Part shown: in pieces, positions 1 through 52,781 of the stretch
How positions within the stretch are numbered: the stretch's first letter is position 1
Layout of the letters: every line of letters begins with the position of its first letter
Virus record (IMG/VR): IMGVR_UViG_3300045988_071817
Span: 1-52,781 of that record
Reading direction: 5' to 3' (one strand)
Source of the DNA: a virus
Length of the DNA stretch: 52,781 nucleotides
Program-made: the position numbers and the translations under genes
Notes under the pieces: generated by a model
Seen by the model: the letters and a program-made list of their open reading frames with translations, nothing else
Databases searched by the model: none
What the model was told of the DNA's origin: nothing

Positions 1-99
1 ATAAACTTTCATATCTTTGTACCTCTTTTCTTTTTTAACTTCTGAATACAGTGTACCATATTGTAACACATATGTAAATAGTAAATTTAAAAAAAAAAT
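1..99. repeat. Terminal overlap identical to 52683-52781 (circular contig closure or terminal redundancy)
   Basis: Both ends compared by eye and match 99/99. The copy covers the first 4 codons of the 52128-52694 gene, its leader and promoter, and an A10 tract. Confidence 0.95.
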
Positions 100-2351
100 T
101 AAAAATCTATACTGTCACCATACCAATTTCGAGTAATATCACAGTCACATCTAAATGGTAATTTGATTAGATGACTCGGGGCTGTTCTCATTAAATAAGA
201 AAGCCTTTCACTTGCTTCTTTCATATTCTCTTCTGGACATTCGCCTATAACTTCATCGTGTACCTGTATTAATAAGTGAAAATCAAGTTCTTTCATCTTT
301 TCGTCATTATTAATTGCTATCATTGCCAGCTTCGCCATATCCGCTGCAGAACCTTGTACTCTAGCATTAACACACTGTCTTTCCGCCTGTGCTATATACC
401 CGCCATTATCTTTTATCTTGATTCCTTGCGATAAAGCTTGCTGTATTATTTGATTTTTCTTCTGCCAGCCGTATGCTCTTTCCAGCTGTTTAATATAACT
501 TTTTTTAACGCTTTCAGGGACTTCAACGGAAACACTCTTACCGAAAGCCAATGGGTCAAAATTAGTTACATTCCCACTATAACTGAAATCATACTGGTCT
601 AATTGCATATCCTTGAGGTGTCTACGTCTTCCCCAAGCAGTAGTCACATATCCTAACTCTTTAGCCATTCCCTGTGATTCGTCAATGAATTGGGCTAACT
701 GAGGAAAAGCTCTTAACACAGCATCATATATATCCTGAGCTTCTCTGGTTGATACTCCTAATTGTTCGGCAATGGATGGAATTTGTCTTCCATATAAAAT
801 ACCCAATACGATGCTTTTTGCCTGTGTTCTTCTTTCTTTACCTGCTGGATTTACTGTCCCATCTTCCCTAAACTCCAAGCATTCTTCGTAAGGTTGATGA
901 AAGGCTAATCCTGCGATTGTAGCATATATATCTTTTCCGTGAATGAAAGCATCTTGCATTTTCTTATCATTCGATAAATGAGCCGTAACCATTGGTTCCT
1001 GCTGGCTATAATCTGCACCAATTAATACATATCCATCTTGAGCCTTGAACATCTTTCTAATCTCTTTATTGTGTGATGGGATATTCTGCAAGTTAGGGTC
1101 ACTAGAGCTAAATCTACCAGTTTTTGCGCCGTATTGATTATAGCTTGCGTGTACTCTACCATCATCAAGAGCAATCTGTGGCATCTTGTCTATATAGGTA
1201 TTAAGCAACTTATCCACATTTCTAATTCCTAATATTGCTTCGCATATGTTCTTTTCTTTACCCTTAGCGAAATGTTTCAATATTTCTTCACCTGTACCTC
1301 TAGGTGATTTCTTATCAGGGCTTGTAAGTCCTAAAATATCATAAAATAAAATCGCTAATTGTGTTGGGCTTGTTAAAGAAATAGGGTCGGATAGCTTATG
1401 GTTAGGATTCTTCATCTTATAATTATCAATTTGTTCCTTATACATTGATATCGCTTCGTCTGCTTGTTGCTGTCTTTCTTCCTTAATCTTATGATATTTT
1501 TCGTGTAGGTATTCACACACCTCAGAATCTAGGCATACTCCTCTATCTTCCATATCTGCCACAACTGTAATCAATGGCATTTCAATATTCTTAAATACAT
1601 TATAAGGACCAGATAATACTCTTCTATTCAATAAGCCTTTCTGATACTGATAAAGTTCATAAGTCTTAATAGCATCGCCTGCGGCATAAAGATAAGCAAC
1701 CTTTATTGGAACTAAATCAAATGTAATTCCTCCGAATAATTTATCGAATGTGAGGGATTCAGTGTCTGTGCTGTCACAATATTTCAAATGCAAGTCTTTA
1801 AGTCTATGACTTTCATTTTCGTCTATACAGCACGCACCTAACTGCGTATCCCAATAAGGTTCAATATATACTCCCAATGTATGTCTAAGCACTCTTATAT
1901 CATATTTAGCATTGTGGAATATCCACTTTACATCTTTTAATTTATTAAAAAACTCAATTAAATCCTTTAATTCTATTTGATTATTTACTTTTTGCCCTGT
2001 GATGTGTGACTTATGTCCTACAGGTATATAGGCTGATTTTTTTCCTGGAACATACAAACACACGCCGACCAAGTCAACCAATAAAGGATTCAATCCTGTT
2101 GTCTCTGTATCTATAGCACACTCTTCGGCGTCTGCTATAGCCTTTCTATATTCTTCTAATTCTTCAACAGTTCTGATAAGAATATAATCGTCCTTATGAT
2201 GTGCCAATTTAGATTCGGCAATCATTGTCATTGTCTGAATTTGTGAGGCTAAATTTGTTCCTGTGCGAACTGATGTTCTTGTTTTAGCATTTTTAGCTTT
2301 ATTGACTATATTCTTATCTTTAACTGTTTTTCTTGCAAAAGATAGAGCCAT
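99..2351 (-). CDS. Family A DNA polymerase (Pol I-like) with 3'-5' exonuclease domain
   Basis: 750 aa. Exo motif AIDTETTGL. Pol motifs DYSQQEP (A), RRTQAKSIVLGILYG (B) and QVHDEV (C). Confidence 0.95.
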   Translation of the reverse strand: MALSFARKTVKDKNIVNKAKNAKTRTSVRTGTNLASQIQTMTMIAESKLAHHKDDYILIRTVEELEEYRKAIADAEECAIDTETTGLNPLLVDLVGVCLYVPGKKSAYIPVGHKSHITGQKVNNQIELKDLIEFFNKLKDVKWIFHNAKYDIRVLRHTLGVYIEPYWDTQLGACCIDENESHRLKDLHLKYCDSTDTESLTFDKLFGGITFDLVPIKVAYLYAAGDAIKTYELYQYQKGLLNRRVLSGPYNVFKNIEMPLITVVADMEDRGVCLDSEVCEYLHEKYHKIKEERQQQADEAISMYKEQIDNYKMKNPNHKLSDPISLTSPTQLAILFYDILGLTSPDKKSPRGTGEEILKHFAKGKEKNICEAILGIRNVDKLLNTYIDKMPQIALDDGRVHASYNQYGAKTGRFSSSDPNLQNIPSHNKEIRKMFKAQDGYVLIGADYSQQEPMVTAHLSNDKKMQDAFIHGKDIYATIAGLAFHQPYEECLEFREDGTVNPAGKERRTQAKSIVLGILYGRQIPSIAEQLGVSTREAQDIYDAVLRAFPQLAQFIDESQGMAKELGYVTTAWGRRRHLKDMQLDQYDFSYSGNVTNFDPLAFGKSVSVEVPESVKKSYIKQLERAYGWQKKNQIIQQALSQGIKIKDNGGYIAQAERQCVNARVQGSAADMAKLAMIAINNDEKMKELDFHLLIQVHDEVIGECPEENMKEASERLSYLMRTAPSHLIKLPFRCDCDITRNWYGDSIDF

Positions 2352-2606
2352 CTAACTGAATATATCCTTCAAAATATCGTGTAATAAGTGACCTTCTGGA
2401 AATAATTGCTTTGCTATTTTGTGACGTTCTTCAGGGTCTTTTCTGAGCTCTTCTTCACTCATAAATCCTTCAGCAATAGCTTCTTCGAGGTCCTTCTTAT
2501 CTAAAATATTATGCTTATTAAATGTATATATCAATGTACTTAATTCTGCCTGAATTTCAACCAGTGTCCCCCCTAACTGTATTTTTCCACCTTCAACAAC
2601 TATCAT
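2352..2606 (-). CDS. Hypothetical protein (84 aa)
   Basis: Its stop abuts the polymerase start. GGAGG-like site (gaggaggaaatatat) lies upstream of the ATG. Confidence 0.75.
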   Translation of the reverse strand: MIVVEGGKIQLGGTLVEIQAELSTLIYTFNKHNILDKKDLEEAIAEGFMSEEELRKDPEERHKIAKQLFPEGHLLHDILKDIFS

Positions 2607-2621
2607 ATATATTTCCTCCTC

Positions 2622-3278
2622 TTAATATGTTACACGTCGACTTGTTCTTCTTGAACCACCTTCACGTCTAATAGGTTCATTATTTCTGCGACGTTCTGAT
2701 ACATTATCATTATTATTATCTTCCTGTGGGAAAGAGCCTGTATTAAGGTAAGTCATCATTTCATCTGGTGTCTTATCCAAAATAAATGAACCTAAAAATT
2801 CAGGCTTTTCAATTTCACTTAAATCAACTGGTTCCACATCTGGCATTGGGAAAATCTCGTACTGAGTTTTTTTGTCACCCTTTGCCCCTCTTCTTTCAAT
2901 TTCAAAAACCATATTAGAAAGATTAGGATATCTATTGAATAATGCTTCAATCTTCTTAATGAATGTCTTACCTCTTTCCCAGATTTTAACCTTTCCATCT
3001 GCGTGGTCATACATAGCTAGAATCATTACTGGTTTAATTGGAATACCTGCTTCACACAGTGGACAAGCATCCAATGGGTCATCATATGTTCGTTTACAAT
3101 CTACATATCTTTCTGTATCCCCAATCTTTACTTTATGACAAACAAATGCATCTAAATCTGTATATTTGTCATACAAAAACTGCACTCTTGCCACATCACC
3201 ATCATTCTGTAATTTAAGCCACTCGCTTGAATTACCACTTGAATATTTGTCAATATCGTTTACATCAATTCTTCCCAT
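2622..3278 (-). CDS. Single-stranded DNA-binding protein, T4 gp32-like (zinc-containing)
   Basis: 218 aa. The H-X12-C-X10-C-X2-C block (CHKVKIGDTERYVDCKRTYDDPLDACPLC) nearly matches the gp32 His64/Cys77/Cys87/Cys90 spacing. Acidic/basic disordered C-tail. Lies next to the polymerase. Confidence 0.6.
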   Translation of the reverse strand: MGRIDVNDIDKYSSGNSSEWLKLQNDGDVARVQFLYDKYTDLDAFVCHKVKIGDTERYVDCKRTYDDPLDACPLCEAGIPIKPVMILAMYDHADGKVKIWERGKTFIKKIEALFNRYPNLSNMVFEIERRGAKGDKKTQYEIFPMPDVEPVDLSEIEKPEFLGSFILDKTPDEMMTYLNTGSFPQEDNNNDNVSERRRNNEPIRREGGSRRTSRRVTY

Positions 3279-3377
3279 CTTTTTCTCCTTTCTTATCGTG
3301 TGGGTCTTGTTTATCTTTTAGGCATATTCACAGCTTTATTCTGCCTTTATCCCATTATTTTATATGCTGGTAGGAAA

Positions 3378-3424
3378 TTGGCTATAGTGGAATCGAACCA
3401 CCTAAAATCCCAACGATTAGCCAA
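3378..3424 (-). ncRNA. Truncated tRNA-like element (acceptor stem plus T-arm minihelix, no anticodon arm or D-arm)
   Basis: Minus strand reads TTGGCTAATCGTTGGGATTTTA-GGTGG-TTCGATT-CCACT-ATAGCCAA. The T-loop is canonical and the acceptor helix has 6-7 bp, but the body is only about 47 nt. Confidence 0.3.
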
Positions 3425-3490
3425 CCTAAGGTAAATAATCTGTTATGAAAAAACAGAAAAGGTAAACACTCAACCAGTTAGTCTGGCTGA

Positions 3491-3562
3491 CAGCCCTTGT
3501 TGGATTCGAACCAACGTATGCAGGAGTCAAAGTCCTGTGCCTTACCGCTTGGCGAAAGGGCT
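3491..3562 (-). tRNA. tRNA-Gln (anticodon UUG)
   Basis: Manual cloverleaf of 72 nt: AGCCCTT/AAGGGCT acceptor, GCCAAGCGGTAAGGCA D-arm (as I recall, matching the E. coli tRNA-Gln D-arm), CAGGA-CTTTGAC-TCCTG anticodon arm, GTTGG-TTCGAAT-CCAAC T-arm, discriminator G. Confidence 0.9.
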
Positions 3563-3566
3563 ATGA

Positions 3567-3757
3567 TATAATCTATATTAGTTACTTTTATGAAGTTATG
3601 ACCAAAGCAACCTTTATGCCATCCTTCACATAATAGATGGTGTTTGTTGGTATACCTTTAGAAGCCGTTTTTATCACGTTTAGGATTTCTCCGTAATGTC
3701 GAGTTCGCCCTTCCTCTCGAATGCTTTGATTTCATAATTTCCCTAATATAGATTATA
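3567..3757 (-). ncRNA. ORF-free structured segment closed by a 15-bp long-range helix (candidate ncRNA or palindromic DNA element)
   Basis: 3567-3581 (tataatctatattag) is the exact reverse complement of 3743-3757. Inner helices are TTATGAA/TTCATAA, CAAAGCA/TGCTTTG, TCGAG/CTCGA and CCATC/GATGG. No ORF of 60 aa or more. Confidence 0.3.
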
Positions 3758-3851
3758 ATCGGAACTGTAATTTTCATACTAAGTAAACTATCTAGATTCA
3801 TTTACTGTTCTTACTAATTACTTGGTCTGAGGTAGTCCGTCATACCTCGCT

Positions 3852-3956
3852 TGGGATAGGTGGGAATCGAACCCACGAAGTATTGAATGTTCACAGCTGT
3901 TATTCATTCACCAGCTTTCTTTGTTTTACCTGCTTTAGCCTCTTGCATACTATCCC
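3852..3956 (-). tRNA. Non-canonical 105-nt tRNA-like gene (anticodon not assignable; possible pseudo-tRNA or tRNA mimic)
   Basis: Perfect 7-bp acceptor GGGATAG/CTATCCC. Canonical T-arm GTGGG-TTCGATT-CCCAC. Type-II-like D-arm TGC-AAGAGGCTAAA-GCA. No 5-bp/7-nt anticodon arm in the 53-nt middle. Confidence 0.4.
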
Positions 3957-3960
3957 ATAA

Positions 3961-4149
3961 TTATAATATTGTTTTAAGTACATTCAAATATTTAATTTCT
4001 TCAGATGTAAGATTATATCTAACACCATAAGCTAATACATACGGCTTATTATTTAATGACCTAATTTTAAAAGCCTTTTCATCTTCTGTGCCTTCCCATA
4101 AAACCAACTTTAATGTTTCAGTAGGTATACCTATCTTGATAGTCCGCAT
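3961..4149 (-). CDS. Hypothetical protein (62 aa)
   Basis: RBS tggaggtacatatATG. Co-directional with its neighbours. Confidence 0.65.
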   Translation of the reverse strand: MRTIKIGIPTETLKLVLWEGTEDEKAFKIRSLNNKPYVLAYGVRYNLTSEEIKYLNVLKTIL

Positions 4150-4294
4150 ATATGTACCTCCATTTTTTGTTTTGCATATTAGTGTTTATATGTGTTATCG
4201 CTTCACATTGATTTTTATGCCATTATCATTCCACAGTTTACTAAATATTTTTAATTGCTTTATTAAGCTGATTATTATTTATTTTAATGATTTT

Positions 4295-4519
4295 CTACTC
4301 ATCTTGTTTATTCTGTTCCTCCGCTAATCTATCAATATATGACTGAACCTTTGAAACATTCCACAAAACACGCCGACCTATTTCCACTCTTGCTTTTGCA
4401 AGTGTTCCAACCTCAACTGCCGATGGTCTACCACAATCTAATAAATCCTGCAAGCCTTCTGTTGTTACACAAATCTTATCAATGTTTCTTGCTTCTCCGT
4501 TTGTTTTTGTTGTTCTCAT
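4295..4519 (-). CDS. Small HTH DNA-binding protein (excisionase/AlpA/MerR-like), 74 aa
   Basis: Start moved to the internal Met (MRTTKTNGE) because the longer ORF runs through the promoter cassette. The motif VTTEGLQDLLDCGRPSAVEVG...RRVLWNV resembles an HTH_17-type fold. Confidence 0.55.
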   Translation of the reverse strand: MRTTKTNGEARNIDKICVTTEGLQDLLDCGRPSAVEVGTLAKARVEIGRRVLWNVSKVQSYIDRLAEEQNKQDE

Positions 4520-4575
4520 AGTTATTACCTTTTTAACCTTTCTGTGTTTGTCGTTATTTCTTAACTTCTGTGTAT

Positions 4576-4604
4576 AGTATAACATATTGTAATACATATG
4601 TAAA
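4576..4604 (-). promoter_or_regulatory. Sigma-70-type promoter (TTTACA-N17-TATACT) within a promoter-leader cassette
   Basis: Minus strand reads TTTACAtatgtattacaatatgtTATACT and sits upstream of the 4519 start. It is flanked by an A/T-rich UP-like tract. Confidence 0.5.
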
Positions 4605-4699
4605 TAGTAAATTTAAAAAAAATTAAAAAATAATTTTGCAATTTAAAAATTCTTCCTGTAGGTCATTAATATCTCGTTCATCTGTATATACAAGTTCTT

Positions 4700-5275
4700 T
4701 TATATTCTACCCAAACTATAACCGTCAATTATATATTTATCTAATTCACGTTTCATAATTCGCTTTGTTTCTTTATCTTTGTGTACCCATATTCTTCCTA
4801 ATGCTTGAGCACTTATTTTATTCTTTTGCTCAGCGGTTAAATGTTTACCATTCATAGTTCCAATTTTTCCATATCTAGGATTATTTTTCCCAGCTAATTT
4901 ACCTTTCATAGAATTTGAAAATTTATCAGCTCTACTGCCATAATTAACATTATACTTCCTATCACACCATTCAAGATTATCAACATAATTATTATGCTTG
5001 TTTTCGTCAATATGATTTATTTCAGAATAATTATTATCATTGTGAATAAAAGCATTAGCTACAAGTTTATGCACAAGATAATTTTTATATTTTCCGCTAT
5101 TACATAATCTTACAGTTAAATAACCTCTATTATTTAACTGAGATAACACTATGCCCTTCACAAACAATGTATTTTCATTCCTTAAAACATATCTGTCTAA
5201 TGATTTAACCCTTCCGAAATTACTAACCTGATATAGTCCCTCATAACCTTCAATATCTTTCCAAATTTCTTGCAT
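4700..5275 (-). CDS. HNH homing endonuclease (NUMOD4 + HNH_3 + NUMOD3-like repeats)
   Basis: N-terminus MQEIWKDIEGYEGLYQVSNFGRVKSL. HNH core INHIDENKHNNYVDNLEW. C-terminal GKNNPRYGK / GKHLTAEQK repeats. Confidence 0.85.
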   Translation of the reverse strand: MQEIWKDIEGYEGLYQVSNFGRVKSLDRYVLRNENTLFVKGIVLSQLNNRGYLTVRLCNSGKYKNYLVHKLVANAFIHNDNNYSEINHIDENKHNNYVDNLEWCDRKYNVNYGSRADKFSNSMKGKLAGKNNPRYGKIGTMNGKHLTAEQKNKISAQALGRIWVHKDKETKRIMKRELDKYIIDGYSLGRI

Positions 5276-5286
5276 ATTATTTCTCC

Positions 5287-6354
5287 TTAAAATGTTATCT
5301 TAATATTTTCAAATTCATTGTAAGTGCATTCATTTATATCCTTTCTATTTGATGGTAATATTATTTCTTTTATAATTTTATTAGTTATATATTTTTTAAG
5401 TCTTATTCTAGCTTTGATACCAGCAGAATCATTATCTGTCGCTAGTATAAATGTTCTATTAGGCATATCATTTAATTGGCTAAACTGTAAATCATTTCCA
5501 AGACCATTAAGAGCTACAGCATATTTATCACAATGAGTCCAGATAGTTATTGCATCAATCATAGATTCACAAATATATATTTCTTTTGGAAATTCATCTA
5601 ATTGATATAACTCGTATAAACCGTATAAAGGTTTTTCCACTCCTTGTGGATAACTAAAGAATTTTGTGTTTACACTTCGTCTGGCAATGAATAAACAATT
5701 ACCATTTTTATCTCTTATAGGAAATGTGATACACTCTGTTTCTTTATCATAACCAACATCAAAAATCTCAATAACTCTATTATCCATCTTTCGTTCATAC
5801 ATATAAGGATGAATATATCTATATTTGTCTAATTCTTCTTCTGAAATATATGGCGAATCTTTCCCCACACCCAGATAGCTAGATTTAGCCCTTGAACTAT
5901 AATGTACATCAGAGCTATTGAAACTATCGTGAATAGAGCCACTTCCATCAGCATATCTATTAGTATTACGAAAATCCAAAGTATTCCTTCTAACATTTAT
6001 TCCCTCCAATATATTAGGTCTTGTTTCAATTTCAACTGAGTTGAATCTCTTAACAAGCCAATTTTTTCCAAACCTTCCTGCATCGTTATAACCGAATAAT
6101 TCAGACACCATTTCTTCTATAGAACCACTCCACCCACAAGCAAAGCAGTGACATTTATCTTTTTCTCCATTCACGCCAAATGACGGTTTCCTTTCCTGTC
6201 CTTGCTTATGGAATGGACAGTTCGTCTGAATATTAGACCCATTGGGTCTAAATATGTGAAATCTATCTATCCCACGAATAGCTAATTCCGACTTTAGCAC
6301 GTTGAGAATAGTCTGAGTATCCGTCTGCAATATTATATCATCTAATCGTAACAT
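5287..6354 (-). CDS. dnaG: DNA primase (DnaG-like: CHC2 zinc finger + Toprim)
   Basis: CPFHKQGQERKPSF...CHCFACGWSG zinc finger. Toprim motifs YICESMIDAITIW and ILATDNDSAG. Its start overlaps the DnaB stop (TAATG). Confidence 0.85.
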   Translation of the reverse strand: MLRLDDIILQTDTQTILNVLKSELAIRGIDRFHIFRPNGSNIQTNCPFHKQGQERKPSFGVNGEKDKCHCFACGWSGSIEEMVSELFGYNDAGRFGKNWLVKRFNSVEIETRPNILEGINVRRNTLDFRNTNRYADGSGSIHDSFNSSDVHYSSRAKSSYLGVGKDSPYISEEELDKYRYIHPYMYERKMDNRVIEIFDVGYDKETECITFPIRDKNGNCLFIARRSVNTKFFSYPQGVEKPLYGLYELYQLDEFPKEIYICESMIDAITIWTHCDKYAVALNGLGNDLQFSQLNDMPNRTFILATDNDSAGIKARIRLKKYITNKIIKEIILPSNRKDINECTYNEFENIKITF

Positions 6355-7628
6355 TAATATTCCTCCCCACTAATCTCAACGTCAGCATAGCGTCTCCTTA
6401 ATTCTTGAGCTTTTTCCTCATCTTGCTCACCCTTTTCAGGTTGTGGAATGTATTCAAAAGTTCCCTTATCAGTATCCCATAGATACACCCATTTAAGTCC
6501 AACTCTCGCATTTCTGGACTTAACATTCTGTATCTGCAAGCCTACTTCTTTCTGCTGTATTGAAAGAACCACAGACGCATTATAAGCTATTCCATCACTG
6601 TCCCTAATATTCTCCAACTCTAAATCTTCATTCTGTGTTCCTGCTCTATTGGACTGAACGACTACTAATATAGGTATGCCTAAATCAATGCTTAATTGCA
6701 TCAAATCTTCACTGATATTGGTTAACTGAGTAGTCTTATTATCGCCACGCTGCATACGTTCATCCTTGATATAGCTAATACCATCCACAGCTAATATATC
6801 CAATTCATTATTCTGACACCAAGTCTTCAGCTTGCTAACTGTAACCTTATTATCAAAATCACGCAAGGAGCTAACATAGAATGGAGTATCTGACTGTGAT
6901 AAATGATTGATATACTTACCATAGCCTTGTATGTCATCACCTCTGTATAATGCTTGGGAGCTTATGTTTTGATGTACTGTATCAAATCTAAATCCTGTTT
7001 TATTTGCGGACATTTCAGGTTCTACCAATCCTACTCGCATCTTCATCTTCCAGGCGTGTTCAAGCATTTTGATAATAACCCAAGATTTTCCTTGACCAGT
7101 TCTTGCGAATAACACTACTAATTCTTCTCCACGATGCCAACCGCCTAAATCATCATCAATCTCCTTGAATCCACTAGGAATAAATTTAATATCTTTATTC
7201 TGTTTAGTGTCTTGCCATTCCTTGAAGCGGTCTTCACTGTGCTTTATGATATCAACACCTATAGAATCTGTATTTATATTTAGGTCGTCCATATGTGACT
7301 TCAAGTAATCCACAGCTTCATATGAATCCGTCTGTAATAATTCAGCCAGCTTTGTAATTATTGGAACTGATTTGGAATACAAGTGTTCTTCACGGAAAGT
7401 CTTAACGAGGTATTCGTCAGATTCATTCACATTCAATATATCAAATTCAGGGAAATCTGAAAGAAATGTCTCCTTGTCAGGAACATTACCATACTTCGCT
7501 ATATGTTCTGCTATGTATTCATATTCCTCGCTATACTGGTTGAAATAATCAGCTGTAATATTATTATCTTGCAGGATAGATATGCTTTTACTATCAAGTA
7601 TTCTGTTAATTATCTGTAATTCTACCAT
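6354..7628 (-). CDS. dnaB: Replicative DNA helicase (DnaB family)
   Basis: 424 aa. Walker A FARTGQGKSW and Walker B ILAVDGISY. DnaB-like N-terminal domain. Confidence 0.85.
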   Translation of the reverse strand: MVELQIINRILDSKSISILQDNNITADYFNQYSEEYEYIAEHIAKYGNVPDKETFLSDFPEFDILNVNESDEYLVKTFREEHLYSKSVPIITKLAELLQTDSYEAVDYLKSHMDDLNINTDSIGVDIIKHSEDRFKEWQDTKQNKDIKFIPSGFKEIDDDLGGWHRGEELVVLFARTGQGKSWVIIKMLEHAWKMKMRVGLVEPEMSANKTGFRFDTVHQNISSQALYRGDDIQGYGKYINHLSQSDTPFYVSSLRDFDNKVTVSKLKTWCQNNELDILAVDGISYIKDERMQRGDNKTTQLTNISEDLMQLSIDLGIPILVVVQSNRAGTQNEDLELENIRDSDGIAYNASVVLSIQQKEVGLQIQNVKSRNARVGLKWVYLWDTDKGTFEYIPQPEKGEQDEEKAQELRRRYADVEISGEEY

Positions 7629-8287
7629 TTACTGCACCTCTTATCATTTTCTTTTAATTCTATAATCGTGGAGCAATTATAAATTCGACTTGCTAAACGT
7701 TCTCCTAACATATCCTGCAATTCATTGAAATCCCTGTTACTTGTATATATGTTACTCTTTCCAGCATTAATTCTTCCGTCTATGTACTGTAGCAGTATTT
7801 GATGTTCATATCCTGTCGCTGTATTATCACCAATATCATCCCATATCACTAAGTCCACGGAACTAATCAAGTTACAAAGCTCCTCAAAGCCTTCTACCTT
7901 TTGTGAAATAGAACGCTTACAAGAATAAAGAAAATGTGGAACATTCACATATAAGGCTCTACATTCAAGACAGCTCTCAGCCCATATTTCATCAAAATAC
8001 CTATACATTAGTCGCATTGCCCAACTTGTCTTACCATTACCACAATTATGAGAATAAAGATATAAATTATTCCCACCTGTAATAAATTCCAAAATATTAT
8101 TACTGATATCAGTCAGACGTTGGAAACTTTTTAAATCTTTGTCACCACAAGATAAAGGCTTATATTCCCATAAGGCTTCAGGAGCTCGTGATAAATGGAA
8201 TAATGTATATACAAGGTTGTAGCGAATACAACTCTCTGAACATTTATTCCTACATTTATCTGTATACCAACACTTATTAATATTCAT
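7622..8287 (-). CDS. Helicase loader, DnaC/IstB-like AAA+ ATPase with Cys-rich N-terminus
   Basis: Walker A HNCGNGKTSWA and Walker B LVIWDDIGD. Located directly upstream of DnaB. Confidence 0.75.
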   Translation of the reverse strand: MNINKCWYTDKCRNKCSESCIRYNLVYTLFHLSRAPEALWEYKPLSCGDKDLKSFQRLTDISNNILEFITGGNNLYLYSHNCGNGKTSWAMRLMYRYFDEIWAESCLECRALYVNVPHFLYSCKRSISQKVEGFEELCNLISSVDLVIWDDIGDNTATGYEHQILLQYIDGRINAGKSNIYTSNRDFNELQDMLGERLASRIYNCSTIIELKENDKRCSKW

Positions 8288-8615
8288 CTTTTTCTTCCAC
8301 CATTCCTAAATAGTTTTGGGTCTTCCTCAAGGATTCCAATGTAGCGTCTATAGTTTCTCGTTGATGTTCTAACAGCTTAATTGTAGAATTGAGCTCCTCA
8401 GGTAGCACTGCCGACCAATATCCATCTGAAGTGGTTGAGCATATAGGATATCCATCGTCACGTAAATACTGAATCAATTTTCTCATCACTCTTGGACTAA
8501 CTCCTACTAGATAAGCTAAATCTTTACAGTTCACTGCATTTTGTCTTCCATTGGGTATATGGTCAAGAGTTAAGCTCTTGAGATAGGTTAAATTATCATT
8601 ACTTTTCATCCTCAT
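8277..8615 (-). CDS. Winged-helix DNA-binding protein (112 aa)
   Basis: Start set at Met8 (RBS GAGGTGacaaagATG). The CKDLAYLVGVSPRVMRKLIQYLRDDGYPI block looks like a wHTH. Confidence 0.5.
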   Translation of the reverse strand: MRMKSNDNLTYLKSLTLDHIPNGRQNAVNCKDLAYLVGVSPRVMRKLIQYLRDDGYPICSTTSDGYWSAVLPEELNSTIKLLEHQRETIDATLESLRKTQNYLGMVEEKDEY

Positions 8616-8715
8616 CTTTGTCACCTCGCTTTCCACATAAAATCAAAATATCTAATATTGTCATAACCCCAGCTGCTAACGCAAGTAGCAATAATCCAAT
8701 ATCACCTAAATTCAT
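8599..8715 (-). CDS. Small membrane protein (38 aa), below the ORF-track threshold
   Basis: RBS ggaggaaaaaatatATG. Sequence MNLGDIGLLLLALAAGVMTILDILILCGKRGDKDEDEK has one TM helix and a charged tail. Confidence 0.4.
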   Translation of the reverse strand: MNLGDIGLLLLALAAGVMTILDILILCGKRGDKDEDEK

Positions 8716-8729
8716 ATATTTTTTCCTCC

Positions 8730-9503
8730 TTAAAATTCAAAGTTCTGTTCAACCTGTGATTCCTGCTCATTTATAGATACCCTGTAGCTACTAGAATTTC
8801 GCGTATTCTCGCCTTTTAGCCACGCAGGGTTTATATTTACATAACCCCTATCTAAAGATAGCTGTATGGCGTTAATTTGCGTTGTCTGATTATATTTAGC
8901 CAATACACTCAAAGTCGCATTTATCTTTTCATTAGTAACTAGCCTGCCGTTATCAATTAGCCCACTAAAAAATGTACATACCAAGTCTATAACATTTTCA
9001 TCTAAATCATATTCAAGACCTTTCCTAGTGATGTACTCGATTTTAGCATCTTTTTTAGAATTTTTTTTATTTTTTATTTTTTTAGTATTTAATTCTTTAG
9101 TATTTTGTTTTTTAGTATTTAATTGTACTTGGTTTTCTATAGGTTGATTTTCAAGGGGTTGATTTTCTAACGCTTGTTTTTTATTTCCTTGTTTGCTTAT
9201 ATCCTGTGGTTGTTCAAACACATTATACACATATTCAATACGTCCTGATTCAGTTTCGTTCGGCATCAATTTATCAATACGAATATATCCAAAATCTTTT
9301 AATTCCTTGATGGCAGATTTAACAGATGTTTCGTTTTCTTTACATATTGCTACAAGACCTGCAAGTGAATAATCCCAATCATCTGGTAGTGATAACATTA
9401 CCGAAAGAAGCCCTTTTGCTTTTAAGCTCATATTTTTTTCTTTCAGATGGTAATTACTCATCACTGTATAATTTTGATTTTTATGTGTCCTAAATATTGC
9501 CAT
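8730..9503 (-). CDS. Replication initiator / replisome organizer (N-terminal wHTH, DnaD-like C-terminal region)
   Basis: Start set at MAIFRTHKNQ (RBS gaggaggaaatacatATG). MSLKAKGLLSVMLSLPDDWDYSLAGL...ELKDFGYI is typical of phage replisome organizers. Sits upstream of the loader/helicase/primase genes and contains DNA iterons. Confidence 0.65.
   Translation of the reverse strand: MAIFRTHKNQNYTVMSNYHLKEKNMSLKAKGLLSVMLSLPDDWDYSLAGLVAICKENETSVKSAIKELKDFGYIRIDKLMPNETESGRIEYVYNVFEQPQDISKQGNKKQALENQPLENQPIENQVQLNTKKQNTKELNTKKIKNKKNSKKDAKIEYITRKGLEYDLDENVIDLVCTFFSGLIDNGRLVTNEKINATLSVLAKYNQTTQINAIQLSLDRGYVNINPAWLKGENTRNSSSYRVSINEQESQVEQNFEF
9081..9167. repeat. Direct-repeat iterons inside the organizer gene (candidate origin)
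   Basis: tttagtatttaatt occurs at 9081-9094 and 9111-9124, with a partial copy at 9096-9106. ggttgattttc occurs at 9142-9152 and 9157-9167, with a partial copy at 9131-9140. Confidence 0.55.
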
Positions 9504-9527
9504 ATGTATTTCCTCCTCAAAATTAAA

Positions 9528-9677
9528 AATCCTTGATATAATTAGGTGTATTCTTCTATATGATTGTAGTATAGACAGGTAACAAATCATAAAGGGGATG
9601 TAGTGAATACACCTAATTATATCAAGGATTATATTTTCTAATATTTTTTATTTAATTGTCTTACCTGTCTATACTAC
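9528..9677. repeat. Two interleaved perfect inverted repeats (26 bp and 17 bp)
   Basis: IR1 is 9528-9553 versus 9605-9630. IR2 is 9566-9582 versus 9661-9677. Verified base by base. Confidence 0.9.
9616..9624 (-). promoter_or_regulatory. Extended -10 promoter element (TGATATAAT) in the IR1 right arm, facing the organizer gene
   Basis: Minus strand reads cTTGATATAATtagg. The mirror copy at 9534-9542 reads identically on the plus strand. Confidence 0.4.
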
Positions 9678-9715
9678 GATAATAACACATTCCTTGTTTA
9701 ATTACAACATTAATT

Positions 9716-10327
9716 TTATTTAATGTTTTCTAATTCTTCAATCTGTGCGTCTACTTCTGCATTTAATTTAGCCCATAACTGCTCACGAGCATCTGCTACA
9801 TTGTCAATCTGTGACACGTCCCATTCTTCCTCAGCAATGAACTTAAAATAGTTATCTCTCTTTTTAATTGTTGCTCCTGAGGTGTAGCGTAAAGATACAA
9901 CCTTAATTTCACCATTAGATTTTTCAACTTCTTTTTCTGTTGCTTTCTTTTCCTCTGATACTTTTGTACCTGACTTTGATTTTGGCTTATTTTCGGCTTT
10001 TTCTGTTTTAGTTGTAGATTTACTAACCTTTTCATCTTTCTTCTTGTTTTGAGCTGGTTTTTTAGTTTCTGTTGTAGGACTTGCGGGTACCTTTTCTTCT
10101 GGTGGATTCATTGCTCCTTCTACAGCGCCTTCCTTAGTATCGTTCTTATCATCTTCTGTTGGTGCTATATCTGGTTCAGTTTTTTCTACCTGCACGGATT
10201 CTGTTCCAGCTTCATATCCTGCACATTTCTCACAACTTATAACATTTCCTTCCATTTCCATCTGGATACCATCGCATCCTTTGCAATATTCATCATTGAC
10301 ATCTCCTGCCCACTTACATTTTAACAT
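9716..10327 (-). CDS. Hypothetical protein with N-terminal zinc ribbon and Lys/Glu-rich linker (203 aa)
   Basis: CKGCDG...CEKCAG Cys pairs, a low-complexity K/E/T region and a conserved-looking C-terminal domain. Confidence 0.7.
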   Translation of the reverse strand: MLKCKWAGDVNDEYCKGCDGIQMEMEGNVISCEKCAGYEAGTESVQVEKTEPDIAPTEDDKNDTKEGAVEGAMNPPEEKVPASPTTETKKPAQNKKKDEKVSKSTTKTEKAENKPKSKSGTKVSEEKKATEKEVEKSNGEIKVVSLRYTSGATIKKRDNYFKFIAEEEWDVSQIDNVADAREQLWAKLNAEVDAQIEELENIK

Positions 10328-10350
10328 TTTTAATTCCTCCTAAATATTTT

Positions 10351-10755
10351 TTATTTCTTTTTAGTTACTCTCAAAGTGTGAATTGTTTTTGTTATTTTAG
10401 CCTTAACTAAATCATTCGGGTCAAAATCTCCATTATAGATTAATTTTTCCAATGCATCTTCATCAATATACTCTTTCTGCTTAATTACTGTAGCCAATAA
10501 AGGTCCACCCAATTTAGATTTAATAATTTCGATGGCTAAATCTTCATTCAAGGATTCTTTATTTGTTACAGATAAAGAAGCAGTATATTTATCTGATGAC
10601 GCATTATTAAGGTTATGCTCCTGCATATAAGACTTGATATTCTCATTCAGAGCATTATTGGATTTCTTTAAGGCATTTTCTTTGTCCTTGCCTTCCTTAT
10701 AATCATCAATCATCTGTTCCAGTATTGATGGACTTGTTCCATTACGTCTACTCAT
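10351..10755 (-). CDS. Hypothetical protein (134 aa; loosely resembles Gp157/Gam-like small helical proteins)
   Basis: Tightly packed co-directional ORF. Any family assignment is only an impression. Confidence 0.7.
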   Translation of the reverse strand: MSRRNGTSPSILEQMIDDYKEGKDKENALKKSNNALNENIKSYMQEHNLNNASSDKYTASLSVTNKESLNEDLAIEIIKSKLGGPLLATVIKQKEYIDEDALEKLIYNGDFDPNDLVKAKITKTIHTLRVTKKK

Positions 10756-10756
10756 T

Positions 10757-11062
10757 TTATTTGTCCTCCTTCTTCTTTCCTAAGATTCTTGTTCCACGCT
10801 GTCCCCAACTATTAATAGCATTGAACTCCGCCATACAGCCCTTATACTCATTACGAATTGCCTGCTTGAATACTTCAAGAGCCTGCACAGCATCATACGT
10901 GAAAAATCTTGTTCCTCTTCCATCTGTAGTATACTCTGGAAGACTTAATCCAACTGGTTTTTCATAGCTGTCATCTTCCCACCATTTATACCACATTTTA
11001 AGCGTTTTGGTGGAAACATCTATAATCTGTGCTGCCCTAGCAGTTGAAAAACGTTCCTGCAC
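10757..11062 (-). CDS. MerR/excisionase-type HTH protein (101 aa)
   Basis: FSTARAAQIIDVSTKTLKMWYKWW is a typical N-terminal HTH. Confidence 0.55.
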   Translation of the reverse strand: MQERFSTARAAQIIDVSTKTLKMWYKWWEDDSYEKPVGLSLPEYTTDGRGTRFFTYDAVQALEVFKQAIRNEYKGCMAEFNAINSWGQRGTRILGKKKEDK

Positions 11063-11094
11063 TTTATATCACCTCCTTTCTAATACTTCACTGT

Positions 11095-11505
11095 CTAGTG
11101 TCCTAGTGCTATAGCCATATTCTTTTCATCCTGTTCTTTAGCTATTTCAACTAATTCATCAAATGTGGTTTCTTTTTCGAATGCCATATCTTCAAAGTCA
11201 TTTTTAAAGGTGTAAACTTTAAAGAATTTTCTATTGATTTTAGCAGCATATGCATATATTCCATTACTGTAATTTCTAACTGGCTCTACTAACCAATCTT
11301 TTAAATATACTACTTTATTATTATCAACTACCAGCACTGGGTTACCCTTGATGTATTTAATATTATTAGTGATGATTGTTACATTGTCATCATCAACATA
11401 ATGATTAAATGTGAAGTATTTATTAGATTTCTGTTTAACTTCTCCGAAAAACTTTTCGATATGTTTTGCTTTTAAGCTCTTAAGATATTCACTGTATTTA
11501 CTCAT
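11095..11505 (-). CDS. Hypothetical protein (136 aa)
   Basis: First gene after a promoter-leader cassette. RBS aagaggtaataaatATG. Confidence 0.75.
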   Translation of the reverse strand: MSKYSEYLKSLKAKHIEKFFGEVKQKSNKYFTFNHYVDDDNVTIITNNIKYIKGNPVLVVDNNKVVYLKDWLVEPVRNYSNGIYAYAAKINRKFFKVYTFKNDFEDMAFEKETTFDELVEIAKEQDEKNMAIALGH

Positions 11506-11540
11506 ATTTATTACCTCTTTTCTTTCTTAACTTCAATTAT

Positions 11541-11569
11541 ATTGTAATACATATAGTTAAAAATTGCAA
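11541..11569 (-). promoter_or_regulatory. Sigma-70-type promoter TTGCAA-N17-TACAAT
   Basis: Minus strand reads TTGCAAtttttaactatatgtatTACAAT. Followed by the conserved leader AAGTTAAGAAAG and an RBS. Confidence 0.6.
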
Positions 11570-11587
11570 GTATTTTTTATAAATTTT

Positions 11588-13303
11588 TTAAGATAATAGG
11601 AAGTTAATATCATCAACAGATATTTTTCCATCAACTAGAGCTTCTGCCATATGACCTTTCTTTTTCACTAATTCTTCTATACGTTCATCAATCGTATTTT
11701 TGCAAACTAGTGTGATTACATTAACTGTTCCCTGCGTTCCTATTCTATGAGCTCTATCTTCTGCCTGTGCTTTTAATGCCATATTCCAAGGGCTATCAAG
11801 GAATATAACATTTTGAGCTGCTGTAAGAGTTAAACCTGTACCCATAGCTCCTATTGTTCCAATTATAATTTTACAATTTTCATCAGACTGGAATCTGGTG
11901 ACTTCATTCATTCTATCATCTGTCTTGATACCACCTGTGATATAAGCAGGATTATAAGCAGATAACTTCTGCTTTGCTACTGATGTCATAGATTCCCAGT
12001 TTGAGAAAATAATAACCTTCTGACCACTTGATATAATTTCTTCAACCAACTGCAACATTCTGTCCATCTTAGCTGATTCTTGTACTGTATCGGACAGAAT
12101 ACCTGTCCATCCTGTAGCTTGTCTTAATCTAATCATCATAGATAAAGGATTATTTGCGAATTTAATTTGTTGTAGTTCACTCATCACACCACTATAAACT
12201 TCTTTATATATTTGAGCTTGTTTAGGTGTCATATCTACATATTCAATCTTCCTAATTTTCTCTGGTAAGTCTAAAACCTCAGTCTTTAATCTTCTGAGCA
12301 TTACTTCGCTCATTAAAGCTCTTATTTCCTCAAGGTTCTTATAGCCAATGATTTCAGAACCACCCCAGCCACCTAATGTGCAGTAGTGTTGCTTGAATTG
12401 ATAGAAGCTATGCTGTTCATACCCTAACCAATGTAGCGGGAAGTATAAATCCAGTGGTTTATTCATAAGTGGTGTTCCACTCATTGCCACCATATAATCT
12501 GCTGTCACATTAATCATTGCTCTACTCTGTAGTGATGTTGGTTCTTTGGACTTATGGCACTCATCAAAGGCTATCATAGATATAACTCCTTTATCACATA
12601 GCTCTTTTAATTTTTCTGCAATAGGGAATTTATATTTAGTTTTGCTAACTTTCTCTGCCATTGCTCTCAAGGTCTCGATATTAGTAATTAAATATCTACA
12701 GTCAGGTAAATTATTCAAATCATCTAATTTATCCTTATTAGTTCCCTCATATGCTTTTCCAGTTCTTTTTCTGTATCTTGTTCCAAGAACCCATCCTTTT
12801 TCGTCTGAATGTGTTTCAATTTCAGACTGCCAGTTATACTTCAGAGAATTAACTCCACATATGATAAGCACTTTATTAATATTTTCGGTTTTTTCCAAAC
12901 AACCAACTAAATCTATAATCTGCTTTGTTTTTCCTAAGCCTTGGTCGTCACATAGCAAGAATCTTTTTTTATTTAGACCAAATCTAACACCATCAAGCTG
13001 GTGTGGAAAAGGTTTTGTTTTAAAGGTATAATCCTTAGGTATATCCACTGCAAATTGTTCTTTCCTTAAATCTTCATATACGCCTGATATATGAATTTCT
13101 TCATTTTCGAATTTATTGCATAATCCGATAATACTTGTTACAGGTATCTCCCATACTCTTGTATCAGGGTGATAAACTCTAATCCCTAATGACTTGATAT
13201 AGTTTATAATCATTCCATTATATGGAAAAGCTACAAAAGCACTCTTGGTGACTAATATATTATCTTTCAATTTGTCTGGTGAATCTATTTTTATATCAAT
13301 CAT
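11588..13303 (-). CDS. SNF2/Rad54-family DNA helicase/translocase
   Basis: 571 aa with motifs DDQGLGKT (I), FDECH (II), SGTPL (III) and QAEDRAHRIGQ-like QAEDRAHRIGT (VI). Confidence 0.85.
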   Translation of the reverse strand: MIDIKIDSPDKLKDNILVTKSAFVAFPYNGMIINYIKSLGIRVYHPDTRVWEIPVTSIIGLCNKFENEEIHISGVYEDLRKEQFAVDIPKDYTFKTKPFPHQLDGVRFGLNKKRFLLCDDQGLGKTKQIIDLVGCLEKTENINKVLIICGVNSLKYNWQSEIETHSDEKGWVLGTRYRKRTGKAYEGTNKDKLDDLNNLPDCRYLITNIETLRAMAEKVSKTKYKFPIAEKLKELCDKGVISMIAFDECHKSKEPTSLQSRAMINVTADYMVAMSGTPLMNKPLDLYFPLHWLGYEQHSFYQFKQHYCTLGGWGGSEIIGYKNLEEIRALMSEVMLRRLKTEVLDLPEKIRKIEYVDMTPKQAQIYKEVYSGVMSELQQIKFANNPLSMMIRLRQATGWTGILSDTVQESAKMDRMLQLVEEIISSGQKVIIFSNWESMTSVAKQKLSAYNPAYITGGIKTDDRMNEVTRFQSDENCKIIIGTIGAMGTGLTLTAAQNVIFLDSPWNMALKAQAEDRAHRIGTQGTVNVITLVCKNTIDERIEELVKKKGHMAEALVDGKISVDDINFLLS

Positions 13304-13355
13304 TTTAATCCTCCTTACTTCTTATTCCTGAACGTTTGTCCAGGAATAAATTATT

Positions 13356-13658
13356 CTAATAATAGTAATAGAAATGTTCAACTGCTAATTTAATAGCTTT
13401 TCTTAATCCACATTCCATATCTGAGAAATCACTCCATCTATCTGTTCCAAATAATAAAAGTCCAATATTATGAACCCAACCATTAACATCTGTTATTTTA
13501 ATATCATTTTCACCTAATACTTCGATTTTAAATTCAATATCTTTATCATAATCATTTGTAAGCACGATAAGATTACGAGTGTTTTTTACGACTTCCCATT
13601 TAATTTCATTGTTTTCATTTTCCTTATTAATTATAGTTAAAATTTGTTTCTTTGTCAT
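13356..13658 (-). CDS. Hypothetical protein (100 aa)
   Basis: Start moved to MTKKQIL (RBS GAGGTAATTAATATG). The upstream ATG at 13688 lies only about 11 nt from the -10 box. Confidence 0.7.
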   Translation of the reverse strand: MTKKQILTIINKENENNEIKWEVVKNTRNLIVLTNDYDKDIEFKIEVLGENDIKITDVNGWVHNIGLLLFGTDRWSDFSDMECGLRKAIKLAVEHFYYYY

Positions 13659-13699
13659 ATTAATTACCTCAACTTTCTTTGTTTTCATCTTATGATTGT

Positions 13700-13728
13700 A
13701 TTGTAATACATATAAAATAAAAATGCAA
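13700..13728 (-). promoter_or_regulatory. Sigma-70-type promoter TTGCAT-N17-TACAAT
   Basis: Located immediately downstream of the late-operon terminator. Same -10 block (atgtattacaat) as the other cassettes. Confidence 0.55.
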
Positions 13729-13737
13729 GTGTTTTTT

Positions 13738-13770
13738 CAAAAAAAAATAAAGGGAATATAAAATTCCCTT
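13738..13770 (-). terminator. Intrinsic terminator ending the late/accessory transcription unit
   Basis: 9-bp stem AAAGGGAAT/ATTCCCTTT followed on the minus strand by a T-rich run (TATTTTTTTTT). Confidence 0.8.
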
Positions 13771-14120
13771 TATCCTATAATTGTTGTTGAATTTATGCTT
13801 GATATGCTATCAATGAATTTATGGAAGATGTTTCTTTCATTCGGGTCAGAGCAAGTGTGATACAACTCGCTTATCATCTTATAAGTTGAATCTAACATAT
13901 TATTCAGATTAGCTATATTCCTATCTCTCATATAAGTTACAAATAAGTTCTGAATATCAGATATTTGCTCGTCTATATTGCTTTCAGGAACCAAATCAAC
14001 TTTTTCACCCAATTTATCCCGCACAATATATAAACTAGCTAATTTGCTACAAGCTGTATAGGTAGTTTCTCCTTGTTCTAACTCTTGTATTGCTTCTTCT
14101 ATATCCTTAATATCTAGCAT
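13770..14120 (-). CDS. Hypothetical protein (116 aa), accessory module
   Basis: Overlaps the upstream gene by 7 nt. Predicted helical and acidic. Confidence 0.75.
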   Translation of the reverse strand: MLDIKDIEEAIQELEQGETTYTACSKLASLYIVRDKLGEKVDLVPESNIDEQISDIQNLFVTYMRDRNIANLNNMLDSTYKMISELYHTCSDPNERNIFHKFIDSISSINSTTIIG

Positions 14121-14683
14121 ATATTCACTCCAATTTTCGCTATTTTATGTTTATATTTTTTGTGCAGTTCATCTTGACACAGATATATAGCATCCAAGTC
14201 ATAATCTATGGCTTTCAACTTCAAGCCTTCACGTTCTGCACATTTCAATTCACCATCTACATCACAGATTAATTCCTTAACCTTACAAGCAGCAGCGATT
14301 TCACCTATATCACATAGCTCCTTATACATTGATTCATATAAGGACTTTGTTTCCTTCTCCCAGTCAATCCAGGTAGCTATTCCAGTTTGCAAAGCGTTCT
14401 GCCTTGTAGCACTATCAACATCCATACGACTGTAATTATACCAACTATCAGGTATAATCTTAGGAGTATTAATAGGTTCTTTTCTTACTAACTTATTATA
14501 ATGATTGATGTAGTACCGTTGTACTTTTCGCATACAGTAGGACTCACATAAGTAATGGTATTCGTGACATCTCTTGTATCCGTGAAGACTTAGAAAGTCA
14601 TAAAAGTTCGCCAGCTGTTCGTGTATCATTAAGCCTTTAATCTGATGTCCGACTATTTTGGAAAAAATCTCATCCACGGTCAT
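14114..14683 (-). CDS. Ferritin-like four-helix-bundle protein (189 aa), Cys-rich, C-terminal Cys
   Basis: HEQLANFYDFLSLHGYKRCHEYHYLCE and WEKETKSLYESMYKELCDIGE resemble the ferritin/rubrerythrin helix pairs A-B and C-D. Contains 10 Cys. Confidence 0.4.
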   Translation of the reverse strand: MTVDEIFSKIVGHQIKGLMIHEQLANFYDFLSLHGYKRCHEYHYLCESYCMRKVQRYYINHYNKLVRKEPINTPKIIPDSWYNYSRMDVDSATRQNALQTGIATWIDWEKETKSLYESMYKELCDIGEIAAACKVKELICDVDGELKCAEREGLKLKAIDYDLDAIYLCQDELHKKYKHKIAKIGVNIC

Positions 14684-14703
14684 TCTTCACTACCTCCATT
14701 CTA

Positions 14704-15114
14704 TTAACAGATTTTAGTTACTACTATATTTGTGTCAGCGGTAATAGCTACTCCAGTGTTAATGAATTGGAGAATAGTAGGTGCATCACAGCAACAGCAA
14801 GAATTATTATCTCTGACCTGTACTAATGTTGTTATTGGTACATTCACTGATGTTGTAGTAGTAGCTCCTGTGATTGTTGTTGTAGCCTGTGGCTGAGGAA
14901 CTCCATTCTTTGTCATTGCAATGGTAACTGCACCAGCAGTTCCTGCTAAAGCAGTGGCATTAAAGATGACCTCATATACGCCACATTTATTAAGCTGAAT
15001 AGAATTAACACCACTCAACTCTGCTGTTTGTCCTTTCTTCAAGGTTACACCTGTAAATGGGACTATTCCTGTTGTTGCAGGAATTGATTGATTTCTAGCA
15101 TATGCTTCTATCAT
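14704..15114 (-). CDS. BclA C-terminal-domain-like (C1q/TNF jelly-roll-like) protein with a CCCC run (136 aa)
   Basis: The pattern IPATTGIVPF...IQLNKCGVYEVIFNA...MTKNGVP...VQV...ILQFINTG...VVTKIC matches the exosporium BclA-CTD/ExsFA style. CCCC at residues 106-109 (nt 14788-14799). Confidence 0.45.
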   Translation of the reverse strand: MIEAYARNQSIPATTGIVPFTGVTLKKGQTAELSGVNSIQLNKCGVYEVIFNATALAGTAGAVTIAMTKNGVPQPQATTTITGATTTTSVNVPITTLVQVRDNNSCCCCDAPTILQFINTGVAITADTNIVVTKIC

Positions 15115-15134
15115 ATTCTTAACTCCTTTCTAAT

Positions 15135-15170
15135 TTAAAAAAGAGGAAATACTATATTAGCACTTCCTCT
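15135..15170 (-). terminator. Intrinsic terminator/attenuator inside the accessory module
   Basis: 7-bp stem AGAGGAA/TTCCTCT with a 15-nt loop, followed by T6 on the minus strand. Confidence 0.6.
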
Positions 15171-15207
15171 GTGATTGACGTACTAATACGCTCGGTTACT
15201 TATGAAA

Positions 15208-15813
15208 TTAAACATTCTGACACCCACAACCTGTACTGAATACTGGATTGAATCCAGCTGTATAAGTTGTTGCGTTCGGATATCTGATTACACCACACAT
15301 AGCTGACTGAAGCTGGAGCTGATTAACCTGTGCCTGTAATGTTTCAATCTTATTCTGCTGGATAGCATCAAGCACTTTCTGAGTCTGCTCAGTTGTATTT
15401 GCATTGATAGCAGCCGTATTGATTGCACCATTATAATTTACTCCATCAATAGCTCTCTGTGTTGTGCAGCAACATTCAGCTAACTGCTGCTGTGTTGTAC
15501 CGAAGTTTCTTAATGTTTCATATCCGAGATTGCAGATACCATTCTGTAATCCCATATAATCTGCCTGTAAGCTATCACTTAATCTACCTACTGAGTTCTC
15601 AAGGTTGTTGAAATTCATAGCATTACATAATCCAGCTTCTGTGACTGGTTCTCCATTCATTGCAGGACCTCTGTTTCCAAAGAATCCACCTCCACCAATG
15701 AGTAAGAGAATTAATAAGGCGAAAATCCACATTCCGCCATTTCCACCACCGAACATCCCATCGTTCTTATCTGTAACGGCTGCGATGTCAGCTAAAGATA
15801 CACCTTCGTTCAT
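15208..15813 (-). CDS. Membrane-anchored Cys-rich protein (201 aa) with a Gly-flanked TM helix (YjcZ-like) and a coiled coil
   Basis: GMFGGGNGGMWIFALLILLLIGGGGFFG TM segment. ECCCTTQ run, Q/N-rich coiled coil, C-terminal STGCGCQNV. Confidence 0.45.
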   Translation of the reverse strand: MNEGVSLADIAAVTDKNDGMFGGGNGGMWIFALLILLLIGGGGFFGNRGPAMNGEPVTEAGLCNAMNFNNLENSVGRLSDSLQADYMGLQNGICNLGYETLRNFGTTQQQLAECCCTTQRAIDGVNYNGAINTAAINANTTEQTQKVLDAIQQNKIETLQAQVNQLQLQSAMCGVIRYPNATTYTAGFNPVFSTGCGCQNV

Positions 15814-15861
15814 AGCGAATCTCCTTTCATTAATTTTAATTTTATGTGAATTTGCAAATTC

Positions 15862-16074
15862 CTATTTTAATAATTTCATTAATTCGTTCACGTCAATTCC
15901 TTGTTGCTTACAGATGTTTCTTACCATCTGTTCCGCATTCATCCCTTTTCCCTGAAGCATTGACATTATATTTTTAACCTCACCTATATTATTCATCATA
16001 GATTTAGCTCTATTTAGTACTTGTGAGTTTACCTGTTGTAGTGGATTTTGGTTCTGAAATAAGCTGCTTGCCAT
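15862..16074 (-). CDS. Hypothetical protein (70 aa), Q/N/M-rich
   Basis: Strong RBS caggaggtgttagataATG. Overlaps the upstream ORF by 65 nt. Confidence 0.7.
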   Translation of the reverse strand: MASSLFQNQNPLQQVNSQVLNRAKSMMNNIGEVKNIMSMLQGKGMNAEQMVRNICKQQGIDVNELMKLLK

Positions 16075-16429
16075 TATCTAACACCTCCTGTTTGAATTGT
16101 TCGAATTCTGCTCTACTAATAAAGTCGTTACCTTGATTAGTAGGCTGTTCTATTGGAGCAAATCCAAAGGTCCTAATCGTTGGAAACCCTGCTCCATCAG
16201 TAGATTTTATATACATTATATCTTCACTACTGTCAAATAATGCAACTGTGCTATTAGGCTGCATCTGATATGCCTTAGCGCCATCCATTCCTGTAACTCT
16301 TATAAGATTATTAACCATCTGATTCTGCATTGCATTATAATTATTCATATAAGGGTTAGATGGGTTCATTGGACTGTTTAGTGTGTATGGATTGGTCATC
16401 ATTAATGGATTTGTATTCATCATTGCCAT
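16010..16429 (-). CDS. Hypothetical protein (139 aa): Met/Asn/Pro-rich low-complexity N-terminus plus a compact C-terminal domain
   Basis: Start set at MAMMNTNP (RBS aaaggagttcggaaATG). The N-terminus NPLMMTNPYTLNSPMNPSNPYMNNYNAMQNQM recalls the architecture of coat-protein GerQ-type low-complexity heads. Confidence 0.6.
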   Translation of the reverse strand: MAMMNTNPLMMTNPYTLNSPMNPSNPYMNNYNAMQNQMVNNLIRVTGMDGAKAYQMQPNSTVALFDSSEDIMYIKSTDGAGFPTIRTFGFAPIEQPTNQGNDFISRAEFEQFKQEVLDNGKQLISEPKSTTTGKLTSTK

Positions 16430-16506
16430 TTCCGAACTCCTTTCTGATATAATCATTAAATATAAGCAAGCCCTTAGTTAGGATGACAGGGTCTAACTTA
16501 TATACA

Positions 16507-16632
16507 TCATTTCTGTCCATTTTGTTCATCCTCTATTTCCAATACTGCTACAAGTACTCTAATAATATGAAGGACTGGTATATCCTGCAGAGATTTATGT
16601 TGAATTAATAACTTCAAAAACTCTCTATTCAT
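16507..16632 (-). CDS. Small ORF (41 aa), below the track threshold
   Basis: Strong RBS gaaaggagggctggtatATG directly after the terminator/promoter. Sequence MNREFLKLLIQHKSLQDIPVLHIIRVLVAVLEIEDEQNGQK. Confidence 0.45.
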   Translation of the reverse strand: MNREFLKLLIQHKSLQDIPVLHIIRVLVAVLEIEDEQNGQK

Positions 16633-16673
16633 ATACCAGCCCTCCTTTCTCTCTTGTTATACTTAAATTGTAA

Positions 16674-16702
16674 CAAAAAAGACACATTATACAATGTGTC
16701 TT
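16674..16702 (-). terminator. Intrinsic terminator after the sigma-like gene
   Basis: Perfect 10-bp stem AAGACACATT/AATGTGTCTT with a 4-nt loop and a T-run (T6-T7) on the minus strand. The TATAAT/TACAAT boxes overlap or follow it. Confidence 0.8.
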
Positions 16703-16736
16703 AAATGTAATAAAAATGTATTAAAAATGTAAGGGA

Positions 16737-16937
16737 TTAGAGAACTTTAATAATTTTCTTGTTTACTTTCTGACTTAAGCGTCTAGCATAATCAATAGAT
16801 ATACAGAGTTCATCGGCTATTGTCTCAAGTGTTTCACCTGAACTTCGTCTCTCGAATAATTCACGTTCCAGATTCACGAAGTTGCAGTTCTTCCGTAAGT
16901 ATTCAAGCTCGGGTGCTGTGAAATCTGATATAATCAT
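16737..16937 (-). CDS. Sigma-70 region-4-like HTH transcription regulator (66 aa, region 4 only)
   Basis: ERELFERRSSGETLETIADELCISIDYARRLSQKVNKKI matches the region 4.2 / LuxR-type HTH pattern. Confidence 0.55.
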   Translation of the reverse strand: MIISDFTAPELEYLRKNCNFVNLERELFERRSSGETLETIADELCISIDYARRLSQKVNKKIIKVL

Positions 16938-17027
16938 ACCCTTCTCCTCCGTCTGTTCCTATTCCTATTAGTCGCCCCAGAACGGTGAGGCGGTCGTCTT
17001 GTACGTCTGACAACAACTCTAACAGTT

Positions 17028-17270
17028 TTAGTTGCTCTTGCCATTTATACTAACCTCTCCTTCATCATTAATTACAGCATTACCATTATCCTCACTATCA
17101 GCATCATAAGTAGTAGTTGTTGTATTTTCCGTTGGTAGATTCCAAGCATATAGCCAAGCAATATTACTAGCGAAAAACATAATCAACACAATTATAAATG
17201 CTATGAACCATTTTCGCATATTTGATTTAAGCTGATGTAGAAGTTCCATTGCTAATGTATTATCTTCCAT
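17028..17270 (-). CDS. Membrane protein (80 aa), lysis-cassette associated
   Basis: Central TM WFIAFIIVLIMFFASNIAWLYAW and an acidic Thr-rich tail. Confidence 0.65.
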   Translation of the reverse strand: MEDNTLAMELLHQLKSNMRKWFIAFIIVLIMFFASNIAWLYAWNLPTENTTTTTYDADSEDNGNAVINDEGEVSINGKSN

Positions 17271-17520
17271 CTTTTGCGTCCTCCTCTAAATCTTTTATTC
17301 TATAGTTACTTGATTTAATTTTGTTATCTAATAGTTCTACAGCCCCTTCAAGCTGATAGACACGTTCAATCATATTGTTATGCTTATCTTGCTTCTCTTC
17401 AAGTTTACTCACTCTGTATTCTATTAGTTCACTAATATCTCGATTATGCTTACGATTCTGCAGCCAAACTCCTAAGATTGTTCCACCACAAGTAATTAAA
17501 GCCACAACTATTTCTACCAC
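17260..17520 (-). CDS. BhlA/UviB-like holin-family membrane protein (86 aa)
   Basis: N-terminal TM (IVVALITCGGTILGVWL) followed by a coiled coil. Lies directly downstream of the endolysin. Confidence 0.45.
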   Translation of the reverse strand: MVEIVVALITCGGTILGVWLQNRKHNRDISELIEYRVSKLEEKQDKHNNMIERVYQLEGAVELLDNKIKSSNYRIKDLEEDAKDGR

Positions 17521-17523
17521 TAA

Positions 17524-18249
17524 CTAAATCTCCTTTGTTCTCTTGAGTCTTATCCATTTTCCGTCGTGCTTCCCACCCATTATTTTGCCATACGAAGTTT
17601 TATTTACTTTTTTGATTTGGGATAAAGCTACAACAGTATTTTTTGACAATGTTGCGATTTTCTTTGTCTTTGTTAATATTCTAGGTTCTTTTCTTACAAC
17701 CACACCCTTAACTGTGGTCTTTACTTTCTTAACTGGCTTCTTGATAAGGAATAAATATTTAACATATTTTTCCCAAGATTCTCTGTTGGTTGTTTCACAC
17801 GCACCGCCACTATTCCAAGGGTCATAGATATAAATGTGGTCGTTAGTCACCTTACGAATAAAGACATAATGACCTGATGTGGTCCAGATTGATTTTCCCA
17901 TACAAGCTATTCCAACATATTTATCTGACTTAATCTTTTTTAAAAAATCAGTAACAACTTTGCTATCTTTCTTTCCATATAAAGAAGTATAATTAAGCTG
18001 TGTTGAATCTGTATATCCATAATGCTTCAATGCCTTAATCATTCCGCTGTAATATGTGCCACTTCCGTGACAAGAACATCCATTATCTTCCATCCACTTT
18101 GCAGTTTTAGCAGGAGTGATAGATGGGACTAAATCATACACTGCATCAGCTATTGATGTTGGACCACAGCCTTGTGCTGAAATAGTACCTCCTGAGTAGT
18201 AGTTACTTTTCCATTTAGAATCATTTTGTTTAAAATTCTTATATCCCAT
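17524..18249 (-). CDS. Endolysin: papain-like (C39-like) cysteine peptidase domain plus SH3b-like cell-wall-binding domain
   Basis: AQGCGPTSIADAV catalytic Cys and SGHYVFIRK His. The C-terminal VVRKEP...GKIMGGKHDGKWIRL resembles SH3. Adjacent to the holin. Confidence 0.7.
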   Translation of the reverse strand: MGYKNFKQNDSKWKSNYYSGGTISAQGCGPTSIADAVYDLVPSITPAKTAKWMEDNGCSCHGSGTYYSGMIKALKHYGYTDSTQLNYTSLYGKKDSKVVTDFLKKIKSDKYVGIACMGKSIWTTSGHYVFIRKVTNDHIYIYDPWNSGGACETTNRESWEKYVKYLFLIKKPVKKVKTTVKGVVVRKEPRILTKTKKIATLSKNTVVALSQIKKVNKTSYGKIMGGKHDGKWIRLKRTKEI

Positions 18250-18446
18250 TACTCTTCCTCCGTGAATGCTTTAATGATTAAATTCCAGATAGCTGTTAGA
18301 CCTGCAGAACCAAAGGCTATAATAGCTGTCTTTGCATCAACATTTCCTAAAGCCTGAACAGCTACAACACCCGCAGCTATAAAAGTTTTAGCTGTTCTTA
18401 CCAAGATATCAACAACTTGCTTTTTAGTAATTTTAGATAATTTCAT
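18249..18446 (-). CDS. Holin (65 aa, two TM segments)
   Basis: TFIAAGVVAVQAL and AIIAFGSAGLTAIWNLII TM segments with a charged C-terminus. Its stop overlaps the endolysin start. Confidence 0.65.
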   Translation of the reverse strand: MKLSKITKKQVVDILVRTAKTFIAAGVVAVQALGNVDAKTAIIAFGSAGLTAIWNLIIKAFTEEE

Positions 18447-18472
18447 ATAGTAACCTCCTATTCTTTTTTAAT

Positions 18473-18481
18473 ATTATAACA
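18473..18481 (-). promoter_or_regulatory. Extended -10 element TGTTATAAT upstream of the holin
   Basis: Minus strand reads atatGTTATAATatt, about 25 nt upstream of the holin RBS. No good -35 box. Confidence 0.35.
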
Positions 18482-18512
18482 TATTATCCATAAAAATGTA
18501 TAGTTTAAATTT

Positions 18513-19349
18513 CTAATCTAAGAACCAGTCAAAATCTAGGTAAATAAATTCTGGACCAGTAACAGGTCCAAACCATCTGAATTTTATAGTGCCTGTCTCA
18601 TTCACAAATACAATTGCATAATGTTCATTCTTGCCAGAGCTAGGATATAGTGTAGTCTGGAAAGATTTCTTTGGCGCATACTTTTTATCAATATAAAGAT
18701 ATCCAGTAGAACCATCACTATTACTGCAGTATTCGTGCATTCCCAGATGAACTTTATTTCCTATCATTCTTATATAAGGTTTAGTTATAGATGATTCTGG
18801 AGGTCCTGTGGTAAATCCCATATCCTTACTCGTGACTAAATCCTGTCTTTCTCCTGTATCTAGATACCATACATTGGCTACTTGTTCTATTGTTTCGATA
18901 GATAAACCATTAATCTTCACTCTATACAGAACTAAGTCATCTTCTAAGTAATTCTCATCAAACAAGCTATTATCAATATATTCTGGGTCAACATAGTCAG
19001 CCCCAGCTGTGCCTTCAATAACTTTTAATTCAGCTTTCTCAATTCCTGTAGAAGAATCCTTAGAATAATGTATGACAATTAAGTCACATCTTTTTGACCC
19101 TGCTAAACCTACACTAATATCTAATTCTTCGTAGTCGTTAGTGTTCATACCCATTAATCTTCCTTGGTTAATAGCATATCCGCCATTAATTCTAATTAAT
19201 GTATTACTTTTAAGTTCATAGCTTAACTGCTTACCAACACTCAGTACATACTTACCTCCTGTGGCTAAAGATGCAGCATTTAATACAGCATCTTGCTGAG
19301 ATGTGATATGTGGTTTTCCTGTATAGCCTGTTACTATTTCCAAAGCCAT
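18513..19349 (-). CDS. Putative tail fibre / receptor-binding protein (278 aa)
   Basis: Last structural ORF, between the Tal-like protein and the holin. Predicted beta-rich. Confidence 0.45.
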   Translation of the reverse strand: MALEIVTGYTGKPHITSQQDAVLNAASLATGGKYVLSVGKQLSYELKSNTLIRINGGYAINQGRLMGMNTNDYEELDISVGLAGSKRCDLIVIHYSKDSSTGIEKAELKVIEGTAGADYVDPEYIDNSLFDENYLEDDLVLYRVKINGLSIETIEQVANVWYLDTGERQDLVTSKDMGFTTGPPESSITKPYIRMIGNKVHLGMHEYCSNSDGSTGYLYIDKKYAPKKSFQTTLYPSSGKNEHYAIVFVNETGTIKFRWFGPVTGPEFIYLDFDWFLD

Positions 19350-19370
19350 AATTAATATTACCTCCTTAAA

Positions 19371-21260
19371 TTAGTTTATATTTGGTGTGTTCTCGTTACC
19401 CAGCTCATATTGTATCGAAATACTACCACTATCAATGGTCACAATCTTTTTAGATATAGAAGATGTGACTGCTATATTAGTAATACTTTCAACTGCACCT
19501 ACTACATCCCCTATATCATATTCATACTCATCTGAATCCAATGAGATGTTCACACTATCCAGACTCCAATATTCTTGAAGTTTAGCTATACCATTTGCTA
19601 CAAGGTTAGCGAAGTGGTCATACACCTTATTATAGAATCCTCCAACCCAGAAGTATGGTATAATTTCTTTATCATATTTCTCATAAAATGTATTAGCCTT
19701 AAATTCAGGGCTGCTTGAAGCTTCACTCTTATATCTGTATATAGTGCTATCGAATACAGGAGCTTTTTCTCTGGTGTACTGTGTATAGAAAGGTCTGTAC
19801 TTACTATTTTTCCAACTCCTAAAATCAGACATCTCTGCTTTATTATTTTTGTCCTTCACAAAGTCAGATATCTTTACTTTCTTCTTATTTACAAGTTCTT
19901 TTTTCTTTAATCTACAAGTATAATCTTTCCTGGTAAATTCTTCTATCTTAATGTCGTGGTAAGTAACTTCCCATTTATTCCATACACCATCTCTTTTCTT
20001 CTTGAATACATAAGTATAATCCCAATGTTCTACTTCTATGTAGTAGTTACCTTTATTGCTGCTCCAATCAGTAGGTTTTTGTGTTTGCTTTTTATAAATA
20101 TTATAATTAACACCTTCAACTGACTTATATTCTTCAGCAACACCATCCGTCCAGTAATAGTAGTAATCTTTATAATTAGTGTTCCAATCTATTGGTTGAG
20201 AACGCAACAAAGGATATGTGGTATCCGTGACGATAAAACTGTCATCTACACTCTTATAAGTATCTCCGTCTAAATAATAATAGCTCGCATAAGCATAATT
20301 CCAATTATCTGGTTTAGTTGTCAATAAACTATAAGACTGCTCGAACTCTCTTTCTATCTCTTCATACGTATTATTCTTAGAATTATATCTATAATACTTA
20401 GTGAATACATAAGGTTGTTCCCAATTATCTGGTTTAGTTGTTAAAATCTCGTAGTTTTCTGCAGTTTGGGCATTACCATAATCATATACTTGGCTATTAT
20501 CTTTAACCCCAGTAAAAAGCTGATTTCTATTGTCAAGTATGTATTGACTATCCTTAACTGGAGTATCAACTGTAGTGTATGGCTGTACAGTTCCACTTGC
20601 GTCTGTGAATAATTCAATGACATTTCTGTCTTTTAAATCACCGCTTCCCAAACAGTATAAGTGATTGATTGGATTGAAATGCTTATTAATTTCAATAGCC
20701 ATATCACTGGTATCCCACTCTTCATTCTTTGTGTAGTCAACATAAGGGATTGCGGATAACTTAACTCTTCCTTTTGAATATACTATATTTAATTTTCCAC
20801 CAAATTCTGAAAGCATCTTTCTGAGTCCTTGATATAAACCTATATATCTAGGGAACTTATAGTTGTGAACCTGTATAGTGCTTTCTTCATCATTAGCAAC
20901 AAATAAACTACCTAATCTACATCTTGTAAGTAATTGTGCAATAATTTTATTTGCATCTCCGTCTACAATTAAGTGGTCTTGACCTTTATCTGGGACAATT
21001 ATCTTACGGTCAAGAATACCGTGCCAAGTTCTTCCATTATACTTAACTGTTCTATTAGCTGTATTTGGATTAATACTATCAATCATTCCACCATATTCAG
21101 TATCTTCAATGTATATATAGCAGTTTTCTTTCAGACAGGCAGCTTCAATACTCATCTCAAGTTCAAAGTCGTTTTCATCTTTACCGAAAGCTAAATCTAA
21201 TCCATACTCAAGTATTACCCCTAAATCATTTCTATTTTCGTCTGTATATATTAAGTCCAC
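19371..21260 (-). CDS. Tail-associated (Tal/Gp37-like) baseplate protein with four tandem TKPDNW...YY repeats
   Basis: 629 aa. The N-terminus MDLIYTDENRNDLGVILEYGLDLAFGKDENDFELE resembles siphovirus Gp37-like proteins. Follows Dit. Confidence 0.55.
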   Translation of the reverse strand: MDLIYTDENRNDLGVILEYGLDLAFGKDENDFELEMSIEAACLKENCYIYIEDTEYGGMIDSINPNTANRTVKYNGRTWHGILDRKIIVPDKGQDHLIVDGDANKIIAQLLTRCRLGSLFVANDEESTIQVHNYKFPRYIGLYQGLRKMLSEFGGKLNIVYSKGRVKLSAIPYVDYTKNEEWDTSDMAIEINKHFNPINHLYCLGSGDLKDRNVIELFTDASGTVQPYTTVDTPVKDSQYILDNRNQLFTGVKDNSQVYDYGNAQTAENYEILTTKPDNWEQPYVFTKYYRYNSKNNTYEEIEREFEQSYSLLTTKPDNWNYAYASYYYLDGDTYKSVDDSFIVTDTTYPLLRSQPIDWNTNYKDYYYYWTDGVAEEYKSVEGVNYNIYKKQTQKPTDWSSNKGNYYIEVEHWDYTYVFKKKRDGVWNKWEVTYHDIKIEEFTRKDYTCRLKKKELVNKKKVKISDFVKDKNNKAEMSDFRSWKNSKYRPFYTQYTREKAPVFDSTIYRYKSEASSSPEFKANTFYEKYDKEIIPYFWVGGFYNKVYDHFANLVANGIAKLQEYWSLDSVNISLDSDEYEYDIGDVVGAVESITNIAVTSSISKKIVTIDSGSISIQYELGNENTPNIN

Positions 21261-22105
21261 TTTGGTTCACTCCTATTCTCGAATAATTCTACATCAAAGG
21301 AATATGCTCCATTCCATCCAACTACATTAATACCCACAGGTATTTTCTTGAAAGCATAGAAATCTCTAAATCTATTATTGAATAGATTTATTATATCACC
21401 ATTATTCTTGACTTTATATACTTTTTTATTAACTGAGTTAATCACCAGTTTCTCACCCGTAAGTAATTCTACATCATTAACTCCATAATTCCAATCTCCA
21501 ATACTAATGATAGGGTTTTCACATTTACCATAGATGATAATTTCAAAATCAGAATCAGCATATCCATCATTATTAATACTTCTATATGTAATACTATTGG
21601 TATAGTCGTATATATAGTCATATGGATAATCTAGCATATTAGTAGCTGATTGACCAGTATTACCATCTATCTTATCTTGTCTAGTACCATAATGGAATAT
21701 ATTAGATGTCTTCCAACTACCATCAGGTGAAATCAGATTAAAATCTACTGTTGTATTAAGTACTTCCAAGTATTTATTCGGCTTACTGCTTGCATATACA
21801 TAGCAATCTAGATAGTAGCTATCAACATATAATCTTCCTGGTGACATTTTTGAAACATCCGCATCAAAGAAAGATGTTAAGTATTCAATATTGTATCTAT
21901 AGTTTTCTTCACTTGTTCCTTTAACTCTGATACTAAACTTCTTTGTCACCATACTTCTACTAAAGGAACTAATTCGTGGTCTGACTGTTCCTTTAGTAGT
22001 ATTATTCCAAGTATAATCAAATAAGTCAGTATCTGTAAGCATTAAGTAAGGATAAGTAATTAAGTCCAGCTTTTCACCTTGTGAATTAACATAATAAATC
22101 TTCAC
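21251..22105 (-). CDS. Distal tail protein (Dit)
   Basis: 284 aa immediately after the tape measure. The position and size are conserved in siphoviruses. Confidence 0.6.
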   Translation of the reverse strand: MKIYYVNSQGEKLDLITYPYLMLTDTDLFDYTWNNTTKGTVRPRISSFSRSMVTKKFSIRVKGTSEENYRYNIEYLTSFFDADVSKMSPGRLYVDSYYLDCYVYASSKPNKYLEVLNTTVDFNLISPDGSWKTSNIFHYGTRQDKIDGNTGQSATNMLDYPYDYIYDYTNSITYRSINNDGYADSDFEIIIYGKCENPIISIGDWNYGVNDVELLTGEKLVINSVNKKVYKVKNNGDIINLFNNRFRDFYAFKKIPVGINVVGWNGAYSFDVELFENRSEPKWT

Positions 22106-24486
22106 TATACACTAACCTCCCTTACTAATCTTCCAAACTGTCTATTACCAACTGATACACCTATATTAGCATCTACGAAAGCATCTGTTGTAGCTTGTGC
22201 CATCTTATCATAGTCTATTCCTGAATAGTAGCCACCACTCAGTGTCATTGTAGTATCTAATTTCTTCATTCCATATCTAATGTCTCTATTAATCTGGTCC
22301 ATAGGGTCTTCTTTATTAAATCCAACCCATATACCTTGAGCAATGAACTTACCAACTTGGTCCCTCATAAGTTTTGACGGTGAAGCAATTCCAAAGAAGT
22401 CTTTGATGCTGTCTACTACACCACCAAAGAAACCTGATATCTTATCTCTAAGCCACGCTCCTGCATTTTTGATACCATTCCATAAACCTTTTATGAGGTT
22501 TAAACCAATATCTGCCATATCACTTAGATAATCACCAAATCCATCTATTAATGCTTTTATGATAGCTGGAATTGCTGTTATAATTTTAGCGATAATTTGT
22601 GGCAAATTCTTAATAATTGATATAAGAAGTTTAAAGCCAGTTGCTATAATCTTAGGTATAGCACCAACAAGTGCTCCAATAATACCTGCTATAATCTTAG
22701 GTATTGCTTTAACAATAGTAATTATAATCTGAGGTAAAGCATCTACTAGAGCTGTTATAAGTTTAAATCCAGCATCTACAATATCGGGTATACAATCAAA
22801 TAATCCATTTAATAGTGCAGTTATAAGAGGCGGTATTGCTTCAACAATAGTATTAATTATTTCTGGTAAGTTGTCCACTAATGCTCCAATAAGTTCAACA
22901 CCAGCATCTATAATATCTGGTAAATGGTCCTGTATAGCATTAACCAGATTAGTTATAATTTCTGGAATAACTGCAACAATAGTATTAATTATTTCAGACA
23001 AATTGTCAACTAAGGCTGTTATAAGTTTAACACCAGTATCTATAATATTCGGAATACAAGCAAGTAATCCATTTACTAATGCGTCTATAATTGGTGGTAT
23101 TGCTTGAATCAATGTAGGTATAGCTTGAAGCAGTCCATCTACAAGGGCAGGTATTATACTCACAACTGTAGACACTATATTTGGAATCTGACCTGTAATA
23201 AACAGTAATACTTGTGTTAAGTAATTAATCGCAGCATCAAGTATTGTAGGTAATGAACCTATTAGGGCTGTTGCTAGTTGGTTGACAAGTGTAAGTACCA
23301 TATTCATAATACTAGAAGCACCGTCCCCACTGAAAAATTCACTTAAAGAATTGTATAAGTTTGGAATCTTCTCTAACACGATGTTAAGTAACTGATTTAA
23401 TACCTTTAATAATGAAGGTATTGCTGCAGCAATACCTTGTACTAATGTTAGTACTATATTTGTGCCTGAAGCTAAAAGTTTAGGTAATAAGTTTTCTATA
23501 ACATCAGGAATAGCGTCTACTATTACAGGTAATAGTTTTTCAATAAGTGAACCGACACCTCCTAAAGCTGTCTCAACTCTCGGAAGTATATTCCCAGCAG
23601 CTACCCCAACGGACTCAATGAATTCATTTATTAATTTATCCATATCCGCATTATCTTGAGACATTCCCGATACGAGGTTGGTCCAAGCAGCTTTAGCGGA
23701 GTTTACCGAACCTTCAATAGTTGTACTAGCCTCTTTTGCTGTTGTGCCAGTGATTCCCATCTCAGTCTGTACAACGTGAATAGCTTCTGCCATATCCTTG
23801 AAGTTACCTAACTCATATTTCTGCCCAGATAACTTTTCAGCGTCTTTCAATAATCGTTGCATTTCTGACTTTGTGCCACCATAACCCAGCTTCAAGTTAT
23901 CTAACATCGTATAGTTCTGCTTAGCAAATCCATTATAAGCATTCTGTATCATCGTCATATCAGTACCCATCTTATTGGCATTATCTGACATATCAATGAC
24001 TATTTGGTTAGCTGATTTTGCTGCTTCCGTTTCATTCTTTGTACTCTGTTTTAGTGAAGCTGCGAAACTTGTTACAGTTTCCATATAATCATTCGCTGAC
24101 ATCCCAGCCGTCTTATATGCTTTATCCGCATTTTTCAAGGCTATATTTTGAGCATTCATCAACTGCTGATAGTCTTTTTTTGCTTCATCTGTGCTTTTTC
24201 CAACGGACTTAGCATATTCTTTAGCTGATTGACCACCAGCCCCAAAAAGTGTCTCAATTCCACCACGTAGCTGTTCATATGAAGCATAAGCATCAACGGA
24301 TGATTTAACTAAAGCAGCGGTTGCTGTTGCACCTGCTGCCATAGCAGCTGTACCTATTTTTGCTATACTCTTAACTGCTCCCCCAGCGGAGGAAGCAATA
24401 GAGGAACTTAATCCCTTAATACCATCTTTAGCTCCAGAGGAATCTAGTTCGGTATCAATTACAACCTTGCCATCTCCTTCTGCCAT
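22105..24486 (-). CDS. Tail tape measure protein
   Basis: 793 aa, helical and Ala/Ile-rich with roughly 40-aa tandem repeats (IPxIIDxGxKLIxALVDxLPxII). Lies downstream of the chaperones. Confidence 0.9.
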   Translation of the reverse strand: MAEGDGKVVIDTELDSSGAKDGIKGLSSSIASSAGGAVKSIAKIGTAAMAAGATATAALVKSSVDAYASYEQLRGGIETLFGAGGQSAKEYAKSVGKSTDEAKKDYQQLMNAQNIALKNADKAYKTAGMSANDYMETVTSFAASLKQSTKNETEAAKSANQIVIDMSDNANKMGTDMTMIQNAYNGFAKQNYTMLDNLKLGYGGTKSEMQRLLKDAEKLSGQKYELGNFKDMAEAIHVVQTEMGITGTTAKEASTTIEGSVNSAKAAWTNLVSGMSQDNADMDKLINEFIESVGVAAGNILPRVETALGGVGSLIEKLLPVIVDAIPDVIENLLPKLLASGTNIVLTLVQGIAAAIPSLLKVLNQLLNIVLEKIPNLYNSLSEFFSGDGASSIMNMVLTLVNQLATALIGSLPTILDAAINYLTQVLLFITGQIPNIVSTVVSIIPALVDGLLQAIPTLIQAIPPIIDALVNGLLACIPNIIDTGVKLITALVDNLSEIINTIVAVIPEIITNLVNAIQDHLPDIIDAGVELIGALVDNLPEIINTIVEAIPPLITALLNGLFDCIPDIVDAGFKLITALVDALPQIIITIVKAIPKIIAGIIGALVGAIPKIIATGFKLLISIIKNLPQIIAKIITAIPAIIKALIDGFGDYLSDMADIGLNLIKGLWNGIKNAGAWLRDKISGFFGGVVDSIKDFFGIASPSKLMRDQVGKFIAQGIWVGFNKEDPMDQINRDIRYGMKKLDTTMTLSGGYYSGIDYDKMAQATTDAFVDANIGVSVGNRQFGRLVREVSV

Positions 24487-24517
24487 ATTACAGTCCCTCC
24501 TTTCTTTCTATTTATGT

Positions 24518-25084
24518 TTATGTTTTTTGGTATACACTATTATAGAATAGCTCGTTTATTTCAGTCATAGTATCGGATGATACCTGACGTGTGTGATGTG
24601 ATAAAGCCCAAGCCTTTTTATTTTCTTCACATTGTGCATCATACGATTTTTTATTTTTCTTATAAGCTCGCATAGACATTATCTGCTTTATCTTAGTATT
24701 ATCACTCAACCCAACGAATAAGGCTTTGAATTTGTGCCAATGCATATCACAAGTAGTTAAGTCTATTCCGTAATCCTGCATAAATGATGCTACGATATAC
24801 TCTCCATCTTCTATATAGTCCACAATCCTATCCGTGGAAGTGCTGCTAATATTCTTCGGAGTAGGATTAGGATTTGTATAAAACTGCACTAACTGTGGAA
24901 AGAAATTCGTCAATGGTATATTCCCTTTCCCATCTTCTAATAGAAACAAATAATCAGATAGAGGTCGTTCTTCTTCTATCATCGTGCTAAATTTCAACCA
25001 CAGACGAAAATCCGTTTTTATTAAAAAATCCTTACCATTAACCGTAATGGTATCTGGTAAGGATTTATTCCTAAGGTCTATCAT
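24518..25084 (-). CDS. Tail assembly chaperone, Gp15-family
   Basis: ITVNGKDFLIKTDFRLWLKF is the characteristic phage Gp15 N-terminus. Lies upstream of the TMP. Confidence 0.6.
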   Translation of the reverse strand: MIDLRNKSLPDTITVNGKDFLIKTDFRLWLKFSTMIEEERPLSDYLFLLEDGKGNIPLTNFFPQLVQFYTNPNPTPKNISSTSTDRIVDYIEDGEYIVASFMQDYGIDLTTCDMHWHKFKALFVGLSDNTKIKQIMSMRAYKKNKKSYDAQCEENKKAWALSHHTRQVSSDTMTEINELFYNSVYQKT

Positions 25085-25489
25085 TTATCTTCCAAATGTT
25101 ACTTTGTTGTCTCCATTTAATATCCCACTATCGGAGATACTAGATACAACATTCAGCACTTCCAGCAATTTTGATAAATTCGCATCATTCATCTTTGATT
25201 CAGTAGCTTCACTATTATAATCCGCTATTGGTTTCTGATAACTTGCAACTATACTCAAATATAAGAGATTGATGTCATTAGGGTCACAATCATTGAAATC
25301 CCCAATTAACTCGGATAACTGTTGCTTCCCAATAAGCTCGGATTCGAACTTATACATCAGGTTACATTTATCTTTGAATTTCTTTGATGCGTTGTTGTTA
25401 CTTATTTCAATCTCCTCAATTTTGTTAGCTATAGTAAAGCTATACTTAGGGAGATTCACTTCTGTTCCATTAAATACTATTGAATACAT
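25085..25489 (-). CDS. Tail assembly chaperone (134 aa)
   Basis: Located between the tube protein and the Gp15-like protein. Acidic. Confidence 0.5.
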   Translation of the reverse strand: MYSIVFNGTEVNLPKYSFTIANKIEEIEISNNNASKKFKDKCNLMYKFESELIGKQQLSELIGDFNDCDPNDINLLYLSIVASYQKPIADYNSEATESKMNDANLSKLLEVLNVVSSISDSGILNGDNKVTFGR

Positions 25490-25511
25490 ATCTTGTCCTC
25501 CTTATATTATA

Positions 25512-26027
25512 TTAATTCATAGATATCTTCTTGGTTGAGGCTGCTTCTGTGGCTGGTGTGAATACAGGTTTTCCTGCTGTAATAGCATAAGTACCTAACT
25601 CAATATCTCCACCCATCTTCATTGAGAAAGAAATCTTTCCATCTGTTGTAGATAAGTTATCCAGTAGTAGCGTGCAAATGCCTCTCCAAGCTCTAGCAGT
25701 TGTTCCACCAAAGCAAAGAAGAAACGGAACTTTACATTCGTCACCTGTTGGAAGTTTGTACAACTTCTCTGCCATATAATCATACATTGGATTTCCTTCA
25801 TATAAAGCAATTTCTTGTGGTAACTCTGGCTGGTTACTCATAACTTCTTCCACTGCATTCTTGTAACATATATAATCCATTGATTCTGACTGTGGATTAA
25901 TAGCTAACTCGAATATTGTGGATAAATCAATTCTAGCCCATTCACTTGCCTTGTATGTCTTATCTTCGGCAGTATCAAGGAATGGAATGAACTGGTCCTT
26001 TGTTAGCTTCTTCATTGGATTTGCCAT
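25512..26027 (-). CDS. Major tail (tube) protein
   Basis: 171 aa. Position and sequence style (FIPFLDT...WARIDL...) fit siphovirus tube proteins. Confidence 0.6.
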   Translation of the reverse strand: MANPMKKLTKDQFIPFLDTAEDKTYKASEWARIDLSTIFELAINPQSESMDYICYKNAVEEVMSNQPELPQEIALYEGNPMYDYMAEKLYKLPTGDECKVPFLLCFGGTTARAWRGICTLLLDNLSTTDGKISFSMKMGGDIELGTYAITAGKPVFTPATEAASTKKISMN

Positions 26028-26028
26028 C

Positions 26029-26463
26029 TTATTCTCCTTTCATCTCCATATAAGTAATCTTGAACTGCCCTTGATATTTAGCCATACCTGCTTGAGTATC
26101 AACTGTTACGCTTGGAACAGTTTCAAGAACATCTACTTGTTCTATGATAACATTTTCTCCAAAATCTGGAAAATGTTTCTCTTTATTCATTAGCTCAATC
26201 CATTCACTAATCGTTTCAAATTCACGATTGGCTTCAAGATTAATTGAGCTTGTTCCTGTATCATATTCTTTAACTAAATCTAATGCAAATAAAAATTCCA
26301 CTCGGCGACTACCATCAATGAACTTATCTAACTCCCTTTCATTTTGTACACTGTTGAGTGAAAGGTTGTCAGGTTCACTGGTAGTCACATTGAAATATAT
26401 CCACCTGAATCTCGGTGTATATTCTTTTAACCACTCGGAAATCTTCTCATATCTATTAACCAT
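26029..26463 (-). CDS. Tail completion / tail terminator protein
   Basis: Assigned by synteny, immediately upstream of the tube gene. Confidence 0.45.
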   Translation of the reverse strand: MVNRYEKISEWLKEYTPRFRWIYFNVTTSEPDNLSLNSVQNERELDKFIDGSRRVEFLFALDLVKEYDTGTSSINLEANREFETISEWIELMNKEKHFPDFGENVIIEQVDVLETVPSVTVDTQAGMAKYQGQFKITYMEMKGE

Positions 26464-26465
26464 AC

Positions 26466-26846
26466 TTAATATCCATTCTTCTTAATAAAATTAGTCACCT
26501 CAGTCGCAAGTTGACCACCCTTCGCTATTTGCATAGCATTGTTCCATTTGGCTGTAGCCAATGGGTGCTTTTCTTTGTTAAAGTTTAAATTAATTCCTTC
26601 ATATATGTGATGAGCATAAGTAGAATTATATGTTACTTTGAAAGGTTCTACTGTAGTATTATCAACCAACATACCTGTATCCATTGGTACATATGGAGCC
26701 ATTAGCCTTTCAGCTTGTTGTGCCATATATAATCCAATCTTCTCACTCTTACATATCTTATCTAATTTTCTAGGAATCCTAGTAAATTCTAATCTAACTC
26801 CCATATTGCTATACTCCTGCAATCTTGAGTTGAATCTTAACTCCAT
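26466..26846 (-). CDS. Head-tail joining protein (HK97 gp10-like)
   Basis: PYVPMDTGMLVDNT...YAHHIYEG motif typical of gp10-like neck proteins. Confidence 0.5.
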   Translation of the reverse strand: MELRFNSRLQEYSNMGVRLEFTRIPRKLDKICKSEKIGLYMAQQAERLMAPYVPMDTGMLVDNTTVEPFKVTYNSTYAHHIYEGINLNFNKEKHPLATAKWNNAMQIAKGGQLATEVTNFIKKNGY

Positions 26847-27219
26847 ACTTCTGAGGAACTTCTTCTATTGAACGAACTTCACATACATTAGGTTCATATT
26901 TAGTCTTTAGCTTCATTATATTATTAGGAGTGACTTCCTCTTCTAATTCTTTCCCAAGAAAAATATAATCACCTTGACTGATGGTGTATCGGGTATCTTT
27001 CTGAGTACTATCTTTCCAATCTGAATAAGGTAAATACTTACCTGTGAAAGGAATTAAGACTATGAAAGATTGACCAATACTAACTTCAGTTCCGACTACA
27101 TTTGTCACCTTTGTGTTAGCATACTTAATATCCTTGAGTATGGTCTTATACCACACATCAAGTCCTGTAGCCGAATCTTGATGTTTTAGTTTATTTAAAA
27201 TAGTTATTGGACCTTGCAT
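26809..27219 (-). CDS. Head closure / neck protein (136 aa)
   Basis: Assigned by synteny between the connector and the gp10-like gene. Confidence 0.4.
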   Translation of the reverse strand: MQGPITILNKLKHQDSATGLDVWYKTILKDIKYANTKVTNVVGTEVSIGQSFIVLIPFTGKYLPYSDWKDSTQKDTRYTISQGDYIFLGKELEEEVTPNNIMKLKTKYEPNVCEVRSIEEVPQKYGVKIQLKIAGV

Positions 27220-27571
27220 CTTTCCATCCTCGCTTTCCTCTGTACATCAATTCAGGTGGAAGATATAGTCTGCATAAGCTATATATCTTTGATTCTGTAG
27301 GTTTTTCACCAATTTCAGATGTATTATAGCTTATACTTTCAATACCATCAGAATAACTTGATATAGAAGCATTTGCTTCATTATTCTCCTGCAAGACTTC
27401 TATACATTTCACTATTAAACGCTTGATACTAGGGGTAAAATGTGTATTATTAATCTTGCTCATTGTAATTTTATCAAGGTAAATTTCACAATCTAATAAT
27501 AAAGTAGGGAAGCTATCAATATCAACCTTACCACCAAGACTTACATATTCTTCATATGATAAATGTTCCAT
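27191..27571 (-). CDS. Head-tail connector (adaptor) protein (126 aa)
   Basis: First neck gene after the capsid gene. Confidence 0.4.
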   Translation of the reverse strand: MEHLSYEEYVSLGGKVDIDSFPTLLLDCEIYLDKITMSKINNTHFTPSIKRLIVKCIEVLQENNEANASISSYSDGIESISYNTSEIGEKPTESKIYSLCRLYLPPELMYRGKRGWKDARSNNYFK

Positions 27572-27591
27572 AATAACCTCCCTTTAGCTAA

Positions 27592-27744
27592 TTAGGCTTC
27601 CTCATCACTCTGGGAGGACACAGAATTTTTAGGTGCCTTTGTAGCTTTTTTCTTAATCTCTTCTCCTCCATATTTAAGGAATTGTTCTATTACATCGGGA
27701 TTGTCAGTTTCAACAATTCCGCCTCTCTGTAATCTAATTTTCAT
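27592..27744 (-). CDS. Small ORF (50 aa) between the capsid and connector genes
   Basis: Sequence MKIRLQRGGIVETDNPDVIEQFLKYGGEEIKKKATKAPKNSVSSQSDEEA. It fills an otherwise empty 190-nt gap and has an AGGT-type RBS. Confidence 0.45.
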   Translation of the reverse strand: MKIRLQRGGIVETDNPDVIEQFLKYGGEEIKKKATKAPKNSVSSQSDEEA

Positions 27745-27764
27745 CTTATTACCTCACACTAATA

Positions 27765-28646
27765 CTAGCTTGCTGTTACTTCTGTATTATACACAAGAAT
27801 TGTTTCTGGTGTGACCGCTTTAGTTCCATAGTAGAAGAATAATTCGATTGCATATGCTTCTGACATTGGAATTTTTTCAGCTGCATAAGGTGTGCTTCGT
27901 ACTGGCTGTGCCACTGAACCGTCTACCTGAAGGATAAATCTAGTAGTAGTAGTCTTCTTACCCTCAACTGCGATAGGAAGTCTAACTGAACTATAGCATC
28001 TAACGCCGTGGAATGTGAAGAACTCTTCGTTAGTCGTATCAACATTAGTATTATGTACTGTATCCAGATAAGCTCTCATCTGTGAGTAAGTTTCAGCATC
28101 AAATGTAATTGACATAAGACTTCTATCAATTCCATCAATATAGTCTGTCTTTAATGTTTCAAGTGCTACGATAGCCTCTTCAACTATATCCTGAATAGCT
28201 GTTTTAGTTGGGGTGAATTTAGTTCCTGAAGTAGCTGCTACTTCAAAGAACTTTGAGTCTAATTCAGCAGCCATTCTCATCGCGTGATTAGCTGAACGTT
28301 TAGCGATAAGTCCGTCTACACCTAAAAGTGAAACGTCTTTCTGTTCAATTTCTTCTACAAATTCTCTATCTGTGTCGATAGGGATTGTAACATTCTTACC
28401 TTTTACATAATTACCTTTTCCAGCTATTCTGGCTGAACCATATGCCTTTGATGTGGCATTTGCAAACCTTTTAGCTTCAACTGTACCTGCTGTAGGGTCA
28501 CCAGATAAGTCTGTATTCTTCAATTTACCTGAAATAGTAGCTTTCTGAACATTTGCAAGTACACCATCATAGGCTTCAGCTAAAAGCATCTTTCCTGATG
28601 GGTCTAATAATACATTTAATGATGTAATTCTTGTTGTTTCTGCCAT
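27765..28646 (-). CDS. Major capsid protein
   Basis: 293 aa following the scaffold gene. Strong RBS. Confidence 0.8.
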   Translation of the reverse strand: MAETTRITSLNVLLDPSGKMLLAEAYDGVLANVQKATISGKLKNTDLSGDPTAGTVEAKRFANATSKAYGSARIAGKGNYVKGKNVTIPIDTDREFVEEIEQKDVSLLGVDGLIAKRSANHAMRMAAELDSKFFEVAATSGTKFTPTKTAIQDIVEEAIVALETLKTDYIDGIDRSLMSITFDAETYSQMRAYLDTVHNTNVDTTNEEFFTFHGVRCYSSVRLPIAVEGKKTTTTRFILQVDGSVAQPVRSTPYAAEKIPMSEAYAIELFFYYGTKAVTPETILVYNTEVTAS

Positions 28647-28670
28647 TTCTTAATCTCCTTTTTTAAAATC

Positions 28671-29315
28671 TTACCAAATTAATGGACGTTCTTTAGGTTT
28701 TTCAATTCCATCGCCTTTCTTCTGGTCTGGGTCTTCTTTATTAGACGGACCTGAAAATGACGGCTTTGGCTTTGGGTCACCTTTGTCATCCTTAACTACG
28801 AATGCTCCAGCATCTTTTTCTTTATATGTATTAACATAATCATCAAATCCAAGGAGTGTATCTCCATCCATTTTCAATTCCTGTGCTAATACATCAGTTA
28901 TGAATTTTTCTTTAGCAGCGTTGGAAGTAAACTGTATACCACCTACTTTCTGCTTTACTGCGAATTCATACTGTTGTTTCTTGAGCTGAGCTGCCCAATC
29001 TTTCTTGTCATCACCGTATTTAGTCTTTAGTGTTTCGAGCTCACCACGGACAGTTTCTAATTCCTCCGAATTATCACCTGCATCCTTGAGTTTCTTCTGC
29101 AAATCAGCTAAATCCTTATCACGTTGAGCAATGTCCGTATCATATTTAGTATGATAGTTGTCACGCTCTGATTCCGTTTTTTCTAGCTTATCCTGTAGAG
29201 ACTGCACTTCTGCTATTGTCTTATAATTTTCCAAGACTAACTTGTCAAATTCCTCTTTTTTGTCTTCTGGAATTGTGATACCAAATTTCTCTAAGATACT
29301 GTAAATATTCTTCAT
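28671..29315 (-). CDS. Scaffolding protein (phage GP20-like)
   Basis: N-terminus MKNIYSILEKFGITIPEDKKEEFDKLV, coiled-coil and acidic. Lies upstream of the MCP. Confidence 0.7.
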   Translation of the reverse strand: MKNIYSILEKFGITIPEDKKEEFDKLVLENYKTIAEVQSLQDKLEKTESERDNYHTKYDTDIAQRDKDLADLQKKLKDAGDNSEELETVRGELETLKTKYGDDKKDWAAQLKKQQYEFAVKQKVGGIQFTSNAAKEKFITDVLAQELKMDGDTLLGFDDYVNTYKEKDAGAFVVKDDKGDPKPKPSFSGPSNKEDPDQKKGDGIEKPKERPLIW

Positions 29316-29380
29316 TTTAATTTCCTCCTAAAATATCTTTTATAGCGAATTTTCTTCGCTCTGGATTCCTTATAATTTGT

Positions 29381-29409
29381 ATTATACTAAAGTTATTAAC
29401 ATTTGTAAA
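29381..29409 (-). promoter_or_regulatory. Near-consensus promoter TTTACA-N17-TATAAT for the scaffold/capsid genes, with a GTTAATAAC site in its spacer
   Basis: Minus strand reads TTTACAaatgttaataactttagTATAAT. Confidence 0.6.
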
Positions 29410-29525
29410 TAGTAATTGTTAATAACTTTGTTAATATTGTTAATAAGTTATTAATAAAAATAATAATGTTAATAACTCTAGTTGTTTGAGCTAAAGTTAT
29501 TAACATTATTAACATAGTTATTAAC
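29392..29525. repeat. Array of nine GTTATTAAC / GTTAATAAC sites (both orientations)
   Basis: Copies start at 29392, 29418, 29430 (degenerate), 29439, 29447, 29468, 29496, 29505 (degenerate) and 29517. Confidence 0.85.
29451..29511 (-). terminator. 17-bp perfect AT-rich hairpin plus T5 (terminator-like) after the MuF-like gene
   Basis: 29461-29477 is the reverse complement of 29495-29511, with a 17-nt loop. The minus strand continues TTTTTATTAA. Confidence 0.45.
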
Positions 29526-29558
29526 ATTTTTTATTATTGGTGCTTCTGAGTCTTCTTT

Positions 29559-30662
29559 TTAGTATCCTGGTACTGACATTCTATTAGGTCTAGGTTGAAG
29601 TGAGGCTGCATCTGCTATAGCCTTATACTGTTCTTTATTTTTCTTTATTTTTGCCTTTCCTTTTCTGACTAAAATATCGTCACCACTTGCCTGCCCAGCT
29701 ATTACAGAGTCTTTGGCGTATCTAATATTAGTTTCCAATTTTCGCATTAGCTGTGAGGCTTCATATCGACTAACTTCTTTTCCATTGGGTAGCTGTATAC
29801 GTTCATTGGAATAGTCGAGCATATCTTTTAGTTCTTTTTCCGAATATGCTGGTTGGGATATGCCTAACACTATAGGATATGCAGTATGTTGGCAGTTCAA
29901 TGTTCCTATAGGTCTTGCTAAAGATGTCTGTAATTTAGCAAATTCTTTCTTACTAAATTGCTTCCCTTGAATTGGTTGATGGTCTTCTGCACAGAGTCCG
30001 TGAGCAGAAATTTCATACCCATCTGCTCCGAACTGTTCACCTGCTATCTGTCTTATTCCAAGGTTCACTTGTCTAACTCCACTTAATATATTCATCCTAG
30101 CAGCACTATCAAGTCTTCTTGTATATCCACTCGCATATTTAACACGCATTCCGTCTGTAGCTGCCTTGATTAAAGTCTTTCTTATAGCTGATTGATAATT
30201 CTCCATTCCAGAGGAAACTGCATACACACCTCTATCAACGACTTTCCTATAATTCTCGGATATTGCTGTTGTTCGAGATAAATTCTCGAAGGTTCCATAG
30301 GTGAGAGAATCTACTGACTGAATATACTCTTGTATTCGTCTATTCTGTTCGAATGGAACTTGCTTAACACCTTTAGCGGAATAGAACACATCCATATCAT
30401 CATACACGGATAAGCCACTTTCTTTGTACAACTTATCAAGTTGTAATACAGTCAAATTACACTGCTGTCTTAACTTCTTATTGATACGGGCTATATTAGC
30501 ATCCATCTTATTCATCTGTTCCAACCTATGCATATCTGTAGCAGATAATCTTCCCATATCCTTGACGTGCTTAGCCATTAATTCAATGTATTCGTCATTT
30601 ATTTCCTCGAATGCTTGAGCCATCTTATATGCTATTTGGTTCATTCTCGTACTGCTTATCAT
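29559..30662 (-). CDS. Minor head protein (SPP1 gp7 / Mu F-like)
   Basis: 367 aa directly after the portal. Size and position are typical of head-morphogenesis proteins. Confidence 0.7.
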   Translation of the reverse strand: MISSTRMNQIAYKMAQAFEEINDEYIELMAKHVKDMGRLSATDMHRLEQMNKMDANIARINKKLRQQCNLTVLQLDKLYKESGLSVYDDMDVFYSAKGVKQVPFEQNRRIQEYIQSVDSLTYGTFENLSRTTAISENYRKVVDRGVYAVSSGMENYQSAIRKTLIKAATDGMRVKYASGYTRRLDSAARMNILSGVRQVNLGIRQIAGEQFGADGYEISAHGLCAEDHQPIQGKQFSKKEFAKLQTSLARPIGTLNCQHTAYPIVLGISQPAYSEKELKDMLDYSNERIQLPNGKEVSRYEASQLMRKLETNIRYAKDSVIAGQASGDDILVRKGKAKIKKNKEQYKAIADAASLQPRPNRMSVPGY

Positions 30663-30671
30663 ATATTACCT

Positions 30672-32240
30672 CTACTCTTCCTCACCAGCTCCTGGTTCAT
30701 CCCCATTAGGTTCCAATGGGTTTTCGGGCTTTTGGCTAAATAAGTCATTCATCATCTTGTTAGAGCTTGAATCCTCAATCTCCTCAATCATATCCTTAGC
30801 TGTTTCTTCATCTTCACCTGTATACCAAGCACGGACTTCATATTTAGCTAATATATTAGCATCCAATAATTGAACTTTTTGGCTCAACTCTGTGTCTGTG
30901 TCAGTTAAAATACTATCTTTCCAATCTGTAGTAGTCGTATATATTCCATCTGGAGCTAACTCATATAAGGTAGTTAACACATCCATAGCATACACGGCAT
31001 CATTCAGAGCCTGCTCAAGTGCTTCTTGATTCCTCCGAATAGTAATATAAGCCCTCTGTTTAAGTATCTTCATTTCTGTAGCTGTTCGAGCCTCTGATTC
31101 TACTTCGGATAAAGCTCCTCTCGATAATCCCACTAAATCTTCAACACGCATTAAGTATCTATTTAATCCTGATAAATAGCTGGCGTCACGGAGTGAAGGT
31201 GTAAATGCCTTGTATGTATCATCGTCTCCTAAATCTAAGGTACGATATAGTCTATCTCTAACCTTATCCATCTGAGGAACACTTCCATAATAGCCTTGAC
31301 TAAAGTGTACTGCGTCTGCATCTACATCAATAGCCATTTGACCTCCATCATATTCCCAATCAAGTCGGCTAAACTGTTCGTCTGCTCTGTGTATCAACTT
31401 AATAGCAGGGCTAAATATGGATATTCCTAAAGGACTATCTAAATCTATATTATTAGCTAAAGGCACTCTATAGAATCCGAATAGTGGCTTTTCTACGTTT
31501 TCGATAATGACTGGTTCTTCTGATATATTAGCCCATTTATTAATTGATGCTAATGGAATTTCAATTCCTAAATCGTCATCCTGTGATTCTTCATCTTCTA
31601 CATTCTTTATTTTTGCTTTAAACGCTTTATTCTCGATTACAACCCTTCTAGTAGGTATATCAAATGTCTGTCTTTCAATCTTCGTATATCTATATTCACC
31701 AGATGTGAATTGGTCGAAGAATGCTATGTCTGTGATATTATCATCATCGTCAAATACTATAGGTACGAAATCGCCTTGCCTACAGAAATCAAAACATATC
31801 TGATTATTAACAACATATGGCTTGATTATAAATCCACCTACTGCCATTCCCTGCTCTAATTTAGATGGTAATTTAGTTAATAATCTTCTCTGATATTGGC
31901 TATTCAGGAAGGTAGCTCTTGTGTTGATGTTTTCCTCTGCTGTAGAATCATCAGTTGGTACAGATTTTCCAGGTTCAGAAATAGTGCTTTTCATTTCAGA
32001 AAGAACTTGTTGTTGTAGGGATTGACATATTTCTTTTCCCAGTCCTAAACTATATACACCAGTTTCTTCATCCAACCACGGTGATTCATCCTTATATACA
32101 TCTTTCCAAGTATTAATAGCATTCCGCATATCTTCACTGATGCTATATATCTGTACGTCATTAATCGTATCAGATACGGACTTATATCCTACCATTTTTT
32201 TCAGTGCTTCCTTGAGCCATTCAATTAACTTACTAAACAT
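30672..32240 (-). CDS. Portal protein (SPP1 gp6-like)
   Basis: 522 aa with an acidic C-terminus. Lies downstream of the terminase. Confidence 0.8.
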   Translation of the reverse strand: MFSKLIEWLKEALKKMVGYKSVSDTINDVQIYSISEDMRNAINTWKDVYKDESPWLDEETGVYSLGLGKEICQSLQQQVLSEMKSTISEPGKSVPTDDSTAEENINTRATFLNSQYQRRLLTKLPSKLEQGMAVGGFIIKPYVVNNQICFDFCRQGDFVPIVFDDDDNITDIAFFDQFTSGEYRYTKIERQTFDIPTRRVVIENKAFKAKIKNVEDEESQDDDLGIEIPLASINKWANISEEPVIIENVEKPLFGFYRVPLANNIDLDSPLGISIFSPAIKLIHRADEQFSRLDWEYDGGQMAIDVDADAVHFSQGYYGSVPQMDKVRDRLYRTLDLGDDDTYKAFTPSLRDASYLSGLNRYLMRVEDLVGLSRGALSEVESEARTATEMKILKQRAYITIRRNQEALEQALNDAVYAMDVLTTLYELAPDGIYTTTTDWKDSILTDTDTELSQKVQLLDANILAKYEVRAWYTGEDEETAKDMIEEIEDSSSNKMMNDLFSQKPENPLEPNGDEPGAGEEE

Positions 32241-32253
32241 CTTTATTCTCCTT

Positions 32254-32580
32254 TTATTCTAATATATTTAATTCCTTATACACTGCTAAGAGCTTAGGGA
32301 ATTGAATTGCTACCCAATCGACCATAGTCTCCTCGTGACCCCACATTGTCGAATGTTCAAAATTACATTGTAATCCACTTTCAGCTAGAAAAGCGTGTAT
32401 AATTTCGTGTCGTAATTGTTTATTCTGCATTCGCTTGAAGTCACCCACATTATTATAATTATCCGCTCTGATTATAATTGTCTTCGATGTGTAATCGCAG
32501 TAACCATCATAATCAGCATCCTTTAGATTCTTATATTTAATCTTATATAATGTTCCTAATATTAATATTCTTTTCTTCAT
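32254..32580 (-). CDS. Small HExxH protein (putative Zn-metallopeptidase), 108 aa
   Basis: Start set at MKKRILILG. HEIIHAF motif. Inserted between TerL and the portal. Confidence 0.45.
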   Translation of the reverse strand: MKKRILILGTLYKIKYKNLKDADYDGYCDYTSKTIIIRADNYNNVGDFKRMQNKQLRHEIIHAFLAESGLQCNFEHSTMWGHEETMVDWVAIQFPKLLAVYKELNILE

Positions 32581-32584
32581 TATA

Positions 32585-33856
32585 CTATCTTCCTTTCCTT
32601 TTCCAAACTCTTTCCATCGCATATCTAGTCATATCAATACTATGATTATCCATATCAGGAAAGCTACTTAATGGTTCACCATCTTTAGTCAACTCATATT
32701 CGTATCTAACGAATTCATCTTTGGTGTATGGACACCTAATAGGGTCAATGACTATCTCAACTAAAGATTGTAACCACTTAATTCCATATCTAACGCTATC
32801 TGGACCTTTTTCTGCATTTCTAGCATTTAATCCATAGCTTCTATAATCCGCTGTTGACTTTTTCTCTGCACTATCACACGTAATAATGTCGTGGGCTCTT
32901 ATTCCCTTATTCTCAACTAAATATTGAGCTGTGTCTTTATTAGTAGTCTTATTAGTTCTATATTCATCAAAGATATATAGCTTTCTCCTATTAGCATCAT
33001 AATGCATTTTACCCCAATGATAAGGGTCAGGATACCAACCCCAGTCAATACCCATATAGATATGGTCAAATGAAGCTATTTCCTCATCTGTAATAGGTCT
33101 TATATTAAGATTATCGAATACATTATTGCCTGTTCCTACTGGTTTACCTAGATATTCGTGTTCATATGCTTTAGGATTTATTTGCTTTAGCCATTCGGCA
33201 TCATCTATGAACTGTTGTCCTAACCATTCTTTCGGTGCATCAAGATATGTAGTCTCACTTACATAAGTATCAGGTCTCAACTTCTCTTCTTCTATATAAG
33301 CATTCGCCCAGTTTGTCTTACTTCTAGGGGGGTTCATAGATTTAAATACTACGAACTTAGGTCCACCTCTTAATACTGACTGTTGAACTGTTCTCAATTC
33401 TTGTGCTCCGTTGAACTCGTCTAATTCTTCGAACCAAAGATACTTGAAGTAACCGAACTGTGTCTTTACGGACTTTGATTTTTTTGCCTTGTCCAATCCC
33501 TTAAATATAATCTTCTGTCCTGTAGGCTTATATATACATCTATATGGTGATTTAACACAGTGCCACAATTCACTAACTCCTAACTTGTCTATAGCCCAAC
33601 ATATCTGTTCATATACAGAATCTCCAATAGTGTCTGCTACCTTTCTATACACAAGAGCATTTGCATCTTTATCTTGCATTATACCCATCACAATCTCAAT
33701 ACTAATATCGGAAGACTTCAGGCTACCTCTTCCCCCTATACAATCATAGTAAGTATGATTTCCTTCTATAATATCCCAATGCATATTATAGAAAGCTGGA
33801 CCTATACATTCAGTTAATGGGATAGTTAATTCTGCTGTTGGTTTAATTGGAAACAT
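32585..33856 (-). CDS. terL: Terminase large subunit (PBSX/Terminase_3-like)
   Basis: Walker A GGRGSLKS and Walker B LWFEELDE. C-terminal nuclease aspartates (GIDWGW, CDSAE). Confidence 0.9.
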   Translation of the reverse strand: MFPIKPTAELTIPLTECIGPAFYNMHWDIIEGNHTYYDCIGGRGSLKSSDISIEIVMGIMQDKDANALVYRKVADTIGDSVYEQICWAIDKLGVSELWHCVKSPYRCIYKPTGQKIIFKGLDKAKKSKSVKTQFGYFKYLWFEELDEFNGAQELRTVQQSVLRGGPKFVVFKSMNPPRSKTNWANAYIEEEKLRPDTYVSETTYLDAPKEWLGQQFIDDAEWLKQINPKAYEHEYLGKPVGTGNNVFDNLNIRPITDEEIASFDHIYMGIDWGWYPDPYHWGKMHYDANRRKLYIFDEYRTNKTTNKDTAQYLVENKGIRAHDIITCDSAEKKSTADYRSYGLNARNAEKGPDSVRYGIKWLQSLVEIVIDPIRCPYTKDEFVRYEYELTKDGEPLSSFPDMDNHSIDMTRYAMERVWKRKGR

Positions 33857-33858
33857 AT

Positions 33859-34278
33859 CTACGCCTCCTTTGTACGTGGAATATCGTCCACAATTTTAAC
33901 AGGAATTACAGCAGGCTTTGTATCTACTAATCTACGAGCTAATTCACTAGCAGCCTTTGTTCTATCCGATAATGATGGTTCTAAATCGAACTGGTCCTGT
34001 ACTTCACCTCGCATTACGGAAGTTAAATACTCTAATACTTCATTCGCTGTGGCTACCTTTTCTTCATCAAGCTCTGCCATACGTTCTGCGATGTAATTTT
34101 GCCCTTTTATACTTTTTAACATTCGACAACCTTGTTGTCCAGCTGTTTTCTCACTATAACCTGCATCTATAGCTGATTGTGTAATGTTATTAGTAGCTAG
34201 ATAATTTTCAAAGAATTCAAATTGTTTTTGATTTAGATAATCTGGCTTTAATCTCTTTCTTCTAATTGTTTTTGGCAT
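33859..34278 (-). CDS. terS: Terminase small subunit
   Basis: LNQKQFEFFENYLATNNITQSAIDAGYSEKTAGQQGCRMLK is a classic Terminase_2 HTH. Confidence 0.8.
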   Translation of the reverse strand: MPKTIRRKRLKPDYLNQKQFEFFENYLATNNITQSAIDAGYSEKTAGQQGCRMLKSIKGQNYIAERMAELDEEKVATANEVLEYLTSVMRGEVQDQFDLEPSLSDRTKAASELARRLVDTKPAVIPVKIVDDIPRTKEA

Positions 34279-34565
34279 TTATATAATTCCTCCATTCTTT
34301 GTTCTATTATTGTATCAATTCTTCTGCTTTGAATCTCTTGTTTACTAAGGGTTTTTACTATATTCAGTAGGTTTACTAAATATCTTATTATTCTTATTGT
34401 ACTATATGAACTATATACTATTTTATAATTTCTTTTTAGTATATATCCTTTTATATATCTTCCCCTGTCTCCCGAATAAAATTGGGTCGTATTTATACTT
34501 ATGATATAACCTTTTTGTTTTAGTGCTAATTGTAATTTATATATCAATGCTTGTTGATTTGCCAT
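34248..34565 (-). CDS. Hypothetical protein (105 aa), first late gene
   Basis: RBS aaggagataatgttATG, directly after the late promoter. Confidence 0.7.
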   Translation of the reverse strand: MANQQALIYKLQLALKQKGYIISINTTQFYSGDRGRYIKGYILKRNYKIVYSSYSTIRIIRYLVNLLNIVKTLSKQEIQSRRIDTIIEQRMEELYKCQKQLEERD

Positions 34566-34593
34566 AACATTATCTCCTTATTAACTATATAAA

Positions 34594-34622
34594 AATATAA
34601 CAAAAAAAGCATAAAATGTAAA
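34594..34622 (-). promoter_or_regulatory. Promoter TTTACA-N17-TATATT at the head of the packaging/structural operon
   Basis: Minus strand reads TTTACAttttatgctttttttgtTATATT, immediately after terminator 34621-34659. Confidence 0.5.
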
Positions 34623-34659
34623 TAAAAAAGAGTACAAACCTGTATAAGATTTGTACTCT
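34621..34659 (-). terminator. Intrinsic terminator closing the early/middle region
   Basis: 10-bp stem AGAGTACAAA/TTTGTACTCT with an 11-nt loop, then TTTTTATT on the minus strand. Confidence 0.75.
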
Positions 34660-34675
34660 AATTGTTAAGTAGTTG

Positions 34676-34906
34676 TTAATATATTAATTTATAATTATTG
34701 GGTTCTATCTTCGCCTCTAATTCGCGAATTTGTGTTCTCAACTCTTCCATATGTGCTATCTGTTCCGCATAGTCTTCTATGGTTGCAACGCCTGTCGCTA
34801 TTTTTGTTCCGATATAATCATAACTTTTAATCTTTAAATATAAACTCTCTAATTTATGCAATATTTCTTGTCGCTCTTCCCAAGTCATATTAATATCATT
34901 ATTCAT
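34676..34906 (-). CDS. Hypothetical coiled-coil protein (76 aa)
   Basis: RBS aggaggagaataagATG. Confidence 0.7.
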   Translation of the reverse strand: MNNDINMTWEERQEILHKLESLYLKIKSYDYIGTKIATGVATIEDYAEQIAHMEELRTQIRELEAKIEPNNYKLIY

Positions 34907-34923
34907 CTTATTCTCCTCCTTTC

Positions 34924-36135
34924 TTATTCTTCTGTTGTTTCTTCTGATTCGTTGTAAAGTTTATATTCTACATAGACTGTAATTGTAGGGTCGTGATAAT
35001 ATTCTGACTGACAATATAATTCTTTTTCTGATGAAATGTCATATTCCTCATCTGTATTTATATATCCAAAATTGTCAACATTGAAAAGATATGGACCTTG
35101 ATTTGAAATTAACTTTTTATCAGTTGAATCTATATACATTTTTCCAAATTTTATATATTTAAAACTCGCCACATTAATTGAAACTCGTTTTAAATTACGA
35201 AGGCATAATATTCCCTCGTGTTCTATTCCAAGAGTTCTACACATATCAGAATATTTTACAGTCATATTTTGAACTTGACTTTGCGAAGTCTTATTAATAG
35301 CATTTATCTGAGTTAAAGCTGTGTTATTAATAGCCCTAATCTGACTTGTAGCAGTATTATTGATGTCAGTTAATTTACTGCTAGTAACTTCGTTAAAAGC
35401 TACAACTTTAGCATTATAAACATTATCTGCGTTGTCATTAAATTTTTCTAAATTTTCAGTGTAAGCGTTATTAAGATTATTAATATTTTGACTACCAACA
35501 CCATTAACGCTCCTAATGTTAGCTCTTCCAGCACCATTAATTACATCAATCTGTGCCAGTGCTGTGTTGTTAATACTTTCCAACTGTCCTATTGCTACAT
35601 CATTAATACTACCTAATGCATCTTGTAGTTTAAGTTGTAAATCAGATTTCGTCTGCTCCCCATAAGACTGAGTATCTTCCATCGCTTGTTTAGTGGCTAA
35701 ATAAAGTTTATTCATATTCTTAATAATCTCATCTGCTACTTCTGGCACTATACTAATAACAAGTACAGATGAACCAATCAACCGTAAGATTAATTCTGAA
35801 TTATGTATAGCGTCTGGTACACCATCAACATCTTTAGTGGCTAAGGTGTCGCTCACTGTAAATGACTGTATGTAAGATTTCTGAACTGCTTTATTTGTAT
35901 AATTGACTTGAGCTTCTAACTGACAGTTTCCCACGAGCTGTTTAGTTTCTGCTTGATTTAAAGGAATAATATATACATCACCAGCTAAACTCACGTCACT
36001 TGGATATACTTTGGATAACTGAACAGAACCACAATTTATAGTGAATATAATTTCATCTATAATTTCCTGCTCTGAAGGTTCATCAGTTATTTCTGGAAGC
36101 TTAACTATTAGATTATAAGTTGCTCCTGCTTTCAT
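34924..36135 (-). CDS. Fibre-like protein: BppU-N-like Ig domain, INNTA/Q-rich repeat stalk and C-terminal globular domain (403 aa)
   Basis: N-terminus MKAGATYNLIVKLPE...IIFTINCG...YIIPLNQAETKQLVGNCQLEAQV. Repeats (S/D)INNTA(L/T)xQIxxIN. Encoded outside the tail module. Confidence 0.45.
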   Translation of the reverse strand: MKAGATYNLIVKLPEITDEPSEQEIIDEIIFTINCGSVQLSKVYPSDVSLAGDVYIIPLNQAETKQLVGNCQLEAQVNYTNKAVQKSYIQSFTVSDTLATKDVDGVPDAIHNSELILRLIGSSVLVISIVPEVADEIIKNMNKLYLATKQAMEDTQSYGEQTKSDLQLKLQDALGSINDVAIGQLESINNTALAQIDVINGAGRANIRSVNGVGSQNINNLNNAYTENLEKFNDNADNVYNAKVVAFNEVTSSKLTDINNTATSQIRAINNTALTQINAINKTSQSQVQNMTVKYSDMCRTLGIEHEGILCLRNLKRVSINVASFKYIKFGKMYIDSTDKKLISNQGPYLFNVDNFGYINTDEEYDISSEKELYCQSEYYHDPTITVYVEYKLYNESEETTEE

Positions 36136-36329
36136 TTCTTATTCTCCTTTCTTATGATTTCTTTATCCATTATAACATTTTCTTCGTCTATATTAAATAA
36201 CTTTTTATGTATATCTTCTTCTATGAATTTCTTCCAGCAGGTTGCACCCATACCTAATTCTATAGCTTTTGGATTCTTTAATTTTCTGCCACAACGTTTG
36301 CAGGTGGTTTGTTCTAATTCATTAATCAA
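36132..36329 (-). CDS. Small zinc-ribbon protein with the CxxCG(R/K)KLxNP...GxGxxC motif (65 aa, TTG start)
   Basis: CKRCGRKLKNPKAIELGMGATC. RBS GAGGaataataTTG. Confidence 0.6.
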   Translation of the reverse strand: MINELEQTTCKRCGRKLKNPKAIELGMGATCWKKFIEEDIHKKLFNIDEENVIMDKEIIRKENKK

Positions 36330-36432
36330 TATTATTCCTCACTTTCAACATTTCACCGCCTTCAATTCCAAATTTTTCAACAAATATTTGCGTGTATTCT
36401 TCTATTGTTTTATCTGCATCTATTAATCGCAT
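36322..36432 (-). CDS. Possible 36-aa ORF sharing its first 8 residues (MRLIDADK) with the 36953-37201 protein
   Basis: Manual translation gives MRLIDADKTIEEYTQIFVEKFGIEGGEMLKVRNNID. It fills the 36330-36437 gap. Confidence 0.3.
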   Translation of the reverse strand: MRLIDADKTIEEYTQIFVEKFGIEGGEMLKVRNNID

Positions 36433-36437
36433 CCTAA

Positions 36438-36701
36438 TCACCACGCTTCCATATCAAATTCTTCTCTTGGAATTTTTGTATTGCTAATCTTTTTATAAAT
36501 ATCAACATATATTTCATCCTTAGCTCTGTTGTATGTAACTTCTGCATATTTATCACCCATTGGCTGTCCCCAAATAGTACACTTCTTATAGCCTAATTCG
36601 TGCGCAAACCACACTAGGTCTAATTCGCTAATGTTAATATTTTCGTTTAATACTTTAATCACTGCATTCTTTGCAGCCTTTTCAAATTCGTAACTTGTCA
36701 T
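36438..36701 (-). CDS. Hypothetical protein (87 aa)
   Basis: Start set at MTSYEFEK, just after the upstream stop. Confidence 0.65.
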   Translation of the reverse strand: MTSYEFEKAAKNAVIKVLNENINISELDLVWFAHELGYKKCTIWGQPMGDKYAEVTYNRAKDEIYVDIYKKISNTKIPREEFDMEAW

Positions 36702-36702
36702 T

Positions 36703-36960
36703 CTATTCGTTCTCCTTTTCAAAATCATTTTTGTTAACATATTCTACAATTGCCTTGTTATCTCCAATAAGCATCACTTGAAGAACTACGATTTCTGTAT
36801 TATCATATTGGAATAATCTAGGTTTTTCATCATTAAAAATATATGGCTTGTCTAACAACCCTCTTATGGTTATCTTGCTTTTAGGGTGTGACTTTCTTAA
36901 AGTCCCGCTTACTGCATTAATGTTATAGTTAAATCTATTTACTGTTGTACTATCAAGCAT
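36703..36960 (-). CDS. Hypothetical protein (85 aa)
   Basis: Tightly packed early ORF. Confidence 0.65.
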   Translation of the reverse strand: MLDSTTVNRFNYNINAVSGTLRKSHPKSKITIRGLLDKPYIFNDEKPRLFQYDNTEIVVLQVMLIGDNKAIVEYVNKNDFEKENE

Positions 36961-37201
36961 CTATTCCACCACCTTTCACGATTTCAATTGCATCATCTAA
37001 CCCTGAATCGTAGAACATTTCTTGTAACGTACCTCCAAATCCTTTATTATTCTGTTTTTTACTTAATTCTTCAACAACCTTATCCACATCATAGGCTGTT
37101 GGTTCTTTATCCAATAATTCAATAATTCCGTCATAAGGCGCTCCTTCTTCATATAATTTAGTTAAAAACTCTTTAAATTTATCGGCATCTATTAATCTCA
37201 T
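36953..37201 (-). CDS. Hypothetical protein (82 aa)
   Basis: Tightly packed early ORF. Confidence 0.65.
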   Translation of the reverse strand: MRLIDADKFKEFLTKLYEEGAPYDGIIELLDKEPTAYDVDKVVEELSKKQNNKGFGGTLQEMFYDSGLDDAIEIVKGGGIDA

Positions 37202-37218
37202 TTATAAATCACTCCAAT

Positions 37219-37455
37219 CTAATATGTATTTTGTCCGCAATTTTTACAGTAGCCTGAATGAATCATTAAGCATTTACATCTTGGACAAAAATATTTTCCT
37301 TCAAAAACTGTTCTTGAAATTTTTTCCTGCTTTTCAAGGGCTGAGATTGCCATATCTAAGGCTTGGTTCATATAGTTGTATGGCTGAATAGTAAATCTGC
37401 TTTCTTTTAATCGTCTGATTGCTTCTTCCTGTGTTATCGCTTTCTGCTCTTTCAT
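37219..37455 (-). CDS. Small zinc-ribbon protein (78 aa)
   Basis: CPRCKCLMIHSGYCKNCG at the C-terminus. Confidence 0.65.
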   Translation of the reverse strand: MKEQKAITQEEAIRRLKESRFTIQPYNYMNQALDMAISALEKQEKISRTVFEGKYFCPRCKCLMIHSGYCKNCGQNTY

Positions 37456-37478
37456 TCCTTAGTTCTCCTTTTATTAAA

Positions 37479-37718
37479 TCACCTACAACTTACTCTATAA
37501 TTTTTCAATTCTTTCAGCCACCTGCATAACTGATTATCTGCTTCACCTAAATTTGAAATCATCTTATCCAAACTTAATGTGTTTGGAAACTCATTTATTT
37601 TATACATCTTCAACTCTGTCAACCACAGTCTTGTTTGCAATATAGGTATTCTCTCACTATCCTCTAAGTCTCTACTTAATTCATAATCTAAAGCCTTCAA
37701 ACATTCATCTAATGTCAT
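37479..37718 (-). CDS. Hypothetical protein (79 aa)
   Basis: Tightly packed early ORF. Confidence 0.65.
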   Translation of the reverse strand: MTLDECLKALDYELSRDLEDSERIPILQTRLWLTELKMYKINEFPNTLSLDKMISNLGEADNQLCRWLKELKNYRVSCR

Positions 37719-38113
37719 TTTAACACCTCACTTTCTGCTAGTTTTGCGTATTTCCAAAAAGTTACATCATATTCATCATCCACTGTCCAAGATGTAGCTC
37801 CACACATCCACGCATAAACTTTCCCATCTTCAAATTTAGCAAAATATCTATTCACCCATTCTTTATCTTCATTCTTTCTAACCAATATTGGTGTATCAAC
37901 CTTGACTTTGCTCCAATCAACTTCTGGTTCTTTATATTCTGTAAGTAACCAATTTAAGGCTTCGTCAGAACAAGAAAAAGTGTGGATGAATAAACATTCA
38001 GTACACTTTGTATCATCACAGATATGTGGCTGTCCTTGTACTAGTGCTAACTTATCAAGGTTTATAATACCTAATTTCACTAATAGTTCCTTATAATATT
38101 CAATATTAAGCAT
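37715..38113 (-). CDS. Hypothetical protein (132 aa)
   Basis: RBS ggaggaattgttATG. Confidence 0.7.
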   Translation of the reverse strand: MLNIEYYKELLVKLGIINLDKLALVQGQPHICDDTKCTECLFIHTFSCSDEALNWLLTEYKEPEVDWSKVKVDTPILVRKNEDKEWVNRYFAKFEDGKVYAWMCGATSWTVDDEYDVTFWKYAKLAESEVLK

Positions 38114-38124
38114 AACAATTCCTC

Positions 38125-38754
38125 CTAACCTATTGATTTTAATTCTTCAAGCATTTTTGCGTAATCTTCATCCATACTTGCATACAGTTCATCTAAATTT
38201 CTTGCTTCCAGCTCACGTCTTTTAGCTTTCATCTTTGCTAATAGCTTCTGCTTCTTACGTTTAATGTCTTGTCTTTGTCTATAAGCAGATAAGTCAACTT
38301 TACAAATAACCTCTTCTGTTACTTTGTTTTTTACGTCTTCTTTCGGAACAATCTTTGTTATGAAACAAAGCTTACCTTGAGCTTTTCCCGAAACTAAAAC
38401 ATAATCAGTAGGTTGTATTCTATTGTCTGGTTCGTCATATAAAGCATATGCATATTCCTTAACTGAACCATCAATAGTAACAAATGCTACTCTATCATAT
38501 GGTAGTAAATCTAAATCTTTATCTTTTGCTGCTTCAAATAATTCCATAGAATATTTATCCAACCAAAAATAACTAGAATCAGAATATTCGTTATATTCGC
38601 CAGGAATGTGTACTCCATAACATCTATCACCCGTTGTAAATATCCTACGTACCTCTCCAAGTCTTCCCACTAGCTCATAACTTCCATATATGTCCTCTAC
38701 TGTTTCAGTGGGCTGAATCACAACCTTGTCACCTACCCTAAAATTTCTATTCAT
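38125..38754 (-). CDS. Hypothetical protein (209 aa) with a basic coiled-coil C-terminus
   Basis: Start set at MNRNFRVGD (RBS aaggagggaaaatATG). Confidence 0.7.
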   Translation of the reverse strand: MNRNFRVGDKVVIQPTETVEDIYGSYELVGRLGEVRRIFTTGDRCYGVHIPGEYNEYSDSSYFWLDKYSMELFEAAKDKDLDLLPYDRVAFVTIDGSVKEYAYALYDEPDNRIQPTDYVLVSGKAQGKLCFITKIVPKEDVKNKVTEEVICKVDLSAYRQRQDIKRKKQKLLAKMKAKRRELEARNLDELYASMDEDYAKMLEELKSIG

Positions 38755-38765
38755 ATTTTCCCTCC

Positions 38766-39179
38766 TTATCTCTTCACCCAATAATTTCCTACACAATAAT
38801 AACCACAATCCCAAGTATCTACTATTTTTCCGTCCTTTATAACGGTTAAATGATTAGCTAAACTCAATATCGCCAGCATATTAGGATTACGTCTTGCAAA
38901 CTGTTCCGCTGTGTATCTATAACCATATGCATCTTTAGGTGTTTTCATTTTTATGAAACCTATCTCATCTAAATACTTATCAAACACCTTTCTATCATTA
39001 GGCATCATTTTCATCTTCATACCAATTTCACATAAGCCTGTATATACGGTATCCCAATCTAATTCACTTGCAAATGATATAGCTCTTACTACACAATCAC
39101 CTGCTGATAACTTATTCTTTGGGTTAGCATTGTAAAAACAAAAATGCCCATTATCTTGTCTGTAACTTGGTTTACTCAT
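38766..39179 (-). CDS. Putative papain-fold Cys-His-Asp hydrolase (137 aa)
   Basis: SAGDCVVRAISFA (Cys), LANHLTVIKDGKIVDTWD (His...Asp). First gene of a promoter-leader cassette. Confidence 0.3.
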   Translation of the reverse strand: MSKPSYRQDNGHFCFYNANPKNKLSAGDCVVRAISFASELDWDTVYTGLCEIGMKMKMMPNDRKVFDKYLDEIGFIKMKTPKDAYGYRYTAEQFARRNPNMLAILSLANHLTVIKDGKIVDTWDCGYYCVGNYWVKR

Positions 39180-39223
39180 AATATGTTTACCTCAACTTTC
39201 CTTGTTTTTTAACTTCTTATTGT

Positions 39224-39252
39224 ATTGTAATACATATAAGCAAAAAAGTAAA
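39224..39252 (-). promoter_or_regulatory. Sigma-70-type promoter TTTACT-N17-TACAAT
   Basis: Same atgtattacaat block. Leader AAGAAGTTAAAAAACAAGGAAAGTTGAGGTAAAC. Confidence 0.5.
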
Positions 39253-39297
39253 CCTTTTTACGCAAGTCTTAATAAAATAAAGTAAATTCTTAATAAT

Positions 39298-40248
39298 TTA
39301 AAGTAGACAATTAAAAACTAAATAGTCCAAAGCTATGTCTTCATCTAATTTTCCCAGTTTTATTCCTGTTTCCACCTTTTGACACACTCGCATATTTCGT
39401 TGACATTCTGTTAGATTGTAACCACCTATATTCTTATTAACTATATATAGGTCTCCTTTGGACATTCCTGTTCTTTCCATTACTCCTTTTTTATTTGCTC
39501 CCAAGGCTAAATAAGCGAACATATTTCTAAATCCTTTATAAAGAATGGAGGCAATCATCAAAGCTGATTCTCCCTTTCGTTTAGCTTCGTCCAATAACTC
39601 TATTGCTGTATCTGGAAATCCTGATAATACTGCATCTGTAAGTTGGAAAGTAATATCACCAATTTCCTTATAGAATGCACCGTCATTATCTAACGCTTGA
39701 AAGGCTTTATCTGGTAAGGATTCGTATTCCTTATGACATTGCATATACTGTTCTATCTTATCCAATTCCAATAAGATTCTTCCATATGAATGACCACACA
39801 TTTCTATAATACGTTTACACACAGAATCGCCCATATTCGCGATTTTCTCTCTTATATAGTTCATTAATATGTTTTCGGATAAAAATGTAAATTCTACGGC
39901 GATTTTTTTGTTCTCTTTATAAAATCTACCTCTTTTATCTATCTTATGGTATCGGAGTATTACTATATCCTGTTTTCCTTTCAAAGCACTTTTCAGTGAT
40001 TCTCCTGCTTTTTCGTTCTTCATAAAGTCTAAATCATCATTGATTATGTACACCTTTTTCGCCTTATCCAGCGACTTTGTTCTCAACTTGTTAAGTACCT
40101 GTGATACTGACCCAATACTTACTGGTTTCCCAGCTTTTTTGATATGCTCAATGTATATATCTAATATACACTGTTCCTCACCAAATAAGATTAATAAATT
40201 GGGTATATCATCATTACTAATACAATTCATCAATTCAACTAATTCCAT
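39298..40248 (-). CDS. Clamp-loader delta-like subunit (HolA-like)
   Basis: 316 aa. The N-terminus LLILFGEEQCILDIY is HolA-like. It is the last gene of the clamp-loader cluster. Confidence 0.5.
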   Translation of the reverse strand: MELVELMNCISNDDIPNLLILFGEEQCILDIYIEHIKKAGKPVSIGSVSQVLNKLRTKSLDKAKKVYIINDDLDFMKNEKAGESLKSALKGKQDIVILRYHKIDKRGRFYKENKKIAVEFTFLSENILMNYIREKIANMGDSVCKRIIEMCGHSYGRILLELDKIEQYMQCHKEYESLPDKAFQALDNDGAFYKEIGDITFQLTDAVLSGFPDTAIELLDEAKRKGESALMIASILYKGFRNMFAYLALGANKKGVMERTGMSKGDLYIVNKNIGGYNLTECQRNMRVCQKVETGIKLGKLDEDIALDYLVFNCLL

Positions 40249-40598
40249 TAGAATAATCCTCCTTTCTTCTTTTTCGGTTTTGGTTTAACTACAATGCTAT
40301 TTCCAGCTAAATTTCGGGCTATATTCGTAAGATATGTTTTATCCTTAACATTTAATCTACTATATAGGTCAAATCCTGTATTTCCGTCAAAATCGAACAT
40401 ACAGTAGCCATATTGAGTATCATTTTTAACATCAACACCTTTCTGTAATTCTACCAACTGCTTACTTAATTCATCATATTCCTTGTCTGATAATTTATTC
40501 TCATTAAGTTCATAATATAGAATACAGTTAATTATTATTTTTCTCTGTAGAAAGTTGATGCAAGTTAATTTATCCCACCTTCTAGGAAATTTTTGCAT
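40248..40598 (-). CDS. Small protein (116 aa) whose N-terminus resembles domain Ia of NAD-dependent ligase
   Basis: Start set at MQKFPRR (RBS gggagtacgtcgctATG). LYYELNENKLSDKEYDELSKQLVELQ compares with the LigA YY..D.P.isDaEYD.L...L..LE pattern. Confidence 0.3.
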   Translation of the reverse strand: MQKFPRRWDKLTCINFLQRKIIINCILYYELNENKLSDKEYDELSKQLVELQKGVDVKNDTQYGYCMFDFDGNTGFDLYSRLNVKDKTYLTNIARNLAGNSIVVKPKPKKKKGGLF

Positions 40599-40824
40599 AG
40601 CGACGTACTCCCATACTACCGAAATCGTGCATTGGATAATTATGCTTATGTGTATTTGCAAATGTTTTAATGGCACACATACCATCTTCCAACCCAAATA
40701 TACATCCATCACACCTAAAAATTAAATCTTTCTTTTCATCTGTTTCTTTGCAATTCATACACCAGTTCTTCGTGAATATATCCAATCCGTGAACTGCTTC
40801 TGTAATATCATCCTTATTTCCCAT
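40582..40824 (-). CDS. Cys-rich small protein (80 aa)
   Basis: CMNC...CDGC...C motif. Embedded in the clamp-loader cluster. Confidence 0.6.
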   Translation of the reverse strand: MGNKDDITEAVHGLDIFTKNWCMNCKETDEKKDLIFRCDGCIFGLEDGMCAIKTFANTHKHNYPMHDFGSMGVRRYAKIS

Positions 40825-41605
40825 TCTTAATCTCCTCCAATATATTAATCAACATACATTCTATACTTGCCTTTTTATTAATTGTTGTTCTGTCAATCTC
40901 CTGCTTGCATCTACTTATATAAGATAAGCAAGTTGGTGTGAATAATTCTCTAGCAGTCTGACCTAAGCAACGCTCGAATACACGCATAAATAATAAGCCA
41001 TCAATCTTATCTGTTTCTGTCTGCTTATTCTGTAGCTGTGTACACGCTTTTAGTACCTTTGTTCCTGACTTTTCCTGCAGTGCTGCTAAAACATCAAAGA
41101 CACAATTCTGTACCTTTTCCAGCTCTTTCTTATCAATCTGCATCTGTCCAATGTTGGAACAGTAGTCCAATAAATAATCATCATCTGAATATGACCTTAA
41201 TTCTTCTTCTGAATAAGGTTCCATCTTTATCACTGTTCCACGACTTCTAATTGTACCAAGCATATTATCAATATTATGAACCGTCATAATAAAGTATGCT
41301 TTATTGGGCGGTTCCTCTACCACTTTAAGCAAAGCGTTTTTCGCTTCCTGTCGCATATCATCAGCATCCCTAAAGATATAGCAAGTAGGTTCGCTTTTGG
41401 TGTAGGCATATTCTATGGCTTGTCTGACATCACTTATGCTATTACCAAGAATTATCCCCTGTGCGTTAATATATTTCATTATTAATTTGGCGAGAGTTAA
41501 TCTTCCACTTCCACGAGGTCCTGATAAAATTATAAAACGTGGTACAGCTTTATTCATTCTCCAAGACATCAACGTCTTAATATTATTCTTCTGACCAATC
41601 ATCAT
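40814..41605 (-). CDS. Clamp-loader delta-prime-like AAA+ subunit
   Basis: Start set at Met7 (RBS GGAGGcactggATG). ILSGPRGSGRLTLA degenerate P-loop, EEPP, SRGT sensor. Confidence 0.6.
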   Translation of the reverse strand: MMIGQKNNIKTLMSWRMNKAVPRFIILSGPRGSGRLTLAKLIMKYINAQGIILGNSISDVRQAIEYAYTKSEPTCYIFRDADDMRQEAKNALLKVVEEPPNKAYFIMTVHNIDNMLGTIRSRGTVIKMEPYSEEELRSYSDDDYLLDYCSNIGQMQIDKKELEKVQNCVFDVLAALQEKSGTKVLKACTQLQNKQTETDKIDGLLFMRVFERCLGQTARELFTPTCLSYISRCKQEIDRTTINKKASIECMLINILEEIKNGK

Positions 41606-41804
41606 CCAGTGCCTCCAATTCAAAGCTAAATAAAGGATAAACTAAATTGGAATTATAGTCACCCATACTTTTGTTAGGGTCATAATTCTCAAGCAAACAG
41701 CAGTATGGGATATTATCATTCTCAAGAGTTACAACAATATCTCCGCGATTAAAATTATTCATATTATCACCCAATACTCTACACCTTGTTCCTGCTTTTA
41801 TCAT
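41583..41804 (-). CDS. Hypothetical protein (73 aa)
   Basis: Start set at MIKAGTR (RBS GAAAGGAGaattaatATG). Confidence 0.6.
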   Translation of the reverse strand: MIKAGTRCRVLGDNMNNFNRGDIVVTLENDNIPYCCLLENYDPNKSMGDYNSNLVYPLFSFELEALDDDWSEE

Positions 41805-41805
41805 A

Positions 41806-42825
41806 TTAATTCTCCTTTCCACAATAAATCAAGATAGATAATTCTATCAATGTTCTAGGGTCGCTATCCCATTTAACTTGATTATTAATGTCAACAACTA
41901 ATTCAATAATTTCCATAATTGACACTTTATTGGTATATAAATAGTCCAGCTTCGCCTTATTATCATCTGTTTCTGGAATGGTAACGTACTTGAAATTCTT
42001 ATATATGATATATCTCTGCACATCTAATAAGAATTTAGCGAATTCTTTCATTAAGTGCTTAACATCTTTTCCTTGTCTATATGCATCGTCAATAATATGT
42101 ATACATTCACTATTTTTTGCTAGTAACTCATCGAGAAAATCAAAGAATGTTCCATAATTCTCTGTTCCTATAATATTAAGAACGTTCTCCAAGGTTAGTT
42201 CATCACAAAGCGAACTGCACTTGTCTAATAAAGTGATGGCGTCCCTCATTCCACCATTCGCAATCTTGGCAATATAAGATAAGCACTCTCCATAGGTATG
42301 TATTCCTTCTTCTTGACAGATGTGTGCTAATCTATAGACTATTCCGTCATCACTTATCTTCTGGAATTGATACCTCTGAACTCTTGATAGAATTGTATCT
42401 GGAATCTTCTGTGGGTCTGTTGTGCATAATATAAATATGGTGAACTTAGGTGGTTCTTCCAATGTTTTCAATAATGCCTGCCACGCCCCATTAGATAATG
42501 AGTGACATTCGTCTACTATATATATTTTATATTCAGCATCCAAAGGGTGCTTTTTCGCATCTTCTATAATCTGTCTAATATTATCCACACCGCTGTTAGA
42601 AGCTGCGTCCACCTCTATAGGTGTTCCCTTTCCCTCATTAATCATTGATGCAAAGATTCTGGCACTTGTAGTTTTTCCTGTTCCTGCAGGACCAGTAAAT
42701 AAGTATCCGTGCTGGAATGTCTTTGTTTTAATCTGATTTTCTAATATATCTTTTATTGATTTCTGCTCTGTCATATCATCAAATGTCTGAGGTCTATATT
42801 TAACCGCTAAACTTGTCTTTGCCAT
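41806..42825 (-). CDS. Clamp-loader ATPase subunit (DNA pol III gamma/tau-like)
   Basis: GPAGTGKTT Walker A, VDECH Walker B, LEEPP, SRVQ (SRC-like) motif. Confidence 0.85.
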   Translation of the reverse strand: MAKTSLAVKYRPQTFDDMTEQKSIKDILENQIKTKTFQHGYLFTGPAGTGKTTSARIFASMINEGKGTPIEVDAASNSGVDNIRQIIEDAKKHPLDAEYKIYIVDECHSLSNGAWQALLKTLEEPPKFTIFILCTTDPQKIPDTILSRVQRYQFQKISDDGIVYRLAHICQEEGIHTYGECLSYIAKIANGGMRDAITLLDKCSSLCDELTLENVLNIIGTENYGTFFDFLDELLAKNSECIHIIDDAYRQGKDVKHLMKEFAKFLLDVQRYIIYKNFKYVTIPETDDNKAKLDYLYTNKVSIMEIIELVVDINNQVKWDSDPRTLIELSILIYCGKEN

Positions 42826-43007
42826 TAATATTTACGTCCTTTCTTGTTAATCATATAATAATATAATGATTTTTTCTTTATAACTTCGTTGTATCTAATT
42901 GCTTTATCCTTATAATCTATGTATCCCTCGCATATGCTATGACAGCCAACGAATCTCTGTGTACAATCTTTGCAAGGGCAATGTGGTCTAGGAATCCGAT
43001 TCTCCAT
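42825..43007 (-). CDS. Cys-rich small protein (60 aa)
   Basis: HCPCKDCTQRFVGCHSICEGY metal-binding-like cluster. Confidence 0.6.
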   Translation of the reverse strand: MENRIPRPHCPCKDCTQRFVGCHSICEGYIDYKDKAIRYNEVIKKKSLYYYMINKKGRKY

Positions 43008-43335
43008 ATTGCTTCTCCTTATAATCTAAATACTCAAGGAACTGCCTTTCTGATAGCACATAGAAATCCTCGTGTGCATCTGGGTCAAATCTAAAAGCCA
43101 GTACGCTCTCGGCTTTTCCTTGCTCAAAGGCTTGTTCCTGCATTTTGGTAATCCATTCGTTCTTAATGGAAAAAGATGACTTTTTCGTTGTTGGTGTTTT
43201 TGCTTCAATAAAGAAGTGTTCTGTATGTATATCACCACCACCAAATCTTGTTCCACCTGAATTACTCTGTGTCTTGCCACCTGTAACTCTTGCTATATGC
43301 TGTTCCTGCATATCACTGAAATTTCTAGTTGCCAT
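42988..43335 (-). CDS. PD-(D/E)XK nuclease (Hjc/VRR-NUC-like, possible junction resolvase), 115 aa
   Basis: Start set at MATRNF (RBS GGTGAGGcgatttacaATG). GGDIHTEHFFIEAKT gives a D...E-x-K triad. Confidence 0.5.
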   Translation of the reverse strand: MATRNFSDMQEQHIARVTGGKTQSNSGGTRFGGGDIHTEHFFIEAKTPTTKKSSFSIKNEWITKMQEQAFEQGKAESVLAFRFDPDAHEDFYVLSERQFLEYLDYKEKQYGESDS

Positions 43336-43600
43336 TGTAAATCGCCTCACCATACTGTATCTTGAAGGAGTTCTGCCAATAATCATTATGTATATTCAAA
43401 GCAGTCGCTGTATTATTCTTTATTCCTAAAAAACATATATTCAGGTAGTTACCATCTGGGTTATATTCTCGGTAAGTGCTCGCTATTTCTCTTGCTAGTC
43501 TTACAATCTTACCTGTACACTCTCTTTCTTTTTCTTCTTTGGTTTGTGCGTCACTAATCGCTTGTCCAACATATTCAACTGTTAATCTATTTTCTTCCAT
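43325..43600 (-). CDS. Hypothetical protein (91 aa)
   Basis: RBS taggagataaaagATG. Confidence 0.7.
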   Translation of the reverse strand: MEENRLTVEYVGQAISDAQTKEEKERECTGKIVRLAREIASTYREYNPDGNYLNICFLGIKNNTATALNIHNDYWQNSFKIQYGEAIYNGN

Positions 43601-43645
43601 CTTTTATCTCCTATTCTGCTAATAACCATATCTAATTCTTTCTTG

Positions 43646-43969
43646 CTACATATAATCAGGTGGATATTTTTCTTCACAATCTACATAAGAAGACCTGCAA
43701 CGTTCATCATTGAACTCTCCATCATCATATGCACCACCTAATACAATTTCTTTATATCGTGCTGGGTTCTCTTTAGCTAAAACTAACATAACACTATTAT
43801 CCACGATAGCTAAAAGTGTATGGTTGTCACGAATACCACACCAATTACCATATTTATCGTAGTAAGCTGTCTCACATCTAGGATTTGGATTTTGACCAAA
43901 TATACTGATAACTTCATAATATCTGCCTTTTATCAAATCATCTTCATTTAATAAGTTGTATCGTTTCAT
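43646..43969 (-). CDS. Hypothetical protein (107 aa)
   Basis: Its start abuts the upstream stop. Confidence 0.7.
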   Translation of the reverse strand: MKRYNLLNEDDLIKGRYYEVISIFGQNPNPRCETAYYDKYGNWCGIRDNHTLLAIVDNSVMLVLAKENPARYKEIVLGGAYDDGEFNDERCRSSYVDCEEKYPPDYM

Positions 43970-44494
43970 TTATATCTCCTTCCATTCTTTAATTGCTGAC
44001 TTAATTACCCAACCTTCCCAGCTTATGCCTGCTAGATATTTTGAAATTTCTTCCCATTTCTCTCTAGCTTCCTGCTCTGTTTCAATTCTAATTAATCCTA
44101 TTCTATCACCACAATCTGGTCCTACTCCGTATAGTCTTGATACTGGATTAGTTAATTTCTTCCCACAGCACCTACATACTGAAGTGGGTTCTGCCTTTCC
44201 ATTTAACTTCATATAGTACATTCCTCTGGTTTCCTTTTCAATAATACCCTGCATCACTGTCAAAGGCATCGGTTTATCATCATTCCATTTAGAGTGAAAG
44301 TCAAATGTAGATGTGGCTGGTTCGGTCATATATTTCTTAACCGTAATTCTATAAGATTTTCCGACTTCCATTTTTTCTTTTTTATAACTTGAATTTTTAT
44401 CTTCTTTTCCCGCTAAAACAATCTCGAAAGGCTTGCCTTCCTCAAATTGCATATTATTGGAAAATCTACAAATCTTATTAAATATATCTATCAC
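43970..44494 (-). CDS. Protein with a C-terminal CxxCGKKLxNP...GxGPxC zinc-ribbon motif (174 aa, GTG start)
   Basis: CRCCGKKLTNPVSRLYGVGPDC. The GTG start overlaps the stop of the upstream small TM ORF (GTGA). Confidence 0.65.
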   Translation of the reverse strand: MIDIFNKICRFSNNMQFEEGKPFEIVLAGKEDKNSSYKKEKMEVGKSYRITVKKYMTEPATSTFDFHSKWNDDKPMPLTVMQGIIEKETRGMYYMKLNGKAEPTSVCRCCGKKLTNPVSRLYGVGPDCGDRIGLIRIETEQEAREKWEEISKYLAGISWEGWVIKSAIKEWKEI

Positions 44495-44664
44495 GGATTA
44501 TATCTCCTTCCATATTTAATTATTCTTTCTAATTCCACGATAGTAGAATCAACTAAGATAAATAAACTTATATTTACCAACACACGATAGACACCTTGTA
44601 CCTTCCACCCTGGAAGTATATTCAATATTACCAACAATAAAAAAGTAATGATTAAATTCTTCAT
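44491..44664 (-). CDS. Small membrane protein (57 aa), below the track threshold
   Basis: RBS aaggaggaaacaataATG. The sequence MKNLIITFLLLVILNILPGW...SLFILVDS has two hydrophobic segments. Confidence 0.5.
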   Translation of the reverse strand: MKNLIITFLLLVILNILPGWKVQGVYRVLVNISLFILVDSTIVELERIIKYGRRYNP

Positions 44665-44677
44665 TATTGTTTCCTCC

Positions 44678-44884
44678 TTAGTTATAGTGACAATTAGCGA
44701 TTTCTTCTCTTGTTCGGATTAAGAAATCAACTGCTTCAAATTCCTGTGTTTCTTCATTAAATTCTAAATCGTCGCATATAACATCGTGTTCGTTAATCTC
44801 TTTGATTTCATAGACACCTCTGTCATCGCTTACCCAATCACCAACTTTTAATTCTACTCCATCTTTGCTCATTAATTTGTTCAT
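44678..44884 (-). CDS. Hypothetical protein (68 aa)
   Basis: RBS GAGGTAATTAATATG, identical to that of the 13658 gene. Confidence 0.7.
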   Translation of the reverse strand: MNKLMSKDGVELKVGDWVSDDRGVYEIKEINEHDVICDDLEFNEETQEFEAVDFLIRTREEIANCHYN

Positions 44885-44927
44885 ATTAATTACCTCAACT
44901 TTCTTTGTTTTCTTAACTTGTATATAT

Positions 44928-44956
44928 AGTATAACATATGTATTACAATATGTAAA
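44928..44956 (-). promoter_or_regulatory. Sigma-70-type promoter TTTACA-N17-TATACT
   Basis: Immediately downstream of terminator 44965-45013. Followed by the leader AAGTTAAGAAAACAAAGAAAGTTGAGGTAAT. Confidence 0.5.
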
Positions 44957-44964
44957 TACCTAAA

Positions 44965-45013
44965 TTTAAAAAAATTAAAAAAATCTGTAACTTTTTTTCC
45001 GAGTTACAGATTT
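44965..45013 (-). terminator. Intrinsic terminator after the recombinase gene
   Basis: 12-bp perfect stem AAATCTGTAACT/AGTTACAGATTT with a 9-nt loop, then a T-rich run (TTTTAATTTTTTT) on the minus strand. Confidence 0.85.
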
Positions 45014-45021
45014 TCTTGTTA

Positions 45022-46035
45022 TTATAATTCACTTTGGATATTCTTCTCCAATCGTTCATATTGAACAGGATTACTCTTGAAATATTCAATCATCTTAGGC
45101 TTACCCTGGACCTTTTCCAATACTTCACCTGTATCTATATCAATTAAGGAGAACCAAGCTCCTGCCTGTTCTATTAACCCTAACTTTATTGCAACATCAA
45201 TCGCATCTGAAATATAATCTACACCTTCAAGATATTTTAACGTGTAAAATCCTACCTTTCTGTCAGGTCTATCAACCTTAGATTTTACCAAAGCGACATC
45301 TACAATATTACCAGCTGGATTCTCACAAGCTCTTGATAGCTTATTACCTTTTTCATCAATATAGTAACCTTTCCTGAATTCAAGACGTGTGCTACAGCTA
45401 TGACGCCAGCATTTACCACCAGTGGTTGTTGTTCCTCCGTAAGGACTATTCATATCGTCCCTAACTTGATTAATTCCTATGAATGTGGTTTTAGTTCGGG
45501 CAAGAATAGGAGTAATCTTCCTACTGAACTCTGTAAGTGCCATACTTACTCCACCATATGTTCTTTCCCCTATCTGCTTCTCATTTGCCTGCATTGATAC
45601 CATAGCACCGATTGAATCTAATATACATAAGCTAATCTCACCTGTATCTATTATATCAATTATAAGGTTGAATACTTCTTCTGCCCCCATTGAATCAGGG
45701 TCTAAATAAATTAATTCTTCACAATCTACCCCTAGCTTTGTAGCCCATACAGGGTCAAAGGTATGTTCTATATCTACGAATAATACTTTTTTGTTGGGGA
45801 ACTTTCTCTGTGCTTGTCCTGCTAAATCTTCAGCTGTTGTTGTCTTACCACTTCCATCAGCCCCGAAAAACTCGGAAACTCTGCCTACTGGTATTCCACC
45901 ATATGTCATATAATTAAGACGGCAGGACGAAAAAGGAATTTTATCAATCTCTTTAAATTCAACTCCTAACTGAATACTCCCAACCTTCATCTTTTTATTT
46001 ATGTTCTTAATAATGTTCTCAACTTCACTCATCAT
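45022..46035 (-). CDS. RecA-like recombinase (RecA/UvsX/Sak4 superfamily)
   Basis: 337 aa. Walker A FGADGSGKTT, Walker B LCILDSIGA, RecA-like L1/L2 region. Confidence 0.8.
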   Translation of the reverse strand: MMSEVENIIKNINKKMKVGSIQLGVEFKEIDKIPFSSCRLNYMTYGGIPVGRVSEFFGADGSGKTTTAEDLAGQAQRKFPNKKVLFVDIEHTFDPVWATKLGVDCEELIYLDPDSMGAEEVFNLIIDIIDTGEISLCILDSIGAMVSMQANEKQIGERTYGGVSMALTEFSRKITPILARTKTTFIGINQVRDDMNSPYGGTTTTGGKCWRHSCSTRLEFRKGYYIDEKGNKLSRACENPAGNIVDVALVKSKVDRPDRKVGFYTLKYLEGVDYISDAIDVAIKLGLIEQAGAWFSLIDIDTGEVLEKVQGKPKMIEYFKSNPVQYERLEKNIQSEL

Positions 46036-46237
46036 TATTTCCTCCTAATTCTTCTAAATTATGACATCTTTCTCTACCTATCATATCGAAGGATAGTCTA
46101 GATTTACAGTGTTTTCGTTGCACGTCTTCTTCAGACAGATAAACCTGATGACATCTACACCAATATCTGGGATTCTTGCATATTTTATTTTTCAATCCCA
46201 TAAAAATTTTTCCTTTAATTGCTTTCTGGTATTCCAT
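46025..46237 (-). CDS. Small Cys/His-rich protein (58-70 aa; start uncertain, Met1 or Met13)
   Basis: CKNPRYWCRCHQ...HCKS...CHN. Both candidate ATGs have AGGAAA-type sites. Confidence 0.55.
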   Translation of the reverse strand: MEYQKAIKGKIFMGLKNKICKNPRYWCRCHQVYLSEEDVQRKHCKSRLSFDMIGRERCHNLEELGGNNDE

Positions 46238-46874
46238 TGCTTTTTCCTATGTATCTGCTATTAGATAGCTCCAATTCAGATATTCTCCTGTTCATTATTT
46301 TCTTAAGGCTATTGAGCATTTCATAGCCAGCTTCTACCTTTAACTTTACTTTCTTATATGTTCTTGAATATATAGCCAAGGTTAAGGTTTCACTTTGTGC
46401 AGCTAATTCAGCTCTAGCTGTCTTATCTGCTACTGTACCTTTTCCACTATCTCTAGCTTTCAGATAAACCTCTTGTCTAATAGCTTTACAGGTATCTTCT
46501 TTAATGCCTAAATCTTCCTGAGCTGAACTTGTGAAATATAGAATATTTGCTAATTCAAGAATAGCTTGTTCTAATTGTACATCTGTTATACTATCATTTC
46601 TTGTTATTAGGTCTCTTGTAACTTGCATAAAGTTGTCCAAATCACTACAGTATTTCTTTACAAGTGCATCTGATATTCTTCTGATTGTATCACTTATATT
46701 ATCCACATTCTGCATTATATCTTCAGCAGTTTCAGTTTTATTATTTCTTTTTTGTGGATAAAAATCGCACATCGAGGTATTACCCTTGCAACTGCACACC
46801 TCAACTTCTTTCGTGCCTAAGCATCTTCCATTTTTATAACAACTACACACATTTCCTTCTCTACGACTTGCCAT
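46215..46874 (-). CDS. Hypothetical protein (219 aa): Cys-rich N-terminus plus long helical domain; possible recombination mediator by position only
   Basis: CSCYKNGRCLG...CSCKG...C cluster. The helical C-terminus is vaguely UvsY-like. Lies upstream of the recombinase. Confidence 0.6.
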   Translation of the reverse strand: MASRREGNVCSCYKNGRCLGTKEVEVCSCKGNTSMCDFYPQKRNNKTETAEDIMQNVDNISDTIRRISDALVKKYCSDLDNFMQVTRDLITRNDSITDVQLEQAILELANILYFTSSAQEDLGIKEDTCKAIRQEVYLKARDSGKGTVADKTARAELAAQSETLTLAIYSRTYKKVKLKVEAGYEMLNSLKKIMNRRISELELSNSRYIGKSNGIPESN

Positions 46875-46890
46875 TATAAATGCCTCCTTA

Positions 46891-47052
46891 TTATACCCAA
46901 AATTCCATATCTATTATTAGGTGCTTCGTATATATCATTCTATCATTTAGACGCATAAATCTCCCATATAAACCATCAAGACTCAACAATTGATAGAATT
47001 CATTATCACATTTTCCTCTGTATATGTGCATAATGTTATTATAATGTTCCAT
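46891..47052 (-). CDS. Hypothetical protein (53 aa)
   Basis: Start set at MEHYNN, overlapping the RuvC stop (TAATG). RBS aaggaggcatttataATG is identical to that of the 46874 gene. Confidence 0.6.
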   Translation of the reverse strand: MEHYNNIMHIYRGKCDNEFYQLLSLDGLYGRFMRLNDRMIYTKHLIIDMEFWV

Positions 47053-47492
47053 TATAAATGCCTCCTTCCATACTCTGCCATTAATAAGGCTTCTGCCATT
47101 CCATCGTGGTCTTTTTTGCATCTTTCTGTCTTTTTTAAATTCACACCTGGAAATAATCTCTTGCATACATCTATGGATGTATTTTTATCACTTGTACAGC
47201 TAAACTCTTTCTTCCACTTCTGAGGTGTGACAAGTTCATAAGGTATGCTGTAGGCTTTCAATACCCCCTGAATAAAGCCAAAATTCACACCGAAATTGAA
47301 TGTACTGGATACTCCTTGCTTTGGCATTGCGTGAACGTGTTCAAGTACACATCTACAAGCCTTATAAGAAGTGAAATAATCATATAATTCCTTAATTAAG
47401 GTCTCTTCTGAAAATGGGCGAACCATAATAAACTCGTCCTCTATTATTGCTATTCCACCGTTTTTTCCAGGGTCAATTCCTATATATACCAT
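47052..47492 (-). CDS. RuvC-like Holliday junction resolvase
   Basis: MVYIGIDPGKNGGIAII (Asp7), LEHV (Glu), DHDGMAEALLMA (Asp). Confidence 0.8.
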   Translation of the reverse strand: MVYIGIDPGKNGGIAIIEDEFIMVRPFSEETLIKELYDYFTSYKACRCVLEHVHAMPKQGVSSTFNFGVNFGFIQGVLKAYSIPYELVTPQKWKKEFSCTSDKNTSIDVCKRLFPGVNLKKTERCKKDHDGMAEALLMAEYGRRHL

Positions 47493-47507
47493 ATCTTACC
47501 TCCTTAT

Positions 47508-47927
47508 TTAATAATAAAATCTTTTCCCATCAACAATCTTCCAATGCTTCTTTTTATTCGCTTGTCTTCGTATAGCAATATTATTATAAGTATTATTATG
47601 TAATGAGCTACACCATTCTAAATTTCTAATATCATTATTTTGTTTATTTTCGTCTTTATGGTTTATCACATTATAATCATAAGGATTATCAATAAAAGTT
47701 ATAGCGACTAATCTATGCACCAGATAGCTTGTACTTTTACCGCATTTTCGCAGTACCACTGTTAAATAATTATCTTTCCTAACACCAGCTTTTAATATTT
47801 TAGTTTTTAATTTTTGAACACTACGATTTCCTTTATAAGAATATCTTTCAAGTGACTTCACTCTGCCCTTATTACTAACCCGATAAAGACCTTCATAACC
47901 TGGTATATCTTTCCATATCTCTTGCAT
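47508..47927 (-). CDS. HNH homing endonuclease (NUMOD4 + HNH_3), paralog of 4700-5275
   Basis: MQEIWKDIPGYEGLYRVSNKGRVKSL and INHKDENKQNNDIRNLEW. Confidence 0.85.
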   Translation of the reverse strand: MQEIWKDIPGYEGLYRVSNKGRVKSLERYSYKGNRSVQKLKTKILKAGVRKDNYLTVVLRKCGKSTSYLVHRLVAITFIDNPYDYNVINHKDENKQNNDIRNLEWCSSLHNNTYNNIAIRRQANKKKHWKIVDGKRFYY

Positions 47928-47959
47928 TATAATATCTCCTTAAAAATACAAAGTAATAA

Positions 47960-48751
47960 TTAAACTTTTTTACATATTCCTTTATAATTGCAAAATCTAC
48001 AATTTTTTGTATTTTCTGTCTTAGGCGGGGCTATCATACGTTCGACATAACCTTCGCATTCGTTTATATAATTCACAAGCCAATCTTTCATATCTTGTGT
48101 AATTTCTATGTGAGGACACTCCAAAGTACATATATCACGATTTTCATACAGAACGAATGCTTTATCTAAATCAAGTGCTGTGCAGTAGCATATAATCTGA
48201 TTCATATGCTGTTCCAATGGTTTATCTTCAACTTGATTATATTTGAAAGAAACCACGTTTTTCATCTCGAATAAGAAATACTCATTGGTTGATATTCTTC
48301 TTATGATACCATCACAACGGAAAGAAATATTCAAAGCTGTATCTATAAGGTGTGTTTCAGCTCCAACTGTTTCCTTCACCTGTAAAGTCCTGCATTTTCC
48401 AAATTCTTGTTTCTTCCTCACATATTCAGCTACATCTACATATTCCCAATCATAGCCCATTTTCTGCATAGCTAACAAAGCTTCCTGAATAGCTTCGTGG
48501 CGTCTTGTACCAGTGTCAGCCATACCTGTTGAATTATATTCCACTAACTGCTCATCTTGTGGAGCCTTTGTTCTCGTGAAATACATATTTCGCATACAAT
48601 GTAGGGAAGACGGTTTATACCAATTAGAACCTCTTCTCCTATGTTCTTTTTCTCTTCTTTCAATACAACTCATTAAATCAACCAGGAACTTCTTATTTGC
48701 TGGAAGTTCCTGTTGACTGTTGTTTATTAAATTTAATAATCTCCTACTCAT
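47960..48751 (-). CDS. PD-(D/E)XK exonuclease, Cas4/RecB-like with a 4-Cys cluster
   Basis: N-terminal Cys (SSLHCMRN), D...EMK core and C-terminal CRFCNYKGIC. Confidence 0.7.
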   Translation of the reverse strand: MSRRLLNLINNSQQELPANKKFLVDLMSCIERREKEHRRRGSNWYKPSSLHCMRNMYFTRTKAPQDEQLVEYNSTGMADTGTRRHEAIQEALLAMQKMGYDWEYVDVAEYVRKKQEFGKCRTLQVKETVGAETHLIDTALNISFRCDGIIRRISTNEYFLFEMKNVVSFKYNQVEDKPLEQHMNQIICYCTALDLDKAFVLYENRDICTLECPHIEITQDMKDWLVNYINECEGYVERMIAPPKTENTKNCRFCNYKGICKKV

Positions 48752-48764
48752 TTATTTACCTTTC

Positions 48765-48923
48765 TTAATATTCAATAATTCTTCCATTTTTTGTTATGTA
48801 AAAAATTGTATCACCTAACATATTGCAAATCTCAACAGATACTCCTGTTTGTTCGTTTACCTGCTTTGCGTTCATTATTGCTTTTTCCTTTGTTATTGTT
48901 GAGTTGTTTACTGTTATTATCAT
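48765..48923 (-). CDS. Small ORF (52 aa), below the track threshold
   Basis: RBS aaaggaaaggatataaaagaatATG after the promoter. Sequence MIITVNNSTITKEKAIMNAKQVNEQTGVSVEICNMLGDTIFYITKNGRIIEY. Confidence 0.45.
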   Translation of the reverse strand: MIITVNNSTITKEKAIMNAKQVNEQTGVSVEICNMLGDTIFYITKNGRIIEY

Positions 48924-48956
48924 ATTCTTTTATATCCTTTCCTTTACTGTAATTAT

Positions 48957-48985
48957 ATTGTAACACATACATTTTTATTTTGCAA
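48957..48985 (-). promoter_or_regulatory. Sigma-70-type promoter TTGCAA-N17-TACAAT
   Basis: Minus strand reads TTGCAAaataaaaatgtatgtgtTACAAT, directly after terminator 49004-49043. Confidence 0.6.
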
Positions 48986-49003
48986 GTATTTTTTATAATT
49001 TTT

Positions 49004-49043
49004 ATAAAAAATAAAATAGCCACCTTGATATACAAGATGGCTA
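49004..49043 (-). terminator. Intrinsic terminator after the sliding-clamp gene
   Basis: Stem TAGCCAcCTTG/CAAGaTGGCTA (10 bp with one mismatch) followed by TTTTATTTTTT on the minus strand. Confidence 0.75.
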
Positions 49044-49116
49044 CCTTTACGAATTATATAAAGAAAAGAGTTTTACAGATTTATCACTCATATATTTTAG
49101 TATACTAAATTAATAT

Positions 49117-50208
49117 TTAATTTGCAAGTTCTTCATCTTCAAGTAATGCAATAACCTGAATTACCTTTCCACATTCCAGCTTCAAGGCATTTTCATTGCC
49201 GTACCAGAGCTTGACCGTTTCCTCTGGGTAAGCTTGTAACTGTTCTTTCAACATTGGAATATCCACACAACAAACAAAAGGTTCAAAGTCCTTGCTCTCA
49301 ACATAGTTAATGGTCTCTGTTGATGCATCTTTCTTACTATGAATATTTATTCCCTTTCTACCGAAAGTGAAATAAGCTCCATTCTTATCATAAGGCTCTA
49401 TGAATAAGGATAATCTGTCTAATACAGATAAGAGTAATTCCTTAGGCACTTTACAAGATGAAGTGAAAGCAACATCTAAATATGCCCCGATTTCTTCAAC
49501 TGGGAAATCTTCAATTCCTTCCATAAGGCTTCCTTCAATTACCTGTGATTCTGTAGCGAATATGATTGTTTCCTGGTCAACTGTGACCTTAATATCTTCT
49601 TCCTTATATAAGGTTAATAATTGCATCTGCTGTGCTGAAATTAATAAAGGTCCAAATTCTTCTGTGAACATTCTAAAGTTGTTAAAGGTAATAACATTGG
49701 CATCTGTAGTGATTACCTTGTCATCACAGTAATAACCTGTAAGAGCTGGATTCTCTAAGGTTTTAGCTAAGGCTGACTTATTAATATTATAAGCTTGCAG
49801 TATGCTGGATAACTTAACTGTTGACCAATCTTCTGTCTCTGATGTGTTGCTTCTAATATCAGGGAAAGATACAAGTCCATCTTCATCGGAAATCAATGGA
49901 ATCTTATAAGTTCCGTTCCCCCTAACAGAAAGTACATCATCCTTCACAGATAAATCAATATCTTCCGAAGTTGTTTTGGCAATCAACTTTCCAAACTTAT
50001 CTGCATCTACTGTGATGTCCATCTCGTCTCCAGCTACTTTGTCAATGATAATACATAGTGTATTAGTCATATCTGTTGTGAGTAATCTCAACTTTCCATC
50101 CGATAATTTAATACCCAACATTCCTGTTATAGGAATTAAATTATTGAAAGACGCTCCCTTAATTGCCTTATTTGTTGCTTCTTTGAATCTCTGAGTTGCT
50201 AATTTCAT
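49117..50208 (-). CDS. Sliding clamp (DNA pol III beta / DnaN-like)
   Basis: 363 aa. The N-terminus KGASFNNLIPITGMLGIKLSDGKLRLLTTDMTNTL follows the DnaN pattern, and the length fits three domains. Confidence 0.75.
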   Translation of the reverse strand: MKLATQRFKEATNKAIKGASFNNLIPITGMLGIKLSDGKLRLLTTDMTNTLCIIIDKVAGDEMDITVDADKFGKLIAKTTSEDIDLSVKDDVLSVRGNGTYKIPLISDEDGLVSFPDIRSNTSETEDWSTVKLSSILQAYNINKSALAKTLENPALTGYYCDDKVITTDANVITFNNFRMFTEEFGPLLISAQQMQLLTLYKEEDIKVTVDQETIIFATESQVIEGSLMEGIEDFPVEEIGAYLDVAFTSSCKVPKELLLSVLDRLSLFIEPYDKNGAYFTFGRKGINIHSKKDASTETINYVESKDFEPFVCCVDIPMLKEQLQAYPEETVKLWYGNENALKLECGKVIQVIALLEDEELAN

Positions 50209-50228
50209 TTTATTTCCTCCTTTAAAAA

Positions 50229-51011
50229 TTATATATTATGATAGCCAACAATCCATAATAAATCGCCAGGCTTCAAGAACTTTTTACATTTTCCTTCATA
50301 GATAGGGTCAAGTTTAATCGCACCAACACATTCATTTGTGCGAGTTGTATAAACATACTTAGGCTTAACCCCGCTAATATAATCTACAATTTTATATGGT
50401 ACTTTATTAAAAAGTTTCGGCACAAGATTATTAATAACTTTTTTTGAATTACTACTTCCAGTAATCACACCAATAACTTCTACATCGGTACGACGTATCT
50501 CATTAAGCCCTTGGATAATACCAAGCATTGTGCAGCCACTACCAACTGGAACCACAACACGATGAACACATTCTGGGATATTATATACTTGTTTAGCGAC
50601 TATATCTATATTTTTTTTACACAACATCCCAAATGGTATAAAACATTTACTATGAACCTTAGAATAATTCATTGCTCGGGATATTAATACATTCGTATAT
50701 GAACCTTGTTTCAACGTATCTATAATTTCGCAGTTTGCTCTTTTTTTGATGTTTAATGTAACACTCGTATCTTTCCCCGACGGCATAAATAAAAAACATT
50801 CTACACCTAAACTAGAGCAAATTTTAGATACTATATCACATTGAGGAGAAAATCTGCTACCGACTGTAACAAAACCTGTATAGCCTTTTTGTATTCCATC
50901 TTGTATAATATTGAAAGCACCCTCAGCTTTTCCCCCACAGGCACCACCATATTCCAGTAAATCGCATCTTTTCACATAGTACCCATCTACATAATCAATT
51001 CTTGCTAACAT
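50229..51011 (-). CDS. Fold-type II PLP-dependent enzyme, ACC deaminase / D-cysteine desulfhydrase-like (short, 260 aa)
   Basis: Blocks align to E. coli DcyD as recalled: VKRCDL/KRDD, GGACGGK/GGNK (Lys kept), VVVPVGSGCTMLG/VVVASGSAGT, VIGVITG, LDPIYEGK/LDPVYTGK. Confidence 0.6.
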   Translation of the reverse strand: MLARIDYVDGYYVKRCDLLEYGGACGGKAEGAFNIIQDGIQKGYTGFVTVGSRFSPQCDIVSKICSSLGVECFLFMPSGKDTSVTLNIKKRANCEIIDTLKQGSYTNVLISRAMNYSKVHSKCFIPFGMLCKKNIDIVAKQVYNIPECVHRVVVPVGSGCTMLGIIQGLNEIRRTDVEVIGVITGSSNSKKVINNLVPKLFNKVPYKIVDYISGVKPKYVYTTRTNECVGAIKLDPIYEGKCKKFLKPGDLLWIVGYHNI

Positions 51012-51988
51012 ATTATATCCTCAAAACTTCCAAATTTATTTTTGATATGCTTAGTATTTCCTTTATAAAATACAAGTACATTCTGATGTTGTTTTCCGAT
51101 TTTCCTAGACGCATTAAACTGAATCGGCGCTCTTACTGGCAATGTACCCGCAACATTTACTAATATTAGCTCATTGTAATAAATAGCCCCTGCATTCTGC
51201 ATAATACGCACTGTATCACCTGCAAAATCATAATATCCAGAATCTGTTTTATTTCGAATATTACCTACAACAATCACTGCAAAGCTATCATCCTCTAACA
51301 TTTGTACACAATTAGTTAGTATATTTTTATAAATATCTGTAAATTCATCGTAAGTGCTAAGATTAGATATATCCGCTGGGTCATCACTATACACCTCTAA
51401 ATCATAATAAGGTGGACAAGTAAGTAAGAAATTATACTTTTCTTCCCTATGCTCTTTAGTGTATGCGGCACTATCTGCATTTATCCAATTCACTTCAGGA
51501 AGTTCATTAGAATATCTTGCACAAATATCTTTAAACTGTGATATATTATAATCTATTTGTTTCTTACTTAAATCTATACCAGTATAATGTCTTCCACATA
51601 CACTGGCGACAATACCACGAACACTTCCGCCTGCAAATGGGTCGATAACCCTATCGCCGTCTCTTGAGAACCACTTATAAGCTATTTCGCACAGTACAGG
51701 GTCAAATATTGATGTAGCTTGAACCTTTCTTCCATACTTATCCCCAATACTTTCAGGATTACATTTTCCATAGTTTGTTTTCTTTTGTTCATCCATAGGG
51801 GTTATATCTAAATTAAAAGTTAGGTTGTCACCTCTACCGAGTTCACTTTTAATCCCAATAGATTTCCACATATTAACACGTTCTCTCCAGTATCCTTGTT
51901 TAGAATCTAATATGCTAAATGGTGGAACAATAAAGCGGTCTTTCAATAAGTTGCTCGGAATCTTTCGTTTAACTGATATTAAAGCCAT
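51005..51988 (-). CDS. DNA amino-methyltransferase (N6-adenine or N4-cytosine)
   Basis: Start set at MALISV (RBS AGGAGGtgtatataATG). SAM motif I VIDPFAGGSVRG precedes motif IV TCPPYY. SIFDPVLCE block is typical of DNA MTases. Confidence 0.75.
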   Translation of the reverse strand: MALISVKRKIPSNLLKDRFIVPPFSILDSKQGYWRERVNMWKSIGIKSELGRGDNLTFNLDITPMDEQKKTNYGKCNPESIGDKYGRKVQATSIFDPVLCEIAYKWFSRDGDRVIDPFAGGSVRGIVASVCGRHYTGIDLSKKQIDYNISQFKDICARYSNELPEVNWINADSAAYTKEHREEKYNFLLTCPPYYDLEVYSDDPADISNLSTYDEFTDIYKNILTNCVQMLEDDSFAVIVVGNIRNKTDSGYYDFAGDTVRIMQNAGAIYYNELILVNVAGTLPVRAPIQFNASRKIGKQHQNVLVFYKGNTKHIKNKFGSFEDIIC

Positions 51989-52127
51989 TATATACACCTC
52001 CTAAAATTCATCATAAATAAATGGGGACTCTTTATATTGTATTTTTACCCGATTAGCAAATTCTAAAGCATTCCCAAGTATGCAAAAACTTCTAAACCCC
52101 TTTGACCATTTAACTATTATCTTACCC

Positions 52128-52694
52128 TTATTCATAATCTTTCTCCTTCTCACATATAATATCCAGCACATTAGCTATATCTTCATTTTTAACATAAAAA
52201 CTTATCTCATTAGTGTCACCTGAAAATCTATCAATATACTTAGCAATAATATCCGATATTAAACTATAATACTTATTAGGCATATAAACTCTTATAGAAT
52301 TTTTACGCTTATATACATAAGCTAGTCGCTTTTTCTTATCGTCACTTATATAAAGGCTAATCATACTAGCATTTCTTTTATATGTTAATCTGCCAGCAAG
52401 AAGTGATTCAACAGTATCTAATAAGTTTTTAACTTCTTTTTCTCTACTTCTTTTTTTGTCAACAGATTTTTTATCTGTAGTTTCTGCATTAGTATTTAAG
52501 ACAACATCCTCTTCTTCAACAGCCTCTTCTTCAATTTCTTTCCACCATCTTTTCATAGTAGAAGCTGAAAAAGAAGTTGTTTTACCCTTTCTATCACCTG
52601 TGATAAATTCTACCATATAGGTCTTAAATCTTTCATTGTACTCTACTAATTTTACCTTAACTGTTTCGTCTTTTCTTGACACATAAACTTTCAT
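52128..52694 (-). CDS. Hypothetical protein (188 aa) with an acidic/basic central linker
   Basis: Start set at MKVYVSRKD (RBS aagaggtacaaagatATG). The longer GTG-initiated ORF runs through the promoter. Confidence 0.7.
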   Translation of the reverse strand: MKVYVSRKDETVKVKLVEYNERFKTYMVEFITGDRKGKTTSFSASTMKRWWKEIEEEAVEEEDVVLNTNAETTDKKSVDKKRSREKEVKNLLDTVESLLAGRLTYKRNASMISLYISDDKKKRLAYVYKRKNSIRVYMPNKYYSLISDIIAKYIDRFSGDTNEISFYVKNEDIANVLDIICEKEKDYE

Positions 52695-52781
52695 ATCTTT
52701 GTACCTCTTTTCTTTTTTAACTTCTGAATACAGTGTACCATATTGTAACACATATGTAAATAGTAAATTTAAAAAAAAAAT
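52683..52781. repeat. Terminal overlap identical to 1-99
   Basis: 99/99 identity with the window start. Confidence 0.95.
52732..52761 (-). promoter_or_regulatory. Promoter-leader cassette copy (TTTACA-N18-TACACT), duplicated at 50-79
   Basis: Shares the tatgtaaatagtaaatttaaaaaaaa block with the 4576-4625 copy. Its -10 box is weaker. Confidence 0.4.

What the first reader, a model, noticed from the sequence alone, without database searches (positions are those of the whole stretch)
9528..9677. Two interleaved perfect inverted repeats (26 bp and 17 bp), each IR1 arm carrying TGATATAAT, upstream of the replication organizer gene
Seen in sequence: IR1 is 9528-9553 versus 9605-9630 (26/26). IR2 is 9566-9582 versus 9661-9677 (17/17). 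The order is IR1L, IR2L, IR1R, IR2R, so the two pairings cannot both form as simple hairpins; they are either alternatives or a pseudoknot.

Each IR1 arm contains an extended -10 box, TGATATAAT. The right arm fires toward the organizer gene on the minus strand. The left arm would fire on the plus strand into the leader, producing a convergent antisense transcript. That would be the only plausible plus-strand transcription unit in the genome.

On the minus-strand RNA, the IR1 pairing ends right before TTTTTAATTTT and the GAGGAGG RBS.

Inference: this may be a copy-control or attenuation switch on initiator expression, using alternative helices and/or antisense RNA. Alternatively these are protein-binding palindromes that form part of the replication origin.
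Basis: partly seen in the sequence, partly recalled or inferred. Interest (0 to 1): 0.62.

Follow-up and report, generated by a model that had tools for sequence, protein, structure and literature searches.

The report
Switch-like RNA leader before replication genes
The two interleaved inverted repeats are real and most likely fold in the RNA leader of a gut phage's replication operon, forming a long terminator hairpin plus a second helix that ties the leader's 5' end to the terminator's loop; matching no Rfam family, it is a likely on/off control for the phage's replication genes.

Summary
IR1 (26/26) and IR2 (17/17, extending to 24 nt at 92%) lie at the stated coordinates. They sit in the 212-nt gap before the replication-initiator gene of a complete 52.8-kb, one-strand, lytic-type phage.

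Thirty distinct relatives keep both helices while changing their sequences:
- at least 9 different arm1:arm3 helices
- 25 of 45 pairs changed on both sides
- 93.6% of cells paired, against 36-46% in slid controls

Mismatches are mostly G·U on the coding strand. Arm 4 is always followed by a T-run and then the RBS.

I therefore read this as a sense-strand leader RNA: a terminator (2:4) poised against a 5'-end-to-loop helix (1:3).

The same leader precedes initiators with at least three different DNA-binding domains, so the repeats are not initiator sites. The origin is more likely the 15-bp repeats inside the gene.

No Rfam family matches.

The parts
9679..9707 (-). Promoter P1: -35 TTGTAA (9707-9702), 17-bp spacer ending in TGT (TG at 9687-9686), -10 TATTAT (9684-9679). 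The predicted start is about 9675-9672, inside arm 1.
   Evidence: The promoter scan finds it. By strict pattern, TTGTAA-17-TAtaAT with TG is kept in at least 22 of 30 distinct relatives. Variants (TTGTAT...TACACT, TTGATT...TACAAT) appear in most others, and it is missing in L223. Analogous promoters precede the other leader classes. No 5' end has been mapped.
9661..9684 (-). Arm 1 (reverse complement of IR2R). The perfect core is 9677-9661, GTAGTATAGACAGGTAA, and it pairs with arm 3. The extension overlaps the -10 hexamer.
   Evidence: At least 9 different arm 1 sequences in relatives each match their own arm 3. 16 of the 18 arm 1:3 pairs change on both sides.
9631..9660 (-). A/U-rich joiner between arms 1 and 2 (GACAATTAAATAAAAAATATTAGAAAATAT).
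   Evidence: Sequence. It is predicted to be unstructured in growing transcripts. It varies between relatives (mean pairwise difference 0.64).
9605..9630 (-). Arm 2 (reverse complement of IR1R), the 5' strand of the terminator-like stem. It contains TGATATAAT (9624-9616). The base, ATCCTTGnTATA, is invariant in all relatives.
9597..9613 (-). Small local hairpin P2a. GGUGUA (9613-9608) pairs with UACAUC (9602-9597) and competes with the distal part of the 2:4 stem.
   Evidence: Predicted in growing transcripts. Relatives keep it with other sequences, GUGUAC/GUACAC and GUGUGU/ACACAC. It is weaker in some members of the window's own clade.
9556..9594 (-). Upper stem of the terminator hairpin. CUUUAUGAUU (9594-9585) pairs with AAUCAUAUAG (9565-9556) and presents the core of arm 3 in a 19-nt apical loop.
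   Evidence: the repeat finder I7 and the MFE fold. Every one of the 30 relatives has an equivalent stem, built from different sequences.
9559..9582 (-). Arm 3 (reverse complement of IR2L), inside the loop of the 2:4 hairpin. The perfect core is 9582-9566, TTACCTGTCTATACTAC.
9528..9553 (-). Arm 4 (reverse complement of IR1L), the 3' strand of the terminator-like stem.
   Evidence: In the inner 2:4 pairs of relatives, non-Watson-Crick cells are G·U on this strand 12 times and A·C never.
9519..9527 (-). T-run TTTAATTTT directly after arm 4. Counting the last two stem bases it reads UUUUUAAUUUU.
   Evidence: A run of 5-7 T follows arm 4 in all 30 relatives and in the other leader classes.
9501..9518 (-). 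RBS GAGGAGG (9518-9512) and the start codon ATG (9503-9501) of the initiator gene.
8730..9503 (-). Replication initiator gene (257 aa). It has an N-terminal HTH_36 winged-helix domain, a repeat linker and a C-terminal domain. It is the first gene after the leader; HTH, DnaC-like, DnaB-like and primase genes follow.
   Evidence: PHROGs and Pfam searches.
9063..9181 (.). Repeats with 15-bp period inside the initiator gene, in the ENQPLENQPIENQ / LNTKK linker. This is the candidate origin. It is context, not part of the leader.
   Evidence: Relatives with other N-terminal domains carry other in-gene repeats. No binding was tested.

Best explanation
The repeats act as RNA on the coding (minus) strand. 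A sigma-70-type promoter at 9707-9679 starts a leader of about 150-160 nt whose first bases are arm 1.

As the RNA grows, arm 3 pairs with arm 1 (helix 1:3, 14-17 bp from this promoter, 24 bp in read-through RNA). The far end of arm 2 forms a small local hairpin.

When arm 4 appears it can pair with arm 2 to make a 26-bp hairpin topped by a 10-bp upper stem and followed by UUUUUAAUUUU. That is an intrinsic-terminator-like structure 9 nt before the RBS of the initiator gene.

The two sets of helices, {1:3 + small hairpin} and {2:4 + upper stem}, compete. While 1:3 holds, the terminator is delayed and RNA polymerase reads into the initiator-helicase-primase operon. If arm 1 or arm 3 is occupied, the terminator forms early and releases a short leader RNA.

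Shown: the helices, their covariation, their strand, the T-run, and the conservation of the promoter.

Inferred: that transcription ends there, that 1:3 opposes termination, and what flips the switch. The trigger is unknown. Candidates are the released leader RNA acting on new transcripts, or a phage or host RNA-binding factor.
For: - Both helices are kept by compensatory change. On 15 aligned relatives, 93.6% of cells are paired against 36-46% when partners are slid. 25 of 45 pairs change on both sides, and 0 of 500 shuffles reach the observed score.
- Thirty distinct leaders from viral and metagenome contigs carry at least 9 unrelated arm 1:3 sequences, each self-consistent. L314 differs from L024 almost only in arms 1 and 3.
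- The signal is strand-specific. By columns there are 29 G·U against 9 A·C, and the A·C cells lie at helix ends or at misaligned rows. In the inner 2:4 pairs the count is 12 against 0.
- Arm 4 is always followed by a T-run and then the RBS.
- The promoter immediately upstream of arm 1 is conserved.
- Growing-transcript folds in five variants with different arms agree. With arm 1 present, the terminator becomes the minimum-energy state only after 20-26 of the 26-29 nt of arm 4 are out. Without arm 1 this happens after 8-14 nt. The energies are balanced: -28 to -44 kcal/mol for the 1:3 state against -39 to -47 for the terminator state.
- The upper stem and the small hairpin also covary.
- Unrelated leader classes before homologous initiators repeat the same logic: an upstream segment complementary to the terminator loop, with p <= 0.015 against shuffled loops. 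These are L035/L044, L048/L049 and L050, plus L026-31 and L043 by eye.
Against: - There are no transcript data.
- The terminator loop is 51 nt, far longer than in this phage's ordinary terminators, for example the 9-nt loop at 44977-45017. The simple terminator scan did not call it.
- Nested folding programs make 1:3 and 2:4 exclusive by construction. With 30-, 22- and 5-nt connectors the two helices could coexist as a large pseudoknot, in which case 1:3 need not oppose termination.
- In classes with 6-7-bp loop-loop pairing (L026, L048), the pairing would not obviously block the terminator.
- Part of arm 1 lies between the -10 box and the likely start site. The full helix therefore exists only in read-through RNA or with an unusually close start.
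- No sensor or ligand has been identified.
Confidence: 0.55

Rival explanations
1. Antisense (countertranscript) control. The TGATATAAT box in IR1L fires on the plus strand and makes an RNA complementary to the leader. That RNA then drives attenuation or blocks translation, as in pT181, pIP501 or pMV158.
For: A perfect extended -10 box lies at 9534-9542 on the plus strand. The leader does contain a terminator-like hairpin that a countertranscript could favour. Antisense RNAs before phage initiator genes were noted elsewhere in this scan, on other DNA.
Against: - The box is a consensus -10 in only 6 of 30 distinct relatives. The rest have TATATG or TATAAA, without the key last T.
- Because IR1 is a perfect repeat, the box is duplicated automatically, so its presence in both arms carries no extra weight.
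- Other leader classes have no such box.
- There is no -35 element and no plus-strand terminator with a T-run after IR2R.
- The G·U pairs favour folding of the sense strand, not the antisense strand.
Confidence: 0.1
2. The unit is mainly a gene for a small stable RNA (promoter, about 150 nt, terminator) whose 5' end and terminator loop are complementary. The released RNA acts in trans on nascent copies of the same leader, or on co-infecting relatives. Arm 1 would pair with their arm 3, or its loop with their arm 1. This would set replication-gene expression by dosage, in the manner of the same-strand immunity RNAs of P4 (CI) and P1/P7 (c4).
For: - The complementary segments lie on the same strand, and there is no other copy in the genome for them to target.
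- Arm 1:3 sequences differ sharply between otherwise near-identical leaders. They vary about as much as unpaired joiners (0.41-0.50 against 0.55-0.64) while 2:4 is twice as conserved. That pattern fits specificity determinants.
- In classes L026 and L048 the pairing is between two GC-rich apical loops, the usual geometry of RNA-RNA recognition.
Against: - Nothing shows action in trans.
- The variability of arms 1 and 3 does not exceed that of the joiners, so diversifying selection is not demonstrated.
- The phage looks lytic, with no integrase or partition genes among the ORFs I annotated, so an immunity role has no obvious setting.
- Pairing in cis has a large kinetic advantage.
Confidence: 0.15
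3. The repeats work as DNA. They are operator or origin palindromes bound by the initiator or by the downstream HTH protein, or they are a cruciform or unwinding element of the origin.
For: The site is close to the initiator gene and about 330-450 bp from the in-gene repeats. The 12-bp base of IR1 (ATCCTTGnTATA) is invariant in all relatives. Arm 1 overlaps the promoter's -10 to +1 region.
Against: - The same arms precede initiators with at least three unrelated N-terminal DNA-binding domains (MAIFRT/MSVIRVEK, MIKNENFI, MITDLL types), and one domain type occurs with several arm sets.
- Complementarity is kept over 17-28 bp with G·U only on one strand, which a duplex-DNA site does not need.
- The invariant 12-mer is not enriched elsewhere in the genome: 4 matches against 2.7 expected.
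- The T-run and promoter fit RNA.
Confidence: 0.08
4. The long perfect duplexes are RNase III processing sites. Cleavage trims the leader and sets the stability or translation of the initiator mRNA. There is no termination.
For: The 26-bp and 17-24-bp perfect helices exceed the length RNase III needs (established knowledge). Phages such as T7, lambda and SP82 use such sites in early RNA (own knowledge).
Against: Other leader classes with the same layout have stems of only 8-13 bp (L026, L043, L048, L050), too short for RNase III. The conserved T-run after arm 4 is not explained. This could still be an added layer in the window's own class.
Confidence: 0.07

Closest known systems
Transcription attenuators of Gram-positive plasmid rep genes (pT181 repC leader, pIP501/pAMbeta1 repR leader)
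   Same: A promoter is followed by a structured leader with an intrinsic terminator just before the replication-initiator gene. An upstream segment of the leader decides whether the terminator forms.
   Different: In the plasmids the upstream 'preemptor' pairs with the 5' arm of the terminator, and the input is an antisense RNA from the opposite strand. Here the upstream segment pairs with the terminator's loop, giving an interleaved, pseudoknot-type layout. A conserved antisense promoter is absent.
Lambda tR1 / nutR (and HK022 put) upstream of the O-P replication genes
   Same: A terminator is placed between early transcription and the replication-initiator genes of a phage, so replication genes are expressed only on read-through.
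   Different: Lambda needs the N protein with boxA/boxB, and HK022 uses a put RNA that modifies RNA polymerase. I found no nut- or put-like element here. The competing helix is built into the leader, and the leader has its own promoter.
Same-strand immunity RNAs: P4 CI RNA (seqA/seqB/seqC) and P1/P7 c4 RNA
   Same: Complementary segments lie on the same strand of one transcript, upstream of replication or antirepressor genes. Their pairing controls premature termination, and their sequences vary between relatives while keeping complementarity.
   Different: Those RNAs are processed, work in trans in temperate or plasmid-like elements, and were shown experimentally. Here processing and trans action are untested, and the phage looks lytic.
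int-alpA RNA motif (Rfam RF02996)
   Same: It sits at the same place, about 50 nt before homologous initiator genes, in relatives L066 and L041 (45.3 and 39.7 bits against a gathering score of 35.8). It too is a hairpin followed by a T-run.
   Different: The sequence and fold are different. The window and its class do not match it or any other Rfam family.

Membership tests
Intrinsic (Rho-independent) terminator | Stable stem directly followed by a U-rich run on the transcribed strand | tested here: met
   A 26-bp stem is followed by UUUUUAAUUUU. A T-run follows arm 4 in all 30 relatives.
Intrinsic (Rho-independent) terminator | Short loop (usually 3-10 nt), so that the hairpin closes quickly | tested here: not met
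   The loop is 51 nt and the consensus scan did not call it. A conserved 10-bp upper stem reduces the open part to an internal loop plus a 19-nt apical loop.
Intrinsic (Rho-independent) terminator | RNA 3' ends produced at the U-run | not testable with these tools
Transcription attenuator (terminator / antiterminator leader) | Promoter upstream, with the terminator between the promoter and the first gene | tested here: met
   P1 lies at 9707-9679 and is conserved in relatives. The terminator-like hairpin ends 9 nt before the RBS. This is sequence evidence only.
Transcription attenuator (terminator / antiterminator leader) | A conserved alternative structure that excludes the terminator | tested here: inconclusive
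   Helix 1:3 and hairpin P2a covary and exclude 2:4 plus the upper stem in nested folding. However, 1:3 shares no bases with the 2:4 stem, so a pseudoknot with both helices cannot be excluded.
Transcription attenuator (terminator / antiterminator leader) | An input that shifts the balance (ribosome, protein, tRNA, metabolite or RNA) | not testable with these tools
   There is no conserved leader peptide, since the ATG at 9590 has no RBS and is not conserved. The joiners are too variable for a ligand pocket. No factor was identified.
Countertranscript (antisense RNA) replication control, pT181 / pIP501 type | Conserved promoter on the opposite strand inside the leader | tested here: not met
   The box is a consensus -10 in only 6 of 30 relatives, and TATATG or TATAAA in the rest. 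It is absent from other leader classes.
Countertranscript (antisense RNA) replication control, pT181 / pIP501 type | Terminator for the antisense RNA | tested here: not met
   No stem plus T-run follows IR2R on the plus strand. There is only a weak AU hairpin at about 9705-9730, and it is not conserved.
Origin iterons / initiator binding sites | Repeat sequence changes together with the initiator's DNA-binding domain | tested here: not met
   One arm set occurs with several N-terminal domain types, and one domain type occurs with several arm sets.
Any Rfam 15 family | Match reaching the family's gathering score | tested here: not met
   Only sub-threshold miRNA-hairpin matches were found on the window. 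There were no hits on class-A relative L032.
Same-strand immunity RNA (P4 CI, P1 c4) | Complementary segments on the same strand upstream of the controlled genes | tested here: met
   Arms 1 and 3, and arms 2 and 4, lie on one strand.
Same-strand immunity RNA (P4 CI, P1 c4) | Processed small RNA that acts in trans | not testable with these tools
   No RNA data are available.

The most novel reading that the evidence does not exclude
The short RNA released at the terminator is itself the regulator. Its 5' tail and its apical loop are complementary to each other, so it can pair with nascent copies of the same leader. It would capture their arm 1 before their own arm 3 is made and so force termination.

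That would make a protein-free, self-titrating dosage sensor that shuts down replisome gene expression as phage genomes accumulate. The fast-changing 1:3 helix would set specificity between co-infecting relatives.

This would be a P4-CI-like logic in a lytic Firmicutes-type gut phage. It would be reinvented in several unrelated leader classes that share only the pairing of an upstream element with the terminator loop.
Probability: 0.15. Interest if true: 0.8.

Novelty: new variant of a known kind. Interest (0 to 1): 0.55.

Why it matters
How lytic phages of gut Firmicutes time and limit expression of their replication genes is largely unknown.

This element gives a concrete, testable RNA device. 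It is a promoter-proximal leader with a conditional terminator whose competitor pairs with the terminator's loop rather than with its arm. It matches no Rfam family, and my limited literature searches found no description of it.

The same logic recurs with unrelated sequences in front of a whole family of modular initiator genes, which suggests a general design principle. Its many natural compensatory variants amount to a ready-made mutational series for testing co-transcriptional folding.

It also corrects annotation. The origin should be sought in the in-gene repeats, not in these palindromes.

Tried and rejected
- **Rfam.** Scans of the window region and of eight related loci gave nothing for this class. 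They gave only noise-level miRNA hairpins, plus tRNAs and int-alpA in other relatives.
- **Annotated phage records.** Megablast and blastn found no usable DNA relatives. The nearest named phage by protein, Clostridium phage Maintenon, has no leader at all.
- **Leader peptide.** Rejected. The in-frame ATG at 9590 has no RBS and the frame is closed in relatives.
- **Riboswitch-like ligand pocket.** Unlikely, because the joiners are the most variable parts.
- **Second copies of the arms, or of the invariant 12-mer, as operators or trans targets.** None beyond chance.
- **Diversifying selection on arms 1 and 3.** Not demonstrated. Their variability equals but does not exceed that of the unpaired joiners.
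- **Identity of the conserved upstream gene (9716-10327).** No Pfam, PHROGs or PDB match.
- **Other long gaps in the genome.** They hold ordinary terminator-promoter junctions or small ORFs, not similar leaders.
- **Literature.** Three searches found no description of this layout.

Full report
**What the window is.** The window is a complete viral record of 52,781 bp with direct terminal repeats. All genes are on the minus strand. The phage carries its own replisome: DNA polymerase, clamp, clamp loader, SSB, a UvsX-like recombinase, primase, a DnaB-like helicase and a DnaC-like loader. It also carries terminase, portal and tail genes. I found no integrase among the ORFs I annotated. Related contigs come mostly from human-gut metagenomes.

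**Where the finding lies.** The finding sits in the 212-nt gap (9504-9715) between an unidentified 203-aa gene (9716-10327) and the replication-initiator gene. The initiator gene (8730-9503) has an HTH_36 domain and matches PHROG 'replication initiation protein / DnaD-like' families. An HTH gene, a DnaC-like loader, a DnaB-like helicase and a primase follow it.

**Observation.**
- IR1 (9528-9553 / 9605-9630) is 26/26.
- IR2 is 17/17 (9566-9582 / 9661-9677) and extends to 24 nt at 92%.
- The arms are interleaved, and each occurs nowhere else in the genome.
- Perfect inverted 17-mers within 200 nt number 12 here, against 0.01 in shuffles.

**Reading it on the coding strand.** From 5' to 3' the minus strand carries:
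- a promoter: TTGTAA, a 17-bp spacer ending in TGT, and TATTAT (9707-9679)
- arm 1 (9684/9677-9661)
- an A/U-rich joiner
- arm 2 (9630-9605)
- 22 nt
- arm 3 (9582-9559/9566)
- 5 nt
- arm 4 (9553-9528)
- UUUAAUUUU
- the RBS

Arm 1 pairs with arm 3, and arm 2 pairs with arm 4. The minimum-energy fold of the whole leader is the 2:4 hairpin (-40 kcal/mol). It is topped by a 10-bp upper stem (9594-9585 with 9565-9556) that displays the core of arm 3 in a 19-nt apical loop.

**Relatives.**
- The initiator protein found 15 viral loci.
- An alignment of its N-terminal domain found 160 more loci in viral and bacterial contigs.
- A DNA pattern built from the invariant stem base found further leaders in viral and metagenome contigs.
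- Together these give 30 distinct leaders of the window's class.

All 30 keep both helices, yet arm 1:3 has at least nine unrelated sequences. Examples are GTAGTATAGACAGGTAA, GGTAGATAGGTAGTAAAT, TTGTTGTGGGAGAGAAAAAAG, AGTTGCGAGTTGAATAA, TATATTTGCGAGGTAGAA and AGTTGCGGATGTGAAATA. Each matches its own arm 3.

On a 15-sequence alignment:
- 93.6% of cells are paired, against 36-46% when the partners are slid by 1-3 columns
- 25 of 45 pairs change on both sides
- no shuffle out of 500 reaches the observed covariation score

L314 differs from L024 almost only by coordinated changes in arms 1 and 3. The upper stem and a small hairpin (P2a) formed by the far end of arm 2 (9613-9608 with 9602-9597) also change sequence while keeping their pairing.

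**RNA or DNA, and which strand.** Non-Watson-Crick cells are mainly G·U when read on the coding strand.
- By fixed columns there are 29 G·U and 9 A·C. The A·C cells sit at helix ends or in misaligned rows.
- In the inner 2:4 pairs there are 12 G·U and no A·C.
- These counts are not phylogenetically independent, but they cover about five separate positions.

A T-run follows arm 4 in all 30 leaders. The upstream promoter is kept as TTGTAA-17-TAtaAT with TG in at least 22 of 30 by a strict pattern, and as close variants in most of the rest. L223 lacks the -10 but keeps both helices, so the element probably also acts on read-through RNA. Together these points favour a sense-strand RNA.

TGATATAAT is a perfect extended -10, but only in the window's own clade. 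Among the 30 leaders the hexamer is TATAAT in 6, TATATG in 13 and TATAAA in 11. Because IR1 is a perfect repeat, anything in one arm appears in the other automatically. Other leader classes have no such box. No plus-strand terminator follows IR2R. The antisense model is therefore not excluded for this phage, but it has no comparative support.

**Origin or protein sites.** The downstream genes of the 30 leaders are modular initiators with at least three unrelated N-terminal DNA-binding domains (starting MAIFRT/MSVIRVEK, MIKNENFITIQGW, or MITDLLSTDG). They also have different repeat-bearing linkers. One arm set, such as AGTTGCGAGTTGAATAA, occurs with all three domain types, and one domain type occurs with several arm sets. 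The arms are therefore not the initiator's recognition sites.

The invariant 12-mer at the stem base is not enriched elsewhere in the genome.

**How it may work.** I folded growing transcripts of five variants with different arms.
- Helix 1:3 forms as soon as arm 3 is made.
- It remains the minimum-energy state until 20-26 of the 26-29 nt of arm 4 have emerged.
- Without arm 1, the terminator starts to zip after 8-14 nt.
- The two states are balanced in every lineage: -28 to -44 kcal/mol for the 1:3 state against -39 to -47 for the terminator state.

That balance is what a switch needs, and it would explain why the terminator stem is so long. About 14 nt of nascent RNA are hidden in the polymerase. 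The decision therefore falls while the enzyme is on the T-run.

I infer that 1:3 (with the small hairpin) delays the terminator and allows read-through into the replisome operon. I also infer that anything occupying arm 1 or arm 3 would cause termination.

Caveats:
- These programs forbid pseudoknots. With connectors of 30, 22 and 5 nt, both helices could coexist in this class.
- In class L035 the 6-nt connector would forbid coexistence.
- In classes L026 and L048 the pairing is a 6-7-bp loop-loop contact that would not obviously block the stem.

The direction of the effect is therefore an inference, not a result.

**Generality.** Among 147 distinct upstream regions of homologous initiators, 94 have a stem plus T-run within 75 nt of the start codon. 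In several unrelated sequence classes, the terminator loop is complementary to an upstream segment more than shuffled loops allow (p 0.005-0.015). These classes are L035/L044, L048/L049 and L050, with L026-31 and L043 judged by eye and by fold. L035 and L044 differ by compensatory changes in their 1:3 helix. In yet other relatives the same position holds the Rfam int-alpA motif, a small ORF, or nothing.

**What is known.** No Rfam family matches, and three literature searches found no description of this layout.
- The closest mechanisms are the rep-gene attenuators of pT181 and pIP501. They share the position and the terminator, but their competitor pairs with the terminator arm and their input is antisense RNA.
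- Lambda tR1/nutR before the O-P genes is also close.
- The same-strand immunity RNAs of P4 and P1 are a third parallel. That comparison rests on my own knowledge of those systems.

**Verdict.** This is a new variant of a transcription-attenuator leader, conserved in a group of uncultured gut phages, with an unknown trigger.

Noticed in passing
window 9063-9181: Repeats with 15-bp period lie inside the initiator gene: GAAAAYCAA... three times, then TTAAATACTAAARAA three times. They encode the linker ENQPLENQPIENQVQLNTKKQNTKELNTKK. Relatives with other N-terminal domains carry other in-gene repeats, for example LTGCQNSL twice. This is a likely in-gene origin, as in lambda O.
   Followed up: partly
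L185, L189, L190, L198, L217, L223 and L247 (genes after the leader): The initiators are modular. At least three unrelated N-terminal DNA-binding domains are combined with two C-terminal domain types, behind the same leader and the same conserved upstream gene end (...QIEEL...). The module boundary lies at the repeat linker.
   Followed up: partly
L066:1383-1448 and L041:1408-1475: The Rfam int-alpA RNA motif (RF02996; 45.3 and 39.7 bits, gathering score 35.8) sits about 50 nt before homologous initiator genes. In L066 it comes after a run of tRNA genes. Its loop CTTCCGCT is complementary to the downstream RBS AGCGGAGG.
   Followed up: no
window 29386-29531: A cluster of inverted and direct copies of AGTTATTAACAT lies in the 243-nt gap before the gene at 29559-30662. 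The promoter-like site TTTACA-17-TATAAT at 29409-29381 lies inside the cluster. It could be an operator array, or a packaging or late-control site.
   Followed up: no
window 44928-45017: An ordinary terminator-promoter junction follows the UvsX-like gene. The stem AAAATCTGTAACT / AGTTACAGATTTT has a 9-nt loop and a T-run, and is followed by TTTACA-17-TATACT with TG. It shows what this phage's plain terminators look like. Two unlisted small ORFs (starts near 44884 and 44663) fill the rest of the gap.
   Followed up: partly
L009, L010, L012 and L014 (upstream of the initiator): In these roughly 32-kb relatives the leader is replaced by a consensus promoter plus a 52-aa ORF (MKLLFRFMKKADK...IPQFLINKYG...LVPVKK) that ends at the initiator's RBS. 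It has no Pfam match.
   Followed up: partly
L223:5508-5722: One natural variant has lost the -10 box of the leader promoter but keeps both helices and the T-run. The element may therefore also act on read-through transcripts from the upstream genes.
   Followed up: no
window 9700-9725: A weak AU hairpin (AACATTAA ATAAAA TTAATGTT) spans the stop codon of the upstream gene and overlaps the -35 box of the leader promoter. It is kept in the closest relatives only.
   Followed up: no

Follow-up and report, generated by a model that had tools for sequence, protein, structure and literature searches.

To our knowledge, all amino-acid-derived hypermodifications of phage DNA begin from 5-hydroxymethyl pyrimidines. 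In the microcin C pathway, a methyltransferase-fold enzyme transfers the 3-amino-3-carboxypropyl (acp) group from S-adenosylmethionine (SAM) and a PLP enzyme decarboxylates it to aminopropyl, an aminopropylation performed by MccD and the N-terminal domain of MccE. Pseudomonas phage M6 gp52 and Salmonella phage ViI gp226 are known from experiment to be PLP decarboxylases of amino-acid:nucleobase conjugates in DNA; their family is also found fused to amino-acid-installing enzymes, and PDB 1j0a served as the template for a model of ViI gp226 (Lee et al. 2021, PMC8989533). In the phage CmoA/CmoX/CmoY carboxymethylcytosine pathway, a DNA methyltransferase homologue transfers a group other than methyl, drawn from a SAM derivative, which is then elaborated by a second enzyme; ParB-domain proteins are often encoded nearby (PMC12783734). 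BCE_0392, one of the prophage ParB-methyltransferase fusions, yielded weak m6A in E. coli (PMC3459991).

The window analysed here, a viral contig taken over its whole length of 52,781 nucleotides, carries on its minus strand a gene for a methyltransferase-like protein (MTase) and, directly after it, a gene for a compact PLP enzyme. The partners of the M6 and ViI enzymes are a 5-hmdU DNA kinase and aGPT-Pplase, whereas the partner in the window is a SAM-dependent methyltransferase-like enzyme. The recurring pairing of the two families points to an undescribed chemical decoration of phage DNA. No description of an MTase-PLP module was found in the literature searched; an earlier computational mention in Iyer et al. 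2013 is possible, as these authors reportedly predicted phage modifications "derived using modified SAM derivatives".

The gene pair and its proteins

The PLP gene (50229..51011, minus strand; ATG at 51009-51011, stop at 50229) encodes a 260-aa protein that passes the Pfam PF00291 threshold (41.4 bits vs. a cut-off of 35) and matches phrog_3650, a PHROG of unknown function. The four motifs quoted in the initial annotation are all present: KRCDL (residues 14-18), GGK with K28 (codon at 50928-50930), VPVGSGCT (154-161) and LDPIYEGK (234-241, with Y238-E239 encoded at 50295-50300). The assignment to the fold-type II PLP family made there was borne out by an AlphaFold2 model (pLDDT 92.9), for which a Foldseek search of the PDB returned as top matches the D-cysteine desulfhydrase (DcyD) structures 4d9e/4d8t (E 6e-15) and the ACC-deaminase homologue 1j0a (TMq 0.80), which is also the modelling template of ViI gp226. 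Across the ACC deaminase (ACCD) and DcyD structures compared (1f2d, 1tzk, 4d8t and 1j0a) the fold is the same, with TMq values of 0.75-0.80. Profile alignments place K28, S55 and Y238-E239 on ACCD K51, S78 and Y294-E295, so that the active-site Lys, Ser and Tyr are all accounted for, and VPVGSG aligns with the phosphate loop, which is likewise conserved. The catalytic residues, including the Schiff-base Lys, do not vary across the family, nor does the phosphate loop. In a viral structure library, the only clear matches were a Serratia phage protein and an unnamed 810-aa viral protein, presumably a fusion.

The protein is about 70 aa shorter than cellular DcyD and ACCD, as initially described; with its trimmed termini it lacks the N-terminal ~23 aa and the C-terminal helix and has shorter loops, against a full-length DcyD architecture of ~325-340 aa. 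It is not truncated, however: homologues run from 246 to 295 aa, and the short length is therefore a family trait. An acidic residue follows the catalytic Tyr, as in true ACC deaminase (YEGK in 1f2d) and in M6 gp52, whereas DcyD has Thr at this position (YTGK in 4d8t and also in 1j0a). The amino acid at this position makes contact with the ring nitrogen of PLP and promotes chemistry through a carbanion. Family-level resemblance does not extend to membership in either cellular group, as the equivalog cut-offs for ACC deaminase (TIGR01274/NF010646, 23.4 vs. 392 and 24.5 vs. 550 bits) and the DcyD family cut-off (TIGR01275, 30.3 vs. 289.4 bits) were missed by a wide margin. At the position that is Leu322 in ACC deaminase and Thr in DcyD, hhalign tentatively sets the nearly invariant V255 against the Thr of a DcyD-like protein.

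M6 gp52 shares several features with the PLP protein. Both are phage-encoded, compact fold-type II PLP enzymes (278 vs. 260 aa) with the Schiff-base Lys near the N-terminus (K36 vs. K28) and a conserved Ser; the Tyr precedes an acidic residue in each, and each chain stops just past a W-x-[IV]-G strand, although identity is only ~19%. Alignment of the family to M6 gp52 with hhalign gave 97% probability (E 1.2e-10, 236 columns), and phmmer with M6 gp52 as query matched 21 family members directly (best E 3e-7); the corresponding hhalign value against cellular DcyD-like proteins was E 1.9e-12. By these comparisons the family shares ancestry with a PLP decarboxylase whose action on DNA is proven, and is about equally far from M6 gp52 and from cellular ACC deaminase/DcyD. 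The pI of the PLP protein (9.2, vs. a proteome median of 6.1) is uninformative about action on DNA, since the DNA-acting M6 gp52 has a pI of 6.5.

The MTase gene (51005..51988, minus strand) encodes a 327-aa DNA amino-methyltransferase-like protein of the N6/N4 type. Its start is assigned to the ATG at 51988 and not to the GTG at 51997, because a Shine-Dalgarno sequence, GGAGGTG, can be read at 51995-52001 (minus strand). The protein passes the Pfam PF01555 threshold (44.0 bits vs. a cut-off of 26.7), matches phrog_12517 (E 8e-91) and has the class I methyltransferase fold in its predicted structure. The SAM motif I, DPFAGGS (encoded at 51623-51643), is invariant across the family. Motif IV (51407-51418) reads CPPY and so departs from the (D/N/S)PP(Y/F) form. 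PF01555 enzymes such as TTHA0409 (PDB 2zie), which has strong local similarity around motif IV, share the SAM motif and the PPY, and differ in that their motif IV begins with D, N or S; the window MTase is further marked by motif I lying ahead of motif IV and by a conserved N-terminal RFxVPPFSVL block. CPPY occurs in 117 of the 120 nearest MTase homologues and in nearly all PLP-linked copies, and its Cys, opposite the TSPPY Ser of TTHA0409 in the alignment, replaces the Ser of SPPY isosterically. A role for this Cys as a covalent nucleophile or persulfide carrier is unsupported, given that alignment and the presence of the residue as a general feature of PLP-less members as well.

With at least 8000 homologues, the MTase family is far larger than the PLP family, and it is present without a PLP gene in cultured phages. 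Its nearest solved relatives by sequence are ordinary N4-C/N6-A DNA methyltransferases, and no sequence feature in the MTase points to acp transfer over methyl transfer. A ParB/Srx domain occurs at the N-terminus of relatives. The window copy has no PF02195 match and thus no ParB domain of the kind found in BCE_0392; its alignment with Mycobacterium phage Vincenzo gp1 covers residues 163-453 of that protein, i.e. past the ParB domain.

At the gene junction (51005..51022, minus strand) the two open reading frames overlap by 7 nt (ATGTTAG). The MTase stop had been described as overlapping the PLP start codon; the frames do overlap, but the TAG (51005-51007) begins 1 nt past the ATG and shares no bases with it. 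The PLP Shine-Dalgarno sequence, GAGGA (51018-51022), lies 6 nt 5′ of the ATG, within the MTase gene. In relatives that share this gene order the junctions measure -7, -4, -1, +3 and +4 nt. A sliding-clamp gene (49117..50208, minus strand; phrog_947, E 4e-34) follows 20 nt downstream of the PLP gene, and a terminator-like hairpin after it (49013..49047, minus strand) likely ends the transcription unit; it is the sole terminator-like site in the region, at a frequency within chance expectation. Promoter-like matches around the module were at chance level in a promoter scan, and megablast of the MTase/PLP region against cultured phages gave no match.

The last 99 nt of the window (52683..52781) are identical to positions 1-99, so the contig is circular or terminally redundant, and a contig 94-98% identical to the window runs from window positions 3328..1 straight into 52778 and onward. 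Position 1 of the window is therefore an arbitrary start, and a DNA polymerase gene (99..2351, minus strand; phrog_17, E 7e-143) becomes the module's upstream neighbour once the circle is closed. The description of the pair as the second and third gene of a first early transcription unit was thus an artefact of linearising a circular contig. The order polA, methyltransferase, PLP, clamp is kept in three related loci (L098, L099 and L101).

Pairing and fusion of the two families

Conservation of the adjacency, a check proposed in the initial annotation, proved positive. Among 80 PLP-family loci in IMG/VR, 63 also carry the CPPY MTase family: the two are fused in 39 loci, adjacent on the same strand in 13 and within 5 kb of each other in 11, with no linked MTase in the remaining 17. 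In the fused loci the PLP domain mostly sits inside the MTase. The same arrangement dominates a search of 1.84 billion proteins, where the best 147 representatives include 68 with the PLP domain between the MTase halves, 11 C-terminal fusions and ~5 N-terminal fusions. These three topologies are independent fusion events; Pseudanabaena phage Pam4 gp70 is one example of a fused protein. The fused proteins keep both domains intact, with DPFAGGSVRG, CPPY and the PLP residues K, S and Y-E invariant.

The pairing had been called unusual, which holds for cultured phages (6 of 50,697 records) but not for metagenomes, where it is common (632 clusters at 50% identity). In cellular genomes the PLP family was found at 12 loci across 185,579 species, 7 of them MTase-linked or fused. 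Unlike cellular ACCD and DcyD, this compact branch is restricted to phages, occurs mostly as fusions with a DNA methyltransferase and is almost absent from cellular genomes. Taken together, these data show that the MTase and the PLP enzyme are coupled genetically and physically in hundreds of phage lineages, and that the pairing is not accidental.

In the predicted structure, the insertion point of the PLP domain maps to the MTase loop between helix 142-158 and strand 166-170, and relatives tolerate insertions of 250-700 aa between helix B and strand 3. As this loop is on the far side of the Rossmann fold from the SAM pocket, its position does not imply direct channelling from one active site to the other. 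Among close relatives of the MTase the PLP gene is interspersed, being present at 72%, 59% and 55% identity and missing at 64%, 61%, 54% and 51%. The MTase must therefore work alone, with a chemistry that cannot require the PLP enzyme.

A candidate route to DNA modification

The best reading, which we put forward tentatively and at somewhat less than even confidence, is that DNA first receives a SAM-derived amino-acid side chain, which the PLP enzyme then tailors. The two genes would form a single functional module that modifies phage DNA after replication. The MTase-like enzyme would use SAM to attach a group to a DNA base, this group being the acp moiety instead of, or besides, the methyl; the compact PLP enzyme would then bind the alpha-amino group of the DNA-borne side chain and remodel it, most likely by decarboxylation to a positively charged 3-aminopropyl, by analogy with M6 gp52. 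The modified bases may shield phage DNA from host nucleases. Both enzymes retain intact active-site motifs. Of the options offered in the initial annotation, a two-step base modification is the one best supported by comparative genomics, while acp transfer by the MTase, the identity of the target base and decarboxylation by the PLP enzyme are all three what we infer. Weighing against this reading are the kinship of the MTase with ordinary N4-C/N6-A DNA methyltransferases, its occurrence without a PLP gene, the position of the insertion loop, the equal closeness of the PLP family to cellular DcyD-like proteins and, should BCE_0392 be of the same family, the weak m6A that it gave.

A 5-hmdU pathway in the window was rejected, as no thymidylate-synthase-like hydroxymethylase, DNA kinase or aGPT-Pplase was found there, in line with the earlier remark that the genome shows no such synthase; SAM is consequently the only evident source of an amino-acid group. 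Nor were the 5-hmdU DNA kinase and aGPT-Pplase among the recurrent neighbours in 95 loci. By analogy, the proposed route would follow the same logic as the microcin C pathway, which differs in acting on a peptide-nucleotide and in having a PLP domain of another fold. The CmoA/CmoX/CmoY pathway offers a further parallel and differs in its use of carboxy-SAM from CmoA, a C5-cytosine methyltransferase fold and an AMP-forming ligase, with no PLP enzyme (PMC12783734).

Enzymes acting on amino-acid side chains or carboxylates share a polypeptide with the module in some relatives. Inserted beside the PLP domain are, in P0240, an Asp/Asn beta-hydroxylase domain; in P0265, a QueC-like PP-loop enzyme, which L008 and L010 encode separately; in P0244, an LPG_synthase_C-like aminoacyl-transferase domain, as a weak match; and in P0212, an additional methyltransferase domain. 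An adjacent LPG_synthase_C-like aminoacyl-transferase gene in L061 scores above the cut-off. Close syntenic relatives of the window encode SAM synthetase (L096, L099 and L101) and, in L099, a TET-associated DNA glycosyltransferase. PDB searches with a recurrent Cys-rich domain and with the neighbours in L061 gave no match. An apparent MetK beside the module in the jumbo contig L021 was an artefact, its similarity coming from a homing-endonuclease/intein segment of an NrdD gene.

A broader version is possible but distinctly more doubtful: MTases of this kind may transfer the acp group to DNA bases for PLP decarboxylation, with the side chain elsewhere hydroxylated, amidated, aminoacylated or glycosylated. 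If so, this would be a combinatorial family of SAM-derived hypermodifications, independent of 5-hydroxymethyl pyrimidines and spanning gut phages, mycobacteriophages and cyanophages. Should the narrower proposal be correct, SAM and a methyltransferase fold would constitute a second, independent entry into DNA hypermodification. PHROG 3650 would gain a function, as would hundreds of large "methylase" fusion proteins and a PLP clade whose present annotations, threonine dehydratase, ACC deaminase or nucleoside deaminase, are wrong, and new restriction-resistant bases affecting sequencing, cloning and phage therapy would be predicted. The hypermodification hypothesis can be tested directly on phages in culture that carry the module, namely Mycobacterium phages Vincenzo and AlanGrant, Pseudanabaena phage Pam4 and Staphylococcus phage Alsa_1.

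Alternatives to modification of DNA-borne side chains

The main rival, which we regard as unlikely, is that the MTase makes ordinary m6A or m4C and the PLP enzyme acts on a free amino acid of the SAM cycle, for example by cleaving homocysteine or the inhibitory product S-adenosylhomocysteine (SAH), with release of 2-oxobutyrate and ammonia. Bulk methylation of the phage genome would thereby be kept running, as phage SAM synthetase does on the supply side. Both SAM and SAH are alpha-amino acids, the PLP active site is ACC-deaminase-like (YEGK), and 2-oxobutyrate, the product of ACC deaminase, would equally arise from gamma-elimination on SAH. The MTase of close relatives is flanked by MetK only, by PLP only or by both; the PLP gene comes and goes while the MTase changes little, and an insertion site away from the SAM pocket suits a diffusible substrate. 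However, unlike the PLP domain, which is fused as a rule, MetK was never found as part of a fusion, and we know of no PLP-dependent SAH lyase in the fold-type II PLP fold, which counts against this explanation. It also leaves unexplained the 17 PLP loci without a CPPY-family MTase, and the beta-hydroxylase, QueC-like carboxylate-activating enzyme, aminoacyl-transferase-like domain and DNA glycosyltransferase in the same polypeptide or operon. The suggestion in the initial annotation that the enzyme destroys a small molecule or cofactor survives only in this SAM/SAH-centred form.

Installation and tailoring of a SAM-derived side chain must also be set against a donor role, in which the PLP enzyme, as a cysteine desulfhydrase or deaminase, would supply sulfide or ammonia to a PP-loop ATPase for thiolation or amidation of a base on which the MTase then acts. 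The best structural match of the PLP enzyme is indeed a D-cysteine desulfhydrase, and a PP-loop gene (SGGKDS plus C...RCGxCxKC), whose best matches are QueC and the tRNA sulfurtransferase TtuA, lies between the MTase and PLP genes in L008 and L010 and is fused inside P0265; an IbrA-like PAPS-reductase/DUF3440 gene neighbours the MTase in L097. We consider this improbable, as a PP-loop partner occurs in only 3 of the 95 loci scanned and 1 of the best 147 representatives, the PP-loop motif was not found in the window, and the YE motif is ACC-deaminase-like and not DcyD-like.

Least probable of all is a stand-alone auxiliary metabolic or counter-defence enzyme that degrades free D-cysteine, ACC or a host signal and lies beside the MTase through operon packing: family-level similarity to ACC deaminase and DcyD and the 17 of 80 loci lacking a linked CPPY-family MTase would fit it, but it is opposed by three independent fusion topologies, by near absence from cellular genomes with 7 of 12 cellular loci MTase-linked or fused, and by NCBIfam scores far under the cut-offs (ACC deaminase 23 vs. 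392, DcyD family 30 vs. 289). The plain cysteine/H2S or ACC metabolic gene that had been listed as an option is very unlikely, because most representatives carry the PLP domain as a fusion to the MTase or an insertion within it.

Gene order and the junction of the two ORFs

The methyltransferase (327 aa) starts at an ATG at position 51988 on the minus strand, preceded by GGAGGTG, and ends with a TAG at 51005-51007; the PLP protein (260 aa) is read on the same strand from an ATG at 51009-51011 to position 50229. The two ORFs overlap by 7 nt (ATGTTAG), and a GAGGA ribosome-binding site for the PLP gene is located within the 3′ end of the methyltransferase gene. The larger product scores above the Pfam cut-off for N6_N4_Mtase and also matches PHROG 12517/498, while the smaller scores above the cut-off for PALP and matches PHROG 3650, which is of unknown function. 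All motifs quoted in the initial annotation were found in the window.

Every gene of the 52.8-kb window lies on the minus strand. Bases 1-99 are an exact repeat of 52683-52781 (a 99-nt terminal direct repeat), and in a 94-98% identical IMG/VR contig window positions 3328..1 run continuously into 52778... The window represents either a circular contig or a terminally redundant genome, numbered from an arbitrary point. Because the terminal repeat and the joining contig close the circle, the DNA polymerase gene (99-2351) becomes the upstream neighbour of the methyltransferase-PLP module, and the assignment of the gene pair to a "first early transcription unit" fails. The module instead sits inside a replication gene block of polymerase, 207-aa ORF, methyltransferase, PLP gene and sliding clamp, with a terminator-like hairpin at 49013-49047 after the clamp gene. 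The 207-aa ORF (52128-52751, no family match) and a 56-aa ORF (52001-52171), both between polymerase and methyltransferase, are missing from relatives L098 and L097. The polymerase is a single 750-aa ORF in the window; in other relatives the family A DNA polymerase gene occupies two to three ORFs (L096:891-3208, L101:898-3959), possibly split by mobile insertions. An HNH endonuclease (phrog_59) and a Cas4-like exonuclease (phrog_1706) are encoded side by side at 47508-48751, immediately past the clamp operon on its downstream side.

Linkage of the PLP and methyltransferase genes across phages

The PLP family was detected by tblastn in only 6 cultured-phage records. Mycobacterium phages Vincenzo and AlanGrant have the PLP gene overlapping a gene for a ParB-methyltransferase; Pseudanabaena phage Pam4 has the PLP domain within an 829-aa protein that also bears the methyltransferase; and Staphylococcus phage Alsa_1 has a methyltransferase three genes upstream of the PLP gene. 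A pattern scan of IMG/VR yielded 80 PLP loci, which were classified by mapping the window proteins onto locus ORFs. Fusions accounted for 39 loci, 31 of them with the PLP domain between two methyltransferase halves; 13 were directly adjacent gene pairs, in both orders, and 11 were pairs within 5 kb. At 17 of the 80, a methyltransferase of the family with motif IV CPPY was absent within 5 kb. The adjacency noted initially in this one genome is thus conserved.

A search of 1.84 billion representative proteins gave 632 PLP-family clusters at E ≤ 1e-30. Among the best 147 of these, 57 are stand-alone PLP proteins, 68 have PLP inserted into the methyltransferase, 11 are C-terminal fusions and about 5 are N-terminal fusions. 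In the fused proteins, the methyltransferase and PLP catalytic motif sets are both invariant. Only 12 PLP-family loci were present in 185,579 species genomes, with 7 again linked or fused to a methyltransferase. Linkage so far beyond chance implies that the two enzymes belong to one pathway. The module is widespread, and cultured carriers make it open to direct testing. No description of it was found in the searchable literature, although one 2013 computational survey might mention it.

In P0187 (residues 608-799) and 13 other representatives, the PLP part of the fused protein is succeeded by a recurrent Cys-rich domain of ~185 aa (NCT...CxxxCC...C...GC...TC), which had no PDB sequence match. 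In contigs whose PLP gene lacks the CPPY methyltransferase, as at L039:3576-4977, genes for a NUDIX hydrolase and a ThyX-like (Thy1) protein precede it, a context that hints at a nucleotide-level modification route.

The PLP protein and the methyltransferase family

AlphaFold2 modelled the PLP protein with high confidence (pLDDT 92.9). Among PDB structures, the model comes closest to Salmonella D-cysteine desulfhydrase (DcyD) and to 1j0a, an ACC-deaminase homologue from Pyrococcus, with ACC deaminases next; this bears out the fold proposed from sequence. In profile alignments K28 aligns with the Schiff-base Lys, K51, of ACC deaminase, confirming that this residue is retained; S55 aligns with S78, and Y238-E239 with Y294-E295. 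At this motif the family reads YEGK, as true ACC deaminase does, in contrast to the YTGK of DcyD and 1j0a. The protein falls far under the NCBIfam cut-offs for ACC deaminase and for the DcyD family. It had been called truncated: it is indeed short, but homologues measure 246-295 aa and all have this short length in common, so it belongs to a distinct compact clade and is no truncated gene.

The methyltransferase has at least 8000 homologues. The window copy has CPPY as motif IV, and so do 117 of the 120 nearest homologues and nearly all copies linked to a PLP gene; an N-terminal RFxVPPFSVL block is conserved. By sequence, the nearest solved relatives are ordinary DNA amino-methyltransferases; one of them, TTHA0409, has TSPPY at the CPPY position. 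The model adopts a standard class I fold. In fused relatives, the PLP domain is inserted in the loop that connects helix 142-158 with strand 166-170, which in a Rossmann fold faces away from the SAM pocket. Enterococcus phiFL3A, Listeria B054, Clostridium phiCTP1 and other phages carry the methyltransferase family without a PLP gene, and presence and absence of the PLP gene are interspersed among 8 syntenic relatives (the window counted). It follows that the PLP enzyme is an accessory, on which the methyltransferase's own chemistry cannot rely. In L097, whose methyltransferase is 61% identical to the window copy, IbrB-like ParB and IbrA-like PAPS-reductase/DUF3440 proteins lie directly downstream of it, replacing the PLP gene (4967-7282). 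Three tandem paralogous methyltransferase genes related to the CPPY family occur on a 188-kb contig (L102:4001-6857); no PLP gene was found with them.

Proposed DNA hypermodification and its alternatives

M6 gp52 and ViI gp226 are PLP-dependent decarboxylases that act on amino acids once these are linked to thymidine in DNA, and 1j0a was the modelling template of ViI gp226 (Lee et al. 2021, PMC8989533). The window PLP family aligned with M6 gp52 (278 aa, Schiff-base Lys K36) at 97% probability (hhalign, E 1.2e-10), and M6 gp52 alone, as a phmmer query, matched 21 methyltransferase-linked family members. M6 gp52 ends ...VFWNIGE and the window protein ...LLWIVGYHNI, both stopping right after the same β-strand. 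A cellular DcyD-like protein is as distant from the family as M6 gp52 is (E 1.9e-12).

The best-supported reading is that the module serves DNA hypermodification, with the PLP enzyme tailoring a DNA-borne side chain that resembles an amino acid. Since such a side chain has no evident donor other than SAM, the aminocarboxypropyl group of SAM would be transferred to DNA and then decarboxylated there by the PLP enzyme. Microcin C maturation follows the same logic, with aminocarboxypropyl transfer preceding decarboxylation. Hypermodification would explain the fusions, the joining of amino-acid/carboxylate enzymes to the polypeptide, the SAM synthetase near the module and, if PLP tailoring is optional, the patchy PLP gene. 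Its weak point is that the methyltransferase sequence gives no sign of non-methyl transfer. No 5-hmdU pathway was found in the window, in agreement with the initial annotation.

The main rival is SAM/SAH housekeeping by the PLP enzyme, which accords with the way in which MetK and the PLP gene replace each other around the methyltransferase. In close relatives of the window phage, a mini SAM synthetase of 264-265 aa lies immediately upstream of the methyltransferase (L096:3205-3999, L099:3186-3983); it matches only the MetK N-domain above the Pfam cut-off and keeps the GHPDK and GGGxHGKDxSK motifs. In another member of this lineage, a full-length, 671-aa SAM synthetase directly follows the methyltransferase-PLP pair (L101:5862-7877), where an intein-like insert breaks the GGG...GKD motif. 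Housekeeping, however, leaves the extra tailoring domains unexplained. Roles for the PLP enzyme as a sulfide/ammonia donor or in free-standing metabolism are minor options.

SAM synthetase, glycosyltransferase, PP-loop, β-hydroxylase and LPG_synthase_C-like genes are all absent from the window. Elsewhere, the methyltransferase and PLP genes flank a gene for a QueC/TtuA-like PP-loop protein (L008:5763-6833, L010:3932-4972, L003:4400-5008); the protein has SGGKDS and a C...RCGxCxKC metal site. Alsa_1 gp34 corresponds to its C-terminal half only. Single representatives carry a PP-loop domain (P0265), an Asp/Asn β-hydroxylase (P0240) or, by a weak match, an LPG_synthase_C-like domain (P0244) inserted beside the PLP domain, inside the methyltransferase; P0212 bears a further methyltransferase domain at its N terminus. 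The PLP gene of L061, which has no CPPY methyltransferase, is next to an LPG_synthase_C-like gene that scores above the Pfam cut-off. No TET/JBP gene was visible in the fetched flanks of a TET-associated glycosyltransferase (PF20691, E 3e-38) encoded two genes upstream of the methyltransferase in the window's own lineage (L099:2289-3146); this glycosyltransferase is also present in L005 and L006.
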